Positions 1-55,258 of a stretch of DNA of 55,258 nt are shown here, one piece after another (positions within the stretch are counted from its first letter, which is position 1; each line of letters starts with the position of its first letter). Source of the stretch: Nitrospirota bacterium. GTDB taxonomy: Bacteria > Nitrospirota > Thermodesulfovibrionia > Thermodesulfovibrionales > JdFR-85. The notes under the pieces are model-generated. The model was not told the DNA's origin. It made no database searches and saw nothing but the letters and a program-made list of their open reading frames with translations. The position numbers and the translations under genes are program-made. The stretch is taken from positions 1-55,258 of the forward strand of contig QIJG01000050.1 of NCBI GenBank assembly GCA_003232715.1, given 5' to 3'.

Positions 1-517
1 CTGAAATACCCTCGTCCTTGGGGCTCTTGATCCCGAGGGCCCTGCACCACATGTCAAGGCTGAACCTCCGCCTTGTAGCGCCGTAGAATGTTAACTGGTC
101 AAGGAGGTCTATATGCGGGCCGTTGTATCTGTTCGGCATCAACTCCCGTGTTGGTCTGAGTTTATGAATTGCAGAGCGTATCAGGATAAACGGGCAGTCA
201 AAGGTCCTGCCGTTAAAGGTTACAAACTGACTATAGCTCTTTATAACATCCCAGAATTTCTCCAGTATGTCTCTCTCGGTACCTGTCTCATACTGTATGC
301 CCTCCTCTTCAAAGGGGGCGATGTCTTTGCCGGGTGCCTGAAAGTAGAGGACGCCCTTCAGGGTATCCGGATTCATAAGACCTATTGTGACTATCTCACC
401 GGTAAGCGGATCATCCTCTTCTGTCTCAGCATACTTCAGGAGATATTCCTGCTGGGGCAGGTCCAGGGCATCAAAATCAGCACCTATGGTCTCTATATCA
501 AATATTATGCGCGACAT
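1..517 (-). CDS. 3'-5' exonuclease, RNase H-like / PolB-exonuclease-like (3' end cut by window edge)
   Basis: Absent from the ORF track because it runs off the left edge. Hand translation from an ATG at about 517 gives MSRIIFDIETIGADFDALDLPQQEYLLKYAE...FVTFNGRTFDCPFILIRS. FDIET fits the Exo I DxE motif of DnaQ-type exonucleases. The start abuts the ctp stop. Confidence 0.55.
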   Translation of the reverse strand, partial: MSRIIFDIETIGADFDALDLPQQEYLLKYAETEEDDPLTGEIVTIGLMNPDTLKGVLYFQAPGKDIAPFEEEGIQYETGTERDILEKFWDVIKSYSQFVTFNGRTFDCPFILIRSAIHKLRPTRELMPNRYNGPHIDLLDQLTFYGATRRRFSLDMWCRALGIKSPKDEGIS

Positions 518-518
518 T

Positions 519-1838
519 TCACTTGTTGTCTATGGAACTTTCCCTGAATACCCTCCAGCCCTTCAGTAGATCTATTGCCCGCTGGAGCTGAACATCATTT
601 TTCTCATCCACCTGCAGGGGAGCCACCTCTGTCTCCTTCACTGTTTTCTTCGTCTCCTTCTCCTCGGGTCTCTGTTCATTTTTGAGGTGATGCTCCAGGT
701 CCTTCTCCCTGATTACCGGATATGCCTCGCCGTCCTGGGGCTTGACCTTGACTACAATATCAGGCTCAATACCTTCGTTCTGTATGGATATACCTTTAGG
801 GGTATAGTACTTTGCAGTAGTAAGCCTGAGGCCCGAACCGCCACTGAGCGGAATAACGCTCTGGACGGAACCCTTTCCGAAAGTCCTTACGCCAAGCAAC
901 ACAGCCCTCTTCCAGTCTTTCAGCGCTCCCGCCACTATCTCCGAGGCCGAGGCACTTCCGTGATTCACCATCACTATCATCGGCAAGTCATAATGTGGGT
1001 GGTTTCCCGTAGTCATATACTCCGTCTTTTTTACTGAACGTCCTTTTATATACACAACAAGCTTTTTCGGTGGAAGGAACTGTTCGGTAACATCCACGGC
1101 ACTCTTTAACAGACCACCGGGATTGTTCCTGAGGTCAAGCACCAGGGAGTCTATCTTTTTATCACTCAGGTTCTTAAGGGCATTTGCAAGATCAGATGCT
1201 GTCCTTTCCTGAAACTGATTGATCTTTATGTACCCTATGCCGTCATCCACCACCTTGTATTTAACGCTCTTTATCTTGATTACAGCCCTTGTTATGGTAA
1301 AATCCTTTGGCTCCTTCCACCCTTCCCTGACTATGGTTATGGTCACCGTGGTCCCACTGGGCCCCCGCATCTTTTTAACGGCTTCAAAAAGGGTCATGTC
1401 CCTGGTTGACTCACCCTCCACCTTGATTATTTTGTCACCGGCCTTGATGCCGGCCTTCCATGCCGGGGTATCCTCAATTGGGGCTATAACCGTAAGCATC
1501 CCCTTTTTCACACCTATCTGTATACCAAGGCCTCCAAACTCTCCCCGGGTGTCTATCTGCATCTCTTTATACTCTTCCGGGGGCATAAAGCCCGAGTGGG
1601 GATCAAGTGTCCCCAACATTCCCTTGAGGGCGCCATAAATGAGATCCTGCGTATTCACCTTTTCAACATAGGAGTTCTTTATAATAGTGAGGGCCTCTGT
1701 AAAGAGTCTGAGATTCTGATACTCCTGGGAATCTGCAACCGCACTCTTCATGGGCATTTCGCTGATCAGAAAACCACCTATCACCAGAGAGACAATTACA
1801 ATCCATCCGAATATAGCCAATCTTCTACGTTTTTTCAT
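519..1838 (-). CDS. ctp: C-terminal processing (tail-specific) peptidase, S41 family with PDZ domain
   Basis: N-terminal TM/signal segment. PDZ-like GGLGIQIG...AGIKAGDKII. S41 catalytic context NHGSASASEIVAGALKD and TFGKGSVQ. Confidence 0.9.
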   Translation of the reverse strand: MKKRRRLAIFGWIVIVSLVIGGFLISEMPMKSAVADSQEYQNLRLFTEALTIIKNSYVEKVNTQDLIYGALKGMLGTLDPHSGFMPPEEYKEMQIDTRGEFGGLGIQIGVKKGMLTVIAPIEDTPAWKAGIKAGDKIIKVEGESTRDMTLFEAVKKMRGPSGTTVTITIVREGWKEPKDFTITRAVIKIKSVKYKVVDDGIGYIKINQFQERTASDLANALKNLSDKKIDSLVLDLRNNPGGLLKSAVDVTEQFLPPKKLVVYIKGRSVKKTEYMTTGNHPHYDLPMIVMVNHGSASASEIVAGALKDWKRAVLLGVRTFGKGSVQSVIPLSGGSGLRLTTAKYYTPKGISIQNEGIEPDIVVKVKPQDGEAYPVIREKDLEHHLKNEQRPEEKETKKTVKETEVAPLQVDEKNDVQLQRAIDLLKGWRVFRESSIDNK

Positions 1839-1866
1839 GTATCTATACCTCCGTTTAATCTTTTCT

Positions 1867-3057
1867 CTATTTTTGCCGTTGACGTTTTAACCACTGAAGC
1901 GGGTTCAGGGGTTTGCCTTTGTATCTGATCTCAAAATAAAGGCCGGGTGCATTCAATATACCTGATTCCCCGACCCTGCCGATTAAAGTACCTGTTTTTA
2001 TTATATCTCCTTTGTTTAAAAAAATCTCACTCAGGTTTGCATACACTGTGTAATACCCCTCGCCATGATTTAATATCACGACCTTGCCATACCCCTTGAA
2101 CCAGTCTGCAAACACAACTTTTCCTGAATATACGGCCTCAACAGCCTCTCCCTCTTTTGACTTGATATGTATGCCGTTTCTGAAGACCGGGGTTTTAAAT
2201 TTCGGGTCACGATAACTGCCGTAGGGAAGGGCAAGCACTCCCTTAACAGGCCAGGGAAGGTGCCTCCTGGTGAGGGAAAAGCCTTTCTGGAAATACTTTG
2301 TTTTTTCTGATTCATTAATCAACTTGCGCAACTTCCTTGATGACTCCTTAAGTTCCGAGAGCATTCGCTTGTAAAGGTTCCTCTTCTTCCGGACAGAGGC
2401 CAGAAGCCGCCTTTTCAGTTTCTGCTTGTTTCTCAGGACGGCCTTTTTTTTCTCAAGTTGATTTTTCTGGCCTTTGAGGTTCTTCATAAGTGCTGACAGG
2501 TGGTCCTGCCTCTGTTTCAGGCCATGAATGTTTTTCGAATAATCTTTGAGAAGGGCATATTCATACTCTGCCATACGCTTCAGATAGTGCCACTTTCTTA
2601 CCGCCTGAGGGATGTCCCTGGCTGTCATTAATAGCAGAAGTGGATCGGTCTTCAATTCAGGTGATCCCGGGGTAGTCCCAAAAGAGGAGACTCCGTACTT
2701 CTGCATCCCTACAACCTTCCTCCTGAGCCAGGTTTTCTGCCTGTCAAGCTTTTTGGAGATCTTTTTTATCTCAGTTCTTACTATCGAGATCCTTTTTTCG
2801 TTTCGGAGCATCTTCCTTCTCTGAACCCTGAGTTCCCTCTTTATACGGTCCAGTGCCCTGTTGGTTGATTCAATCTCATCGAGTATGGAAACTTCCTTCT
2901 TTTTTACCTTCTCAAGCGCCTTTTTCTTCTTCTTTATCTCCTTCTGTATATTCTCATAGCGGGTTTTAGGGTTTCTTGCCGCCTGGACATTTGTCAGGCA
3001 AAAACCCAGGAAGATAATACAGATAAGAAATATAGAGGTTTTTTTTAAGCATAACAT
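1867..3057 (-). CDS. envC: EnvC-like murein hydrolase activator (coiled coil + degenerate M23/LytM domain)
   Basis: Signal peptide and a long Lys/Glu-rich coiled coil. The C-terminal LytM fold (GIHIKSKEGEAV...GYGKVVILNHGEGYYTVYANL...GLYFEIRYKG) reads LYFE where active M23 enzymes have HLHFE. It sits directly downstream of ftsEX. Confidence 0.85.
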   Translation of the reverse strand: MLCLKKTSIFLICIIFLGFCLTNVQAARNPKTRYENIQKEIKKKKKALEKVKKKEVSILDEIESTNRALDRIKRELRVQRRKMLRNEKRISIVRTEIKKISKKLDRQKTWLRRKVVGMQKYGVSSFGTTPGSPELKTDPLLLLMTARDIPQAVRKWHYLKRMAEYEYALLKDYSKNIHGLKQRQDHLSALMKNLKGQKNQLEKKKAVLRNKQKLKRRLLASVRKKRNLYKRMLSELKESSRKLRKLINESEKTKYFQKGFSLTRRHLPWPVKGVLALPYGSYRDPKFKTPVFRNGIHIKSKEGEAVEAVYSGKVVFADWFKGYGKVVILNHGEGYYTVYANLSEIFLNKGDIIKTGTLIGRVGESGILNAPGLYFEIRYKGKPLNPLQWLKRQRQK

Positions 3058-3079
3058 AGCGGTCTCAAAGTCATGGGGC

Positions 3080-3949
3080 TCAGAACTTCAGCCTTCCTAA
3101 AGCAATTGTTGATCCAATAATACCCAGAATTGCTCCTCCTGCCGGGAGTGCTGCAACGAGTCCGAGAGGCATGTGCATTACACCGAGTATGGGGAAATCA
3201 GAGATGACCGTTCCATTGATAAACCTGTAAAGGACATAGGTGCCCGCTCCCCCAAGGAGGCCACCGAGAAATCCAAGGGTTCCTCCTTCAATCAGAAAAG
3301 GCAAACGTATAAAACCCTTTGTGGCCCCAAGCAGTTTGAATATCTCTATCTCCTCCTTACGCCTGTAAAAGAGGATCTTCACAGTACTGTAACAGACAAA
3401 GATAATTGCCATGGAAAAGAGCAGGATTACCCCTGCACTTATAGTCTTGACAGCATTGCGGATTGTATAGATTGTACCAAGAAGGTTCTCACCATACACA
3501 ACGTCGTCAACATCCCTGAGACTTTTAAGTCTATTAATCAGACCCTCCACCTTCTTTTTGTCAAAGCCATTCTCCTTAAGCCTGATCTCTATGGAAGGCA
3601 GCAGGGGGTTTTCATCCAGACCCTCAAGTATATAGGCTGCATCCTTTAACGATGTCCTGAGTTCAACAAGAGCGGCCTCTTTCGATATATACTTAATCCT
3701 CTTAACTATAGGGTCTTCTCTCAGCCGTACCCTGAGCTGATTAATTTCACGATTCCCTGTCCCGGCAGAGAGGAAGACCGTAACAGAAAACCGTTCAGGT
3801 AGCCTGCTTGTAATGCCTTCGATGTTATAGAGGGAGAAGAATATCAGTCCAAGAACAAAAAGACCTACCCCTATAGTCACAACCGTTAACATATGGATCC
3901 ATTTTTCAAACCAGAGACTCTTTAAGGCAAGCTTTATCGAATAAATCAT
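3080..3949 (-). CDS. ftsX: Cell division permease-like protein FtsX
   Basis: 289 aa with an N-terminal TM, a periplasmic domain and three C-terminal TMs. Its start abuts the ftsE stop. Confidence 0.85.
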   Translation of the reverse strand: MIYSIKLALKSLWFEKWIHMLTVVTIGVGLFVLGLIFFSLYNIEGITSRLPERFSVTVFLSAGTGNREINQLRVRLREDPIVKRIKYISKEAALVELRTSLKDAAYILEGLDENPLLPSIEIRLKENGFDKKKVEGLINRLKSLRDVDDVVYGENLLGTIYTIRNAVKTISAGVILLFSMAIIFVCYSTVKILFYRRKEEIEIFKLLGATKGFIRLPFLIEGGTLGFLGGLLGGAGTYVLYRFINGTVISDFPILGVMHMPLGLVAALPAGGAILGIIGSTIALGRLKF

Positions 3950-4612
3950 TTACCCTTCCTTATCCGCCACAAGGTTGCCGTTGTCAAACCAGAGGACCCT
4001 CAGTCCTGTATTCCTGAACAATTCCCTGTTATGGGTTGCGATCAGGATGGTTGTTCCTTTTGCATTGATCTCTTTAAATATCTTCATGATGCCGGCTGCA
4101 TTGTCAACATCAAGGTTCCCCGTAGGCTCATCGGCAAGAAGGACTGTCGGCTCTCCGACAATAGCCCTCGCTATGGTGATCCTCTGCTGTTCGCCTCCTG
4201 AGAGGGCGGCAGGAAAATTATCGTTCTTATGCCTCAACCCCACCAGTTTCAACGCATCCTGCACCCTTCCCTTTATCTCCGTCTCTCCAAAGCCCCTGAT
4301 TCTCAGCGCAAGGGCAATATTATCATAGACTGTGCGGTTTACGAGGAGCTTGAAGTCCTGAAACACCACCCCGATGTTTCTCCTGAGATAGGGGATAGCG
4401 GATTCTCTGAGGGTATCTGTTTCCCACCCGGCAATACTTATGGTACCCTCATCAGGCTTTTCGGCAAGATAGATCAGTTTCAGCAATGTTGATTTGCCGG
4501 CACCGCTTGGCCCTGTTATATAGACAAACTCACCCTTCCCGATGCCGAAATTGACTTTTCTGAGGGCAGTCATATTGTCATAAATCCTGGTAACATCCTT
4601 AAAGCCAATCAT
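3950..4612 (-). CDS. ftsE: Cell division ATP-binding protein FtsE
   Basis: Walker A GPSGAGKST, ABC signature LSGGEQQR, Walker B LLADEPTGNLD. The ORF-track start at 4633 is TTG. I prefer the ATG at 4612 (MIGFKDVTRIY), which has AAGGAG upstream. Confidence 0.9.
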   Translation of the reverse strand: MIGFKDVTRIYDNMTALRKVNFGIGKGEFVYITGPSGAGKSTLLKLIYLAEKPDEGTISIAGWETDTLRESAIPYLRRNIGVVFQDFKLLVNRTVYDNIALALRIRGFGETEIKGRVQDALKLVGLRHKNDNFPAALSGGEQQRITIARAIVGEPTVLLADEPTGNLDVDNAAGIMKIFKEINAKGTTILIATHNRELFRNTGLRVLWFDNGNLVADKEG

Positions 4613-4764
4613 ATTTGATCTACACTCCTTCAATCAGGGGACACAGATTCTGAAACAACCACAGAGGCATTAACACACAGAAGCCTTATAGAGCCGTTTT
4701 TGTCCTTTGCTATTATAAAGGATTAACGTTTCTTTTGCAATTATCCATTCTATAACGAATTGAT

Positions 4765-4956
4765 CCTACAGGCAGCAATTCACGGTGAAAATCAGTGCAG
4801 GATTGCTTCGTCGCTGACGATCCTCGCAATGACATTGCGAAGACCTTTTCTGTCACTGCGAGTCTTTTCTGTCACTGCGAGTCTTTTCTGTCATTGCGAG
4901 TGAAATGAAGCAATCTCAAAGCGTTACAAGTTCGCCGTGAATTGCTGTCCTGTAGG
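4765..4956. repeat. Nested palindromic REP/MITE-like intergenic element with internal 19-nt tandem repeats
   Basis: Outer inverted repeat 4765-4789 (cctacaggcagcaattcacggtgaa) pairs with 4931-4956 (ttcgccgtgaattgctgtcctgtagg). Inner inverted units are 4801-4833 (gattgcttcg...ctcgcaatgac) and 4890-4915 (gtcattgcgag...gaagcaatc). The centre carries gtcactgcgagtcttttct repeated with a 19-nt period (4852, 4871, 4890). Confidence 0.7.
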
Positions 4957-4965
4957 GGGGTGGTA

Positions 4966-5781
4966 TCATACTGTAAAGAGTTCCTGCATTGCGGCGGTTT
5001 CTTCTACGGCCTTTTCCCTGACTTTTTTAATCTTGCCTTCATCAAGTGAAAGCTCCAGGAGAATGGCATCGTGTTCTTCGGTCCAGATGCCGTCATCTTC
5101 GATTTTAGGAAAGAAACTCCTTGATAGTGCCTCTGCAAGAGAGATGACGGATGAGGTCTCCCTGTAACGAGTACACATTGAGGGCTTGTGGTGATATCTG
5201 ACCGAGCATACAATCTCCTCAGGCAACCTGGCATTTTCAAGAAAGTTTCCTCCTGCTGCCGGATGGTCAATCCCGAAGACCTCTTTTTCCTTCAGGAAGA
5301 TTTTATCTGAGGATAACATTAATAGATATTTTTCTTTGTGCAGAGTTATAAAAATAACCCTTCCGATATCGTGGAGTAGTCCCGAGACAAAACAGATTCC
5401 CCTTTCAATATTGCATACATGGTCGGAAATATTTGCAGCTATTATTCCGACCTCGTAAGAGTGTTGCCAAAGTTTTCCAAGCCTTTCACGTTCGTTTCTG
5501 CCCAAAAACCTGAAGACAGACGTTCCGAGACAGATTCCTTTTACAAGATCATATCCAAGGAACATAATCGCCTGTTCAAGTGTATTGACCTTGCCGGTAT
5601 GACCGAAATAGGGAGAATTTGCCACCCTGAGGATTTTTTCCGTCAGGCTCTGGTCATGCTTTATGACATTTGCAATATCAACAAAGGTGGATTTCTCATC
5701 CTGAAGTACCTCAAAAAGACTCCTGAGGATTAAGGGAAGGGTCGGCAGGTCTGTTAGACTGGCAATATTCACACTTGTCAT
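4966..5781 (-). CDS. HDOD domain signalling protein
   Basis: LPTLPLILRSLFEVLQDEKSTFVDIANVIKHDQSLTEKILRVANSPYFG plus HD-like LLHDIGR. ATGA overlap with the cheW stop. Confidence 0.8.
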   Translation of the reverse strand: MTSVNIASLTDLPTLPLILRSLFEVLQDEKSTFVDIANVIKHDQSLTEKILRVANSPYFGHTGKVNTLEQAIMFLGYDLVKGICLGTSVFRFLGRNERERLGKLWQHSYEVGIIAANISDHVCNIERGICFVSGLLHDIGRVIFITLHKEKYLLMLSSDKIFLKEKEVFGIDHPAAGGNFLENARLPEEIVCSVRYHHKPSMCTRYRETSSVISLAEALSRSFFPKIEDDGIWTEEHDAILLELSLDEGKIKKVREKAVEETAAMQELFTV

Positions 5782-6257
5782 TTTAAGTTGTCGGGTTCTT
5801 CTCCCGTGAATAGTTTGTCAAGATCGAGTAGTATGATAAGTCTGTCATTAATCTTTCCGATTCCTTTTATGTATTTTGAATGTACACCTGTTGTCATTGC
5901 AGGAGCCGGTTCAAGCGTTTCCGCTGATATCCTCATAACTTCCGATACCGCATCAACTATGAGTCCGACCATTGTCTCCATTATATCAACAACCATTATT
6001 CTTGTATGCCGATCAAAGTCTTTTTCTGAAAGGCCAAACTTTTTTCTGAGGTTTACCGCAGGGATTATTTTTCCCCTCAGGTTCAGGACACCCTCAATAT
6101 AGGGTGGAGAGTTTGGTACTTTCGTGATTTCAGTCATACGGTTGATTTCCTGAACAGTGGATATTTCAACGGCATATTCTTCTTCTCCAAGCCGGAACGT
6201 GGCAAGTTGTAGAATATCGTCTTTTATTTCCCTGGAGTCTTCCTGTAGTGTATTCAT
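5778..6257 (-). CDS. cheW: Chemotaxis coupling protein CheW
   Basis: 159 aa. LATFRLGEEEYAVEISTVQEI...VLNLRGKIIPAVNLRKKFG is a typical CheW-like fold. Confidence 0.9.
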   Translation of the reverse strand: MNTLQEDSREIKDDILQLATFRLGEEEYAVEISTVQEINRMTEITKVPNSPPYIEGVLNLRGKIIPAVNLRKKFGLSEKDFDRHTRIMVVDIMETMVGLIVDAVSEVMRISAETLEPAPAMTTGVHSKYIKGIGKINDRLIILLDLDKLFTGEEPDNLK

Positions 6258-6330
6258 TCCTGGCCTCCATAATCTTTAATTATTGAACCGGGTTGAGACT
6301 ATTTTATTTGAATTCATAGTTTTAATACTC

Positions 6331-6357
6331 TTATCGTCTAACTGCAGAAAAACTTTA
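6331..6357 (-). promoter_or_regulatory. Sigma-28 (FliA)-type promoter upstream of cheW
   Basis: The minus strand reads TAAAGTTT-N11-GACGATAA against the consensus TAAAGTTT-N11-GCCGATAA. It lies about 75-100 nt upstream of the cheW ATG, and fliA is encoded in the window. Confidence 0.55.
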
Positions 6358-6492
6358 GATCGGTCCCCAATCTCTTTCATCGCCGGATTTGAGTTACAGT
6401 AAAGCATGGTAATATGAAAGGGTAGCGGTGCAGGTGGGTAATATTCTCCAATGTCTTTAATTTTTTGGAAGAATCAAGAAGAAGCTACGATT

Positions 6493-6942
6493 TTACCTCT
6501 CTTCTATAGATAGTTTTTTAATTATCTGTCTTGATATGGACGGTGAGAAATAGAGCCCACCCTTTAAGATAGCAACAATGGCTTCTCTCAGTTCCGAAAA
6601 AGGGGACGGTTTCATAATAACACCGGATGCCCCCCTCCTTATGGCCTCGGCTATTCTGTTAACGTCCATAATCCCTGTAAGAATGATTATCTTGGAGCTG
6701 GGAACCAAAGGTCTGAGTTCCTTGATAACGTCTGATCCATGCATTAAAGGCAGATTCATGTCAAGGATGATGACATGCGGGGACTTTTCCTTTATTACCT
6801 TTATTGCATCTACACCGTTTTCCGCCTCACCGATAACACTGTAACCTTCAACTGAGTTGAAAAGGGCTTTAAGTCCATCCCTGACAATGGCATGGTCCTC
6901 TATAATAAAGACTTTAATCATATATGATATTATATCACACAT
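6493..6942 (-). CDS. Stand-alone response-regulator receiver (NarL/FixJ-like receiver with no HTH output)
   Basis: IKVFIIEDHAIVRDGL...HVIILDMNLP...IIILTG...GVIMKP are receiver signatures. The protein ends about 25 aa after the receiver with no DNA-binding domain. I chose the start at 6942 (GGAGG 9 nt upstream); the ORF-track maximum is 7011. Confidence 0.8.
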   Translation of the reverse strand: MCDIISYMIKVFIIEDHAIVRDGLKALFNSVEGYSVIGEAENGVDAIKVIKEKSPHVIILDMNLPLMHGSDVIKELRPLVPSSKIIILTGIMDVNRIAEAIRRGASGVIMKPSPFSELREAIVAILKGGLYFSPSISRQIIKKLSIEER

Positions 6943-7054
6943 CTGTACATACCTCCAGTTCCGGTTTTGGGGCGAATTGATTGAAGCAGGCCGATTTCGG
7001 GATAAGGCCATTCATAAGCCTGGATATTTAGTGCCAAACTTGCCTTTTTTTATT

Positions 7055-7082
7055 TTATCGGCCATATTTAGTGGAAACTTTA
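7055..7082 (-). promoter_or_regulatory. Sigma-28 (FliA)-type promoter upstream of the orphan receiver gene
   Basis: The minus strand reads TAAAGTTT-N12-GCCGATAA. Both consensus elements are perfect and the spacer is 1 nt longer than canonical. Confidence 0.6.
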
Positions 7083-7149
7083 GAATGCAGGGAGGGGCTG
7101 GCTCATCAGGAGGGGATGAGCCAGCCGGGAGGAGGAGAAATGGGAGGAG

Positions 7150-8196
7150 TTATACAGAGTTTACAATCTCTCCGGCAATCTCTTCTACCGGAATAACCTT
7201 GTCGGCAATTCCAGCTTCTACCACAACCTTTGGCATTCCATAAACAACACACGTTTCTTTATCCTGGGCAAGTGTCTTTCCATTATTTTTTTTGATCATT
7301 TCCATGCCCTTTAGCCCGTCATTTCCCATGCCTGTCAGAATGACACCGAGAGTTCTGCCAGGGAATGCTTCTGTTGCAGAGAGCATCAATATGTCAACGG
7401 AGGGCTTATAAATATGCTTTCCCTCATTTCCATCAACTATATCAGCAACTACTTCAAAGGTCCTTTTTCTGATGATCCTCAGGTGCTTTCCTCCGGGGGC
7501 TACCAGCACAACCCCGGGTTGTAAAGGCTCACCATGCTCTGCTTCTTTAACAGTGACCTTACATATGGAATTTAACCGTTCAGCAAAAGGGCCTGTGAAA
7601 CTTGGCGGCATATGCTGTGCTATTACAATACATACAGGGAAGTCTTCAGGCATATCAGGGAGTATTTCCTGGAGTGCCCTGGGTCCACCGGTAGAGCTGC
7701 CGATAGCCACTACTGCAATCTTTCTCTGACCCTCAAATGTCCTTTTAGGTATAACTATTTTTTGCCGTCCCTGCCTTTTCCTGACGAGCCCTTTTTTACC
7801 TATAGCTTTCAGTTTTTCCAGGAGTTGTTTGCGTATGTCCAGGATATTTACCGAGAGGTCGGCAAGATTTTTTGGAATAAAGTCTACTGCTCCTGCATCA
7901 AGAGCTTCAAGTGTGATTTCGGCACCATCTGAAGTAAGGGAACTCACCATCAGAACCGGGACAGGGTTTATATCCATAATGATTCTGAGTGCCTCAAGTC
8001 CATTCATTCTTGGCATCTCTACATCGAGGGTAACAATGTCCGGTTTGAGACTGTTAACTTTATCAATAGCCTCAACGCCATCTCTTGCAGTAGCTATGAC
8101 CTGCAGTTCAGGGTCTGATGATATCATTTTTGAGAGTGCGTTGCGCATAAACGCCGAATCGTCAACTATGAGGACTTTTATTTTTTTGTCATGCAT
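7150..8196 (-). CDS. cheB: Chemotaxis methylesterase/response regulator CheB
   Basis: Receiver (KVLIVDDSAFMR...IVTLDVEMPRMNG) plus esterase (IGSSTGGPRAL, IAQHMPP, GMGNDG). The ATG at 8196 overlaps the cheA stop (ATGCATGA); the ORF-track start at 8217 is TTG. Confidence 0.9.
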   Translation of the reverse strand: MHDKKIKVLIVDDSAFMRNALSKMISSDPELQVIATARDGVEAIDKVNSLKPDIVTLDVEMPRMNGLEALRIIMDINPVPVLMVSSLTSDGAEITLEALDAGAVDFIPKNLADLSVNILDIRKQLLEKLKAIGKKGLVRKRQGRQKIVIPKRTFEGQRKIAVVAIGSSTGGPRALQEILPDMPEDFPVCIVIAQHMPPSFTGPFAERLNSICKVTVKEAEHGEPLQPGVVLVAPGGKHLRIIRKRTFEVVADIVDGNEGKHIYKPSVDILMLSATEAFPGRTLGVILTGMGNDGLKGMEMIKKNNGKTLAQDKETCVVYGMPKVVVEAGIADKVIPVEEIAGEIVNSV

Positions 8197-9973
8197 ATGT
8201 GAGTGTTCCTGTAGCAAGGGATTCCATTATTATGGAGACGTCAATTATCAGTACTACCCTTCCATCTCCTGCAATGGTGGCTCCGGCAATGATATTGGTA
8301 TCATTGAGGTTGACGAGATTGCCTTCAACTGCCTTTATAACCGCTTCTTCCTGTCCCTTAAGCCTGTCTACAGCCAATCCGAATTTTTTGTCGTTGGCCG
8401 TGGCTACTACGACATAAAGTGTTACCGGAGCCATTGGTGGAGAAGTTCCGAAAAGTTTTGCAAGCCTGATAATCGGCAGGACCTCTCCCCTCAGTTGTAT
8501 TACTTCCTGAGAGTTAACGGTGTGAATGTCTTGTGCCGTGACTCTTACAGTCTCCAGAACAGCCCCGAGCGGGATGGCATAGACCTCTTCTGCTGCCTCG
8601 ACCATAAGGGTCTGTATGATTGCAAGCGTGAGGGGAAACCTGATTATAAACCGTGAGCCCTTTCCTTTTTCAGTCAATATCTCAATAGTCCCGTTCAGCT
8701 TGCTGATGTTTGTCTTGACAACATCCATTCCAACGCCTCTGCCTGATATATCAGTTATCTCATTTGCTGTGGAAAACCCGGGGGTAAACAGGAGGTCGAG
8801 GACTTCCTTGCCGGATAGTGTCATGGCCTCCGGCTGCGTTATGATCTCCTTTTCCACCGCTTTCTGCCGTATGATATCCGGGTCCATCCCACGGCCATTA
8901 TCTTCTATTTCTATTACTATGTTGTTGCCTTCCTGGGACGCAGAAAATTTTACGGTTCCCTGAGCCGGCTTGCCGGCGCTTTGCCTTTCTTCAGGCAACT
9001 CAATGCCATGATCGAGAGCGTTTCTTACGAGATGGACAAGCGGATCTGCTATATTTTCAATTACCGACTTGTCCACCTCTGTTTCTTCACCGCTTATGAT
9101 GAGTTCCACTTCCTTTCCCCTTGATCGGGCGAGGTCCCTTACCATCCTTGGAAACTTGTTAAAGACCTTCTTCATAGGCTGCATCCTTGTTTTCATAACA
9201 GCTATCTGGAGGTCCGTGGTTATGATGCTGAGAAAGGCTGTGGTTTCAGACAGCATGGAGGTCTCATGGTCTTCGGGATGTCTTGTTTCAAGATTTGATG
9301 TTATCTTCATCAGCCTGTTTCTGCCGAGGACAAGTTCTCCAACGAGGTTAAGCACGTTATCAAGGCGTTCAATGTCCACACGCAGGGTCTGTTCGACATG
9401 AACCTTTTCTTTCTCAGGTGGATCTCCGGATGGTTCCTGTTCCGTGTTGCTCTCCTTTTGGGGTGACGCCTGAGAGTTTTCATCGGGAGTGATTGTTTCC
9501 GTCTCTTTGGTCTGACCTGGAACGGGTTTTTCTTCTTCTGCCGGAGGTCCGTCTTCCGTCCGGGCCCCATCCCCGGGATCCGTTGACTCCCCCTTTTCAA
9601 TGGCCTGCAACTTTGAAACAATGCTGTTTAGGTCCTCTTCCTTACCGTCTTTCTCCTTTATGTGCTCCAACAGCAGTTTCATCAGGTCTACGGAGTCGAG
9701 TATTACGTCCATGATATGGGGGGTCACCTGCAGGATGCCGTCTTTCAGCTTTTTCAGTATGTTCTCTGCCGTATGGGTGAGCTCCACCAACTGGTTGTAG
9801 CCGAGAAACCCCGAGGCCCCCTTCAGGGTATGAATGCTGCGGAATATCTCGTTAAGCAGGTCCTGGTTCGAACGGTCCTTTTCCAGGTCGACAAATTTTT
9901 CATCAAGAGCATCGAGTATCTCCTGAGTCTCGATAATGAAATCCTGTATTATCTCTTCCATTTCATCAGACAT
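8189..9973 (-). CDS. cheA: Chemotaxis histidine kinase CheA (Hpt-linker-dimerisation-HATPase-CheW-like; no evident P2 domain)
   Basis: Hpt motif FRSIHTLKGASG, G1 IEDNGRGMD, G2 GRGVGMDVV and a C-terminal CheW-like domain. A Pro/Glu/Thr-rich linker replaces P2. Confidence 0.9.
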   Translation of the reverse strand: MSDEMEEIIQDFIIETQEILDALDEKFVDLEKDRSNQDLLNEIFRSIHTLKGASGFLGYNQLVELTHTAENILKKLKDGILQVTPHIMDVILDSVDLMKLLLEHIKEKDGKEEDLNSIVSKLQAIEKGESTDPGDGARTEDGPPAEEEKPVPGQTKETETITPDENSQASPQKESNTEQEPSGDPPEKEKVHVEQTLRVDIERLDNVLNLVGELVLGRNRLMKITSNLETRHPEDHETSMLSETTAFLSIITTDLQIAVMKTRMQPMKKVFNKFPRMVRDLARSRGKEVELIISGEETEVDKSVIENIADPLVHLVRNALDHGIELPEERQSAGKPAQGTVKFSASQEGNNIVIEIEDNGRGMDPDIIRQKAVEKEIITQPEAMTLSGKEVLDLLFTPGFSTANEITDISGRGVGMDVVKTNISKLNGTIEILTEKGKGSRFIIRFPLTLAIIQTLMVEAAEEVYAIPLGAVLETVRVTAQDIHTVNSQEVIQLRGEVLPIIRLAKLFGTSPPMAPVTLYVVVATANDKKFGLAVDRLKGQEEAVIKAVEGNLVNLNDTNIIAGATIAGDGRVVLIIDVSIIMESLATGTLTYA

Positions 9974-10076
9974 CGCTTCCTCCGTGCAGATGTATACGAA
10001 GAACAGCAGCCACAGGCTTTACCGGTTGTCGGTGGATTTTCATATCTCCGGACAATGACGGGTGATCTGTACACTG

Positions 10077-10469
10077 TCAGCTCTTGTTCAGCCGTTCAAA
10101 AATCTGCTCCATTTTCTGTTTCAATGTTTCTGCGGTAAAAGGCTTGACTATATAATTATTCACCCCTGCCTTGATTGCGGTAACAACCTTGTCTTTTTCG
10201 GCTTCCGCCGTGACCATCAGTACGGGCAGGTCCTTAAGTTCCGGGTCGGACCGTACCTTTTTCAACATATCGAGGCCGTCCATGTTGGGCATGTTCCAGT
10301 CGGATACCACGAAGTTAAATGTGTTGTTCTTAAGCTTTGTATAAGCCTGAGCTCCATCCTCTGCCTCCTCGATATTGTTGTAACCGAGCTGCTTGAGGAC
10401 ATTTTTGACTATCTTTCTCATTGTGGAAAAATCGTCCACAACGAGTATTTTCATGTTAAGATCGAACAT
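10077..10469 (-). CDS. cheY: Chemotaxis response regulator CheY
   Basis: 130 aa. [36 protein letters not shown] lies 7 nt upstream of the ATG at 10469. Confidence 0.9.
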
Positions 10470-10854
10470 TTAAATTACCTCCTTCCTTGAAAATCCTTTT
10501 TAATAATTCCAGCACTTTCTCGTTTATCATCTCTGCAGTGACCGGCTTGACAAGATAACCGTCAGCTCCGGCATCAAAGGCATGTCTCTTCTCTTCCTCG
10601 TCAGCTTCAGTGGAGATCATCAAGACCGGGATATGACTGTATGAGGACTCGGACTTCATATTTTTTATAAACTCTATGCCATCCATGTAAGGCATATTCA
10701 GGTCGGTCAGGACTATGTTTATGTTCTCTGTCCCGAGTTTTTCAAGTGCGTCGAGCCCGTTTTCAGCAAAGGCTACGTCATATCCTTTTGACCTCAGATA
10801 GAGACCCAGGAGTTTTCTCGTCACACTGTCGTCGTCAACAACTAATATCCTCAT
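10456..10854 (-). CDS. Second CheY-like single-domain response regulator
   Basis: 132 aa. [34 protein letters not shown]. Confidence 0.85.
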
Positions 10855-10856
10855 AA

Positions 10857-11678
10857 CTATACCTTCTGATACACCACGGTTTTGTTTATAATTATCGGTC
10901 TGAAAGCCCTCGTTACCGTATGCAGGCTCTCGGACATTCCAATAAAGAGATACCCCTTTGGTTTCAACGAGTCGTATAGAGACGAGATCGCCTTCCTCTT
11001 GTTCCTGTCGTCAAAATAAATCAGTACATTTCTGCAGAATACGACGTCCAGGTTTCTCATCGTCCTTACCTGTTTTTCTTCCACAAGGTTGATATTCGAG
11101 AATTTCACCATCGCTTTTATCCCGGGATCAAGGTAATAAACGCCGCCGGTGTTACGGAAATATTTTTTCAGGTGTCCCTCTGATACATTCCTCACGGAAT
11201 AAGAACTGTAAGCAGACTTCATAGCGGCCTCCAGTACGCCATTACTGATATCTGAGGCGATTATCTCTTTCCTGATCAATCTTGTCTCCTGGTACTCATT
11301 GAAAACAATGGCAATGGTATACGGTTCCTCTCCCGTCGAGCACGCGGCTGACCAGACCCTGATCCCTTTTGAGCCGGTAGAGAGTATCGACGGTACAACG
11401 TGCTTGACAAAGATGTCAAGTTGCCGGGGCTCTCTGAAAAAATACGTTTCGTTCGTGGTGATGACGTCGAAGAGTTTTCTGATTTCATCGCCGTTTCCCG
11501 AGTATTTGATGAGAGAGAGGTAGTTTTCATAACTCGTGAGTTTTCTTTCTTCGAGCCTCCTGATAAGGCGGTTTTCAAGGAGGTATTTCTTGGTGTCGGG
11601 AATATATATACCGCTTTTTTCATGAACAAAATCCCTCAGCTCTCTGAAGGTCTCTTCCTTGAGTGCAGGAGCTACCAT
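10857..11678 (-). CDS. cheR: Chemotaxis methyltransferase CheR
   Basis: ETYFFREPRQ plus the SAM-binding VWSAACSTGEEPYTIA and VVFCRNVLIYFD. Confidence 0.9.
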   Translation of the reverse strand: MVAPALKEETFRELRDFVHEKSGIYIPDTKKYLLENRLIRRLEERKLTSYENYLSLIKYSGNGDEIRKLFDVITTNETYFFREPRQLDIFVKHVVPSILSTGSKGIRVWSAACSTGEEPYTIAIVFNEYQETRLIRKEIIASDISNGVLEAAMKSAYSSYSVRNVSEGHLKKYFRNTGGVYYLDPGIKAMVKFSNINLVEEKQVRTMRNLDVVFCRNVLIYFDDRNKRKAISSLYDSLKPKGYLFIGMSESLHTVTRAFRPIIINKTVVYQKV

Positions 11679-13519
11679 GAGGTTTCGAGTGCCTCCGCAA
11701 TCTTTTCTCTTATATCCGGATTCTCATGCTCTCTCAGTGCATCCAGTGCTTTCAGTGCATCCGGATGATCGATTCCGGACAGGGCTTCAATGGCTCCCAG
11801 CATCACAGGAACTTCCGGGTCGTACAACATCGAGACTATGGGTTCAAGGGATTGCGGGCCGTTTACGGAGGCAAGAGCCCTTAAGGCGTAAAATCTTACC
11901 CACATGTCACTGTCTTTCAGCAAGTCTGTCAGTTCCTCCCTACAGCACCCCATCTCCTCTATGCACTGGGCAGCGGCCTTTCTTACGTCCGGGTCAGCGT
12001 CTCGAGTGGCCTCTTTGATCCTACTGAGGGTCCTCTCCTCCTGAGGTGTCTTGCCAAGGCTCAGGACAGCAGAGACCCTGACGGTCGGAGAGGCATCCCC
12101 GGAGAGGGTGATGATCAGATCCGTATCCTCCGAGAAACTTGCTATCATCTCCCTTGTGGCTTCCTCATAATCATTGAGACCTGAAACGAACTGTTTTTCA
12201 TCGATCCTCATCAGAGACCGGATGATCTCCTCTCTTACGTCTCTGTAAGGTTCTATCATGAGGAGTTTCAGGAGCTCATCATATGCTGAGGGGTCACTCA
12301 GTCTCCCAAGGGCTATTACCGCCGCCTTTCTGACATGCCCGTCTGGGTCGTCGGTAGCTGATAAAAGGGCTTCGATCGTTTCATTGTCGGCGTTCAACTC
12401 TCCGAGTGCGGCTGCACCGGCCCTGCGGACGTCCCTTAAGGGAGATTTAACGACCTCGATAAGATGTGAGGCGGCCTTCCTGCATCTCATCTTGCCGAGT
12501 GCTTCGATGGCGAGGACCTTCCCCCTGAACCTGGTCCCTGGAGACCCGATCACCTCCATCAATTTTTCCGAACACCCGATTCTGAGCAGGGCTTCCCTGA
12601 AGACCGTCAGGGTTTCGATCTCGTCCGGAAGTGACGGGTCGAGCGAGCCTCCCTTGTCCACTATGACAGGTATCGCTTCGTAGCAACCAATGGAGACGAG
12701 GCCTTTCAGGGCTATCAGAATGTCCTCTTTGTCATCACTCTGCAGCATCGTCATGAGTATCTCCGAGAGATCCTTCATCTCAGGAGTCAGGCCTATTTCG
12801 ATCAGACTTTTGAGGATTGCGTTCTTTTCGAGTCCTGATGCATCTTTGATGAATTCCTTGAGTATGGCACCAGCCTTGTGTGTGCCTATCTTGCCAAGAG
12901 CCTCTATTACAGAATACCTGATGGCTTCTGCAGGGCCGTAAAGCAGTTCCGTAAGGGGTTCGAGCGCTGCAGGGTCTTTAATTTCAGCTATCGCTTCGAG
13001 TGCGGAGAAACAGACCCACTCTTCGTCCTTCAGAGCCTTTATAAGCTCTTTGATCGAGCCCGGACATCCAAGCTTGCCGATAGCCTTTACCGTGGCTGCC
13101 CTCACATTCGGGTTGGTATCAGTGAGCATCGGGCCGAGGTATTGACAGGCTCCGGGATCGCCTATGTCCGTCATGAGGTCTATTGCAAACTTCCTGACGT
13201 CATCATCCTTATCCTTGAGAAGCCCGGAAAGCAAGTCGATGTTGCCTATCTCGCGGAGGATGATAAAAGCCGTGTTCCTGATGAGGGCCTCCTCTTTAAG
13301 CAGGGGGATAACCATATAAGCCGTGACTTCTCCTCCGATATTTATGAGGGATCTCATGGCGGCGTCCTGCACTCCGGGGTTTAGGTCCCTGAGGGCCTGA
13401 AGGAGGGGGTATATGGCCCTCTCGTCGCCGTCTGAGAGCGCTTCTGCAGCTGATCTCCTTGCGGAGGGATCGCTGGATCCGAGTTTGCTTATAAGTTTGT
13501 TGAGTCTTCCGGCGTTCAT
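11672..13519 (-). CDS. HEAT-repeat (PBS-lyase-type) protein, 615 aa
   Basis: Reiterated units of about 30 aa of the type D..VR..A..ALG.LGDP.A...L throughout. Its stop overlaps the cheR start. Confidence 0.8.
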   Translation of the reverse strand: MNAGRLNKLISKLGSSDPSARRSAAEALSDGDERAIYPLLQALRDLNPGVQDAAMRSLINIGGEVTAYMVIPLLKEEALIRNTAFIILREIGNIDLLSGLLKDKDDDVRKFAIDLMTDIGDPGACQYLGPMLTDTNPNVRAATVKAIGKLGCPGSIKELIKALKDEEWVCFSALEAIAEIKDPAALEPLTELLYGPAEAIRYSVIEALGKIGTHKAGAILKEFIKDASGLEKNAILKSLIEIGLTPEMKDLSEILMTMLQSDDKEDILIALKGLVSIGCYEAIPVIVDKGGSLDPSLPDEIETLTVFREALLRIGCSEKLMEVIGSPGTRFRGKVLAIEALGKMRCRKAASHLIEVVKSPLRDVRRAGAAALGELNADNETIEALLSATDDPDGHVRKAAVIALGRLSDPSAYDELLKLLMIEPYRDVREEIIRSLMRIDEKQFVSGLNDYEEATREMIASFSEDTDLIITLSGDASPTVRVSAVLSLGKTPQEERTLSRIKEATRDADPDVRKAAAQCIEEMGCCREELTDLLKDSDMWVRFYALRALASVNGPQSLEPIVSMLYDPEVPVMLGAIEALSGIDHPDALKALDALREHENPDIREKIAEALETSW

Positions 13520-13528
13520 TTGAATATA

Positions 13529-13555
13529 GTATCGGACTGTGAGTCGGAAACTTTA
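13529..13555 (-). promoter_or_regulatory. Candidate sigma-28-type promoter overlapping the fliA stop codon
   Basis: The minus strand reads TAAAGTTT-N11-TCCGATAC. The TAA of TAAA is the fliA stop. The -10 element ends about 10 nt before the HEAT-protein ATG (13519), which has no visible Shine-Dalgarno sequence. Confidence 0.4.
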
Positions 13556-14302
13556 ATCACCGGTTGTTTCCTCAATATAGGCCCTCATGCTGATAACGGC
13601 CTGACTGTGAAGTTGAGACACTCTTGATTCAGAGATGCCCAGGACCTTCCCGATCTCTTTAAAGGTAATCTCCTCCCAGTAATAGAGTGAGAGGATGATT
13701 TTTTCCCGTTCCGGCAACCTCTCCATGGCTTTCACCAGATGGCCTTTAATATCAGCCTTCTCGATGAGTGCGAGAGGATCATCTGCATTCCGGTCGCGGA
13801 TATGTTCATATATATTGTACTCTCCGTCTCCGCCTTGCCCGACCCTGTATGAGATATCTTCAAGACTTATTGTCACCGACCCGTTTGCATCCTGAAGCAA
13901 CTTGAAGAGTTCATCGGGCTCAATTCCGAGTTCCTCTGTAACCTCTTCTTCGGAAGGAGGACGTTCAAGTTTCTGTTCCAGACGGCGGTATGCTGATTTA
14001 AGGTTGTTTATCTTTTTCTGAAGCTGTTTTGGTGCCCATTCAGCAGACCTCAGTTCATCAAGCATTGCCCCTTTTATCCTGTATTCGGAATAGGTCTTTA
14101 TATTTGTGTATCTTGAAGGGTCGTACCTTTCAATTGCATCAAGCAGTCCTATCACGCCTACACTTAAGAGATCATCTATTGTAAGTTGTGGTGATAGTCT
14201 CCAGGCAAGCCTGTAAGCAGTATATTTTATGTACGGAAGCATATCCTTCAGGACGGCTTCTTTTTCTTCCTCTGTAGTGATGGTCTTATACCCTTGTATC
14301 AT
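13553..14302 (-). CDS. fliA: Flagellar sigma factor FliA (sigma-28)
   Basis: Sigma-70 family regions 2-4 (VGVIGLLDAIERYDP; region 4.2 TFKEIGKVLGISESRVSQLHSQA). Position after flhFG. Confidence 0.9.
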   Translation of the reverse strand: MIQGYKTITTEEEKEAVLKDMLPYIKYTAYRLAWRLSPQLTIDDLLSVGVIGLLDAIERYDPSRYTNIKTYSEYRIKGAMLDELRSAEWAPKQLQKKINNLKSAYRRLEQKLERPPSEEEVTEELGIEPDELFKLLQDANGSVTISLEDISYRVGQGGDGEYNIYEHIRDRNADDPLALIEKADIKGHLVKAMERLPEREKIILSLYYWEEITFKEIGKVLGISESRVSQLHSQAVISMRAYIEETTGD

Positions 14303-15125
14303 TTCCGACCCCGAAAAGATTTCCTAAAAAGAACTGGATGCTTCCTTTAAGCCTGGTTCTACTATCGTTGCCGAGTTTAAACGCGAGCTCATTAAAGCCT
14401 TGTGCAGAGAGACTTTCAGGCTCAGAGGTTACAACCGTTTTCTGGGACCTGACGGCCCTCGGTATAGCGCTATCGTGAGGAATAAATCCAAGATAGTCGA
14501 GCGCTATGTTCAGAAACCTGTCCGTCACAATATGCAGTCTCTTAAAGACCTCAAGCGCCTCGAAAGAACTTCCGGCACAGTTGACGAGTATTTTGAACTC
14601 CCTTTCCTGATATCTGGTGTAGAGGAGTTTAATCAATGCATAGGCGTCTGTAAGAGAGGTCGGTTCCGGGGTTATAACAACCACTATATCCTGTGCAGCC
14701 ATACAGAAGAAGGTTACATTGGAGGATATGCCTCCACTGGTATCAATCAGGAGAACATCCACATCCTCATCAAAGGAATCAAATTCATCGAGCAATCTTA
14801 ACCTCTCAAATTCGTTGATTCTGGTGAGTTCTTCTATTCCGGAACTTGCAGGCAGTACCATGACGCCCTCCGGACCCTTTACAATGACTTCTCCAAGGGA
14901 CCTTTCACCTTTCAGAAGGTGATGAATATTGTATCGTGGTGCCATGCCGAAAAGGATGTCGATGTTGCTCAGTCCGAGGTCGGCGTCAAAGATGAGGACC
15001 TTTTTCCCCTGTCTCTGAAGTGATATGGCGAGGTTTGCCACTATATTTGTCTTACCGACTCCGCCCTTTCCGCTTGTAACTGCTATGGTACTTATCTGTT
15101 TCGGATGATTCTTTAATTGTTTCAT
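14286..15125 (-). CDS. flhG: MinD/ParA-type flagellar number regulator FlhG (YlxH)
   Basis: Deviant Walker A SGKGGVGKT. Follows flhF with a 4-nt overlap. Confidence 0.85.
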   Translation of the reverse strand: MKQLKNHPKQISTIAVTSGKGGVGKTNIVANLAISLQRQGKKVLIFDADLGLSNIDILFGMAPRYNIHHLLKGERSLGEVIVKGPEGVMVLPASSGIEELTRINEFERLRLLDEFDSFDEDVDVLLIDTSGGISSNVTFFCMAAQDIVVVITPEPTSLTDAYALIKLLYTRYQEREFKILVNCAGSSFEALEVFKRLHIVTDRFLNIALDYLGFIPHDSAIPRAVRSQKTVVTSEPESLSAQGFNELAFKLGNDSRTRLKGSIQFFLGNLFGVGNDTRV

Positions 15126-16135
15126 TCTTCCACTCCTTTTTCCAGTATGAGTTTTGCAAGTGTATTATTGTCTGGAAACTCTATATCCATTGGGATACGT
15201 TGTCCGGTGGTAATATAGGCAACAGGTTTTTGATACAGGACGGACAGATTGTAGATGGAACCCGCATTAACTGCCTCATCTACCTTTGTAAAGCCGAGAC
15301 AATCGATTTTGAGCTGCCTGTAATATTTATATGCATCAATCATAAAGATATCATCACTGCTTGTGCTCATGATCAGATGTGTCTCTATCGGGAGACCAAG
15401 GGTATGAATCTTTCGGATTTCTTCAATATATTTTTTATCCCTGGGATTTCTCCCGGTCGTATCAATAAATATCATGTCGCGGCCGGTATGTTTAATCACC
15501 TTGTCTTTCAGGCCGGAGATATCAGATACCACCTCCAGGGGAACTCCCAGAATCCTTGCAAAAAACCTGAGCTGCTCAACTGCACCAATGCGGTATGTAT
15601 CAAGTGTTATGATGGCAATCCTCTTGCCTGACCGTATTGCCTGGGAGGCAAGTTTGGCCAGTGTGGTGGTTTTCCCAACGCCGGTGGGGCCTATGAGCAT
15701 CACTGCTTTTTTAGCAGATGGTGCATCCATGGTCTTTATCTCCTCTGTCAGGACATTCAGGAGGGACTCAGCGTTTCCTGCCTTCTCACATAGCCTCAGT
15801 GCGAATTCTTCCTTAACGGACCTTTTTAGCAGCAGTTTCAGTATTTTGAGTTTTTTATCCGGAAGTTTCATCTCATATCCGCTCTTCTTCATCTGGACGA
15901 GGGCCTCTTTCAGCCGTTCGACCTCGCTTTTGAGTTCCGAGAGGTCTGTTGGTTTTTCAGTGGCACAGGACGGTTCAGAGATGTTTATCCCTTCATAGTC
16001 CACTGCTGCAACGACCTCGACCATATCTTCTTTAAGTTGTTCTGATGAGAGAATTACTGCATCGGGGCCCAGTTCTTTCTTTACCATCTTGAGTACCACG
16101 GAAAAAGTCTTCGCATGGAATTTTTTAATCTTCAT
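15122..16135 (-). CDS. flhF: SRP-type GTPase FlhF
   Basis: GPTGVGKTTTLAKLA, IDTTGRNPRD, GFTKVDE (G1, G3 and G4 boxes). Confidence 0.9.
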   Translation of the reverse strand: MKIKKFHAKTFSVVLKMVKKELGPDAVILSSEQLKEDMVEVVAAVDYEGINISEPSCATEKPTDLSELKSEVERLKEALVQMKKSGYEMKLPDKKLKILKLLLKRSVKEEFALRLCEKAGNAESLLNVLTEEIKTMDAPSAKKAVMLIGPTGVGKTTTLAKLASQAIRSGKRIAIITLDTYRIGAVEQLRFFARILGVPLEVVSDISGLKDKVIKHTGRDMIFIDTTGRNPRDKKYIEEIRKIHTLGLPIETHLIMSTSSDDIFMIDAYKYYRQLKIDCLGFTKVDEAVNAGSIYNLSVLYQKPVAYITTGQRIPMDIEFPDNNTLAKLILEKGVEE

Positions 16136-18141
16136 AGCTCACCATTCCCAGTGAATAAAGTTTTGTGTTTGATGAAATTTCATTGCTTGACAGGATGACC
16201 AGAGAGGGCATGAGCCTGTCGGCAATGTTTCTTAAATGTCTGCGTATCTGGGGAGAACAGACCAGAACCGGCTGGATATTTTTGAGCTTGTCTCCCTTCA
16301 AAGTCTTTTCAATCCCCCTCAGGAGTCGTTGCATTAATTGAGGTGACAGGCCTGTACCGTCTTCCATAGACTGGATAATTTCCCGTTCATATTGCGGGTC
16401 AAGGGTGAAGACAGGCAGGGTGCCGTCAGGGAGCATATACTGTCTGCTTATAACCCTGGAGAGGGACTGTCTGACGAGTTCTGTAAGTGTATCAGGGTCT
16501 TTTACCTTTTGACCGTGATCAAGAAGGGTTTCAAGTATAGTGACCATATCCTTGATAGGTATGCGTTCTTTAAGGAGATTCTGAAGTACTCTCTGTACCG
16601 TGCCTAACGGGAGTATGGTTGGAACAAGTTCTTCTACTATCCGAGGGTAGTTCCTTGATACATTGTCGAGAATATCCTGTGTCTCAGCCCTGCTAAGGAC
16701 CTCCCATCCATATCTCCTGAGCAGTTCTGTCAGGTGGGTGACGATGACAGTGGATGGGTCGACAACCGTATGTCCCCTGGTCTGGGCGGATTCTATTTCA
16801 CTCTCATCAATCCAGCAGGCCGGCAGGCCAAAGGCAGGTTCTTTTGTAGGGATACCCTCAACCTTCTCCTGTCCCTCATCCCCGGCCACTGCAAGCCATT
16901 TTCCTAAAAGCACTTCTCCCTTTACAATCTCAACCCCTTTTATCTGGAAACTGTATTCATGGGGTCTGAGCTGCAGATTGTCCTTTATATGAACAGGGGG
17001 GACTATAAATCCAAGTTCCTGTGCAATCTGTCTGCGCATTGCCTTGATCTTTCCAAGCATCTGTCCACCCGGTTCTTCAACAAGGGGTATCAATCCGTAG
17101 CCGATCTCAAGGCTGAGGGGATCAAGTTCGAGATACGATTCAATTGACGGTTCTGAGGGGACCTCGGCCTCCGTGGCCTCTTCCTGTACAGTGGCAGGTT
17201 TTCGGGATACCATGTATGCAATCGAGCCGGAGGTGACGGATATAATGAAAAACGGGATATGGGGCGGAACAAGGGCGAGGAGGAAAAGTACCCCGGATGC
17301 AGTTGACAGGGCCTTGGGATTAACGAATATTTGTTTTTTAACCTCATCTCCAAGGTCTGTATCGCTTCCTGCCCGGCTTACGACTATGCCTGCCGAGGTT
17401 GATACGAGCAATGCAGGTATCTGTGATACAAGTCCGTCCCCTATTGTAAGGAGCATATATGTTCTTGCGGCATCGGCGATGGGCATGCCCTTCTGAAGGA
17501 CCCCTATCAGGAGCCCTCCCATAATGTTTATCCCTGTTATAATGAGTCCTGCAATGGCATCACCCCTTACAAATTTACTCGCACCATCCATGGCCCCGTA
17601 AAAATCCGCTTCATGAGAAATGGTTTCGCGTCTCCTCGTCTATAAGACCGGCATTCAGGTCGGCATCTATTGCCATCTGTTTGCCGGGCATGGCATCCAG
17701 GGTAAATCTTGCCGCCACCTCGGCGATCCTGCCTGCCCCTTTTGTAATAACTATAAAGTTGATAATCACAAGGATCAGAAATACGATAAGCCCTACTGCA
17801 TAATTACCGCCAACAACAAAATTGCCGAATGATTTTATTACACGGCCTGCGGCTTCCGGGCCTTCATTTCCCTTTAGGAGTATTATTCTTGTTGTTGCAA
17901 TATTGAGAGACAGCCTGTAGAGGGTGACCATAAGCAGGAGAGACGGGAAGACCGAAAAATCAAGGGGTTTTTTAATATAGACAGATGTAAGAAGTATCAC
18001 GATTGCAATGGATATGGATATGGACAGAAATATATCAAGGGCAAAGGCGGGTACCGGCAAAAGCATTATCCCCAGGACTACCACCATACTTAGCGCCAGG
18101 GCCATGTCACTGCGATTTTTTAGAAAGTTTAAGCGGTTCAT
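16125..18141 (-). pseudogene. flhA: Flagellar export gate FlhA, split into two ORFs by a frameshift (17611-18141 N-terminal TM part; 16125-17591 remainder)
   Basis: The 176-aa ORF ends ...[32 protein letters not shown]. The conserved continuation [29 protein letters not shown] is readable in another frame immediately afterwards. The two ORFs are in different frames (18141-17591 = 550, not a multiple of 3). Confidence 0.85.
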
Positions 18142-18222
18142 CTGTTTTCCTCCAGGTTGCCGGTTAATCTTTCCCCGCCGGCTTGATCACATTGCAGCCC
18201 GTCATTCCTCAGCAGTGACATT

Positions 18223-19260
18223 TTATGCCGCCTCTCCCCTGAGTTTATAAATATAGGAAAGTATCCTGGCAATTGCCCTGTAAAGTATCTCGGGTATTTC
18301 CGTATCCACGTCCAGTTTGAAGAGTGCCTGGGCTATGGGTTTGTCCTCCACAATGGGAATGCCGGATTTGCCGGCAATATCCTTGATCCTTTCCGCCATG
18401 AAGCCGGCCCCTTTGGCAATGACCTTCGGTGCTACCATAGCAGCCCTTTCATACTTGAGTGCAATAGCTAAATGAGTCGGGTTTGTTATTATTACAGTAG
18501 CTTTAGGTACCTCCTGCATCATCCTCTTTCTCGCCATTTCTTTCTGTATGGACCTTATCCGTGCCTTTATATGCGGGTCGCCTTCTGTTGATTTATGCTC
18601 TTCCGTTACTTCTTCCTTGCTCATTCTGAGGGAGCGCTCATGTTTCCATCTCTCGTTGATGTAATCAAGAATGGATATAATAAAAAAGCAGATAAAGCTG
18701 AGTTTTATTGTATAGAAGAGCATTTCCGACATGGATACCGAAAGAGCCTGTACGTCCATAGCCATCAGGTTCAGGATCAGGGGCATGCTTTTTCCGATTA
18801 TATAATAGAGCAACAACGCACCTGCAATAAATTTGACAAGACCCTTCAGGAATTCCATTGCAGCATGTCTTGAGAACATCTTCTTTATCCCCTCAAGCGG
18901 GTTTATCGTCTCCACATCCAACTTTAAGGGTTTGATGATAAATCCCCCCTGGATGACATTGCCTGCTATTGCCATCAGAACGGCTATTGCCATAAACGGC
19001 AGCAATATCAGGACGCCTTTGACGGATAAATCCATCATTACATCCAGAGGACTATTAAGGTGTGGCAAGGTAAGCCCCTCTCTCGTAATGATCATGATAT
19101 TCTGCATGGTGGAATGTCCAATAAAAAGCATGACGAGGATAACCCCTCCCATAGAGAGCATTGAACTGAGCTCCCTGCTGCGGGCAACACGGCCCTCTTC
19201 CCTGGCCTTATGCCGTTTTTGAGGTGTCGCCTGTTCTGTTTTTTCCTGGTCATCCGCCAT
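18223..19260 (-). CDS. flhB: Flagellar export switch protein FlhB
   Basis: 345 aa. N-terminal EKTEQATPQKRHKAREEG, four TMs, and the NPTH autocleavage motif (VIITNPTHLAIAL). Confidence 0.9.
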   Translation of the reverse strand: MADDQEKTEQATPQKRHKAREEGRVARSRELSSMLSMGGVILVMLFIGHSTMQNIMIITREGLTLPHLNSPLDVMMDLSVKGVLILLPFMAIAVLMAIAGNVIQGGFIIKPLKLDVETINPLEGIKKMFSRHAAMEFLKGLVKFIAGALLLYYIIGKSMPLILNLMAMDVQALSVSMSEMLFYTIKLSFICFFIISILDYINERWKHERSLRMSKEEVTEEHKSTEGDPHIKARIRSIQKEMARKRMMQEVPKATVIITNPTHLAIALKYERAAMVAPKVIAKGAGFMAERIKDIAGKSGIPIVEDKPIAQALFKLDVDTEIPEILYRAIARILSYIYKLRGEAA

Positions 19261-20099
19261 TTATCTGGTTCCTCCCGAAAGCCGGTTAGATCCCCCTTTA
19301 TACCAATGAAATAACCGCTGAGAAGATAGATCATCAGCGGTAAGCCAAGGAGCATTACAATATATCCCAAAGTGATATATATGGGATATCCAACAAAGAA
19401 TATATTAAACTGAGGTATAAGTTTGGAGAGTATGCCAAGCAGTATATTGGTGATCATCATTACGCTTATGACAGGTGCTGAAAGTTTTATTGCCAGTATG
19501 AATATCCTGCCGCTGAGGGCTATCCCTGCACTTACCATGGACTTTATATCCGCTCCTCCGACAGCTACATGTTTAAAGCTCTCTATGAAGGCATAAATAA
19601 AATAGTGATGGGCATCAAGGCTTAAAAAAAGCAGAAAGGCTACGATGCCGTAGAGCCTGGCAATCTCTGTTGACTGACCGATCTCCGGATTAAAGACGGT
19701 TGCCAGGGAAAGACCCATTGTAGTGGCTATAATTTGTCCGGCGGTATCAACGGCATAAAAGATAAATCTCACGGTCAGGGCAAGGACAAAGGAGAAGATG
19801 GTTTCCTTTATTACCATAAGGGGAATGTCCGCCTCAGCCCAGATATTTTTTTGATTTTTCATACCTGCTTCATTTCCTGTAATCTGTTCCGTGGGAAATT
19901 GCAAGCTTTCTCCGGGTTGAATAACGGTCTGGACTATGGGGGTCAGTAGCAGGGATAGAGCAATGATAAGGCCAATCCTGAAATGGGGGGGCAAATTCTT
20001 GCTGCCAAAAAAGGGCAGGAAAGTCATTACTATCCCCAGTCTCAGAAGGACAAGGAGGAATGTCGTTACGTCGTCAGTCAGTATCTCTGTGCCTTTCAT
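19092..20099 (-). CDS. fliR: Flagellar export protein FliR (ORF reads 169 nt into flhB)
   Basis: Polytopic membrane protein in the fliPQR-flhB order. The last 55 or so codons overlap flhB out of frame and look non-native (see findings). Confidence 0.8.
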   Translation of the reverse strand: MKGTEILTDDVTTFLLVLLRLGIVMTFLPFFGSKNLPPHFRIGLIIALSLLLTPIVQTVIQPGESLQFPTEQITGNEAGMKNQKNIWAEADIPLMVIKETIFSFVLALTVRFIFYAVDTAGQIIATTMGLSLATVFNPEIGQSTEIARLYGIVAFLLFLSLDAHHYFIYAFIESFKHVAVGGADIKSMVSAGIALSGRIFILAIKLSAPVISVMMITNILLGILSKLIPQFNIFFVGYPIYITLGYIVMLLGLPLMIYLLSGYFIGIKGDLTGFREEPDKWRMTRKKQNRRHLKNGIRPGKRAVLPAAGSSVQCSLWEGLSSSCFLLDIPPCRIS

Positions 20100-20118
20100 G
20101 AAATCTCCTTGTAATCCG

Positions 20119-20376
20119 TCACTTAATATAAAAAGGTATATTAATTATCAACCGGCGGGTGAAATCCACCAGCACCTGAGCAGTCCAGGGAAGAAGGATA
20201 AAGAGACACAGAAAGACCGCCAGTATTTTGGGTACAAATGTCAGGGTGAATTCCTGGATCTGTGTAATCGCCTGGAAAAAACTGATTATAAGGCCTACTA
20301 TGAGGCTTACAAGCAGTGCAGGTCCTGAAACGAGAAGGACTGTTTTAATGACCTCTCCGGAGATATCCCTTACCAT
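20119..20376 (-). CDS. fliQ: Flagellar export protein FliQ
   Basis: GPALLVSLIVGLIISFFQAITQIQEFTLTFVPKILAV is a typical FliQ core. The ATG at 20376 gives 85 aa and avoids overlap with fliP; the ORF-track maximum start is 20427. Confidence 0.85.
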   Translation of the reverse strand: MVRDISGEVIKTVLLVSGPALLVSLIVGLIISFFQAITQIQEFTLTFVPKILAVFLCLFILLPWTAQVLVDFTRRLIINIPFYIK

Positions 20377-20384
20377 GTCTATAG

Positions 20385-21254
20385 TCAATGGAAACTCCTT
20401 ACGAGTGAGCCTATCAGGAGATTCCATCCGTCAACAAGTACAAAGAGGAGGAGCTTGAACGGCAGGGATATGATTACAGGCGGCAACATCATCATCCCCA
20501 GCGAAAGCAGTACGCTTGCGACTACCATGTCTATAACCAGGAAGGGCAGATAAATCAAAAAGCCTATCTCAAAAGCGGTCCTTAGTTCGCTGATTGCAAA
20601 GGCGGGAATTACGATCGTCAGGGACAGGTCTTCCGGCTTTTCAACCTTTTTTATACCGGCAATATCCATAAAGAGCCCGAGGTCTTTTTCTCTGGTCTGC
20701 CTCAGCATGAACCCTTTAATTGTGGGTTCCGCCTTTTTGAGAGCGCCAATAAAGGTTATCTCTTTCTGAACATAGGGGGTTACGGCATCTGCCTGAATTT
20801 TCTTTACAACAGGCGCCATGACAAAGAGTGTAAGGAAGAGGGAAAGACCTATGATGACAGGATTTGGTGGTATCTGCTGGCCTCCTATGGCATGCCTCAG
20901 GAAGGAAAGAACCACCACTATCCTTGTGAAGGACGTAAACATCACCAGTACCGCCGGGATGAATGAAAGGATGCTCAGAATGATAAAGAGATTTATCATG
21001 GGGTTGTCAATCTTTCCGAGGTCAAAGGCGTTTGCGGTTGCAGGAAAGACTGTTGAAGATACGATTACAAAGTAGAGAGTGTAAATTGCAATCTTTATAC
21101 CTTTTCTCTGAAAACATCCCCTGACATCTATCGGGTTGAACAATCCATCCAATTTAACACTAACCAATTTAACAGCGCAGGCCTTCTTGATTTCCGGATA
21201 AGGGCAGAGTGATCCGTTTTCATTTCTGCTTATGTACTTTGTAAAATGTTTCAT
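20385..21254 (-). CDS. fliP: Flagellar export protein FliP
   Basis: FTSFTRIVVVLSFLRHAIGGQQIPPNPVIIGLSLFLTLFVMAPV and the C-terminal LPFKLLLFVLVDGW motifs. ATGA overlap with the fliO stop. Confidence 0.9.
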   Translation of the reverse strand: MKHFTKYISRNENGSLCPYPEIKKACAVKLVSVKLDGLFNPIDVRGCFQRKGIKIAIYTLYFVIVSSTVFPATANAFDLGKIDNPMINLFIILSILSFIPAVLVMFTSFTRIVVVLSFLRHAIGGQQIPPNPVIIGLSLFLTLFVMAPVVKKIQADAVTPYVQKEITFIGALKKAEPTIKGFMLRQTREKDLGLFMDIAGIKKVEKPEDLSLTIVIPAFAISELRTAFEIGFLIYLPFLVIDMVVASVLLSLGMMMLPPVIISLPFKLLLFVLVDGWNLLIGSLVRSFH

Positions 21255-21568
21255 TTTCTGACAAGCAGTTCCTTAAAGCTTTTTATCTGCCGGATATTAT
21301 CCTTGAGTGTCTTGACTTCGTTTTCAAGGGCACTTTCAGGGAGTGTCTTCAGGAGTTTCAGGTCATTGGCTGTAATCCCGACAAGGAGTATCTCTTCACC
21401 TGCCTTGATTATTGCTATACCCTTTCTGGGGCCAAGGTTCAGGTATCCGAGGGTTTTGAGGATTTCTGATCTTGTGCCCGTCCTTTTTTTCATAAACCCT
21501 GCCACAACCAGTATGAGGCCGATAATGGATATAAGTGAGAGCGCTATTCTTAGAGTTTCTTCCATCAT
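21251..21568 (-). CDS. fliO: Flagellar protein FliO/FliZ
   Basis: 105 aa with a single N-terminal TM, positioned between fliN and fliP. Confidence 0.7.
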   Translation of the reverse strand: MMEETLRIALSLISIIGLILVVAGFMKKRTGTRSEILKTLGYLNLGPRKGIAIIKAGEEILLVGITANDLKLLKTLPESALENEVKTLKDNIRQIKSFKELLVRK

Positions 21569-21927
21569 TTCAATTGTCTGATCCTTTCCATTGGACTTAT
21601 AGTGTCGGTGAGCCTTACGCCGAACTTTTCGTTAACCACAACCACCTCGCCCCGTGCAATCAGTTTGTTATTGACAAGTATCTCCATAGGTTCTCCGGCC
21701 AGTTTCTCAAGCTCGAGAACAGAGCCCTGACCGAGTTGAACCAATTCCTGAATGAGCATTCTCGTCCTTCCGAGTTCGACGGTTATCTCCAGCGGTACAT
21801 CAAGCAGAAAATTTATATCCCTTACAGTCTTCTCACTACGCTCATCCGTCTGCAGTTCATCAAATCTTGCCTCTTCCGGTTCTTTACTGCCTGGTTCTTG
21901 AGTTCCGTTTGTCTTTTCATCCATCAT
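21565..21927 (-). CDS. fliN: Flagellar motor switch protein FliN
   Basis: C-terminal SpoA domain LLDVPLEITVELGRTRMLIQELVQLGQGSVLELEKLAGEPMEILVNNKLIARGEVVVVNEKFGVRL. The likely start is MMDEKT at about 21927 rather than the ORF-track maximum of 22047. Confidence 0.85.
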   Translation of the reverse strand: MMDEKTNGTQEPGSKEPEEARFDELQTDERSEKTVRDINFLLDVPLEITVELGRTRMLIQELVQLGQGSVLELEKLAGEPMEILVNNKLIARGEVVVVNEKFGVRLTDTISPMERIRQLK

Positions 21928-22912
21928 GGTTGCTCCTTTCATAATCCATTTCAATTGCCCTTGTAATCTTGACTGCCTGGCTTCCCCTGTGGTATCCCGG
22001 GGTACAGTAAAACTTCGGTACCCCTTCAACCTTGACGAGTAGTTCATCCGCCACTGATTTCCCGAGGGTTACTATATCGCCTGTCTGCAGGTTCAAAACA
22101 TCCTCAAGTTTTAACTCCGCCCTGTCAAGTTCAACAGTTATATTTACGAAAGATTCATTGAGTGATTTGACTAATCTTTTAACCCAGCGCTTATCCACGT
22201 CTATGCTGTTGCTGGTAATTCCGGAATAAAGTTTTTCCTTGATAGGCTCAACAAGTGAGTAAGGAATCGCGAGGTATATCTTCCCTGTCAGATTTTCCAT
22301 TTCCACGTGAAATTCCACCTTGATAAGCGCCTCAGTGGGAGGAATGATAGTTACAAACTGTGGATTTGTCTCGGAGCCTGTTAACTCGGTTTCCACAGTT
22401 ACAAGTGCTGATAATGCCTCTTGAAGCTCAGCGAGGGCTATTGTTAATACTTTATTAATGAGTCTCTGTTCCACAGGTGTGAAACTCCTTCCTTCTGCTT
22501 TTACAAAGCTTGCCTTGTCACCGCCGAAGAAATATTCAACAATGGCAAATATGAGGGGAGCCTCAAAGACCATCAGGGCATAGCCCTTAAGCGGGCGGAT
22601 CTTAAACATGTTTATGCTTGAAGGTAAAGGTATCGTTCTCATAAATTCTCCGAATTTCATGAGAGAGATTCCCTGGACGGTGACATCTATAAATTTACCG
22701 AGAAAGTTTGACAGAGAGACCCTGAAGAACCTTGCAAATCTTTCGTTGACCATCTCAAATCCCGGCATCCTGCCACGGATAATTCTTTCCTGGTTTGTCA
22801 GGTCATAAGTACGAAGCCCGCCGGGGGGGTCCTGTGGACTGGTTTCGACCTCGCCTTCTTTTACGCCCTTTAACAGGGCATCAACTTCATCCTGGGAAAG
22901 TATATCACTCAT
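21917..22912 (-). CDS. fliM: Flagellar motor switch protein FliM
   Basis: N-terminal CheY-P binding motif LSQDEVDALL. 331 aa, upstream of fliN. Confidence 0.9.
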   Translation of the reverse strand: MSDILSQDEVDALLKGVKEGEVETSPQDPPGGLRTYDLTNQERIIRGRMPGFEMVNERFARFFRVSLSNFLGKFIDVTVQGISLMKFGEFMRTIPLPSSINMFKIRPLKGYALMVFEAPLIFAIVEYFFGGDKASFVKAEGRSFTPVEQRLINKVLTIALAELQEALSALVTVETELTGSETNPQFVTIIPPTEALIKVEFHVEMENLTGKIYLAIPYSLVEPIKEKLYSGITSNSIDVDKRWVKRLVKSLNESFVNITVELDRAELKLEDVLNLQTGDIVTLGKSVADELLVKVEGVPKFYCTPGYHRGSQAVKITRAIEMDYERSNHDG

Positions 22913-23409
22913 TGCATCACAAAGTCGGTAAAATAGATGTTTTTAAAGACGTCCCTGCCAACCGCAGTATTTGCCCTCATCAGGAGCTCGTCCTTGAGCT
23001 GGAATTTGCCTTCAGGTGTAGATATGGATTCCGCTGTTTTGCTGCTCAGGAGGGTTATGACGGTGTCCCGCAGACGTGGTGTTCTTTCCTTCACGAGTTC
23101 CTCATATTTTATGTCCGTCATCTCGAGTTTTATTGTGACCTTCAGAAACCTTCCCCGGTCGGCAAGGTTGACAACAAACGGTGAGAGGGGGAAGAGCGCA
23201 GGCTGTTCTTCATTAAGGGTATCTCCTTTTATCGGCACTGCCTTTGTTTCAGCCTTCCTGCCCAGGAACATTGAATAAGCAAAAAAACCGCCGCCACCGA
23301 GCAAAACAATGGCTATAACAGCTATAATAATCAGCTTTAATTTGCCCTTTTTCTCCGGTTTTTTTTCTCCGGATTCCTCTTCCTGTCTCTCCTCTTTTTC
23401 TTCTGCCAT
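22909..23409 (-). CDS. fliL: Flagellar basal body-associated protein FliL
   Basis: 166 aa. Charged N-terminus, a single TM, then PLSPFVVNLADRGRFLKVTIKLEM, which is typical of FliL. Overlaps the fliM start. Confidence 0.85.
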   Translation of the reverse strand: MAEEKEERQEEESGEKKPEKKGKLKLIIIAVIAIVLLGGGGFFAYSMFLGRKAETKAVPIKGDTLNEEQPALFPLSPFVVNLADRGRFLKVTIKLEMTDIKYEELVKERTPRLRDTVITLLSSKTAESISTPEGKFQLKDELLMRANTAVGRDVFKNIYFTDFVMQ

Positions 23410-23920
23410 TCATGCCTCCTTTTTTGATTGGGCATTGGTAATTAACTTATTTAACCGTTGCCCGGTGACTATAACAACAATCATTGGCTGCTAAGTATTC
23501 AAGGAACATGCCTGTTTAGAATCTTCTTATAAATCAAGGGATAATGGGGGTGTTGTCAAGAAAATGACTCGGATGAACAGAGAGAGGATTGATGGAAAAT
23601 TGACATTGGTGGGCCGAATTCAGGGAAGGGAAACTATATCCATTGTTGCATACAACCCTATCCCTTACACTGCAGGGAACCTGTTTTGTCATACTGAGGA
23701 CAGGGTTTGCCGGGTCGTTTTCATCAAAGGTTACTTAATAAACAGCGCCTGCAACAGCCGGGTTCCACCCGGTGCCTTTACCTGGCCCCGGGATGGAATT
23801 GAACTCGCTGGTCCGGATACCTGTAAGCCCGTCTTTATCCCGGGATCAAGCTCTATGTTGTCAAGGACAACGGCAAAACGGTTGCCGTCAGCAAGCATCC
23901 TCTCCTCCTTTTCCCATGGT

Positions 23921-24847
23921 TTATACTTTCTCATCCCCGGCAATTCTGTTGAAGAGCGTGAAGAAGCTTGGAGCAGTGGTTGTGCCGTCTTTTTCGAACA
24001 TGATAAAACACTCATTGAACCACTTGACGAACCGGTCCGCATGCTCCGAGGTGTTTACCGGGTATTGACGCATCTTCCAGCGATTCTCCTCGCTGTCGTT
24101 GTAGTAAAGACTTCCGGCGTTATAGGCACAGGCGACCTTTGGTGGATCGAGGTGTGTAACCTTCCACTGCTGTGCGATAAGTGCGGTTCCCACACTTATC
24201 GAGTTCTGCGGTGCCAGCAGCCATTTCCTGTCTATGCTGTCGTCGCCGAGGACGTCCCTTGCCGTTGAGATGAGTGTCTGCATGAGGCCCGGGGAGACCT
24301 TGTCAGGGGTGTGTTCATCCGATATGTAGCCAGGCTCTTTTCTCACTGCGGCAGGGTCCCCCCTTGTCTCGGTAGATATAGTCGCTATTATAAGCTCTAC
24401 AGGCACTCCGAACTCCTGTGCCCATTCCTCTATTGCCGGCCTGAAGTCGTTCCACACACGTCTCACTGTCTTTGGTTCGCCTCCGAATGTTTCAGGTGGA
24501 CCCGTTTCGATGATTACGCCCGTGTGGTCGAGGTACCACTTGACACTGTCCCTGTAAGCGTGCGGCCTTTTCAGGTCCGGGAGAAATCCGAGGACCTTGT
24601 CAATGCCCGCTTTTCTTTCTTTATCCTGAAAAAGGGCGGTCCATGTCTGCGGACCGGCAACGCCGTCAACCTTGAGGTTATGTGAGGCCTGGAAAGCACG
24701 TACAGCGGACTCTGTCATGGAACCGAAAATACCGTCAGCTTGTCCCGTTATGGCGTACCCCCGCTTCTTCAACTGTAGTTGAAGCTCGAGGACGTCTTCG
24801 CCGTACATCAGCGGAAAGTGGTACTTTAATGCACGTGTATACGGCAT
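23921..24847 (-). CDS. Peptidoglycan-binding (PG_binding_1) + SLT-type lytic transglycosylase
   Basis: N-terminal LQLQLKKRGY...DGIFGSMTESAVRAFQASHNLKVDGVAGPQTW. C-terminal family-1 SLT motifs ISTETRG (catalytic Glu context), SPGLMQT and ACAYNAGS. Confidence 0.8.
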   Translation of the reverse strand: MPYTRALKYHFPLMYGEDVLELQLQLKKRGYAITGQADGIFGSMTESAVRAFQASHNLKVDGVAGPQTWTALFQDKERKAGIDKVLGFLPDLKRPHAYRDSVKWYLDHTGVIIETGPPETFGGEPKTVRRVWNDFRPAIEEWAQEFGVPVELIIATISTETRGDPAAVRKEPGYISDEHTPDKVSPGLMQTLISTARDVLGDDSIDRKWLLAPQNSISVGTALIAQQWKVTHLDPPKVACAYNAGSLYYNDSEENRWKMRQYPVNTSEHADRFVKWFNECFIMFEKDGTTTAPSFFTLFNRIAGDEKV

Positions 24848-24874
24848 AGGCTCTTCTCCTTGATAGAAACAATG

Positions 24875-25777
24875 CTAAGAGAACAGGACATTAAGAAATC
24901 TGCCCTGGAAGAAAGCATTTAATTCCTCTTCTTCCCCGATGCTGATCATACGGCTTGGCAGGGCAGGGTGGGGAGTCCTCCCAAGGGCCCTGGCCTTTGG
25001 AATGCCACCGGGGTTGTATGGCAGTAAAGTGGCAGTAAGGCATCCGGTGTTTTTTAAGAAGTCGGCTATATCAGCAAGGTTCTGCCTGGTTGCCGTTATC
25101 CCTGGTATGAGTGGAATCCTCGGAACAACAGGGACGGGAGCGTTCTCTGCGAGGTACGTGAAGGTTTCGAGTATCAGGCTGTTGTCCCTGCCGGTGAACT
25201 CCCTGTGTCTGTCACTGTCGATGAGTTTCAGGTCAAAGAAGATCAGATCAATATAGGGGAGTAGCTTCTCATTGAACTCCTCAAGGTTGAACATTCCCGA
25301 TGTCTGAATTGCTACATGTACTCCTTCCTCCTTCAGCCTCTGCATTACCGTCCCGACGTAATCCATGGATAGTGTTGGTTCGCCTCCGGAGAATGTAACG
25401 CCGCCTCCGGAGGTCTCGTAAAAGATGCGTTCCTTCAGGAGCGTCTCCACAAGGAGATCGATATGATAATACGAACCTATTGCACTGAGTGCCGTTGAAG
25501 GGCACTCTTCGCAGCAGGCCCCGCAGGCCGTGCATTTGTCCCTGATTACCCGTCCTCCCTCCGGTCTCATCGAAATCGCCCCTTCGGGGCAGACCTCTCT
25601 GCAGCTGCCGCAACCTATGCAACGGTCTTCGTAGAAAGCGATTTCGGCTGCAGGCGAGATCGACTCGGGGTTGTGGCACCACGCACACGATAATGGACAC
25701 CCTTTCATGAAGACGGTGCTCCTGATACCGGGGCCATCGTCGAGCGCAAAGTGGCGTATATCGAATATCAGGGGCAT
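24875..25777 (-). CDS. Glycyl-radical enzyme activating protein (radical SAM with two extra 4Fe-4S motifs)
   Basis: CX3CX2C (GCPLSCAWCHNPE) plus CIGCGSCREVCP and CTACGACCEECP. Same operon as the GRE. Confidence 0.9.
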   Translation of the reverse strand: MPLIFDIRHFALDDGPGIRSTVFMKGCPLSCAWCHNPESISPAAEIAFYEDRCIGCGSCREVCPEGAISMRPEGGRVIRDKCTACGACCEECPSTALSAIGSYYHIDLLVETLLKERIFYETSGGGVTFSGGEPTLSMDYVGTVMQRLKEEGVHVAIQTSGMFNLEEFNEKLLPYIDLIFFDLKLIDSDRHREFTGRDNSLILETFTYLAENAPVPVVPRIPLIPGITATRQNLADIADFLKNTGCLTATLLPYNPGGIPKARALGRTPHPALPSRMISIGEEEELNAFFQGRFLNVLFS

Positions 25778-25778
25778 A

Positions 25779-26240
25779 TTATGCTTCTCCTGTGGCGATC
25801 AGCTGGAGCCGTTTGGCCATGTAGGCGAATTTGTATACGTAGTTGAGATTACCGTTGAAGGTCACATCCTGTCTCAGGAGGGATCCGAGGATGTCGGGTT
25901 TCGGTGAGAGGAGATAGCCCATAAGGGCCCTTCCGTTTCTGAAGACCACGGTGACATTCGTATCCTTTAGTTCCTTCTCGCAGACCTTCATCCTGTTGTC
26001 CTTGAATGTTACGGCCACGGTTATACTGTTGTCACGGCTCTTGAAGAGGTACCGGCCGTTAAACCCCTTTATGTTCCGTCTGAAATCCCTGTTCAGGAAA
26101 AAGGCAAGGCTCATGAATTTCAGTAGCATCTCCAGGAATTCTTCGGCCGCTTCGGATTCTAGGCACTGCAGAAACCTCTTTCTGAGCCTTTTTGCCCTGA
26201 GAGGCCGAAGCAGCAACCAGTTCTGTATCTTCTCAAACAT
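25779..26240 (-). CDS. Hypothetical 153-aa protein between GRE and activase (weak SCP2-like impression)
   Basis: Tightly packed, 1 nt from the activase start and 27 nt from the GRE stop. The C-terminal pattern ...DILGSLLRQDVTFNGNLNYVYKFAYM is reminiscent of SCP2 folds. No firm motif. Confidence 0.45.
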   Translation of the reverse strand: MFEKIQNWLLLRPLRAKRLRKRFLQCLESEAAEEFLEMLLKFMSLAFFLNRDFRRNIKGFNGRYLFKSRDNSITVAVTFKDNRMKVCEKELKDTNVTVVFRNGRALMGYLLSPKPDILGSLLRQDVTFNGNLNYVYKFAYMAKRLQLIATGEA

Positions 26241-26267
26241 TTTTGCCTCCTTGTCGGTCTCTTCTCT

Positions 26268-34338: not shown

Positions 34339-35718
34339 TCAGGAAGTCCTTCCCTCTTTCCGGAGTTCCTTTCGTATCCCTTCAAGTATATCATTCAATG
34401 ATATGACCCTGCTTTTTTTCTTTAATGTCATCAGGGTGGCGTATCTGACGACGTTCATGATTGCTCCCCCTGACAGTTCATATTCAGCGGCGATTTCCTG
34501 CAGATCCCCCCTCTCTTTGAGGGGGGTCTTGTTGGAAAAGGCGTTTTCCCATAACCGGAAGCGCTCGTTCTGCTTCGGCATCGGAAAGTGGATAATCGAC
34601 TGGAATCTCCGTGTGAAGGCCTCGTCAAGGTTTGACCTCTGGTTGGATGCCAGGATGACAACACCGGCATAATCCTCAACACGCTGCAAGAGGTAGGAGA
34701 CTTCCTGGTTTGCAAAGCGGTCATGAGCGTCGTTTATGTTCGTCCGCTTGCCGAAGAGTGCATCGGCCTCGTCAAAAAAGAGTATCCATTCCTTATGCTC
34801 TGCCTTACGGAAGATATTTTCGAGATTTTTCTCTGTCTCCCCGATATACTTGGATACCACCATGGAGAGGTCTATGCGATATACATCCCGGTCTGTTACC
34901 TTTCCAAGCAAAGAGGAGGTCAAGGTCTTTCCTGTCCCGGGAGGCCCGTAAAAGAGGCTCCTGTAGCCCGGCTTGAGTTTCTTCATCAGCCCCAGGTCAT
35001 TGAGCAGGACATTCCCGTATTCTATCCAGGTCTTTATCTCGAGGACCTGTTCCATGGTATAGGGGTCCAGTACCAGGTCATCCCAGTCCAGTCCGGCCTC
35101 TATCTTTTTTGCCGGAAAATCGAGGCCAAAGATGGGGTTACGGATATTTCCCGTTGTTACAAGGTCTATGATCTCCCTTGAGAGGGAAAGGAAGCTGTTC
35201 ATTTCAGGTTCGTTCTCACCGGGGCGTTCCAGCTTGAGTATGTTGTGCTGAGCAAAGAAATGATCGGCCTCGAAAAGATAATGGAACGAGAGGCGTTTCT
35301 GCAGGTCATCCCCTGCCAGCAGGAAGAGGGCGGTCTCCCCGGTGGGAAGGAAGCCCGAAAAGGAATGGCCGTTTCGTCCCCCAAATTCGGTAAAATGTCT
35401 TGAATTAGTGCCGTTTCTGCTCAGAAAGACGTCCAGGAGCTGAGGCTTTATATGGGGAACGAGACTTAGCACGAAAACGGCCCTCTCGGCGAATGTCATG
35501 TCATAGTGATTGATGAAGTTGGCGTACATGGATTCCTCTTTCCCGAACTCAGGTGGATTGATATCAAATATATCGGTATAGTCACATTCCTGCCCGAAGT
35601 GGAGCTTTAGCCTTGTGTCTATGAGTGCGAAAAACCAATCCAGCTCAATATTTAGTGTAACTGCATTTTTATATGAGAGATCGCTTACCATGTAACGTTT
35701 ATTACTGTTTTCATCCAT
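34339..35718 (-). CDS. CIS-associated AAA+ ATPase (Afp15/Pvc15-like)
   Basis: Walker A GPPGTGKT, Walker B ILFFDEADALFGKR, SRH-like ILASNQRSNLDEAFTRRF. A single AAA module with an N-terminal domain, in the syntenic position after the tape measure gene. Confidence 0.85.
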   Translation of the reverse strand: MDENSNKRYMVSDLSYKNAVTLNIELDWFFALIDTRLKLHFGQECDYTDIFDINPPEFGKEESMYANFINHYDMTFAERAVFVLSLVPHIKPQLLDVFLSRNGTNSRHFTEFGGRNGHSFSGFLPTGETALFLLAGDDLQKRLSFHYLFEADHFFAQHNILKLERPGENEPEMNSFLSLSREIIDLVTTGNIRNPIFGLDFPAKKIEAGLDWDDLVLDPYTMEQVLEIKTWIEYGNVLLNDLGLMKKLKPGYRSLFYGPPGTGKTLTSSLLGKVTDRDVYRIDLSMVVSKYIGETEKNLENIFRKAEHKEWILFFDEADALFGKRTNINDAHDRFANQEVSYLLQRVEDYAGVVILASNQRSNLDEAFTRRFQSIIHFPMPKQNERFRLWENAFSNKTPLKERGDLQEIAAEYELSGGAIMNVVRYATLMTLKKKSRVISLNDILEGIRKELRKEGRTS

Positions 35719-37352
35719 GAAAGCCTGATTATCGAGATGCTCCAGGGCAGATATTCCAGGAGCACGTCGTAGGGTTTCTGTTCCACTTTCAGCACCCAGC
35801 CCGTTTCCCTTTTACCCAGGATTCCCTCTCTTTGCAGGAATGAATGCCTGAAACCTGCGATGGAGGTGTTCTTTAAACCCTGCCAGTGAGATATTACGGA
35901 AGAAAGGAGCTTTTCTGCTTCCGACCTCTCCGCGTCAGTTATCCTGAGGCCCCGGCTTACGGGTTCGAAAGTATCCCAGCCGCACAGGAGCTTGTTCAGC
36001 AGGAGGAGGTATTCCGGTCTCTCTTCTTTGTCGGTAGCGAGATACTCAAGAAGGTGTATCGCTCTCATGGCAGATGCTTCGTCAACAAAAGCACTCTCTC
36101 TCATCAAGCCCGTATTTTCGAAAAAACTGCCGAGATAGGGCCATAAAAGGACAAGCCCGGCATTCTTGATGGAGGATTCAAGTTCCATATCCTCTTCCGG
36201 CAAATTGCGGCGTCCCGTGGATGGACTCGTTGATGGTACATCCGGGATGGCAATCGGCCCTTTCAACGCACCAAGGGTCTGTTTCCCCGGCTCCTGCGTT
36301 CTATTGTTCTGCCCTTCCAAAGCTGCTGATGACTCTTCTTCGAGGATTGACCGGGCCTTCGTTTTGCCAGTGGCAGGCCCTATCGTTCCTCCCTTGTACG
36401 AGGACGCTTTACCCGTACCGCTTGTGTCGTCTGCGAGCGAGAGGTTATCCTCGAGAATCGCCACCAGACCTGCGAGGGTGCTACGGAGTCCGGTACGGGA
36501 CCACTCCTTGAATGATGTCACGATCGCCTTGGCAATAACGTTATAGTGGGTTTCAATTTCCAGGGACAGAGCCCTGACGAGGCAATCGATGTCCGGGGCC
36601 TGCCTCCTGCCTGCCGCCACCTGTTCAAGGAGAGAGTCCCAGAGGATGAACCTGAACCAGCTCTGGCTCAAGGGGGTAAAGGGGTGTTTTCCGTGGAGCT
36701 CGATGAGATCATCCGCCAGGTGATTGATTCGGCCTGGATTCTTTGCTCCGAGTGCCTCCAGGACTTTCAGGATCAGCCTGCCGGAAAACTGATGGATTAT
36801 CCGCTGCCTGGCGTGCTTCTTTTCCAGTTCATGCCTGAGAATCTCAACCCTCTCGTAGTCCTCCAGGAGTGCCGCTAACTTCTCCTCTATGCTTGTCTGC
36901 GACTCGATGCTGGCCCACCACGGGACTATTCCCGTTCTTAGATAGTGAACCAGGAGTTCCAGGTCAGAGGTCTTCTCGGAAATAGTCCGGCCCTCCGTCC
37001 ATCTGCCGCCCTGATCCGGCGCTCCCTGTATGGAGCCCTGTTGACCAGGGAGTGAAAGAGACCCTTGCCTCTCGCTGCAGATCCTGGCCATCTCGTCATA
37101 TAACACTCTAAGCACCTTCGCAGAAAAGTCCTGCTCCAGCCTTTCCTGCGATATGGTCCCGATGTCGATCTCGAGTTTCTCGATCCTCAGGATGTTCTCC
37201 CCGGAAAAGCCCGTGAAGATTTTGCCCATTTCAGGCAAGAGGACCGTATGGTAGAGGTTGCCTATCCTGTCCTGGACTCCCCGAGCCTCTTCCTCGTCTT
37301 TTACTCTGAGTTCTATTGTCTGCTTTCTGATCTTATGGTTTTGAAGATCCAT
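35685..37352 (-). CDS. CIS tape measure-like protein (Afp14 position)
   Basis: The N-terminus HKIRKQTIELRVKDEEEARGVQDRIGNLYHTVLLPEMGKIF...ILRIEKLEIDIGTIS matches my recollection of the conserved N-terminus of eCIS tape-measure proteins. Its position immediately before the AAA+ ATPase gene also fits. Confidence 0.55.
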   Translation of the reverse strand: MDLQNHKIRKQTIELRVKDEEEARGVQDRIGNLYHTVLLPEMGKIFTGFSGENILRIEKLEIDIGTISQERLEQDFSAKVLRVLYDEMARICSERQGSLSLPGQQGSIQGAPDQGGRWTEGRTISEKTSDLELLVHYLRTGIVPWWASIESQTSIEEKLAALLEDYERVEILRHELEKKHARQRIIHQFSGRLILKVLEALGAKNPGRINHLADDLIELHGKHPFTPLSQSWFRFILWDSLLEQVAAGRRQAPDIDCLVRALSLEIETHYNVIAKAIVTSFKEWSRTGLRSTLAGLVAILEDNLSLADDTSGTGKASSYKGGTIGPATGKTKARSILEEESSAALEGQNNRTQEPGKQTLGALKGPIAIPDVPSTSPSTGRRNLPEEDMELESSIKNAGLVLLWPYLGSFFENTGLMRESAFVDEASAMRAIHLLEYLATDKEERPEYLLLLNKLLCGWDTFEPVSRGLRITDAERSEAEKLLSSVISHWQGLKNTSIAGFRHSFLQREGILGKRETGWVLKVEQKPYDVLLEYLPWSISIIRLSWMKTVINVTW

Positions 37353-37381
37353 TTTCCCGGTCTTTCGTCTTTACAGGCTGA

Positions 37382-40126
37382 TCAGGGGTTCAGGCTGAAT
37401 CCCTTCAGTGCCGTTGCTAATACGGTCTTCCCTGTAACCGATGTTTTTATTGTGCTTATATTGTTTGAAAGGGATGCCCTGATGTCATTATTCTTTATAA
37501 ATGAAGTGCTGTTGCGCGCTTTCTCAATCAATTTCTCCTCCTGGGAACCACTGGCTATGTCTCCTTCTTTTTTACTCACATTTATGATCGTGTTTTTGAC
37601 TGTCTCAGCTATCATCTTGTCCAGTTCGTGCCGCATCCTCTTTTCTTCCTCTGTGGCCGTGCCCGAAGCGATCTTTACCTCATAGGCCCTGGCAGTTTTT
37701 GTCAAGCCGTCAAGGGCATCAGCTTCAGCCTTCAATCCGGGGTCGGTGTATGTAGATACGACTCCGGGATTGACCTTTGCCTGCATCAGGTTGCCGATGA
37801 TTGTGTTCAGGCTGCCTGAGTATGCCTGTGTTATCGACTTGGCCTGAGTGTCTATTATGAACTTCAGGTCTTCGTATTTTTGACCGATTTTCTCGTCTAT
37901 CGACTTGATCTTTTCCTCAAGGTAGCCCTCTTTACTCGGGTGCACCAGGATCTCGTTCAGGTCCGTCCATTTTTTTCTTCCATCGGAGTCTTCTGCCATG
38001 GCCTCCTCTTCTTCCACTGTGGGCTTACAGCACTGGTATGGCATGGAGAAATCCGCAATCACCTTATTGGCAGCGGATGAGTATACAAGGACAAAAGTGC
38101 CTCCCCCTTCAGCCCCTCCGGTATGCTCCATACCTGGATTTTCCTCGAGGAACCTGGCAAACAATGAGAGTTCCTTTGATTTCTTCTCTCTTTTCTTCAG
38201 TATACCGTCTATCCATTCAAACCACTTGAACTTTGTGTTGTTCACAAGGGTTTCATAAGGTGTGTAGGCTGAATTATATGTGACGCCCTTTATGTTCTTA
38301 TTTATGATTGAAGCTGTCTCGACCGCCGAAGTATATGTCTTTATAAATCCGGGTTGATCGAATTCGTCAAGGTTTTTGTTCAGTTTTCCCTTGATTTCCT
38401 GAAGCTGTTCTTTCAGGATGCCGGCGCTGTCACTCGTCACTGCCTTGATGGAAGCCGTTGTGTTTGTTACAGACTTTGGAGGCAACTCCCCGGATCCCTG
38501 GATTATCTCGACCACCTTGGTGTTGAAGTCTTCAACGTTCCTGATATTCTCCCTCAGGTCCTTCTTCAGAAGGAAATGCAGGGTCTTCAGGCTACCGTAT
38601 TCATAAAAAGGCTTAAGGGGGAGAATGGACAGGTCTTTTTCGATCTGGAGGGTCGTGACCTTGATCGGGAGATTGTAGCTGGTGATTATTCCCTTAAGCT
38701 CTTTTTCCGCTTCAGCGGGTTTTCTGCCGAGGTGTCCTTCTATCCTGAAGAACCTATAGTCGTCAAGGGGATAGTTCAAGGGGTTGAGCGCTCTGGCGGA
38801 TCCGTTATAAACGTCGGCATTAAAGGAGTAGAGATGGTTGTTTTTGTCCCTTCTGTTCAGCTCGTAGTTCCAGTGCCGGTGCAAGGGATTATTTTTGAGG
38901 ATCTTGTAGTAGTAGGGTATGGCCCTTGAGCCCAAACGGGCTTCCGGCTTGCTGGGAGTGACCTTGATGTCCTTGCCCGATGCCGGGACGTTGAAGCTCC
39001 TGATCATGGAGTCCATGCGTTTATGCAGGAACCGGGCCTTTTCCCATAGAGGGGATTTCCTGTTAAGGAGAGGGGACTTGTAGAATTGGTGACGGAAAGG
39101 ATCAGACGGCAGACGTTGATCCACGGCGGTGAGGCTGCCGAGTATCACATGTTTTGGGAAAAGCTTCACGTCAGGACAACAGACTGCATTATCTTCGAAG
39201 AGGGTATCCTTGAACTCCTTATAAGCCGATGCTATGTCCTTTATGAAGTCATAGACGTACTGTATCCCGTGGTCGTCTTCCTCGATCCTTTCATCGAGTT
39301 GCGTGAAGGTCTTTTCCCAGGCTTCGGATGGATCGTTGCTGTAAACATTTTTCAACAGTGGTTCACAGGCCTGATAGCTGCCGGTGATTATTTTTGCTGT
39401 GTTGTTGATGAATTTCTTGATAACATTTCTGTAGCCGGAGGCCAGGTCACTGTAGGTACTGATATCCCGCGGGGATATCAGTACCCTTTCACAGTCGATC
39501 TCTTTGAGCCTGGAGTAAAACCGGTTTGCGGTCTGGGCCTGATCTATGAGGGACTTGAGGTCGGACCTGAAGACGAGGAGCACCCGCAGGTTGTTTCTCT
39601 GCTCCTTGCCCTTGTTGTCACAGTCGCTTCCTGTGCATATGCCGGGATCGTGGACGTAGCTCTCAAGATAGAGCAGCAAGGCCATTGCATCCATTTTCTT
39701 TCCCGTCTCATCTTCAAAGGCGTTCAATTTTTTTGCTCCCTGGTCTGCATCGGGCAGTAATTCGAAGAGGGGGATCTGTTTCTGGTTCTGGATAAAATAT
39801 GGATACGAGGCGATCCTGTCTTTAAAGGCCTTGAAGTATTTGAATGCCCTGTCCTTGTCGAATGTGAGCAGATCTCCGTCAGTGGTGATAGCGCTCCCCT
39901 TTGTAATGGTGATGGACTTTGCAGCACTGATACCCTTCATCGGATACTTGACCTCAAGGCCGCACACAATACCTGCACCCGTCAGTTTCACCCTTGAAAG
40001 CCGGTACTCCCTGTCAAGGTATTCGGTAATGTTGTTAAGCTGCCCGGATGTCAGCACCTGGTCTTCTTCAAAGACCGGGTAAGAAGTCACCGTAGGTTCC
40101 GAGAGCTTATAGGATTTGTTTGCCAT
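37382..40126 (-). CDS. Hypothetical 914-aa CIS protein in the tail-fibre (Afp13) position
   Basis: Lies between the gp7/Afp12-like and tape-measure genes with gaps of 5 and 29 nt. The N-terminus ...VFEEDQVLTSGQLNNITEYLDREYRLSRVKLTGAGIVCGLEV recalls a conserved CIS baseplate-associated family. No fibre-type repeats are visible. Confidence 0.45.
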   Translation of the reverse strand: MANKSYKLSEPTVTSYPVFEEDQVLTSGQLNNITEYLDREYRLSRVKLTGAGIVCGLEVKYPMKGISAAKSITITKGSAITTDGDLLTFDKDRAFKYFKAFKDRIASYPYFIQNQKQIPLFELLPDADQGAKKLNAFEDETGKKMDAMALLLYLESYVHDPGICTGSDCDNKGKEQRNNLRVLLVFRSDLKSLIDQAQTANRFYSRLKEIDCERVLISPRDISTYSDLASGYRNVIKKFINNTAKIITGSYQACEPLLKNVYSNDPSEAWEKTFTQLDERIEEDDHGIQYVYDFIKDIASAYKEFKDTLFEDNAVCCPDVKLFPKHVILGSLTAVDQRLPSDPFRHQFYKSPLLNRKSPLWEKARFLHKRMDSMIRSFNVPASGKDIKVTPSKPEARLGSRAIPYYYKILKNNPLHRHWNYELNRRDKNNHLYSFNADVYNGSARALNPLNYPLDDYRFFRIEGHLGRKPAEAEKELKGIITSYNLPIKVTTLQIEKDLSILPLKPFYEYGSLKTLHFLLKKDLRENIRNVEDFNTKVVEIIQGSGELPPKSVTNTTASIKAVTSDSAGILKEQLQEIKGKLNKNLDEFDQPGFIKTYTSAVETASIINKNIKGVTYNSAYTPYETLVNNTKFKWFEWIDGILKKREKKSKELSLFARFLEENPGMEHTGGAEGGGTFVLVYSSAANKVIADFSMPYQCCKPTVEEEEAMAEDSDGRKKWTDLNEILVHPSKEGYLEEKIKSIDEKIGQKYEDLKFIIDTQAKSITQAYSGSLNTIIGNLMQAKVNPGVVSTYTDPGLKAEADALDGLTKTARAYEVKIASGTATEEEKRMRHELDKMIAETVKNTIINVSKKEGDIASGSQEEKLIEKARNSTSFIKNNDIRASLSNNISTIKTSVTGKTVLATALKGFSLNP

Positions 40127-40131
40127 AGCGT

Positions 40132-42681
40132 CTACTCCTTTTGGGTTCCCAGATTTGTTGTATCAAGTATAAAGGCTTCTTTCGCCGCCTCCATGGCGCT
40201 GCAATCATACATGATGGCTTCAGGATAAACACTTTTCATCCGGCAGAGTACGCTGATAAGCCTGTCCGTGACCCTCTCTTTGTCTCTGCCGGCTGCGTTA
40301 TATTCAAGCCACTGCCTGTATGCCTTTTCGAACCTGCCCATCTGTTCCTCGTCGACCCAGCAGATCCTCGGCTGGATATGGGAAGGGGTCTCGATTCTCA
40401 AGGTCTTTTCAACGAATCTCCTGAAATCGATTCTCGAAAACCTTGCAGACCATGCAGGCAGAACGATGGTTATCCTGAACGAGTAAGGATCGGAGTTGTA
40501 GCAGTCAGAACAGTCGGGGCTGACCTTTATCGGGAAAAAGGGCTCCTTGTCCGTTTCTGGTCTCAGCAGGATATGTTCTATAACGAAGAAGCCCTCATCA
40601 CTGTATTTCCGGATGAGAAAATCCAGGAGGTACTCAACGGCTGCTTCGCGTTCCTGCTCCGTGTCGAAATACTCTATCCTGCGGGCAAGCACTTCTCCTG
40701 TATCGTCAATGATATTGAAGTAGAACCTGCCGTCGGAAGTCTCTTTCCGATCGTATCCGCTTTTTCCCGTGGCAAAACCGAGGGCCCTTCTCATTTCCCT
40801 AACAGCGCTTTCCTTGTCCCCGTATTTTGCGCTGCTGCTGAGAAGGATCTTTCCCTTTTCGTCTATAACCCTGAAGCGGTATTCATCAATGTTGTCCCTG
40901 TCTTTTTCCTGGTAGACCTCATATTTTATATTGAAGAGGTTCCGCCTCTTGTAGTTCCTGATTCCGAGGAGGCGGGCGACCCGTCGTTCCAGCCCGGTTA
41001 CGGAATAGGTGTCCCAGAGGTTCTCCTGGTCCGTGTAATCAAAGGCCTGGCCACGGAGGCTGCTTATTGAAGGATAGTCTCTAAGGAACCCTATCTTTGT
41101 TTTGATCATATCCCTCCGGGTCTGGTCGAGGCCGCTGGAATACATTATCCATGCGTATTCGTTGAAACTCTCTGCAAATCTTGCAAGCAGGTGGTCGAGA
41201 AAACGGTTGCGCCTCTTGACGAAACGGGACTCGTCTTCAGCCAGCTCCTGTATGCGGGCTTCGATGCCTTCGTAATCGACGTAGAGGTCTTCCTCTCCCC
41301 TGACAGTGCTGATCACCTGTGTGAAACAGGTCCGCCCGATATTTTCATCAAGGGAGAAGAGTTCCTTCACGTGTGCGAGCTGAGCGAAATAATTGGCCAG
41401 CAACTGGTCAAAGAAGAGCAGGTACGCCTTCAACTGTTTGGCTTGGGCCTTGCGGGTTTCAGAGGCCGAGTCCTGCAGACCTTCCCCTCCTATCCCGTAG
41501 TTGAATGGAAAGTGGTTCTGGAAGGAATAGTATTGCCCAATCTTCCGGTCCTCACCGGTCTGTATCGGAAGGTCTTCAATCTTTGGCGGTTCAGTCCCGG
41601 CCGTGTCCTCACCTCCGGGCTCTTCATTGCTGGCCGCACTCTCGATATCCGCCTTGAAAGGAAGCTCTTCTTTATAGAATATTATCCTCGATTTTTTTAG
41701 GTTCAGGACCGGCCGGTGGTCCTTTTTCACCTTTATCGTCCACTTGTCCGGGGCGCCGGGGGATGGGTCCGAGGGGCTGAACTTTATATCCCTTACAGCA
41801 AGCACTCCCTTTATATTCATGATTACCCGGATGATGTCTGAAAGATTTATCCTTTCTCTCAATTCAGCCTCTTCAAGCTCGTCGTTGTCGATAAACCCGT
41901 TGTCCAGGACGGGCCCCTCAAAGATCTCATCAGGTGCCATCCCCTTGTCTATCATCTCCCTGAGCGAGTGGAATTTTACCGATGGTGTCAGGTATTTCCG
42001 GACCTTGCTGATGACGGCCTTGCCGACAGAGTCGATCTCAGCGTCAGGCGCGAGTTCGATCTCTGCGCATATGCTGAAGCCCTCTTTTTTCACTATCCTG
42101 ATGGTGGAGAAGTCTTCACAGAGGTTTCTGTTCTCGTGCAGTCTTTTCCATGCGGCCTCGATTATGGATTCCTCGCTCCTTCCTGACTCTTCTTCAAGTT
42201 CGACCACGGCTTCATACAGCCCTTTCAGGGTTATCTTCCCGTAAGGGCTCTCCCTGGGATGCGGGTTACGGCTTAAGCTGCTCTCGACACAGTCAACGTA
42301 ATAGGTGGTCTCCGTGGATTCCCTCAACCACGCGTTTTTGATCCCCGGGATGTCGAGCAGGAGCTTCCTGTAATCGTTTATCGTCACAGGCCCTGAAGGC
42401 AGGATCCTGATCGCCGACAGGAACTGCTTGTTCATATTTTGCAGGTTCTCTTCCTTATCAGCAAGTATGTCGGCTATTGGGTAAGATGTCCTGTAACCAA
42501 GGTCGGTGATGGCGTAGCAAAGGAGTTCGAGAATCGTGATCCCCGGGTCGTGTATGTTGTAGTCGGTCCAGACCTTGTGGGACAGTTCTTCTATGTACTT
42601 TAATCCCGCCTTGCGGAGATATTCGTAGTTGAGCACAGGCTCAGTGGGCGGTGATTTTGAAATCCTGTATTTGGTCGTCAT
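40132..42681 (-). CDS. Baseplate wedge protein, gp7/P2-gpI/Afp12-like
   Basis: N-terminal WTDYNIHDPGITILELLCYAITDLGYR signature. Follows the baseplate J-like gene, as in the P2 W-J-I order. Confidence 0.7.
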   Translation of the reverse strand: MTTKYRISKSPPTEPVLNYEYLRKAGLKYIEELSHKVWTDYNIHDPGITILELLCYAITDLGYRTSYPIADILADKEENLQNMNKQFLSAIRILPSGPVTINDYRKLLLDIPGIKNAWLRESTETTYYVDCVESSLSRNPHPRESPYGKITLKGLYEAVVELEEESGRSEESIIEAAWKRLHENRNLCEDFSTIRIVKKEGFSICAEIELAPDAEIDSVGKAVISKVRKYLTPSVKFHSLREMIDKGMAPDEIFEGPVLDNGFIDNDELEEAELRERINLSDIIRVIMNIKGVLAVRDIKFSPSDPSPGAPDKWTIKVKKDHRPVLNLKKSRIIFYKEELPFKADIESAASNEEPGGEDTAGTEPPKIEDLPIQTGEDRKIGQYYSFQNHFPFNYGIGGEGLQDSASETRKAQAKQLKAYLLFFDQLLANYFAQLAHVKELFSLDENIGRTCFTQVISTVRGEEDLYVDYEGIEARIQELAEDESRFVKRRNRFLDHLLARFAESFNEYAWIMYSSGLDQTRRDMIKTKIGFLRDYPSISSLRGQAFDYTDQENLWDTYSVTGLERRVARLLGIRNYKRRNLFNIKYEVYQEKDRDNIDEYRFRVIDEKGKILLSSSAKYGDKESAVREMRRALGFATGKSGYDRKETSDGRFYFNIIDDTGEVLARRIEYFDTEQEREAAVEYLLDFLIRKYSDEGFFVIEHILLRPETDKEPFFPIKVSPDCSDCYNSDPYSFRITIVLPAWSARFSRIDFRRFVEKTLRIETPSHIQPRICWVDEEQMGRFEKAYRQWLEYNAAGRDKERVTDRLISVLCRMKSVYPEAIMYDCSAMEAAKEAFILDTTNLGTQKE

Positions 42682-42752
42682 TTTTTCCTCTTACCTGTTA
42701 CTCACTCGATGTTCTTGTTTCCCGGTCCGTTGCATAAACGCTTGACCGGTGT

Positions 42753-45700
42753 TTACGCCTTTTCTATCGAGTGTTCATTGTACGAGACGAGTATTACCTT
42801 AGGCTCTGACACTGTCACTGTTTCCGTGTCAGTAGCCGCCTTCCCCCGGACGGTATGGAACATCTTGAAGTCCGTGACGTAATCAACGTATGAAATCTCC
42901 TCGATAAAATTAAGTATGACGGACTTGTGAATCCTGCCTCCGAACGCTATATCCTTGCCGTTATCAAAGGCCCAGGGTGAAAGAAACCGCTTGATCTCTT
43001 CATTCAAGGCACCCTTGTGGTATCCGAAATCGCAGCCCCTCTGAAAAGCTACCTTGAAATCAAGCTTGATCTCCTCGTATGAGGGGTTGGTGACGTGAAT
43101 CCTGACAAAGGCACCTGCATGCCTGCCGAGGAAGTCCTCTATCTCCGATAGCGTATCCTTCGGAGCCTTTGGCTTGAGGCGGTCCACGGCGTTCCTGTTT
43201 CTCAGGTCAGGAACTACCACGACTGTTACGTGTCCCGGAGCGTTGTATGAGTCCCGGGAGGAGTGGTTGATACACTTTGCCTTGTAAATGGAAGGGAAGT
43301 TTTCAAGGGTCATCCTCTCGTAGTCCCATATATCGACCGACCTGTTCTTGTGTCTCAATCTCTCGCTGACCCTGCTGTAAAATAATTCCCTGTTCTCTGC
43401 CATCTGCCCGCCGAAGGAGGCATAGGGCTGTTCAATGGGTTTAATCGCTGCAAGCGGTTCTGCGAGCTTCCTTATGCTGCCGGCCTTGAGGGGCTTGCCC
43501 AGGTGCGCCGGGTCATTATCCCTGTCTCTGAATTCCGCCAGGACCGCGTTTGCCCTGACATCAACCAATTGAGTCACGGCATCGGTCTCTTTTTCTATCG
43601 CAGCCCTCAGCCAGCAGCAACCGCCGGGCAGGATGGTATTGCTTGAAGTCGCCTCTGCAGGGATGAAGAACTTGATGATGCCGCTTGTCAGGAGGCCGTT
43701 GGTCGTGTCAGATAGGATCTCGCTCTCTTTCAGCTCTCTCCAGTGATTGTCGGAGAGTATGCTCCAGGTAATGTCCGGCCGCTCCTTGTCCGGGTTTGCA
43801 CTGCCTTCAGCTGCCTGCAACAGCAGCGGCAGGTTTTGCAGCGGCTTGACGTTTTCTAAGCCCACGTAAAACTCTCCCTCCTCCCTGTACTGGGGCAGCA
43901 TGTAAATATTTTCGTTGACATCGAATTCCAACTGTTTTTTGAGGAACCTGTGCACCCGCATCTGGCCGAAGGCGGTCACGTGAAAAAACTCCAGCTCTTT
44001 GTTCAGGTAATCCTTTTCGCTTATGGAGGTCAAGTCGGCTTCAGCGGTTGAAGCGGAGTAACTGAGACGGATCGACCGGATGACCGGGGTATAGGGTTCG
44101 CCGGGCAGGGTCAGGGTCTCTGTTTCTCCCTTCGTGTATTTTATGATCCTCGTGGTGTAGAGTTTCCGGTATTCCTTGTGGAGGAAGTCTGTCAAAAGCT
44201 GCAGTACAATATAGCCCTTTTTCGAAGGGACGGAGACTCTTCCTGCAGCCTGCGGAAGGACAGGCACCTTGCTTGTAAGGTTGATCATCTTCAGTTCATC
44301 CATGGCCCACTTATTGTTCTGTTGAAGCAATGTGTAAGGTTTATACTCGATGACTTCAAGGGGTTTGACTCTCACCTTTTTCTTCTTTTCCGGAATGACA
44401 ACAGGCCTTGCAGCGTCTGTCCCATCGAAGAGGTCGACACTGTTCCATGTGGTTCCGTCCGGTGCGGTCAGCTTTGCCTTGAAATAGCTGTTCGAGACCT
44501 TTGTAGTATAGTTCGTGTAACAGGACGAGAGGTCTCCCGAGGATACCTTCCAGGTGATCTCGATCGAGAACCCGTCGAGGTTCTTGGCGAAGGCCTCTTC
44601 ATGGCCTATGTAGAAACGGGAGCCCTTTTCAGGATTCGGTCCGAAGGGCATGAAGGATTTTCCCGGTGCTATGCTTCCGAGGTCGTTTTCTATGGTGATA
44701 TCCTCTATACCACTGTCTTCCACCGTGAGCCTGATGCTCTTGATCTGGACTTCTCTTAAGTAGGCATACCCCTCGTCACTCTTTTCCATGTCGAGCAGGA
44801 CCTGCATCAGGGGAGAGGATGTTTCGAAGTTGCTGCCGTGCATGTCGGTGCTGTAAGCCGCAACAGCGCCCTCGTCTTTCTGCAGGGTGAAGGAGAACCT
44901 GAATTGTCCGCTTGTCCCTGGTACCTGCTCCAGGGAGACCTGCTTCGGGCCTATCCAGCCCTTCTCTGCAGTCAGGTAAACGCTAAAGAGCACCTCTTTC
45001 AGTGAGTCGGGATCAGTCTCCCCTAAGTCTGAGAGCGAGAGGTGGACGGTTACGGTCCGAATCCCGCCTTTGAGTGCCAGAAGGGGAGAGGCTATTGCAA
45101 AGCCTATGTCGGCCTTTGGCAGTCCCTCGTGTCCAAAGGGCCTCCACTTCGGTTCATCACTCTCCAGCTCTCCGCCCAGTCCGTCGGAGGAATTCGCTAC
45201 AGGCGCAATGTGAACCACGTTGCCGGAGGCTACAAAGACCGAGCGCAGTCCCCTGATCTCCGATCTGGTTAAGAGTAAATCCTCTGTAAGGGCATAGAAG
45301 AGCTCCTTCCCCTTCGAGTCTTTCCCGGCCTTCAGCAGTGTGCCTGCCTTTATCAACTGGTCGCTCACCTTTTTCTTTAATTCTAAGACCACATGGGTCC
45401 TGTCGGGAAGGGGACCTCTTTTCCTGAAGCCGAGCACATCCTGGTAGTAGAAGTCGAGGTGACGGCCGGTCAGGCCGTTCATGTATTTCTGGGCATGCCT
45501 GAAGAGCAGCAGGAAGGCCATGTACAATGCAATGTGGGGTTCGTGGGCGCCGTAACCCTTGAGCTTTGTGATGTCAGCCCCTTCAACGGCCTCAAAGAAG
45601 GGCCTCCAGTTACCGTCGGGCCTGTTGGTGTCACTGTCAAAATATTTCAGCTCTTTGGCATACTCGCCTGCAAACTTGAGGAGTTCCTTGCGTGTACGGT

Positions 45701-45803
45701 CATCGATCCTTGCAAAGAAGGGATCCAGTTCCTTTGGAAACCTTTGCTTCCGGCTCTGCCCGTCCCTGATCAGGAATGTGCTCTTCTTTTTGTCGTGTCC
45801 CAT
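42753..45803 (-). CDS. Baseplate J-like protein (T4 gp6 / P2 gpJ / Afp11-like), 1016 aa
   Basis: Starts 3 nt after the gp25-like gene. The call rests on size and W-J-I synteny; I could not confirm a motif by eye. Confidence 0.7.
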   Translation of the reverse strand: MGHDKKKSTFLIRDGQSRKQRFPKELDPFFARIDDRTRKELLKFAGEYAKELKYFDSDTNRPDGNWRPFFEAVEGADITKLKGYGAHEPHIALYMAFLLLFRHAQKYMNGLTGRHLDFYYQDVLGFRKRGPLPDRTHVVLELKKKVSDQLIKAGTLLKAGKDSKGKELFYALTEDLLLTRSEIRGLRSVFVASGNVVHIAPVANSSDGLGGELESDEPKWRPFGHEGLPKADIGFAIASPLLALKGGIRTVTVHLSLSDLGETDPDSLKEVLFSVYLTAEKGWIGPKQVSLEQVPGTSGQFRFSFTLQKDEGAVAAYSTDMHGSNFETSSPLMQVLLDMEKSDEGYAYLREVQIKSIRLTVEDSGIEDITIENDLGSIAPGKSFMPFGPNPEKGSRFYIGHEEAFAKNLDGFSIEITWKVSSGDLSSCYTNYTTKVSNSYFKAKLTAPDGTTWNSVDLFDGTDAARPVVIPEKKKKVRVKPLEVIEYKPYTLLQQNNKWAMDELKMINLTSKVPVLPQAAGRVSVPSKKGYIVLQLLTDFLHKEYRKLYTTRIIKYTKGETETLTLPGEPYTPVIRSIRLSYSASTAEADLTSISEKDYLNKELEFFHVTAFGQMRVHRFLKKQLEFDVNENIYMLPQYREEGEFYVGLENVKPLQNLPLLLQAAEGSANPDKERPDITWSILSDNHWRELKESEILSDTTNGLLTSGIIKFFIPAEATSSNTILPGGCCWLRAAIEKETDAVTQLVDVRANAVLAEFRDRDNDPAHLGKPLKAGSIRKLAEPLAAIKPIEQPYASFGGQMAENRELFYSRVSERLRHKNRSVDIWDYERMTLENFPSIYKAKCINHSSRDSYNAPGHVTVVVVPDLRNRNAVDRLKPKAPKDTLSEIEDFLGRHAGAFVRIHVTNPSYEEIKLDFKVAFQRGCDFGYHKGALNEEIKRFLSPWAFDNGKDIAFGGRIHKSVILNFIEEISYVDYVTDFKMFHTVRGKAATDTETVTVSEPKVILVSYNEHSIEKA

Positions 45804-45805
45804 GG

Positions 45806-46228
45806 TCAGATATGACTTCCTTCATTCCGGTAGAATGGATAAACGAGATTGTACCTCGAGTTTGTTGTCCTGACGGTGTATTCGATAATGATGTCGATCC
45901 TTGCTTCTTCCTCATCCGCCTCAAGGGTGACGTCATTCAGTTCTATCCTTGGTTCAAAGATCAGTATTGCCTGTTCGATCAGGCCGGTGACATAGGTTTT
46001 GAGGGTGGCATTCAATGGTTCGAAGAGGAGATGGTCCAAATTGCATCCATATTTCGGCTGAAGGATACGCTCTCCCACTGAAGTCGACAAGAGAATCCTG
46101 AGGCTGTTCTCGATGTCCTCCTCGTCTGATGTCATCTCAACGCCTTTCCCTGGTTTTGAGAAAGTCGGGGGGAAGCTCCATCCCCTCCCGAGAAAAGACG
46201 TGTACAAAGAAGATCCGTCTGTGTCCAT
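45806..46228 (-). CDS. Baseplate wedge protein GPW/gp25-like (Afp9-like)
   Basis: FLGRGWSFPPTF...SDEEDIENSLRILLSTSVGERILQPKYGCNLDHLLFEPLN...EPRIELNDV is the classical gp25 pattern. Confidence 0.85.
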   Translation of the reverse strand: MDTDGSSLYTSFLGRGWSFPPTFSKPGKGVEMTSDEEDIENSLRILLSTSVGERILQPKYGCNLDHLLFEPLNATLKTYVTGLIEQAILIFEPRIELNDVTLEADEEEARIDIIIEYTVRTTNSRYNLVYPFYRNEGSHI

Positions 46229-46296
46229 GGTGCCTCCTTCACATCACTCGATTATTGGCTGTCAGTAAGACTGGTCAAATCAGAGGTCATCATAAT

Positions 46297-46575
46297 TCAG
46301 CCGATGATCACCGTCGGCTCTCCCACGGCTGCCGAGGCCCCGCATATGCATACGTCGCCTGTTCTTAAGGCCGGGTTCCCGCCTATAAACACAGTGGCGC
46401 TGCCTGCAGGAAAGGGGCTGGCCGTCGGCTGATGAGCGTTCGGCGGTAATGCGCATACGTGTATGTCTGCGGCAACGGCAGCCGGCATGCCTCCGATCAG
46501 GATGTTCGGCACCCCGGGACCTGCTATCGTTCCGCCGTGGTTTGTGACATCTCCTACCCGTGCAGCAGCCGGCAT
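46297..46575 (-). CDS. PAAR-domain spike tip protein (Afp10-like)
   Basis: 92 aa. MPAARVGD..., GGMPAAV, GGNPALRTGD: three PAAR-type repeats and no extension domain. Confidence 0.9.
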   Translation of the reverse strand: MPAAARVGDVTNHGGTIAGPGVPNILIGGMPAAVAADIHVCALPPNAHQPTASPFPAGSATVFIGGNPALRTGDVCICGASAAVGEPTVIIG

Positions 46576-46668
46576 CTCTCTGATCCTCCGTGGTTTCAGA
46601 TATTCAAATCTTCATGGCAACTCATCATCCATCTCTATTTCAACCCTCCGGCAATCCTGGCCGGTCAA

Positions 46669-48417
46669 TCAATTTATCTGTACTATAGCGCCTTTTACGA
46701 CAGCAGTGGCGCTTGTGCTCAGCTCAGCTCCGGAAGCCCCTTCGGCCTTTAACAGCGCCGAGGCCTTGACGGTACTGTTAGTCCCTTCAATGTCAATGTT
46801 TCCTCCAGCCTTTATGGCGATGTCGCCGTTGCTCACGACAGTGATGCCTTCGGGACCCATCTCAATCTTGTTGCTGTTCTCGTCTTCTATGACAACAGAC
46901 CCCGCGTTGTCGTCCATGGTGAGGGTCTTTCCCGCCGGGGTCTCGATTCTTATGCTCTCTTTTTCGTCATTGAATATCAGCTTTATGCCGCTTCGGGAGA
47001 CGAAACCCTTTTCGTTGTTTTCATCACTTGCGGTCAGGGGAGCCGGCTTGGCACTGCTGTTGAACATGCCGAGGATCACGGGATTCCTCGGGTCGTCGTT
47101 CAGGAACCCGAGCACCACCTCGTCTCCGATCTCGGGCCTGAAGAAAGAGCCCCTGTTGTCACCGGCGTCAAGGGTGGCAACGCGTGACCATAGGCCGTCG
47201 TCGTTGCTGTCGACCAGGGGGAGCTTTACCAGCACCCTGTCTTCACCGTCAGGGTCGTCCTGAAGCTGTGTTACGATACCCATCTGGAGCCCGTTTACAG
47301 CGGGTAAGAGGCCCGAGGCAGGCAGGGAGTTGACCCTGTTTCTTTCAATAAACCACTCCTGTGAAAGGCCGAGTTGTGCCTCTGTAGTCCATGAGCCGTC
47401 TCCTATCTCGTGACGAATGCCTGAAACAAAGGCCTTGCCGTTGAAGCGTTCTCCCAGACCTGCCAGGCCCAGAAAACTCCCGGGCTTGATGGCGGCATGG
47501 CCTGTAAACTTCACCCTTCCCTGTATCTTGGACATCCTGGAACGCAACAGGGCGGCACTGGTCCAGGCCTGCAATTCCTCCTCGGAGATCTGGCCTGCCT
47601 GCTGGAGTTTTCTCGAGTCGGCTCCGATCGCCTCTGCCAGTGTCCGGGAGTCCACGTTTCCCTGTTCGGTTACATCAGGCTCTTCTCCTTCTGTTGAGAT
47701 CACATCCTGGTTCGCCATGTCCCATGTGCGTCCCTCCACTTCCCGGACCTGGCTTCCGGCGTCCATTTCGGCATCAAGCTCTAAAATTGTTGCGCCGTAC
47801 AGTAGAGAGATGTCCGCCTCTTCAGAGAAGTCAGGCCTTTTTATTTCGACCTTTTTATCGTCCGCGTAGACCAGCATGCCGTTGACCTCAGCACGGCTCG
47901 TGATGAAATCCCAGTCAGTACAGTAGTACTGGACGAGTTCCTTGTGGTTGACGCCCGTTGTCTCGATCTCGCCGTCAATCTCGTAGTTGCCGACGATGGT
48001 GTCGAAGACATCACTGTCGGTGACATCATGGTAGCATGTATTCTTCGGTCCCAGGGACATCTTCACAGCCTTATGTTTGCACTCGATTGTCAACGTCGAT
48101 GCTTTGCCTTGCCGGATCCTGATCCCGTGCCTGACGATTATGCCGGAGAAAATCAGGGACTCATTGGAGTGATACCCGGCCATGATTTCGACCTTTCTGC
48201 CAGGGACAAACAAGTCGGTATTACTTGCCTTGAAGTCTTCGCCGGCAGGGTCCCCATCAAGGAGTATTATTCTGGCCCGGGTTATCTTGTTCACCATCTT
48301 CGTGACCACAATGGATATGATGTGGTACTGGCGCGGCAGCTCCTCGTCCTCGACCATTATGGTGAAGGTCGGTTTGTCAGTCGGGGCCGGAGTTGGAACG
48401 GCTCTTTCGTTAACCAT
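46669..48417 (-). CDS. VgrG / gpD-gp5-like spike protein (Afp8-like)
   Basis: gp27/gpD-like N-terminal region. OB-fold motif SFFRPEIGDEVVLGFLNDDPRNPVILGMFNS and a C-terminal beta-helix-like repeat (ITVVSNGDIAIKAGGNIDIEG). Confidence 0.85.
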   Translation of the reverse strand: MVNERAVPTPAPTDKPTFTIMVEDEELPRQYHIISIVVTKMVNKITRARIILLDGDPAGEDFKASNTDLFVPGRKVEIMAGYHSNESLIFSGIIVRHGIRIRQGKASTLTIECKHKAVKMSLGPKNTCYHDVTDSDVFDTIVGNYEIDGEIETTGVNHKELVQYYCTDWDFITSRAEVNGMLVYADDKKVEIKRPDFSEEADISLLYGATILELDAEMDAGSQVREVEGRTWDMANQDVISTEGEEPDVTEQGNVDSRTLAEAIGADSRKLQQAGQISEEELQAWTSAALLRSRMSKIQGRVKFTGHAAIKPGSFLGLAGLGERFNGKAFVSGIRHEIGDGSWTTEAQLGLSQEWFIERNRVNSLPASGLLPAVNGLQMGIVTQLQDDPDGEDRVLVKLPLVDSNDDGLWSRVATLDAGDNRGSFFRPEIGDEVVLGFLNDDPRNPVILGMFNSSAKPAPLTASDENNEKGFVSRSGIKLIFNDEKESIRIETPAGKTLTMDDNAGSVVIEDENSNKIEMGPEGITVVSNGDIAIKAGGNIDIEGTNSTVKASALLKAEGASGAELSTSATAVVKGAIVQIN

Positions 48418-49096
48418 TAGCTACCTTCTCTATCGGGGGAAAGAGGATCTTCTCCCCCGGGGTCAATCGCCTGAAGTCCTTCAGTCTGTTGAACCTTGCA
48501 ACCTCGAGGTAGTATGAGAAGTCCCCGTAGATCCTGTAAGTCATTAGCGGCAGGGTGTCTCCCTCCTTGACCGTCCTGACGTGGGTGAGGTCCGGAGACT
48601 TGTCGTTTGCCTTGGCGACCCTGGTCGAGTCGTCGATGTTCTCTTTGAAGGAGGCGTTCACGAGGGCTCTTAAAGGCCTGCCGTCGGACCTGAACAGCTT
48701 ATAAGTGATGTCGGCCTTCAGCAGGGTGCAGTTCGATTTCAAAGTTCCCCACAGCACCTGCAGGTATTTCGGCCTGTGTATGTCTCCGTCGTAACCGACA
48801 ACAGTGAAGAATTCCTTGATCTTGTCAACAACGTCGATCTTTTCACCGCTGACCCCGGTACCGTCGATCATGAATTTAAGACTGTATTCCTGGGGCTTGA
48901 TCTTCTTGAAGACCATGGGACTTCCGGTGGTACCGTCACCCTGCCTGTCGTTATATTCGATATCGTATACCTGTACGTATTCCTCAGGATTGAAGCTCAC
49001 CTTGAACTCCCCGACAGGGTTGTCGGAGTAATCAGCCTTCTTGTATGCCTTTATGACGAGCTTTTCTACCTCGCCGGTGGTGGGATTCTTTGCCAT
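48410..49096 (-). CDS. Tube-initiator/baseplate hub protein with C-terminal LysM (Afp7-like)
   Basis: Tube-like N-terminal domain (KLVIKAYKK...FKVSFNPEEY) and a C-terminal LysM-like HVRTVKEGDTLPLMTYRIYGDFSYYLEVARFNRL...PGEKILFPP. Confidence 0.8.
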   Translation of the reverse strand: MAKNPTTGEVEKLVIKAYKKADYSDNPVGEFKVSFNPEEYVQVYDIEYNDRQGDGTTGSPMVFKKIKPQEYSLKFMIDGTGVSGEKIDVVDKIKEFFTVVGYDGDIHRPKYLQVLWGTLKSNCTLLKADITYKLFRSDGRPLRALVNASFKENIDDSTRVAKANDKSPDLTHVRTVKEGDTLPLMTYRIYGDFSYYLEVARFNRLKDFRRLTPGEKILFPPIEKVANG

Positions 49097-49258
49097 CTAC
49101 CGTTCTTCCTTTTCCTTCAATATCTGCATTACCTGTTCAACACATTCCGACACTATATCCGCCGTGTCGGCTCCTTTTGAGCCGGGTTCTGCATTTTCAT
49201 CCTTACTTCCACTGTCAATGACGGCCCTGATTATGATCTCGTTTACCTGGACGGGCAT
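49097..49258 (-). CDS. Small conserved CIS protein (Afp6 position; DUF5908-like MPxxxxExxI(K/R)A N-terminus)
   Basis: MPVQVNEIIIRAVIDSGSKDENAEPG...VMQILKEKEER, 53 aa. The ATG at 49258 lies 2 nt after the tube gene stop. The upstream 40 codons of the 93-aa ORF overlap the tube gene and were discarded. Confidence 0.55.
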   Translation of the reverse strand: MPVQVNEIIIRAVIDSGSKDENAEPGSKGADTADIVSECVEQVMQILKEKEER

Positions 49259-49260
49259 GG

Positions 49261-49710
49261 TCAAGTCCTCTTGAAGTAGTTGTACGCAAGTTCTATGGTC
49301 TCCACCACGATGCTGCCTTCCTGCGCCTTGAAGTCGGATACCACCCACTTGACCGGCCAGGCCTTTACAAAGCTCCACCCCACAAGTGGCTCATGCTCTT
49401 CGTTCAAAAGGGTCACGAGCACGTCAGCGGGCTTGAACTCGAAGTTCTCGACGGCATCTCTGAACCACTCGATCAGCTTTGAGTTCTTCAACATACCCCG
49501 CTTGAGGACAAGGTTCCCATATTTTGACCTGGTGGGAAGGCGGTGTGAAAACCGGTTCTCAGCGCCTTCGTTGAGTTCTTCGATCCCGATCTCTGCCGTG
49601 AGGCCCGAGACCTCCTGGAACCTGGTATCCCCTTCGAGGATGCCGTCGAGGTTGAACTCCACCTTGAAGTGAAACCCTACGGGCGGGTAGTTAGTGCCCA
49701 CCTTGCTCAC
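49261..49710 (-). CDS. CIS inner tube protein, T4 gp19-like (second copy; Afp5-like)
   Basis: PPVGFHFKVEF...FQEVSGL...LKRG...WF... is the phage tail tube signature. 4-nt overlap with the upstream tube gene. Confidence 0.85.
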   Translation of the reverse strand: MSKVGTNYPPVGFHFKVEFNLDGILEGDTRFQEVSGLTAEIGIEELNEGAENRFSHRLPTRSKYGNLVLKRGMLKNSKLIEWFRDAVENFEFKPADVLVTLLNEEHEPLVGWSFVKAWPVKWVVSDFKAQEGSIVVETIELAYNYFKRT

Positions 49711-50147
49711 TCGTTCTCGATCGTCAGCCCTTCATGAGCTACTTCTATGGACTCGATGGCCACCTCGTTGCCGGTTGCCTTCAGGCCAGGGCCTTCTATC
49801 TTCACAGGAAAGGCATTGACGGCCTTCCATGTCATGACGGGCTCGTGTTTCTCGTTGAGCAGGCTTATCGTGAGGGTTCTCCTTTCCACCTTGTTGAGCG
49901 AGGTGGTGTTGAGCCATTTGAAGAAGTCGTTGTCCTTAGGTATGATGCCTTTTTTCATGGTTATGTTGCCGTGCTTGGGTATGCCGGGCATCTTGATGGC
50001 CCCGTATTCCTTGCTTGCGCCGTCGCGGTACTCGATGACCTGTGTCTCGATGTTCAGTCCCGAGACCTCGGCAAAGCCGATTTCCGTTCCCCTGGAGCCG
50101 CCCCAGTCCACCTGGAAATGAAACGCTGGTAAAGGGTATTCAGCCAT
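49707..50147 (-). CDS. CIS inner tube protein, T4 gp19-like (Afp1-like)
   Basis: MAEYPLPAFHFQVDWGGSRGTEIGFAEVSGLNIETQVIEYRDG...NITMKKGI...FFKWL. Confidence 0.9.
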   Translation of the reverse strand: MAEYPLPAFHFQVDWGGSRGTEIGFAEVSGLNIETQVIEYRDGASKEYGAIKMPGIPKHGNITMKKGIIPKDNDFFKWLNTTSLNKVERRTLTISLLNEKHEPVMTWKAVNAFPVKIEGPGLKATGNEVAIESIEVAHEGLTIENE

Positions 50148-50227
50148 GGTTCTCCTCCTTATATTGACTGTTGTTATTTCTGGGCAAGTCTTTTTTCAGC
50201 TTTCAAGAGAAGCCGTCCTTTTTGATA

Positions 50228-52174
50228 TCATCCTTCCTGCAACTTGTGGGAGAACTTGAGGATGATGAATTCAGCAGGTCTCACCACTGCCATGCCGATC
50301 TTCACGTTCATTCTTCCTTCAAGGATGTCCTGAGAGGTCATGGTGGTTCCAATCCCGACCTTGACATAGAAGGCATGGTCAGGCTTGGCCCCGGCAAGCG
50401 CCCCGTCTCTCCACTTCTGTGTCAGGTAGTTTTCTATCATGGATTTCACCTTGATCCACGTGTTGGCGTCATTAGGTTCGAATACGGCCCAGTAGGTCGA
50501 CTTCTTCACGGATTCCTCCACCATGTTGAAGAAGCGTCTTACAGGGATGTAGCGCCATTCATTGTCGTTGCCTGCCAGGGTGCGGGCGCCCCAGACGAGT
50601 ATGCCCTTGCCTGTGAAGGCACGGATGGCGTTTATTGATTTTCCGGCCGTGGTGTCTACATTCAGGTCCTTCTGCTCCTCGCTGTCGATAGTCTCGGTCA
50701 GGCCCGTTACCCCACTGAGACTCACGTTTGCCGGGGCCTTCCAGACGCCCCTGCTGCCATCCACCATTGCGTAGATTCCTGCTATGGCACCGCTTGGAGG
50801 AAGCTCTGAGAGGGAGTTACCCAGCTTCGTTACGAGGTTCTTGTAGACGACGTGGGAGTTGTAGAGGCTGTCTCCATAAGTCCCTTCGTAGTTGCCGGCT
50901 GAATCAACGATCTGAGTGAAGGCCGCGTTGACCTGGTCGAATATCAGGGAGATCTTCGGTTCAGCGTTTTTCAACTTCTCGGCATCGGTGCCACCTGTGT
51001 ATATCGAGCCGTCGGCGTCAGGGGGGCTGCTGAAGAGGTCGCCCCACTCGTCCGCCTCGATCGTGTAGTCGGAATTGGAATAGAGGTTGAAGGAACCGTC
51101 CCATTCCGATTCTGCTCCCCTGTCGTATGCTATAAGTGTCGAGAGGGAGTCTTTCAGGGAGTTGGTTATCAGGTCCTTTATGTTTGTCAATAGATCGTCA
51201 CCCTTGACGGGATCGTCCTTTGCCATTTTATCCACTTTGTCTGCAATCTCGTAGATCAAATCAAAGAGCCCCTTGAAATTGCCTGTGTCCGGGGAGCCCT
51301 TGAACTGGTCCAGCAGGACGGTGTATCCGGCCTTAAGAGTGCTTTCAGCACCCTTGAGAGCGTTTAAGTCGGTTTCAATCGTGTCTACATCGGCAATGGC
51401 GTTGTCCAGTTTCGTGATGATTTCCTTGACTTCGTCGTCATCGGTCAGGACATCGAGACTGATTACCTTTCCTCCCCTTGTGATCTTTCCCTTGATGTCC
51501 CTGTAGCGGATCTTTAACCCCAGGTTCGACTTCAGCCACGGGGTGTAGGCAGCCCCGTACTTCAGGTGGTTGATCCCGATCCTGTTCCTGAACTCCTCGA
51601 CCCCGTCTTTCCATCTGAAGGTTGCATCCGTGTCTTTGGATTCGAGAAGGTCAAGCACGGCAAAGCGGTCCATCAGTTTGGCGCACTGGGCGATGGCCTG
51701 CTGCTGAAGGTCATACAGGTCGTCTCCAAGCCTGACCGCATCAGGAAAGAGTATGATCGTCGGTTCGTCCTTTCTCTTCAGCTCTTCGAGGCCCTTTTCA
51801 AATTCGGACTTGGAAGGTGTATCACTATAGGAACCTATGGATATGATGTAGCACTTTCCTCCTCCATTCTTGAAAAACAGCCTCAGGCTGTCATACATGT
51901 AAAAATTCGAGCTGACATTGTGTGAACTCAGTACGTTGTTTTCATCGATTACGACCTTGTTTACATTAACGGGCGGAGCCCCCCCGAACAGTGTCTCGTA
52001 CTCCAACAGTGATGTTATTTTTGTCGGTACATGCCTCAGATCGTCAGGTCCTAACTCTTCGGCCCTTTCCGTATAGCCTATAAAAGCGGGAACAGCCGTC
52101 TCCACCTCAGCCACGGAGGGCGGAAAGAGGGAGATTTCCTCTACGTAAACATCCGGTGTTTTGTAAGTAGCCAT
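50228..52174 (-). CDS. Contractile sheath protein (648 aa, with large internal insertion)
   Basis: N-terminus MATYKTPDVYVEEISLFPPSVAEVETAVPAFIGYTE. C-terminal sheath domain INAIRAFTGKGILVWGARTL...RYIPVRRFFNMVEESV. Strong SD GAAGGAGG. Confidence 0.9.
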   Translation of the reverse strand: MATYKTPDVYVEEISLFPPSVAEVETAVPAFIGYTERAEELGPDDLRHVPTKITSLLEYETLFGGAPPVNVNKVVIDENNVLSSHNVSSNFYMYDSLRLFFKNGGGKCYIISIGSYSDTPSKSEFEKGLEELKRKDEPTIILFPDAVRLGDDLYDLQQQAIAQCAKLMDRFAVLDLLESKDTDATFRWKDGVEEFRNRIGINHLKYGAAYTPWLKSNLGLKIRYRDIKGKITRGGKVISLDVLTDDDEVKEIITKLDNAIADVDTIETDLNALKGAESTLKAGYTVLLDQFKGSPDTGNFKGLFDLIYEIADKVDKMAKDDPVKGDDLLTNIKDLITNSLKDSLSTLIAYDRGAESEWDGSFNLYSNSDYTIEADEWGDLFSSPPDADGSIYTGGTDAEKLKNAEPKISLIFDQVNAAFTQIVDSAGNYEGTYGDSLYNSHVVYKNLVTKLGNSLSELPPSGAIAGIYAMVDGSRGVWKAPANVSLSGVTGLTETIDSEEQKDLNVDTTAGKSINAIRAFTGKGILVWGARTLAGNDNEWRYIPVRRFFNMVEESVKKSTYWAVFEPNDANTWIKVKSMIENYLTQKWRDGALAGAKPDHAFYVKVGIGTTMTSQDILEGRMNVKIGMAVVRPAEFIILKFSHKLQEG

Positions 52175-52202
52175 AGTTCCTCCTTCATTCTACTTTTAAG
52201 GT

Positions 52203-53297
52203 TTAAATGTAAACAAATATCTCCGAGTAGACCTTGTTAGTTGAACCGTCCGGCTTGAGAGCTGCAACCGATGGGTTCGGCAGGTTATCGATCTCGAATA
52301 TCCCGCTGCCGCCGCTTCCGTTGGCCTTTTTCAGCTGCACCCCCTTGACAGGGCTTTGCCGAAATGGGATGGGTCTGTTGGAGACAAAGGGGACGGCTTT
52401 CGTTCCATCCGATATCTGCTGCCGGGACTGTTTTTCGAATACCACGGGTGACCCACTGATGTCAGGTGATGTGATGGAGAGGTCGCCGGAAGATGTATCG
52501 GTACGGTATTTCATAACCACGTAATATCTCCAGTACGTCTCTCTTCTGTCGATCCTGAGGGTGTAAGTCTTGGGAAGAGGCTTGTTATCGTCATCGATAA
52601 GCCTGTAAGCATCCGGCGCGTTGTCGGTGAAAAAGACGTCGATGACGGCGAATATGCTTTTGCTCATCAACTCGTTACTTGCGTAGAACTCGAGTTCCCT
52701 GGTGCCCTCAACCTTCAGGATGAACTTTCCCGGCGGACCATCTCTCAAGTTGACCGGGCAGCTGAGAATGCCTTCCGTTGTTTCTACAACCTTCTTCAGG
52801 ACCGTCTTGCCTGTGTCGTTTACTACCTCGATTTCTGCCTGTGAGGTGTTCACCTTGGAGGTGTACTGGAAAGACTGGGGCTTAAGTTCGATCCGGTCAT
52901 GCTGAGTCAGGTGGTCCGAGGTCTTTTCGGAAGTGAGGAGAAACTTTCCTCCCTGGGGATTGTCGTTCAGGTTGTGGAGGTGATAGACCTGGTTGTTTCC
53001 TCCGTCCAGCGGTAAGTTGGAGAAGTTTGTCAGGTAGGGGTTCGCGGAGGCGATGGCAAAACTGAGCTGTAGGGCCTTTTCGAGGGGCCTGAGAGGTTGG
53101 GGGCTGCCGTTATCATTTCTGGTCAGCCCGTAGAGAACGGCGAATCCCTTGGGGGTCGTTCTGAAGAGCAGCCCGTGGTCGAGCAAGTCCTGCCGACATG
53201 TTCCGGAGGGGGTTATGGTGAAGTCTTCAGCGATCCCGGAATCGTAGTAATTGTGCAGGATTTCAACATCGAACAATGTATTATATTCAAGTTCCAT
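52203..53297 (-). CDS. Hypothetical 364-aa CIS protein between cap and sheath genes
   Basis: Tightly packed, 3 nt after the cap gene stop and 28 nt before the sheath gene. No recognisable motif; appears beta-rich by composition. Confidence 0.45.
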   Translation of the reverse strand: MELEYNTLFDVEILHNYYDSGIAEDFTITPSGTCRQDLLDHGLLFRTTPKGFAVLYGLTRNDNGSPQPLRPLEKALQLSFAIASANPYLTNFSNLPLDGGNNQVYHLHNLNDNPQGGKFLLTSEKTSDHLTQHDRIELKPQSFQYTSKVNTSQAEIEVVNDTGKTVLKKVVETTEGILSCPVNLRDGPPGKFILKVEGTRELEFYASNELMSKSIFAVIDVFFTDNAPDAYRLIDDDNKPLPKTYTLRIDRRETYWRYYVVMKYRTDTSSGDLSITSPDISGSPVVFEKQSRQQISDGTKAVPFVSNRPIPFRQSPVKGVQLKKANGSGGSGIFEIDNLPNPSVAALKPDGSTNKVYSEIFVYI

Positions 53298-53300
53298 GGA

Positions 53301-53879
53301 TCAGCTCCTCCTGTCCGAGAGATTCATAATCCTGACAGGGGGCTGTTCGTCCGTTATAAGTGTCTCCTGGATTGTCAGCATCCGAATCTTGTACATGACC
53401 GAAGGGAGGTACTTTGCCCCCAGTGCTCCCCATATATGGTTCTGTTGTTCAAAACTTAGAGTGAAGAGCTCGGCGATCAGTTTTTCAATAGACTGATCAA
53501 GACCCGGTGTGTTCTGGGGGTTGAATACGTTTTTGCCCTGGAAAAAGCGTATCGCCCCTGACAAGAATCCGAGGCCAGTACTGTATTTGTTGAAATTGGC
53601 GGTAATCAGGACGTAAAGGTTGAGCTTTATGGCCGGGTTCAGGTGTGAGACCTGTCCTTCTGATGTGAGGGTGGTGGCTTGCCGGGATTTCACCATCCTT
53701 TCTTCCTCAACGTTGACTAAAGTCAGCCCCAGGGAGTTGTCAGGGACGGCGATGTCACCGTTGAACTTGACTATCGGCGTTATATGGACTACGGTCTCAC
53801 TCGTTACGTTCAGCTCGGGCAGTCGAACAAGGTAGTCGTGGATCTCTTTCTTTAAGACCTCTAAAGCCTTGTCAATCAT
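53301..53879 (-). CDS. DUF4255/Pvc16_N-like tube-sheath terminator (cap) protein
   Basis: 192 aa and the first gene of the operon. LGLTLVNVEEERMVKSRQ... and ...LNLYVLITANF patterns match my recollection of DUF4255. The cap-first order is typical of one eCIS lineage. Confidence 0.7.
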   Translation of the reverse strand: MIDKALEVLKKEIHDYLVRLPELNVTSETVVHITPIVKFNGDIAVPDNSLGLTLVNVEEERMVKSRQATTLTSEGQVSHLNPAIKLNLYVLITANFNKYSTGLGFLSGAIRFFQGKNVFNPQNTPGLDQSIEKLIAELFTLSFEQQNHIWGALGAKYLPSVMYKIRMLTIQETLITDEQPPVRIMNLSDRRS

Positions 53880-53977
53880 CTCTGTCCTTAGTTTTTAAGT
53901 TTTTTTAATCGGGTTAAGTGTTTTCTTATCCAGTTAAGTCATTTCATTGCGTAAATGAGTTTAGCATATTTAACCTG

Positions 53978-54027
53978 TAAATTCTTGACCTATTTTGTCT
54001 TTTTTTTGACCTATCTTGCAGGGAAGG
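53978..54027 (-). promoter_or_regulatory. Copy B of the shared block: two TTGACCTRTYTTG direct repeats 21 bp apart, upstream of the CIS operon
   Basis: TTGACC at 53985 and 54006. A -10-like TAAACT (minus strand, 53958-53963) lies about 20 nt beyond the proximal repeat. The CIS ATG at 53879 is about 80 nt further on. The block sits between the AraC-type regulator gene and the operon. Confidence 0.55.
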
Positions 54028-54221
54028 GTGGGCTTGTCAATAAGTGTGTAAAAGCCATTTGGGGGATTAGTGGTGGATAAGGCATATGTGATAATTTAAA
54101 CGGGTGTGCTAGGGCAGTAACGACATTACGATTAATCTGTTTTTATTCCTTGCATTGGGATGTTCTCCAGCCCGTTTAATTCCTCTATTCCGCTTCCTTT
54201 CCAATAGCGGGGCCGGTGCGG

Positions 54222-55028
54222 TCAGTTAAGGCTGTAGCCCTTCGGTTTTTCTTTGCATAAGTGCTTGAAGTGAGAGAGGGGGCTCTTCTTTTTCCGTAGC
54301 GACTTTTTGTAAACCCTAGGAGAGGCCTTCATTATCCGCTTGAACATCCTTGTGAAGTGAAACTGGTTCGTAAAACCACAGGCAAAGGCTATGTCGCTCA
54401 TGGAAAGGCCGTTCTCCCTGAGCATCTTTATCGCCTTCGAGATGCGGAGCCTGTTTACATACAAGGTAAAGGTAATGCCCATTTCCCTCTTAAAGGTCCT
54501 TCCAAAGCAGGAGATACTCATTCCGGACTCCCGGGCGATCTCGGAGAGTTTTATCTGGAAGGTGTATCTCTCATTTATATACCTGATCGCCCTGAACAGC
54601 CCATTCCATGGCTTCTCCAGTTCTTCTTCTCCCAAGACCTCCTTGATGCACAGGGCCCTGAGAATGCTCTTCTTTAAATCCTGCATAGCCAGCGGCTTCC
54701 TGAAGTAGTCCCTTGCACCGAAACGGAATACCGTAACGGCAAGTGCAAGTTCTTCAGAGCCACAATCCGTCAATATTATTACAGGCACAGAGGGCTTGAC
54801 GGACTTGAAGAACTGAAGGAGTTCAGTGCAGGAATGCTTCCCGGAGTGATCCAGAAGCACAAGATCTATCTCGTTATGCAGAAAGAAGTCGCAGGATTTG
54901 CTCTTCTCTGTATTGACGATTATTTTGCATTCCTTCAATGAAGCAGCGAGGCTTTTGTTATGCTGCCTCGCATAAGGATCTATCAGCAGTATCTGATGTT
55001 TTTCGTCCAGGGCGTAAGATGAAGTCAT
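54222..55028 (-). CDS. Response regulator with AraC/XylS-type HTH output
   Basis: Receiver (ILLIDPY..., LVLLDHSG, IILTD, YFRKP) followed by an AraC HTH (LSEIARESGMSISCFGRTFKREMGITFTLYVNRLRISKAIKML...IAFACGFTNQFHFTRMFKR). Confidence 0.85.
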   Translation of the reverse strand: MTSSYALDEKHQILLIDPYARQHNKSLAASLKECKIIVNTEKSKSCDFFLHNEIDLVLLDHSGKHSCTELLQFFKSVKPSVPVIILTDCGSEELALAVTVFRFGARDYFRKPLAMQDLKKSILRALCIKEVLGEEELEKPWNGLFRAIRYINERYTFQIKLSEIARESGMSISCFGRTFKREMGITFTLYVNRLRISKAIKMLRENGLSMSDIAFACGFTNQFHFTRMFKRIMKASPRVYKKSLRKKKSPLSHFKHLCKEKPKGYSLN

Positions 55029-55138
55029 GGGCGAACCTTGCCTTTTTTTTTAAAACAGTAAATTTATCTTTGTTTTTCAGTAAGATAGACTGAATATTTA
55101 ATTTAAGCATAGCATGGATGAGGGGTTTAATTCAACAA

Positions 55139-55178
55139 AGAAACCACCCGGTGACTCTTCAGCTCTCCCGGGTGGTTT
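55139..55178 (-). terminator. Probable intrinsic terminator of an upstream minus-strand gene
   Basis: A perfect 12-bp stem (gaaaccacccgg / ccgggtggtttc) with a 16-nt loop, followed on the minus strand by TTTGTTGAATT. A possible C-terminal coding fragment (...LLLKNFGF*) ends at about 55199. Confidence 0.45.
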
Positions 55179-55258
55179 CAAGGAAAGGGTTAATCGGCTT
55201 AGAATCCGAAGTTTTTCAACAATAGAATCCACGTCAGTGGAGTAACAAAGTCCTGACG

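Follow-up and report, generated by a model that had tools for sequence, protein, structure and literature searches.

The AraC half-sites araI1 and araI2 are phased by 21 bp in a class II layout. At the Pm promoter, XylS binds two direct repeats, each composed of two boxes (PMC5481539). The element described here resembles araI1-araI2 of AraC (pBAD), Pm of XylS and the sites of RhaS and MelR in having two direct half-sites on the same helix face with 21-bp phasing, and, as in AraC/XylS systems, its proximal site abuts or overlaps a -35 that is weak or missing, its putative binder has an AraC-type domain with a pair of helix-turn-helix motifs, and the putative activator gene stands beside the target. 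It differs from these systems in its half-site, CAAAATAGGTCAA, which is unrelated to theirs, in its spacer, which is a conserved A-tract, in the CheY-like receiver of its putative regulator, compared to a ligand-binding cupin or the XylS N-domain, and in its putative targets, which are CIS and toxin-like genes rather than catabolic operons.

An N-terminal receiver combined with a C-terminal AraC domain is also found in response regulators of the YesN/COG4753 type, in XydR of Clostridium cellulolyticum (PMC3572039), for which no consensus site was defined, and in AraT of Geobacillus (PDB 6swi). Binding upstream of neighbouring targets, as is proposed here, is a feature of this XydR/AraT type as well. 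Unlike these proteins, the regulator studied here counts 268 aa instead of approximately 530 aa, has a short interdomain linker, is encoded without an adjacent histidine kinase and possesses a degenerate receiver, with one acidic pocket residue and an acceptor Asp that is not universal in the family.

How eCIS are switched on is largely unexplained, and what a survey of these systems (Geller et al. 2021, PMC8213781) offers in this respect are regulator domains encoded beside the loci, namely of the GerE/LuxR type, BTAD and RfaH/AnfA1. The present regulator gene resembles those in the survey by its position immediately beside the eCIS operon, which it is presumed to control, and differs from them by its AraC DNA-binding family and by a nameable operator with conserved promoter geometry. 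A text search of the survey gave no mention of an AraC-type regulator, nor did we find an operator described for any of those it lists, and our literature search yielded no paper that links AraC-type regulators to eCIS, treats CIS regulation in Nitrospirota or describes the module. The mechanism proposed below is of a known, classical kind; the regulator family, the operator and the link to eCIS are new.

We analysed a stretch of 55,258 nt from a Nitrospirota bacterium (hereafter the window), in which a 36-bp module between a regulator gene and a CIS gene cluster is probably the operator half of a sigma-70 activator-dependent promoter of class II, bound by the product of the adjacent regulator gene. 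What the sequences themselves show is how the module is built, that it is conserved and that it is linked to the regulator gene. The features concerned are the following.

54222-55028, minus strand: receiver-AraC hybrid regulator of 268 aa, characterized by Pfam, AlphaFold and Foldseek, the proposed binder of both sites.
54006-54018, minus strand: distal half-site of site A, CAAGATAGGTCAA, predicted at about -67 to -55; its GTCAA is near-invariant across the collected sites.
53998-54005, minus strand: A-rich spacer of site A, AAAAAAGA, conserved as AARAAARN and of high information content across the collected sites.
53985-53997, minus strand: proximal half-site of site A, CAAAATAGGTCAA, with a predicted extent of about -46 to -34, next to or across the -35 position.
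53978-53984, minus strand: flank of site A, GAATTTA, just 3' of the proximal half-site at the would-be -35, with an invariant GA followed by YTTA.
53958-53966, minus strand (hexamer 53963..53958): extended -10 of site A, TGCTAAACT, conserved with the related locus L004; the start predicted from it lies near 53951.
30271-53879, minus strand: complete CIS gene cluster, the putative target of site A.

All genes of the region lie on the minus strand, and the gap of 342 nt (53880-54221) is flanked by the regulator gene and by the first CIS gene (53301-53879), which encodes a Pvc16_N domain (Pfam E = 3.6e-36). The two copies of the repeat that the preliminary description had reported in this gap, 21 bp apart and within 53978-54027, were recovered: on the plus strand they read TTGACCTATTTTG (53985-53997) and TTGACCTATCTTG (54006-54018), with a start-to-start distance of 21 bp, and can be extended to 16 nt (53982-53997 and 54003-54018) at 88% identity. 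On the coding strand (54018..53985) the site reads CAAGATAGGTCAA-AAAAAAGA-CAAAATAGGTCAA, and continues up to the -10 as CAAGATAGGTCAA AAAAAAGA CAAAATAGGTCAA GAATTTACAGGTTAAATA TGC TAAACT. The -10-like TAAACT, which had been placed about 20 nt past the proximal repeat, is located at 53963..53958, 21 nt after it, and since it is preceded by TGn it is better described as an extended -10 than as the plain -10 reported before. A sigma-70 consensus scan of the gap returned no -35/-10 pair, in agreement with the earlier remark that a good -35 is missing. By the gap alone site A is moderately unusual, as an equally good repeat with a spacing of 10-32 occurs in 1-2% of Markov shuffles.

Searches of 53700-54400 returned no structured RNA match (Rfam, E <= 1) and no terminator-like site after the regulator gene, so that read-through from this co-directional gene could feed the CIS operon. 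A promoter on the plus strand, with TTGACC as an approximate -35, was rejected: there is no -10 at 16-18 nt, no downstream gene in that direction, and the consensus scan was empty. The predicted 5' UTR of the CIS operon contains a 20-nt tandem direct repeat, TTTTTTAATCGGGTTAAGTG / TTTTCTTATCCAGTTAAGTC (53901-53940, 75% identical), situated outside the sole stretch of the gap that is alignable with L004.

When a pattern derived from site A was run over the 55-kb window, one other comparable match was found. Its two copies, at 30127-30139 and 30148-30160, differ from the pattern by at most one mismatch each (0 or 1), are again spaced by 21 bp, and have the orientation of site A and of the genes downstream. 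This second module (site B, 36 nt, 30160..30125) is intergenic, between the last CIS gene (30271-34326) and a gene for a 191-aa protein (29397-29972).

30148-30160, minus strand: distal half-site of site B, CAAAATAGGTCAA, by pattern scan and matrix.
30127-30139, minus strand: proximal half-site of site B, CAAAACAGGTCAA, followed by GAACTTA, by pattern scan and matrix.
30099-30107, minus strand: extended -10 of site B, TGATATTAT, 22 nt past the proximal half-site.
24875-29972, minus strand: putative target operon of site B, encoding two paralogous membrane proteins, a PFL-like glycyl-radical enzyme, a 153-aa protein and an activase.

With a 36-nt weight matrix, sites A and B score 58.5 and 57.6 bits (both belong to the 19 sites from which the matrix was made), the next best score in the rest of the window is -1.1 bits and the maximum over 100 shuffles is 11.7. 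The two sites are alignable over 38 nt, with unrelated flanks and gaps that are otherwise without similarity; as only the operator is common to both, it appears to have been kept by function and not to stem from a recent duplication. A lone half-site, GAAAATCGGTCAA (37880-37892, coding strand), inside the gene for a 914-aa CIS protein was considered as a further operator and set aside as probably due to chance, because shuffled sequences reach up to 20.7 bits, more than its own 17.7.

The homologues of the regulator retrieved by protein look-up are mainly from Nitrospirota MAGs. Beside homologues from Nitrospirota, Desulfobacterota and Deferribacterota, the module is kept in otherwise unalignable gaps, down to a regulator identity of approximately 43-45%. 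At L004, whose regulator is 82% identical, the GC-rich CIS gap counts 559 nt and can be aligned with that of the window over 54 nt only, from the distal GTCAA through TGCTAAACT. In three loci with regulators of 63-65% identity and a different chromosomal context (L009, L010, L026), the arrangement CAATATAGGTCAA-N8-CAATATAGGTCAA-GACTTTA is kept, and TGATAACAT lies at the same distance from the repeats as the -10 of the window. Four loci (L006, L007, L013, L029; 68-72% identical) contain no CIS; there, the regulator gene is directly followed by a site-B-type promoter and the membrane-protein/glycyl-radical operon. The counterpart of the site B extended -10 reads TGATACTAT / TGATAGTAT in L006, L007, L012 and L021. 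Two MAGs carry sites on different contigs, one before CIS and one before the membrane-protein/glycyl-radical operon, so both targets keep the operator whether linked to the regulator gene or not.

Among the loci from the protein look-up, the site follows the regulator gene directly in 7 of 8 and lies 2 kb downstream in the eighth. An unbiased set of metagenome loci was picked by the regulator protein only (26 full-length relatives, 40-63% identity), and 18 of the 26 have the module directly after the regulator gene, 10 of them as sites above 35 bits at 17-90 nt past the gene and 8 as degenerate versions. In most of the remaining 8 loci, which have no recognisable site, the contig is short or the next gene downstream is convergent. 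As a control, approximately 50 AraC-only loci (about 290 kb) yielded no site above 15 bits. We also scanned a strict pattern over 185,579 species genomes (species representatives, the source assembly not being among these) and obtained 22 loci, of which about 14 are intergenic and promoter-oriented in Nitrospirota, Desulfobacterota or Deferribacterota, the phyla in which the module occurs; several of these genomes also encode the regulator family. The other loci, inside ORFs of unrelated taxa and without the upstream CAAAA block, were read as chance matches. The preliminary description had named a common dispersed repeat as the finding that would speak against a promoter element; the motif is not of this kind, since the window holds two sites and the strict pattern yielded at most two promoter-oriented sites in each related species-representative genome. 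The spacing is 21 bp start to start at both window sites and at approximately 30 related ones, with rare 20-bp variants (L041, L049). A chance origin of the module is excluded.

The distance to the -10 was examined in 37 unique sites, counting the offset from the proximal GTCAA to the start of TAnnnT. This hexamer starts at offset 21 in 15 sites and at offset 22 in 8, together 23 of the 37, and is preceded by TGn in 20 of these; other offsets mostly hold 0-2 occurrences, apart from two minor peaks, of 5 at offset 13 and of 7 at offset 16. Relative to the predicted start, the promoter has no good -35, and the proximal site reaches up to or into the place where one would be, as in class II. A point against the proposed reading is that, within a half-site, the blocks CAAAA and GTCAA are about 8 bp apart centre to centre, whereas 10-12 bp are usual in two-box sites of the AraC family.

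Together, the phasing, the A-rich spacer and the fixed -10, conserved before the CIS operons of relatives, support the activator-dependent AraC/XylS layout put forward at the outset, and the promoter would work as follows. Two 13-bp direct half-sites (consensus CAAAATAGGTCAA), joined by an A-rich spacer, would both face one side of the helix since they are 21 bp apart, and two receiver-AraC subunits would occupy them, each by means of both helix-turn-helix motifs. The proximal half-site ends 21 nt upstream of the extended -10 (TGnTAnnnT), which, with the -10 taken as -12 to -7, would put the half-sites at the positions given above, with the -35 missing. From the proximal site, the regulator would contact or recruit RNA polymerase, that is, class II activation. 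Site B would place the membrane-protein/glycyl-radical operon under the same regulator, uniting it with the CIS cluster in one regulon, and the sequence comparisons support a predicted regulon of at least two operons in this genome.

We infer both the binder and the sign of its action, and adjacency of regulator and site amounts to guilt by association, so a first alternative is that the operator is genuine and that another protein binds it or that this regulator represses from it. Some sites are indeed unlinked to the regulator gene (L012, L021, L014, L025), which requires action in trans whichever protein binds. Against another binder speaks the position of the site, which immediately follows the 3' end of the regulator gene in 18 of the 26 metagenome loci and 7 of the 8 look-up loci, and a repressor site would be expected more often on the -10 or the start, whereas the absence of a -35 and the fixed extended -10 just past the proximal site form an activator layout. 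AraC-family proteins, moreover, are overwhelmingly activators. We therefore regard this alternative as unlikely and favour activation by the adjacent regulator.

Secondly, the two copies might be recombination or attachment-type repeats around a mobile CIS island, without regulatory function. The CIS block (approximately 54123 to 30175), which includes its own promoter, can be viewed as an insertion or deletion bracketed by two similar elements of 38 nt, and it behaves as such in comparison with L006, L007, L013 and L029, where CIS is absent and the regulator gene is followed by the site-B promoter. Against a role as recombination repeats, the module stands before unrelated genes in other phyla, always oriented as a promoter and with a constant interval to a -10; L006 does not correspond to a simple A-by-B recombinant, having 55 unique nt versus 104 in the window, and neither boundary of the CIS block carries an integrase or transposase. 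This makes the reading very improbable. Equally improbable is that GTCAA serves as a -35-like element for an alternative sigma factor (an ECF or the flagellar sigma, 13553-14302) with its duplication being incidental, as the location inside a flagellar/chemotaxis region with a FliA-like sigma factor might suggest: the 21-22 nt from GTCAA to the -10 hexamer exceed what a -35/-10 pair allows, what follows downstream is an ordinary extended -10, TGnTAnnnT, and neither GCCGATAA nor CGTC, the respective sigma-28 and ECF consensus, and a single -35 would not require that both copies and their 21-bp phasing be conserved.

Apart from the function of the repeats, the comparison with L006 gave an observation on the history of the region. 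The window shares with L006 (10820-11164) the segment 54221-54124, i.e. the 98 nt past the regulator stop, together with 30174-29979. Over 54124-54360, the last approximately 140 nt of the regulator gene and the next 98 nt are 92-98% identical to L006, compared to 47-83% in the rest of the gene. This mosaic tract, ending exactly at the boundary of the CIS block, suggests that recent recombination may have taken place there.

The assignment of the neighbouring gene to a receiver-AraC hybrid, made at first from its translation, was borne out by Pfam (HTH_18 3e-22, HTH_AraC 3e-16, Response_reg 7.5e-7), which recognizes these three domains only and hence no GerE, BTAD or NusG/RfaH domain. In the AlphaFold model (mean pLDDT 81), a short linker connects a (beta-alpha)5 receiver to an AraC domain of seven helices, and Foldseek matched the model to Spo0F (TM 0.84) and the DNA-binding domain of AdpA (TM 0.89), as well as to CheY-like receivers and to other AraC DNA-binding domains, among which the C-terminal domain of the response regulator AraT. 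As the regulator has no winged helix, the OmpR/PhoB-type layout that had been mentioned as another option was dropped; a Trans_reg_C domain is missing too, and the repeat period is 21 bp and not approximately 10-11. In an alignment of 16 homologues, the DNA-binding domain (residues about 140-268) is the best-conserved part, with nearly invariant helices around S171-F179 and Q222-F229, in keeping with the conservation of the motif.

The receiver is atypical. Its Response_reg score of 29.7 bits stays below the gathering cut-off of 30.2, compared to 80-111 bits for the other receivers in the window. The pocket retains D60, T87 and K111; after beta1, the acidic pair is reduced throughout the family to D17-P18, with one acidic residue, and the acceptor D60 is Gly or Asn in 3 of the 16 homologues. 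A sensor kinase is encoded neither in the 55-kb window, where the sole kinase is the chemotaxis protein CheA (8189-9973), nor by any gene called next to the regulator in the looked-up loci; these neighbours are flagellin or sugar-biosynthesis genes on one flank and, on the other, CIS or the operon of the 191-aa protein. Control of the regulator by phosphorylation is possible. The reduced acidic pocket, the replacement of D60 in 3 of 16 homologues, the Pfam score below cut-off and the lack of a kinase in the window nevertheless make it uncertain that the signal-dependent control suggested in the preliminary description proceeds by this route. The homologue look-up was performed with a database copy (P0001) that is 99% identical to the regulator of the window. 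At approximately 54738-54749 the window regulator has a 2-aa insertion in receiver helix alpha4, EELALAVTV as compared to EELAVTV in P0001 and all 15 aligned homologues, which looks like a 6-nt tandem duplication.

For an eCIS clade of uncultured anaerobes, the analysis provides a 36-bp operator, a predicted promoter geometry and a candidate regulator family, in a model whose testing requires no culture of the organism, since a heterologous reporter and the DNA-binding domain in purified form would do. The operator also serves as a search key for co-regulated genes and has already led to caspase-like proteases, Tc-type toxins and the membrane-protein/glycyl-radical operon. In relatives, it is found before CIS clusters that begin with an AAA ATPase (L023, L039), before a sigma-54 activator followed by CIS (L034), and upstream of genes for a caspase-like C14 protease, a papain-like C1 protease and a third ORF (L036, L037, L045, L050; L017 and L033) that was read by eye as a nuclease of the endonuclease/exonuclease/phosphatase type. 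SpvB/Tc-toxin-like proteins are encoded downstream of the operator in L014 and L049, and the second sites of L006 and L007 precede an operon including a C13 peptidase. Of these identifications, those of the C13 peptidase and of the domains in L033 and L034 are based on precomputed Pfam data, and the others were made by eye from translations.

From this gene content we tentatively propose, at somewhat less than even confidence, a master switch across Nitrospirota, Desulfobacterota and Deferribacterota, which would co-regulate CIS with antagonism and cell-death genes and, in this genome, with the glycyl-radical operon. The antagonism and cell-death set, held with the same reserve, might comprise the caspase- and papain-like proteases, the Tc/SpvB toxins, the sigma-54 activator upstream of CIS and lytic transglycosylases. 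If true, this would be the first defined eCIS transcriptional regulon outside model organisms. The sigma-54 activator at L034 (1030-2382, Nitrospirota) counts 348 aa, is receiver-less and lies upstream of the CIS cluster, an order that suggests a possible two-step regulatory cascade.

In the window itself, the CIS cluster encodes a Pvc16_N cap, sheath, two gp19-type tubes, CIS_tube, spike, gp25, baseplate J, tape measure, an AAA ATPase and, as its last gene (30271-34326), a 1351-aa protein with an Endonuclea_NS_2 domain. The first two proteins of the site-B operon, of 191 and 190 aa (28767-29972), are paralogues of approximately 35% identity that look like multi-pass membrane proteins, and this pair is always first in a glycyl-radical enzyme operon and always behind the operator. 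Pfam, NCBIfam and PDB sequence searches assigned them to no family; their homologues form 33 clusters that are without Pfam domain and that, where named, are called only 'hypothetical protein'.

A gene for a lytic transglycosylase with PG_binding and SLT domains (23921-24847) starts 27 nt past the glycyl-radical activase gene and, being so close, may belong to the site-B operon. In L014, from a Desulfobacterota MAG, the product of the gene directly behind the operator is 43% identical to this SLT protein over 61 aa, and the next gene encodes, as judged by eye, a Tc/SpvB-like toxin. A role of the transglycosylase in particle release is conceivable.

Flagellar and chemotaxis genes lie on both sides of the block formed by the regulator gene, the CIS cluster and site B. 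Among them flhA (FHIPEP, 16125-18141) is split into two ORFs, one (17611-18141) covering profile positions 1-147 and the other (16125-17591) positions 165-656, owing to a frameshift or a sequencing error or because the gene is a pseudogene.
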